A DNA stretch of 8,649 nucleotides, taken from a virus (taxonomy: Duplodnaviria; Heunggongvirae; Uroviricota; Caudoviricetes). The position numbers and the translations under genes were made by a program. The notes beneath the pieces are model-generated. The model saw only the letters and a program-made list of their open reading frames with translations. It ran no database searches and was not told where the DNA came from. The stretch lies in IMG/VR virus record IMGVR_UViG_2698536414_000017. One strand, written 5' to 3'. This document shows positions 1-8,649 of this stretch, piece after piece; within the stretch, counting starts at the first letter, position 1, and every line of letters starts with the position of its first letter.

Positions 1-9
1 AATGTCAGC

Positions 10-294
10 GTGGTGCTGCGGGAGCCTTCGGCAGAGGCCTGGTATCTGTGGCAGGAAGTGCTCAATGGTGATGGAGAGGATGACGATACCCTGTCGGTGG
101 TGGCGAAAACCCGCCGTAACCTGGAAGCGGATGTGACGCTGTTCTGCGATGTCCTGTGTGATACTGACCTGCAACGGGTGTTCACTCCGGACGACCGTGA
201 GCAGGTGCTGGCCGTCTATGGTCCGGTACATGCCCGGTTGCTGCGTCAGGCACTGGAACTGATCGCTGATGCAGAGTCGGCCAGAAAAAAGTAG
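10..294 (+). CDS. G: Tail assembly chaperone (lambda gpG-like), upstream frame of the G/G-T pair; probably 5'-truncated by the window edge (frame open from position 1)
   Basis: ORF in frame 1 ending at TAG 292-294, with a -1 slippery heptamer three codons before the stop. Sits immediately upstream of the tape measure gene, as gpG does in lambdoid phages. First in-frame start in window is GTG at 10, but the true start may lie upstream. Assigned by synteny and frameshift architecture, not by recalled sequence identity. Confidence 0.7.
   Translation: MVLREPSAEAWYLWQEVLNGDGEDDDTLSVVAKTRRNLEADVTLFCDVLCDTDLQRVFTPDDREQVLAVYGPVHARLLRQALELIADAESARKK
285..291 (+). promoter_or_regulatory. Programmed -1 ribosomal frameshift site (slippery heptamer A AAA AAG)
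   Basis: Sequence a-aaa-aag read in the G frame as AGA-AAA-AAG then TAG. A -1 slip puts ribosomes into the frame (position 0 mod 3) that stays open to the TAA at 597-599. Same arrangement as the conserved G/G-T frameshift of long-tailed phages. Confidence 0.7.
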
Positions 295-599
295 CCCGCC
301 CGGAAATTCGCTTTCTGATGCGACTTGCGCTCCGTCTGGGGCGCACCTTATCCGAACTGCGGCACAGCCTGAGTGCGAGCGAGGCGATGATGTGGATGGA
401 GTTCGACAGGGTATCCCCGCTGGGTGATGAGCGCGGGGATATCCGTAATGCACAGATCGTGAAAGCGGTTTTCGGGGCACAGGGGATGAATGTTGCACTG
501 AAGGACGCCATGCTCTGCTGGGGCGAGGATGAGGATAAGCCGGAGGTGGATCCGTTTGCGGCGCTGGAAGACGCGCTGAGCCTTGCAGCAATGTCATAA
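291..599 (+). CDS. T: T-frame segment of the tail assembly chaperone, expressed only as the G-T fusion after the -1 frameshift (fusion = 10..291 joined to 291..599)
   Basis: Frame -1 relative to G is open from the slippery site to TAA 597-599. The ATG at 318 has no convincing Shine-Dalgarno. Position directly before the tape measure gene matches lambda gpGT. Confidence 0.65.
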   Translation, partial: VARPEIRFLMRLALRLGRTLSELRHSLSASEAMMWMEFDRVSPLGDERGDIRNAQIVKAVFGAQGMNVALKDAMLCWGEDEDKPEVDPFAALEDALSLAAMS

Positions 600-608
600 A
601 TAATGATG

Positions 609-634
609 AAAACCTGCTGTGGCAGGTTTTTTTT
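609..634 (+). terminator. Hairpin plus U-tract between T and the tape measure gene (intrinsic-terminator-like, possibly a partial terminator or RNA stability element)
   Basis: Read directly: aaaacctgc (609-617), loop tgtg, gcaggtttt (622-630), then T-run to 634. Lies in the 51-nt gap between the T stop and the H start codon. Confidence 0.45.
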
Positions 635-650
635 GCCCGGAGAAAGGTGA

Positions 651-3600
651 ATGGCGACGTTACGTGAACTGATTATCAAAATTTCGGCAAATTCACAGTC
701 ATTCCAGTCGGAGATCCAGCGGGCGTCCCGTATGGGCAGTGAATATTACCGGACCCTGCAGAATGGCGGACGTCAGGCTGCTGCGGCAGCCAGGGAGCAG
801 CGCCGGGCTCTGGCTGAGCTGCACAGCCAGTTGACGGAAATCCGCGCTTCGGCTGTCGGAATGACCGGTGCGTTTGCCGGTGCCTTTGCCACCGGACACC
901 TGATTTCGCTGGCGGATGAATGGAGCTCCGTGAATGCCCGTCTGAAACAGGCGTCGCAGTCATCGGATGAATTTGCGTCATCACAGAAAGTGCTGATGGA
1001 TATCAGCCAGCGGACAGGCACCGCATTTTCGGATAATGCGGCCCTGTTTGCCCGTTCGGCTGCCTCGATGCGTGAATATGGTTACAGTGCTGATGATGTG
1101 CTGAAGGTGACGGAGGCCATTTCGACAGGGCTGAAAATCTCCGGTGCCAGTACGGCAGAGGCGGGCTCGGTGATCACCCAGTTCAGTCAGGCGCTGGCGC
1201 AGGGTGTATTGCGTGGTGAGGAGTTTAATTCGGTCAATGAAAGTGGTGACCGGATCGTACGTGCACTGGCTGCGGGTATGGGCGTGGCCCGTAAAGATCT
1301 GAAGGCAATGGCGGATGACGGAAAACTGACAGCGGATAAAGTGGTCCCCGCGTTAATCAGCCAGCTGGGGATATTACGTGATGAATATGCGGCCATGCCG
1401 GAAACGGTTTCCAGTAGTATCACAAAGGTGGAAAACGCCTTTATGGCCTGGGTGGGCGGTGCGAATGAGGCCAGCGGGGTGACAAAAACGCTCTCCGGCA
1501 TGCTGAACGGTGTTGCCGGACAGATTGAGAATGTGGCAACAGCCGTGGGCGCGCTGGTTGCCGTCGGGGTTGCCCGGTACTTTGGCAATATGGCCTCCGG
1601 AGCGATGTCTGCCACGGCAGGACTTGTGACGGCTGCACGTAATGAAGTTGCACTGGCGGAAGCACAGTTCAGGGGAACGCAGATTGCCACGGCGCGGGCA
1701 AGGGCAGCCGTGTACCGTGCTCAGCAGGCCGTGGCGGCAGCCCGCGGGACGGAGATGCAGATTGCTGCAGAGGCCCGTCTGGCGGCCACACAGGAACGCC
1801 TGAACAGAAATATTGCTGCCAGAAGCGCCGCCCAGAATGCGCTGAACAGTACAACGGCGGTGGGCTCACGTCTGATGAGCGGTGCGCTGGGGCTGGTTGG
1901 TGGCGTACCCGGACTGGTGATGCTGGGGGCTGCAGCATGGTACACGCTGTACCAGAATCAGGAGCAGGCCAGGGAGTCTGCGCGCCAGTATGCACTGACG
2001 ATAGATGAAATCGCGCATAAAACGCCGTCAATGTCTTTGCCTGAAGCCTCAGATAATGAAGGACGAACACGGGCGGCGCTGACAGAGCAGAACCGGCTGA
2101 TTGATGAACAGGCCAGTCGGGTGAAATCCCTGCAGGAAAAAATCGCAGGATATCAGTATGTTCTGGCGAACCCGGGCTGGACGACCGGTGACGGATTCAT
2201 GATAAACCATCTGACCTCGGTGAAGACCGTAACGGAAGGGCTTGCTCAGGCAACAGAGCAGCTTGCCGTTGAGCAGTCCCGTCTGGCACAGATGCAGGAA
2301 AAAGCGCAGTCCATTCAGGATGTGCTTGCCGGGCTGGAAGACCGTCGTGTGGCGTTAATTCGTCAGCAGGCGGCAGAGCAGAATAAGGTGTACCAGTCCA
2401 TGCTGGTTATGAATGGTCAGCATACGGAATTCAACCGTCTGCTGGGGCTGGGTAATGAACTGCTTCAGCAGCGGCAGGGACTGGTGAATGTGCCGTTACG
2501 GCTGCCACAGGCCACTCTGGATGATAAACAGCAGAGTGCCCTGACAAAAACAGAGCGTGAGCTGGCCCTGTCCAGACTGAAAGGGGAAGAAAAAGAGCGT
2601 GTCCGGCTGGGGTATGCGGCGGATGACCTCGGTTTTGTGGGTGATCCGTATCAGGAGGCGAGACAGCGTTATATCAGTAATGCCCTGGAAGCCTGGCGCA
2701 ATAACGAGGCGAATAAACCCAAATCCCGGGGTGGAAAATCAGAGACGGAAAAAGCGGAAGACAGTTTTTCCCGGCTGCTGAAGCAGCAGAAAGAGCAACT
2801 GGCACTGGTGGGGCAGAATACAGAGCTGGCGAAGCTGAAATACCAGACTGCGCAGGGCGAACTGAAAACCCTGACGGAGATGCAGAAGCAGGAGCTGCTG
2901 CGTAATGCGGCCCTGATTGACCAGCAAAAAATCCGGGAACAGTTGCGATCCCGGGAAGAGACACTGAAGAATGAGAATGCGGCTGCGCGTGCGTCGAATG
3001 ATGCTGAACTGCTGGGGTACGGGCAGGGGGAACGAGCCAGAGAACGCATGCGGGAGTTGCAGCAGATCCGCGACAGCTTCCGCCAGAAGGATGCGGACCT
3101 TCAGTCTCAGTATCAGACCGGGGATATCAGTGAGGATTTTTACAGACAGGCTCTGGCGCAGAATGCACAGTATCTGAGTGAACGTCTGAAAGAGCAGGAA
3201 GCCTTTTATGCCGAATCGGATGCGCAGCGTGCGGACTGGCAGAAAGGGCTGCAGGAGGGATTCAGTAACTGGGTGGATAATGCGTCCGATTACGCCTCAC
3301 AGGCAGCACAGCTTGCGACGGAGGGTATCTCAGGGATGGTGAATAACATCACGGAGATGCTGAACGGAAATAAAGTGGAATGGCGCAGCTGGGCCTCATC
3401 AGTGCTGCAGGAAATATCAAAAGTTCTTATGAATGCCGCGATTGTCAACGGAATTAAGACGGCGGCAAACGGTATGTCCGGTGCGGGAGGATTTCTCGGC
3501 AGCATTGGTGACTGGCTGGGCGGAGCGGTGGCCAATGCAAAAGGCGGCGTGTATACCTCGGCAAACCTGAGTGCGTACAGCAACAGTATTGTGGATACGC

Positions 3601-3893
3601 CCACGTACTTTGCCTTTGCAAAAGGGGCCGGGCTGATGGGGGAGGCCGGACCTGAAGCCATTATGCCTCTGACGCGGGCGGCGGATGGCTCGCTGGGTGT
3701 GCGCGCGGTGGGTAGTATGAACGGCAGTGCGGGTCTGGTGTATTCCCCGGTCTACCATATCGCCATTCAGAATGACGGGACTAATGGCCAGATAGGGCCG
3801 GAGGCGGCAGGCAGCCTTGTGCAACTGATTGACCAGCGGGTGCAGGCGGTGATGCTGTCCATGCGACGTGACGGAGGAATGCTGAGTGGCTGA
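651..3893 (+). CDS. H: Tail tape measure protein, 1080 aa (lambda gpH functional analogue with lambda-like C-terminal domain)
   Basis: Shine-Dalgarno ggagaaagg 6-12 nt upstream of ATG 651. Long Ala/Gln/Glu/Arg-rich protein with predicted coiled-coil character and a Gly-rich hydrophobic segment. C-terminal ~120 aa (FAKGAGLMGEAGPEAIMPL...NDGTNGQIGP...RRDGGMLSG) resembles the lambda gpH C-terminus. Located between the chaperone pair and gpM. Confidence 0.9.
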   Translation: MATLRELIIKISANSQSFQSEIQRASRMGSEYYRTLQNGGRQAAAAAREQRRALAELHSQLTEIRASAVGMTGAFAGAFATGHLISLADEWSSVNARLKQASQSSDEFASSQKVLMDISQRTGTAFSDNAALFARSAASMREYGYSADDVLKVTEAISTGLKISGASTAEAGSVITQFSQALAQGVLRGEEFNSVNESGDRIVRALAAGMGVARKDLKAMADDGKLTADKVVPALISQLGILRDEYAAMPETVSSSITKVENAFMAWVGGANEASGVTKTLSGMLNGVAGQIENVATAVGALVAVGVARYFGNMASGAMSATAGLVTAARNEVALAEAQFRGTQIATARARAAVYRAQQAVAAARGTEMQIAAEARLAATQERLNRNIAARSAAQNALNSTTAVGSRLMSGALGLVGGVPGLVMLGAAAWYTLYQNQEQARESARQYALTIDEIAHKTPSMSLPEASDNEGRTRAALTEQNRLIDEQASRVKSLQEKIAGYQYVLANPGWTTGDGFMINHLTSVKTVTEGLAQATEQLAVEQSRLAQMQEKAQSIQDVLAGLEDRRVALIRQQAAEQNKVYQSMLVMNGQHTEFNRLLGLGNELLQQRQGLVNVPLRLPQATLDDKQQSALTKTERELALSRLKGEEKERVRLGYAADDLGFVGDPYQEARQRYISNALEAWRNNEANKPKSRGGKSETEKAEDSFSRLLKQQKEQLALVGQNTELAKLKYQTAQGELKTLTEMQKQELLRNAALIDQQKIREQLRSREETLKNENAAARASNDAELLGYGQGERARERMRELQQIRDSFRQKDADLQSQYQTGDISEDFYRQALAQNAQYLSERLKEQEAFYAESDAQRADWQKGLQEGFSNWVDNASDYASQAAQLATEGISGMVNNITEMLNGNKVEWRSWASSVLQEISKVLMNAAIVNGIKTAANGMSGAGGFLGSIGDWLGGAVANAKGGVYTSANLSAYSNSIVDTPTYFAFAKGAGLMGEAGPEAIMPLTRAADGSLGVRAVGSMNGSAGLVYSPVYHIAIQNDGTNGQIGPEAAGSLVQLIDQRVQAVMLSMRRDGGMLSG

Positions 3894-4227
3894 GATAAAA
3901 ACGCTGCATCTGGTCCCGCGTGAAGGGATGCAGGTGAGTGAGAAGCCGTCGGTGGTGAGGGTGCGGTTTGGTGACGGTTATGAACAGCGCCGCCCCACAG
4001 GGCTGAATCCTCAACTGAAGACGTTTCAGGCGGTGTTCCGGGTGACGGATGAGTCAACCCGGCGCTGGCTGGAAGAGTTTTTATCGTGGCATGGTGGTTA
4101 CCGTGCCTTTTTGTGGCGACCGCCGAAACATAACCGGACGGTGAGGGTTGTGTGCCGTGAGTGGAGTGTCACGGATAATGCCCGGTACAGTGATTTCAGT
4201 TGCACGATAGAGCAGGTGGTGAACTGA
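3886..4227 (+). CDS. M: Tail tip protein M (lambda gpM homologue), 113 aa
   Basis: GTG start overlaps the H stop (gtggcTGA), with ggagg 7 nt upstream. Protein contains VRFGDGY...HGG..FLW.PP motifs and ends EQVVN like lambda gpM. Confidence 0.85.
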   Translation: MAEIKTLHLVPREGMQVSEKPSVVRVRFGDGYEQRRPTGLNPQLKTFQAVFRVTDESTRRWLEEFLSWHGGYRAFLWRPPKHNRTVRVVCREWSVTDNARYSDFSCTIEQVVN

Positions 4228-4925
4228 TGCAGGATATTCACGAAGAAAGTCTGAACGAGTCGGTTAAATCAGAGCAGTCACCGCGGGTGGTGCTCTGGGA
4301 AATTGACCTGACGGTGCAGGGCGGTGAGCGGTATTTTTTCTGTAATGAGCTGAATGAAAAAGGGGAGCCGGTCACCTGGCAGGGGCGGCAATATCAGGCA
4401 TACCCGATTGACGGCAGCGGTTTTGAGATGAACGGGAAGGGCAGCAGTGCCAGACCGTCGCTGACGGTGTCCAATCTGTTTGGTCTGGTCACCGGGATGG
4501 CGGAGGACCTGCAGAGCCTGGTGGGGGCCACGGTGGTCCGCCGCCGGGTGTATGCCCGTTTTCTGGATGCGGTGAATTTTGTGGCGGGCAATCCGGAAGC
4601 GGACCCGGAGCAGGAGCTGAGCGACCGCTGGGTGGTGGAGCAGATGTCGCAGCTGACAGCCATGACGGCCTCGTTTGTGCTGGCCACACCGACCGAGACG
4701 GACGGGGCGCTGTTTCCCGGTCGTATCATGCTGGCGAACACCTGTATGTGGACCTACCGCTCTGATGAGTGTGGTTACACGGGCGGGGCTGTGGCGGATG
4801 AGTTCGATAAACCCACCACGGATATCCGTAAGGACAGATGCAGCAAGTGCATGCGCGGGTGTGAACTGCGCAGGAATGTCGGCAATTTTGGCGGTTTCCT
4901 TTCCATTAATAAACTTTCGCAGTAA
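4227..4925 (+). CDS. L: Tail tip protein L (lambda gpL homologue), 232 aa; C-terminal cysteine cluster
   Basis: ATG overlaps the M stop (TGATG), with aggtgg 7 nt upstream. Sequence MQDIHEESLNE...VVLWEIDLT...GGERYFFCNE...NVGNFGGFLSINKLSQ is near-collinear with lambda gpL. The track ORF begins 9 codons earlier at 4200, but homology and RBS favour 4227. Confidence 0.9.
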   Translation: MQDIHEESLNESVKSEQSPRVVLWEIDLTVQGGERYFFCNELNEKGEPVTWQGRQYQAYPIDGSGFEMNGKGSSARPSLTVSNLFGLVTGMAEDLQSLVGATVVRRRVYARFLDAVNFVAGNPEADPEQELSDRWVVEQMSQLTAMTASFVLATPTETDGALFPGRIMLANTCMWTYRSDECGYTGGAVADEFDKPTTDIRKDRCSKCMRGCELRRNVGNFGGFLSINKLSQ

Positions 4926-4935
4926 ATCCCGGTTT

Positions 4936-5679
4936 ATGACACAGACTGAATCAGCGATTCTGGCGCATGCCCGGCGGTGTGCGCCTGCGGAGTCGTGCGG
5001 CTTCGTGGTGAGAACGCCGGAGGGGGAGCGGTATATCCCTTGTGTGAATATCTCTGCAGAGCCGGAGGCGTATTTTCGTATTGCACCGGAAGACTGGCTG
5101 CGGGCAGAGATGCAGGGGGAGATTATGGCACTGGTCCACAGTCATCCCGGTGGTCTGCCCTGGCTGAGCGAGGCCGACCGGCGGCTGCAGATAAAAAGTG
5201 CACTGTCCTGGTGGCTGGTCTGCCGGGGGGACATTCATAAATTCCGCTGTGTGCCACATCTGACAGGACGGCGCTTTGAGCACGGGGTGACGGACTGTTA
5301 CACGCTGTTCCGGGATGCCTGCCATCTGGCGGGAATTGATATGCCGGATTTTGAGCGTGAGGATGACTGGTGGCGCAACGGTCAGAACCTGTACCTGGAC
5401 AATATGGAGGCGACTGGTTTTTACAGGATTTCCCTGCCTTCCGCACAGCCTGGCGATATCCTGCTGTGCTGCTTTGGCGCATCGGTGGCCAATCATGCCG
5501 CCATATACTGCGGCAACGGTGAGCTGCTTCACCATCTGCCTGAACAACTGAGTAAACGGGAGAGGTATTCCGAAAAATGGCAACGACGAACGCATTCTGT
5601 CTGGCGTCACCGCCACTGGCACGCATCTGCCTTCACGGGGATTTACAACGATTTGGCCGCCGCCTCAGCCTGTATGTGA
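4936..5679 (+). CDS. K: Tail tip assembly protein K (lambda gpK homologue): N-terminal MPN/JAMM domain plus C-terminal NlpC/P60-like domain, 247 aa
   Basis: Begins MTQTESAILAHARRCAPAESCGFVV, as I recall lambda gpK. JAMM motif HSHPGGLPWLSEAD (HxHx7Sx2D) is intact, and a candidate NlpC/P60 catalytic Cys sits in GVTDCYTLFRDA. The track ORF 4675..5679 is an in-frame upstream extension overlapping L and is rejected as the start. Confidence 0.9.
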   Translation: MTQTESAILAHARRCAPAESCGFVVRTPEGERYIPCVNISAEPEAYFRIAPEDWLRAEMQGEIMALVHSHPGGLPWLSEADRRLQIKSALSWWLVCRGDIHKFRCVPHLTGRRFEHGVTDCYTLFRDACHLAGIDMPDFEREDDWWRNGQNLYLDNMEATGFYRISLPSAQPGDILLCCFGASVANHAAIYCGNGELLHHLPEQLSKRERYSEKWQRRTHSVWRHRHWHASAFTGIYNDLAAASACM

Positions 5680-6257
5680 ACACGGCAGCGGAAGCCATTC
5701 GCGCCCTGTCGATGCAGATGCCGGGCTTTCGCCGTCAGATGAACGAAGGCTGGTACCAGATACGTATTGCCGGTGATGACACGGCACCGGAGGCGGTGTA
5801 TGCCCGTCTTCACGAACAGCTGGGTGAGGGAACGGTCATCCACATTGTGCCGCGACTGGCCGGGGCCGGAAAGGGTGGACTGCAGATTGTGCTGGGGGCG
5901 GCAGCCATCGTGGGCTCTTTCTTCACGGCCGGAGGCTCGATGGCGTTATGGGGTACAGCCCTGAGTGCCGGTGGTTTTTCTGCCACCACGATGCTGTTTT
6001 CACTGGGGGCCAGCATGATACTGGGCGGTGTGGCCCAGATGCTAGCCCCGAAGGCAAAAACACCGGAGTACAAAAGCACGGATAACGGTAAACAGAACAC
6101 GTACTTTTCCTCCCTGGATAACATGATTGCCCAGGGTAACCCGATGCCGGTGCCTTACGGGGAAATGCTGGTTGGCTCCCGCCGTATATCCCAGGACATC
6201 AGTACCCGTGATGAAGGCGGGGGCGGAAAGGTCGTGGTTATCGGGCGACAGGGGTAA
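5577..6257 (+). CDS. I: Tail tip assembly protein I (lambda gpI homologue), 226 aa
   Basis: Motifs ARICLHGDLQRFGRR, WYQIRIAGDD, VIHIVPRLAGAG, Gly/Ala-rich hydrophobic segment, TDNGKQNTYFSSLDNMIAQGN and GEMLVGSR match lambda gpI. Overlaps the 3' end of K by 103 nt in another frame. Confidence 0.9.
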   Translation: MATTNAFCLASPPLARICLHGDLQRFGRRLSLYVNTAAEAIRALSMQMPGFRRQMNEGWYQIRIAGDDTAPEAVYARLHEQLGEGTVIHIVPRLAGAGKGGLQIVLGAAAIVGSFFTAGGSMALWGTALSAGGFSATTMLFSLGASMILGGVAQMLAPKAKTPEYKSTDNGKQNTYFSSLDNMIAQGNPMPVPYGEMLVGSRRISQDISTRDEGGGGKVVVIGRQG

Positions 6258-6303
6258 AAAGAATAAAAAAATCCCGCAGTGATCGCGGACAGGAACTGCG
6301 GGA
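6258..6303 (-). terminator. Minus-strand intrinsic terminator: 9-bp perfect inverted repeat followed on the minus strand by a U-tract
   Basis: tcccgcagt (6272-6280) and actgcggga (6295-6303) are exact reverse complements around a 14-nt loop. On the minus strand the stem is followed by TTTTTTTATTCTTTTT (plus coordinates 6258-6271). On the plus strand it is preceded by A-run, so it should not terminate plus-strand transcription efficiently. Confidence 0.5.
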
Positions 6304-6362
6304 GCGTTACGAAGATTAAGTGTAAGGAATTATTCTTATGTCACGACAAAAAACATTAACGC
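6258..6362 (-). ncRNA. Candidate ~100-nt small RNA on the minus strand (hypothetical; bounded by the candidate promoter and the minus-strand terminator)
   Basis: No ORF longer than 6 codons on the minus strand here. Sigma70-like promoter candidate upstream and intrinsic terminator downstream. AT-rich (about one-third G+C by my count over 6301-6420) against roughly 55-60% in flanking genes. Confidence 0.25.
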
Positions 6363-6368
6363 AGAGAA

Positions 6369-6396
6369 ATTATTAGCACCACAGTCAGTTTGTGAA
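6369..6396 (-). promoter_or_regulatory. Candidate sigma70 promoter on the minus strand (TTCACA - 16 nt - AATAAT)
   Basis: Minus-strand -35 TTCACA is the complement of plus 6391-6396; -10 AATAAT is the complement of plus 6369-6374; spacer is 16 nt. Sequence match only. Confidence 0.25.
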
Positions 6397-6433
6397 AATG
6401 TGAAGATATTCAGAATTTTTATTCAGTCATGAT

Positions 6434-6466
6434 ACAGGCATCCTCCGGGGTGCCTGTTGTTTTTTG
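6434..6466 (+). terminator. Plus-strand intrinsic terminator upstream of J
   Basis: acaggcatc (6434-6442) pairs with ggtgcctgt (6449-6457), including one G-U pair, around a 6-nt loop, followed by tgttttttgg. Sits 40 nt upstream of the J Shine-Dalgarno. Confidence 0.55.
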
Positions 6467-6508
6467 GGCATAAACAGATTCAGACATCAGACAGGAGAGG
6501 GGGACAGA

Positions 6509-8649
6509 GTGGGTAAAGGGGGCGGCAAGGGGCACACACCGCGTGAGGCGAAGGATAATCTCAAATCCACGCAGATGATGAGTGTGATTGATGCGATTGG
6601 TGAGGGACCGATAGAAGGCCCGGTGAAGGGACTGCAGAGTATCCTGGTGAACAAAACCCCGCTGACGGACACGGACGGTAATCCCGTGATACACGGTGTG
6701 ACGGCGGTCTGGCGCGCCGGGGAGCAGGAGCAGACACCACCGGAAGGCTTTGAGTCCTCCGGTGCTGAAACCGGACTGGGCGTGGAAGTGACGAAGGCAA
6801 AACCGGTGACGCGCACCATTACGTCCGCGAACATTGACCGCCTGCGGGTTACCTTCGGGGTGCAGTCACTGGTGCAGACCACGTCAAAGGGCGACCGTAA
6901 TCCTTCCTCTGTCCGGATTCTGATTCAGTTACAGCGTAATGGCCGCTGGGTGACGGAAAAGGACGTCACCATTAACGGCAAGACCACCTCACAGTTCCTG
7001 GCCTCGGTGATTCTGGATAATCTGCCTCCCCGCCCCTTTAACATCCGGATGGTCCGGGAGACGGCGGACAGCACCACGGACCAGCTGCAGAACAGAACGC
7101 TGTGGTCGTCATACACCGAAATCATCGATGTGAAACAGTGCTACCCGAACACGGCGATTGTGGGGCTGCAGGTGGATGCGGAGCAGTTTGGCGGTCAGCA
7201 GATGACGGTGAACTACCATATCCGCGGTCGCATAATTCAGGTACCGTCAAACTATGACCCGGAAAAACGCACTTACAGCGGTATCTGGGACGGCAGCCTG
7301 AAGCCGGCATACAGCAACAACCCGGCCTGGTGCCTGTGGGACATGCTGACTCACCCGCGCTATGGCATGGGAAAACGTCTGGGGGCGGCGGATGTGGACA
7401 AGTGGGCGCTGTATGCCATCGGGCAGTACTGCGACCAGACGGTCCCGGATGGTTTCGGGGGCACAGAGCCGCGGATGACCTTTAATGCGTACCTGTCACA
7501 ACAGCGTAAGGCGTGGGACGTTCTCAGTGATTTCTGCTCGGCGATGCGCTGTATGCCGGTATGGAACGGCCAGACGCTGACGTTCGTTCAGGACCGCCCG
7601 TCGGATGTGGTGTGGCCGTACACCAACAGCGATGTGGTGGTGGATGATAACGGCGTGGGGTTTCGCTACAGCTTCAGCGCCCTGAAGGACCGGCACACGG
7701 CGGTGGAGGTGAATTACACCGACCCGCAGAACGGCTGGCAGACCTCCACGGAACTGGTGGAAGACCCGGAAGCCATACTGCGCTACGGGCGCAACCTGCT
7801 GAAGATGGATGCGTTCGGCTGCACCAGTCGCGGTCAGGCCCACCGTGCCGGACTGTGGGTGATAAAGACCGGACTGCTGGAAACGCAGACGGTGGACTTC
7901 ACGCTCGGGTCACAGGGGCTGCGTCACACACCGGGTGACATTATTGAAATCTGTGATAACGACTATGCCGGGACCCTGACCGGCGGACGTATCCTGTCCA
8001 TTGATGCTGCCACCCGCACCCTGACGCTGGACCGTGAGGTTACCCTGCCGGAGACAGGTACATCGGCGGTGAACCTGATTAACGGCAGCGGTAAGCCGGT
8101 GAGCGTGGCCATCACTGCACACCCCGCGCCGGACCGGATACAGGTCAGCACCCTGCCTGATGGTGTGGAGACATACGGTGTATGGGGGCTCTCCCTGCCG
8201 TCACTGCGTCGTCGCCTGTTCCGCTGTGTCTCCATCCGGGAAAACACGGACGGCACCTTTGCCATCACGGCGGTGCAGCACGTACCGGAAAAAGAAGCCA
8301 TTGTGGATAACGGGGCCAGCTTTGAGCCACTGTCCGGTTCGCTGAACAGCGTCATCCCGCCGGCTGTGCAGCACCTGACGGTGGAGGTGAGCGCGGCTGA
8401 CGGTCAGTATCTGGCACAGGCGAAATGGGACACGCCGCGGGTGGTGAAGGGCGTGCGCTTCAGTCTGCGCCTGACCAGTGGAAGCGGTCAGGACAGCCGT
8501 CTGGTGACCACCGCCATCACCGCGGATACAGAGCACCGTTTCAGTGGTCTGCCGCTCGGGGAATACACCCTGACAGTCAGGGCAATTAACAGTTATGGCC
8601 AGCAGGGCGAACCGGCCACCACCACCTTCCGGATTAACGCGCCAGCAAA
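6509..8649 (+). CDS. J: Central tail fibre / host specificity protein J (lambda gpJ homologue), N-terminal ~713 aa; 3' end lies beyond the window
   Basis: GTG start with aggaga 10 nt upstream. My translation begins MGKGGGKGHTPREAKDNLKSTQMMSVIDAIGEGPIEGP, matching the lambda gpJ N-terminus as I recall it (MGKGSSKGHTPREAKDNLKSTQ). Frame stays open to the end of the window, which is why it is absent from the ORF track. Downstream motifs (CYPNTA, PAYSNNPAWCLWDMLTHPRYGMGKRLG, AMRCMPVWNGQTLTF, RCVSIRENTDGTFAITAVQHVPEKEAIVDNGA) are collinear with lambda J. Confidence 0.9.
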   Translation, partial: MGKGGGKGHTPREAKDNLKSTQMMSVIDAIGEGPIEGPVKGLQSILVNKTPLTDTDGNPVIHGVTAVWRAGEQEQTPPEGFESSGAETGLGVEVTKAKPVTRTITSANIDRLRVTFGVQSLVQTTSKGDRNPSSVRILIQLQRNGRWVTEKDVTINGKTTSQFLASVILDNLPPRPFNIRMVRETADSTTDQLQNRTLWSSYTEIIDVKQCYPNTAIVGLQVDAEQFGGQQMTVNYHIRGRIIQVPSNYDPEKRTYSGIWDGSLKPAYSNNPAWCLWDMLTHPRYGMGKRLGAADVDKWALYAIGQYCDQTVPDGFGGTEPRMTFNAYLSQQRKAWDVLSDFCSAMRCMPVWNGQTLTFVQDRPSDVVWPYTNSDVVVDDNGVGFRYSFSALKDRHTAVEVNYTDPQNGWQTSTELVEDPEAILRYGRNLLKMDAFGCTSRGQAHRAGLWVIKTGLLETQTVDFTLGSQGLRHTPGDIIEICDNDYAGTLTGGRILSIDAATRTLTLDREVTLPETGTSAVNLINGSGKPVSVAITAHPAPDRIQVSTLPDGVETYGVWGLSLPSLRRRLFRCVSIRENTDGTFAITAVQHVPEKEAIVDNGASFEPLSGSLNSVIPPAVQHLTVEVSAADGQYLAQAKWDTPRVVKGVRFSLRLTSGSGQDSRLVTTAITADTEHRFSGLPLGEYTLTVRAINSYGQQGEPATTTFRINAPA

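Follow-up and report, generated by a model that had tools for sequence, protein, structure and literature searches.

The additional DNA between tail genes I and J of this prophage is very probably a self-contained small RNA (sRNA) gene, organised moron-style and antisense to the tail operon, and an allele of the locus that has been published under the names PasB and EcOnc22/23/24. The window, by which we mean the whole stretch of 8,649 nucleotides analysed, covers the tail region of a lambdoid prophage. Upstream of the gap lies the tail assembly gene I (5577..6257, plus strand), called as an ORF whose product is 66% identical to lambda I and whose homologues carry the annotation tail assembly protein I. 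Downstream, J is preceded by a ribosome-binding site (GGAGAG, 6494-6499) and opens with a GTG codon at 6509 (the two elements together spanning 6494..6511, plus strand); its N-terminus is 77% identical to that of lambda J. Between the I stop at 6257 and the J start at 6509 there are 251 bp, compared with 60 bp in lambda (I at 14773-15444, J from 15505), in agreement with the original prediction of a gap of about 250 bp that is longer than its lambda counterpart. The same prediction had put the G+C content of 6301-6420 at about one-third, below that of the flanking tail genes, and this too is borne out, with a value of 0.325 for this segment and 0.406 for the whole I-J gap against 0.595 for I and 0.605 for J.

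Scanning an 800-bp region against consensus sequences returned two promoter-like sites (0.6 expected) and three terminator-like sites (1.0 expected), and recovered all three of the elements that had been proposed from the letters, namely a minus-strand TTCACA-N16-AATAAT promoter, a minus-strand terminator within 6258-6303 and a plus-strand terminator at 6434-6466. The promoter (6369..6396, minus strand) is of the sigma-70 type, with a -35 hexamer TTCACA at 6396-6391, a 16-nt spacer and a -10 hexamer AATAAT at 6374-6369, giving 10/12 consensus matches. The -10 hexamer is AATAAT in the window allele and a perfect TATAAT in most alleles, and both hexamers are in register in all 30 alleles that were aligned. 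For the minus-strand terminator, the scan reported a hairpin at 6289..6273 followed by a T-run; its stronger form, which agrees with the proposed span, is a 7-bp stem (CCCGCAG/CTGCGGG, 6302-6296/6279-6273) with a 16-nt loop, followed by A and U7 (6272-6265). This intrinsic terminator (6265..6302, minus strand) brings the end of the sRNA gene to within 8 nt of the I stop codon. Taking the start from the position of the -10 hexamer, the predicted primary transcript runs from 6362 to 6265 on the minus strand and is about 98 nt long. For the 98-nt RNA a folding energy of -24.9 kcal/mol (z = -3.4) was calculated; a 5' closing helix that was predicted for it was rejected as it is not kept in other alleles.

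A discrete, abundant and Hfq-dependent RNA is known from the same position and strand in homologous prophages, which upholds the central claim of the original prediction, a minus-strand, moron-type sRNA of about 100 nt. PasB (pathogenicity-associated sRNA B) was described in EPEC E2348/69 by Pearl Mizrahi et al. 2021 (PMC8550237) and is listed there as an 83-nt RNA on the minus strand of NC_011601.1 at 1466343-1466261, between E2348C_1436 and E2348C_1437 (Table S6). In RefSeq these two genes are annotated as tail assembly protein and gpJ. By pairwise alignment the PasB coordinates map to 6265-6347 of the window, again on the minus strand. The published size comes from RNA-seq coverage and a Northern blot with the probe AATCCCGCAGTGATCGCGGAGCT (PMC8550237), of which the first 20 bases are identical to window 6271-6290 (20 of 23 bases matching). 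The mean read count of PasB in E2348/69 was 482-1082, compared with 5 and 15 for the flanking I and J genes (PMC8550237); given that PasB is abundant in a lysogen in which the neighbouring tail genes are near-silent, it is therefore an independent transcription unit. In the hfq mutant the level of PasB changed by log2 values of -6.8 and -2.4, and the RNA ranked 15th by number of RIL-seq interactions (PMC8550237). It is absent from the target-motif table of that study (Table S7), where no target motif or seed is reported for it.

The window gene shares with PasB its two flanking genes, its strand, its distance from the I stop, the terminator stem and the U7 tail; it differs in the -10 hexamer, which is TATAAT in PasB and AATAAT in the window. 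Identity to E2348/69 is distributed very unevenly along the gap, at 77% for the terminator (6265-6303), 57% for the central body (6304-6345), 89% for the promoter (6369-6396), 92% for the block upstream of the promoter (6397-6433) and 31% for the last 42 bases before J (6467-6508), and over the whole 83-nt PasB 65% of the aligned columns match the window. The survey of Zhu, Shabalina and Storz 2026 (doi 10.64898/2026.05.13.724894) used blastn with a word size of 28 and a query coverage above 75%. At this word size the PasB query gave no match in the window, and at a word size of 11 only the 25-nt terminator was matched, a coverage of 30%. Judged by its sequence and setting, the window gene is thus an allele of the PasB locus and not a PasB sequence variant in the survey's sense. 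A search of the whole window against Rfam at gathering scores gave no match, and there is no PasB family in Rfam; when 6200-6560 was searched with E values of up to 10, the Bacteroides sRNA BTnc201 was returned with 16.8 bits against a threshold of 105 (E = 1.9) and was dismissed as a chance-level hit.

The second published record of the locus comes from EHEC Sakai, where EcOnc22, EcOnc23 and EcOnc24 were reported as homologous Hfq-crosslinking peaks in prophages Sp15, Sp14 and Sp11 (Tree et al. 2014, PMC4104026, Table S2). EcOnc22 gave a band of about 85 nt on a Northern blot and was destabilised in the absence of Hfq (PMC4104026). All three peaks map to I-J gaps of the current Sakai record, in antisense orientation to the tail genes. 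If their coordinates are taken literally on this record the peaks fall upstream of the promoter, a placement that we rejected, its cause being a genome-version difference of +137 nt. AsxR and AgvB, located with their Rfam models, show offsets of +135 to +146 nt at 1.27 and 1.94 Mb, and the EcOnc42 homologue gives a consistent value at 2.92 Mb. With a shift of +137 nt all three Sakai peaks are placed on the RNA body, …UGCCUGAAAAAUAACUCCAUAACGUUAAUCUUCAUCGUUCUCUCCCGCAG…, equivalent to approximately 6280-6345 in the window. EcOnc22-24 resemble the window gene in their I-J location, antisense orientation and common frame of upstream box, promoter and terminator, but they carry a different body allele, which resembles that of allele L039 (…GAAAAAUAACUCCAUAACGUUAAUCUUC…). 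PasB and EcOnc22-24 therefore appear to be two published names for one locus, a link that has apparently not been made before. In Table S6 no EHEC homologue is given for PasB (PMC8550237), neither that paper nor the Zhu et al. preprint connects PasB to EcOnc22-24, and just one indexed paper mentions EcOnc22-24, an earlier review that is silent on PasB. The connection was probably missed owing to the differing bodies of the two alleles.

The promoter predicts a start at 6362, and the published 5' end of PasB, which maps to 6347, is 15 nt further downstream. This published end reflects read coverage and an approximate Northern size, not the mapping of a start site (PMC8550237). A start near 6362 should produce an RNA of about 98 nt from the window allele and of about 90 nt from the Sakai allele, fitting the 85-nt band seen in Sakai.

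To describe the locus as a whole we collected 80 viral contigs encoding I, together with E2348/69, which yielded 30 distinct versions of the sRNA unit. Mean pairwise identity across these 30 alleles is 99% in the upstream box, 98-99% in the terminator stem arms and 82% in the promoter, falling to 64% in the body (6303-6347) and 49% in the terminator loop. The bodies form eight clusters at 85% identity, from which we infer that one promoter-terminator frame is common to at least eight body alleles. No covariation was found in the sRNA terminator, the stem of which is invariant across the alleles. Since the body of the window allele differs from those of PasB and EcOnc22-24, its targets probably differ as well.

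In addition to the U7 tail, the window RNA carries features in its sequence that would suit an Hfq-dependent pairing sRNA, namely a consensus body that is predicted to be unpaired and an A-R-N run. The variable body and candidate pairing region (6303..6347, minus strand) contains the A-R-N run at 6337-6329, the motif UUCCUU at 6329-6324 and AAUCUUC at 6317-6311. Every allele tested keeps an A-R-N run of at least three triplets followed by a pyrimidine-rich, mostly UCCUU-like motif, which is UUCCUU in the window and CUCCUU, CUCCCU or CUCCA in most other alleles; after it come 5-8 variable bases and then an invariant AUCUU. The run of the window allele has three triplets, a length reached by 52 of 2000 shuffled sequences, and those of other alleles have 3-7. 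The consensus fold of 15 alleles has a single-stranded 5' part and is paired only at the terminator, as is typical of Hfq-binding sRNAs.

The most conserved piece of the gap is a CRP-like box, AAATGTGAAGATATTCAGAATT, at 6396..6417, which agrees with 14 of the 16 specified consensus positions and is 99% identical across the 30 alleles. No other site of this kind occurs in the window, where 0.01 would be expected by chance. The centre of the box, at 6406.5, lies at -44.5 relative to a start at 6362, the latter being deduced from the -10 hexamer. This spacing differs from the canonical activating positions of CRP, -41.5 and -61.5. By our comparison, the box also partly resembles a Cra site. Spf is repressed by CRP. 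Published levels of the two RNAs run in opposite directions, PasB being higher in the non-activating condition and Spf five-fold higher in the activating condition (PMC8550237). PasB is thus up where Spf is down, a pattern that fits CRP activation of PasB. The presence of this invariant box suggests that the sRNA may be under carbon-source control; that CRP itself governs the promoter of the PasB locus through this upstream box is possible, although we lean towards doubting it.

The plus-strand terminator-like hairpin (6434..6466) is not part of the sRNA and is probably a feature of the I-J junction. It has a 10-bp stem and a 4-nt loop, followed by UGUUUUUU; the scan reported it as a hairpin at 6434-6457 followed by TGTTTTTT. 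One stem pair is U-G, U-A or C-G across variants, with a single C-A exception. We place the hairpin outside the sRNA unit because a class of gaps of 338-343 bp keeps the unit to about 6422, joined to a different right-hand module, and lacks the hairpin; because the junction of lambda, where there is no insert, likewise carries a hairpin with a U-rich tail, immediately upstream of the J ribosome-binding site; and because there is neither a plus-strand promoter nor a RIL-seq entry to go with it. It was nevertheless the basis for an alternative in the original prediction, a plus-strand sRNA ending at 6434-6466. It would originate either from a promoter of its own within the AT-rich stretch or from the 3' end of I by processing. 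The strength of the hairpin with its U-run, the stable fold of 6384-6466 (-26.5 kcal/mol, z = -4.5) and the maintenance of the stem with one compensated pair are all compatible with such an RNA. However, the consensus scan contains no promoter on the plus strand, neither the I-J intergenic region nor the I 3'UTR nor the J 5'UTR appears in the complete E2348/69 RIL-seq RNA table, and the three Hfq peaks of Sakai all map to the opposite strand. Moreover, the conserved block at 6397-6422 travels with the PasB unit and not with the hairpin, the 338-343-bp class keeping the block only, and the similar hairpin of lambda occurs without any insert. The alternative found no support in these data, and we regard a plus-strand sRNA as improbable. 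The hairpin may instead act either as a terminator under Q antitermination or by stabilising the 3' end of the transcript; Q-modified late transcription would be expected to read through it.

A minus-strand RNA might also act mainly in cis. It is perfectly complementary to the I-J part of the late transcript and would pair with this transcript during lytic growth, or with that of an incoming related phage, and so alter processing or the expression of J. The position of the gene, wholly inside the late operon, antisense and 8 nt from the I stop, is what such a role would lead one to expect, and as the body varies among phages each allele would match only its own kind of late transcript. Against this, PasB reaches high levels in uninduced lysogens, in which I and J are near-silent, it has many trans partners on Hfq, and the J ribosome-binding site (6494-6499) is more than 130 nt from the 5' end of the RNA and is not covered by it. 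We therefore consider a main role in cis unlikely, and it may in any case coexist with action in trans. Much less credible is a gap that is simply a recombination scar with two terminators and no product. The junction is indeed a mosaic in which several left-hand and right-hand modules occur in varied combinations, but discrete Hfq-bound transcripts are known for two other alleles (PasB and EcOnc22-24), and conservation of 89-99% in the promoter, upstream box and terminator stem contrasts with free variation in the bases next to them. A further possibility is a small protein. The original prediction had stated that no ORF on either strand exceeds 12 codons, which is inexact. An ORF scan of the I-J gap gave three longer ones: on the plus strand one of 26 codons with a GTG start (6279-6359) and one of 14 codons with an ATG start, and on the minus strand one of 22 codons, also starting with ATG (6487-6419). 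The GTG ORF is not conserved among the alleles, since stop loss and indels of lengths not divisible by three alter its frame and length (26 aa in the window and 113 aa in allele L008), and the minus-strand ORF lies in part in sequence that is 31% identical to E2348/69. A protein product of any of these ORFs of 14-26 codons seems most improbable, and we treat the gap as non-coding mainly because of the transcript data from homologues.

On the model of its homologues, the window sRNA gene would work as follows. RNA polymerase would start at the promoter (6396-6369) near 6362, seven bases past the -10 hexamer, and halt at the hairpin and U7 (6302-6265), releasing an RNA of about 83-98 nt. As in the homologues, the window RNA would be transcribed in lysogens in which the tail genes are silent, would need Hfq for its stability and would pair with many mRNAs on Hfq. 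Its sequence further suggests that Hfq would hold the RNA by the 3' U-tail and by the A-R-N run, serving as a distal-face handle, and that the UUCCUU-like stretch with the variable bases that follow it could constitute the pairing region, with ribosome-binding sites as its probable targets. The variable bases would then set the choice of target.

Among 5426 complete E. coli genomes, 1259 carry the window-type body (6296-6368), with 1759 copies between them, and 1818 match some part of the window I-J gap. Carriers of the window allele include CP148357 and an O55:H7 strain. Outside Escherichia, a search for the invariant box in one genome per species found only chance 20-mers and two tiny, contamination-like contigs, from Asaia and Streptomyces; E. 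albertii was also among the matches of the species-wide search. These results agree with the abstract of Zhu et al. 2026 (doi 10.64898/2026.05.13.724894), which gives PasB as restricted to Escherichia and Shigella. Given that the window allele escapes the survey's BLAST settings and yet has its body in 1259 of the 5426 genomes, the locus has probably been undercounted.

A broader interpretation, which we put forward as plausible though somewhat short of an even chance, is that the I-J sRNA gene is a seed-swapping cassette. A fixed frame, consisting of the CRP-like box, the promoter, the A-R-N handle and the terminator, would be combined with at least eight pairing regions; PasB, EcOnc22-24 and the window gene would be alleles of a locus present in about a third of complete E. 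coli genomes. The most frequent allele would be that of the window, and every allele would be linked to carbon-source sensing. If this were so, the locus would be far commoner than sequence-based surveys of PasB would count.

An Hfq-dependent sRNA at the I-J position is not a new kind of element, having been recorded in 2014 (EcOnc22-24) and in 2021 (PasB). What is new is the window allele, the joining of the two published names and the description of a frame and a variable body together with a candidate CRP site. The survey's statement that PasB is the least diverse Pas sRNA (Zhu et al. 2026, doi 10.64898/2026.05.13.724894) may fail if the gene is defined by its position. The combination of a conserved frame, a variable pairing region and a candidate CRP site leads to testable hypotheses on how prophages rewire host regulation.

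The unit has the layout of a moron, as the original prediction had recognised, with its own promoter and terminator inside the late operon; it is absent from lambda, and in a relative the same slot holds sodC. The moron concept reportedly goes back to Juhala and colleagues in 2000. Protein-coding morons such as prophage sodC similarly have an autonomous promoter and terminator between late genes and are present or absent among relatives, but their cargo is a protein and that of the window unit is an RNA. The two kinds of cargo meet in the relative with sodC (L003), where the gap is 848 bp long and a minus-strand Cu,Zn superoxide dismutase gene replaces the sRNA promoter; this sodC-like gene has the same orientation as the sRNA, and after it come an sRNA body and a terminator of the window type. 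The I-J junction is thus a slot that accumulates extra, independently expressed cargo.

Among prophage-encoded sRNAs, HnrS (EcOnc10/11/12; Poudyal et al. 2026, PMC13502914) is a 66-nt RNA that targets hha and blocks a ribosome-binding site. It is likewise a multicopy, Hfq-associated sRNA of the late genes of EHEC and EPEC prophages, but it was rejected as the identity of the window gene because it maps about 5 kb away from AgvB, towards the beginning of the late genes, and not to the I-J gap. Two other Sakai candidates were rejected as further copies of the locus, EcOnc33, which adjoins sialate esterase and lysis genes, and EcOnc54, which lies in an antirepressor moron between tail genes. The prophage anti-sRNAs AgvB and AsxR (Tree et al. 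2014, PMC4104026) differ from the window gene in their slot, which is downstream of PR' near the lysis and stx genes, in their length of 51-60 nt and in having no sequence similarity to the window, in which their Rfam models found no match. They are nonetheless also short RNAs that are bound by Hfq and occupy moron positions in lambdoid prophages, and the members of the AgvB/AsxR family have a conserved 3' part and a differing pairing part, as do the alleles of the I-J locus.

Among the related viral contigs, more than half (L008 and 34 other loci) carry an I-J gap of 338-343 bp, which in L008 spans 2182-2524. The minus-strand sRNA unit is kept in these loci, and a different right-hand module of ~200 bp, which does not contain the plus-strand terminator, precedes J. 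The I-J gap of the related viral contig L003 extends to 848 bp (2182-3029) and contains a minus-strand ORF for a Cu,Zn superoxide dismutase (sodC-like) that replaces the sRNA promoter and the CRP-like box. The window-type sRNA body and terminator come after this ORF, and in this phage the sodC transcript would have the sRNA sequence as its 3' end.

In phage lambda the I-J gap is only 60 bp (L082 1246-1305, corresponding to lambda 15445-15504), and its predicted fold is a hairpin, AAACCGCC-UGCG-GGCGGUUU, with a U-rich tail behind it and an energy of -21 kcal/mol. The J ribosome-binding site lies immediately downstream of this structure. I-J junctions in general seem to carry a terminator-like hairpin.

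In the block upstream of the sRNA promoter in the window (6391-6428), TGTGAA occurs twice as a direct repeat (6391-6396 and 6399-6404), and so does ATTCAG (6409-6414 and 6423-6428); the CRP-like site is made by the inner TGTGAA/ATTCAG pair only, without the outer copies.

Placing the EcOnc sRNAs of E. coli O157:H7 Sakai on the current RefSeq record (NC_002695.2; L100, L104, L105 and L108) requires a correction of ~137 nt, the coordinates of Tree et al. 2014 (PMC4104026) being lower by this amount at 1.27, 1.94 and 2.92 Mb. The J gene adjacent to EcOnc22 in Sp15 (VT1-Sakai; L100 1-2191 and L101 1740-3239) is annotated in two pieces as mutation-truncated, and the sRNA gene is therefore retained in a prophage with a broken tail tip gene.

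The E. coli prophage I-J junction was also encountered on two very small contigs assigned to unrelated bacteria, namely Asaia platycodi (L084, 546 bp) and Streptomyces flavalbus (L090, 3408 bp). Identity to the E. coli junction is 89-97%, and both contigs look like contamination of the respective assemblies.

The first 103 nt of the I ORF of the window (5577-5679) lie within the 3' end of the preceding ORF (4675-5679), which is presumably K; the K and I genes of lambda overlap likewise. A later start is given to the I homologue of E2348/69 in the RefSeq annotation (582 nt versus 681 nt).
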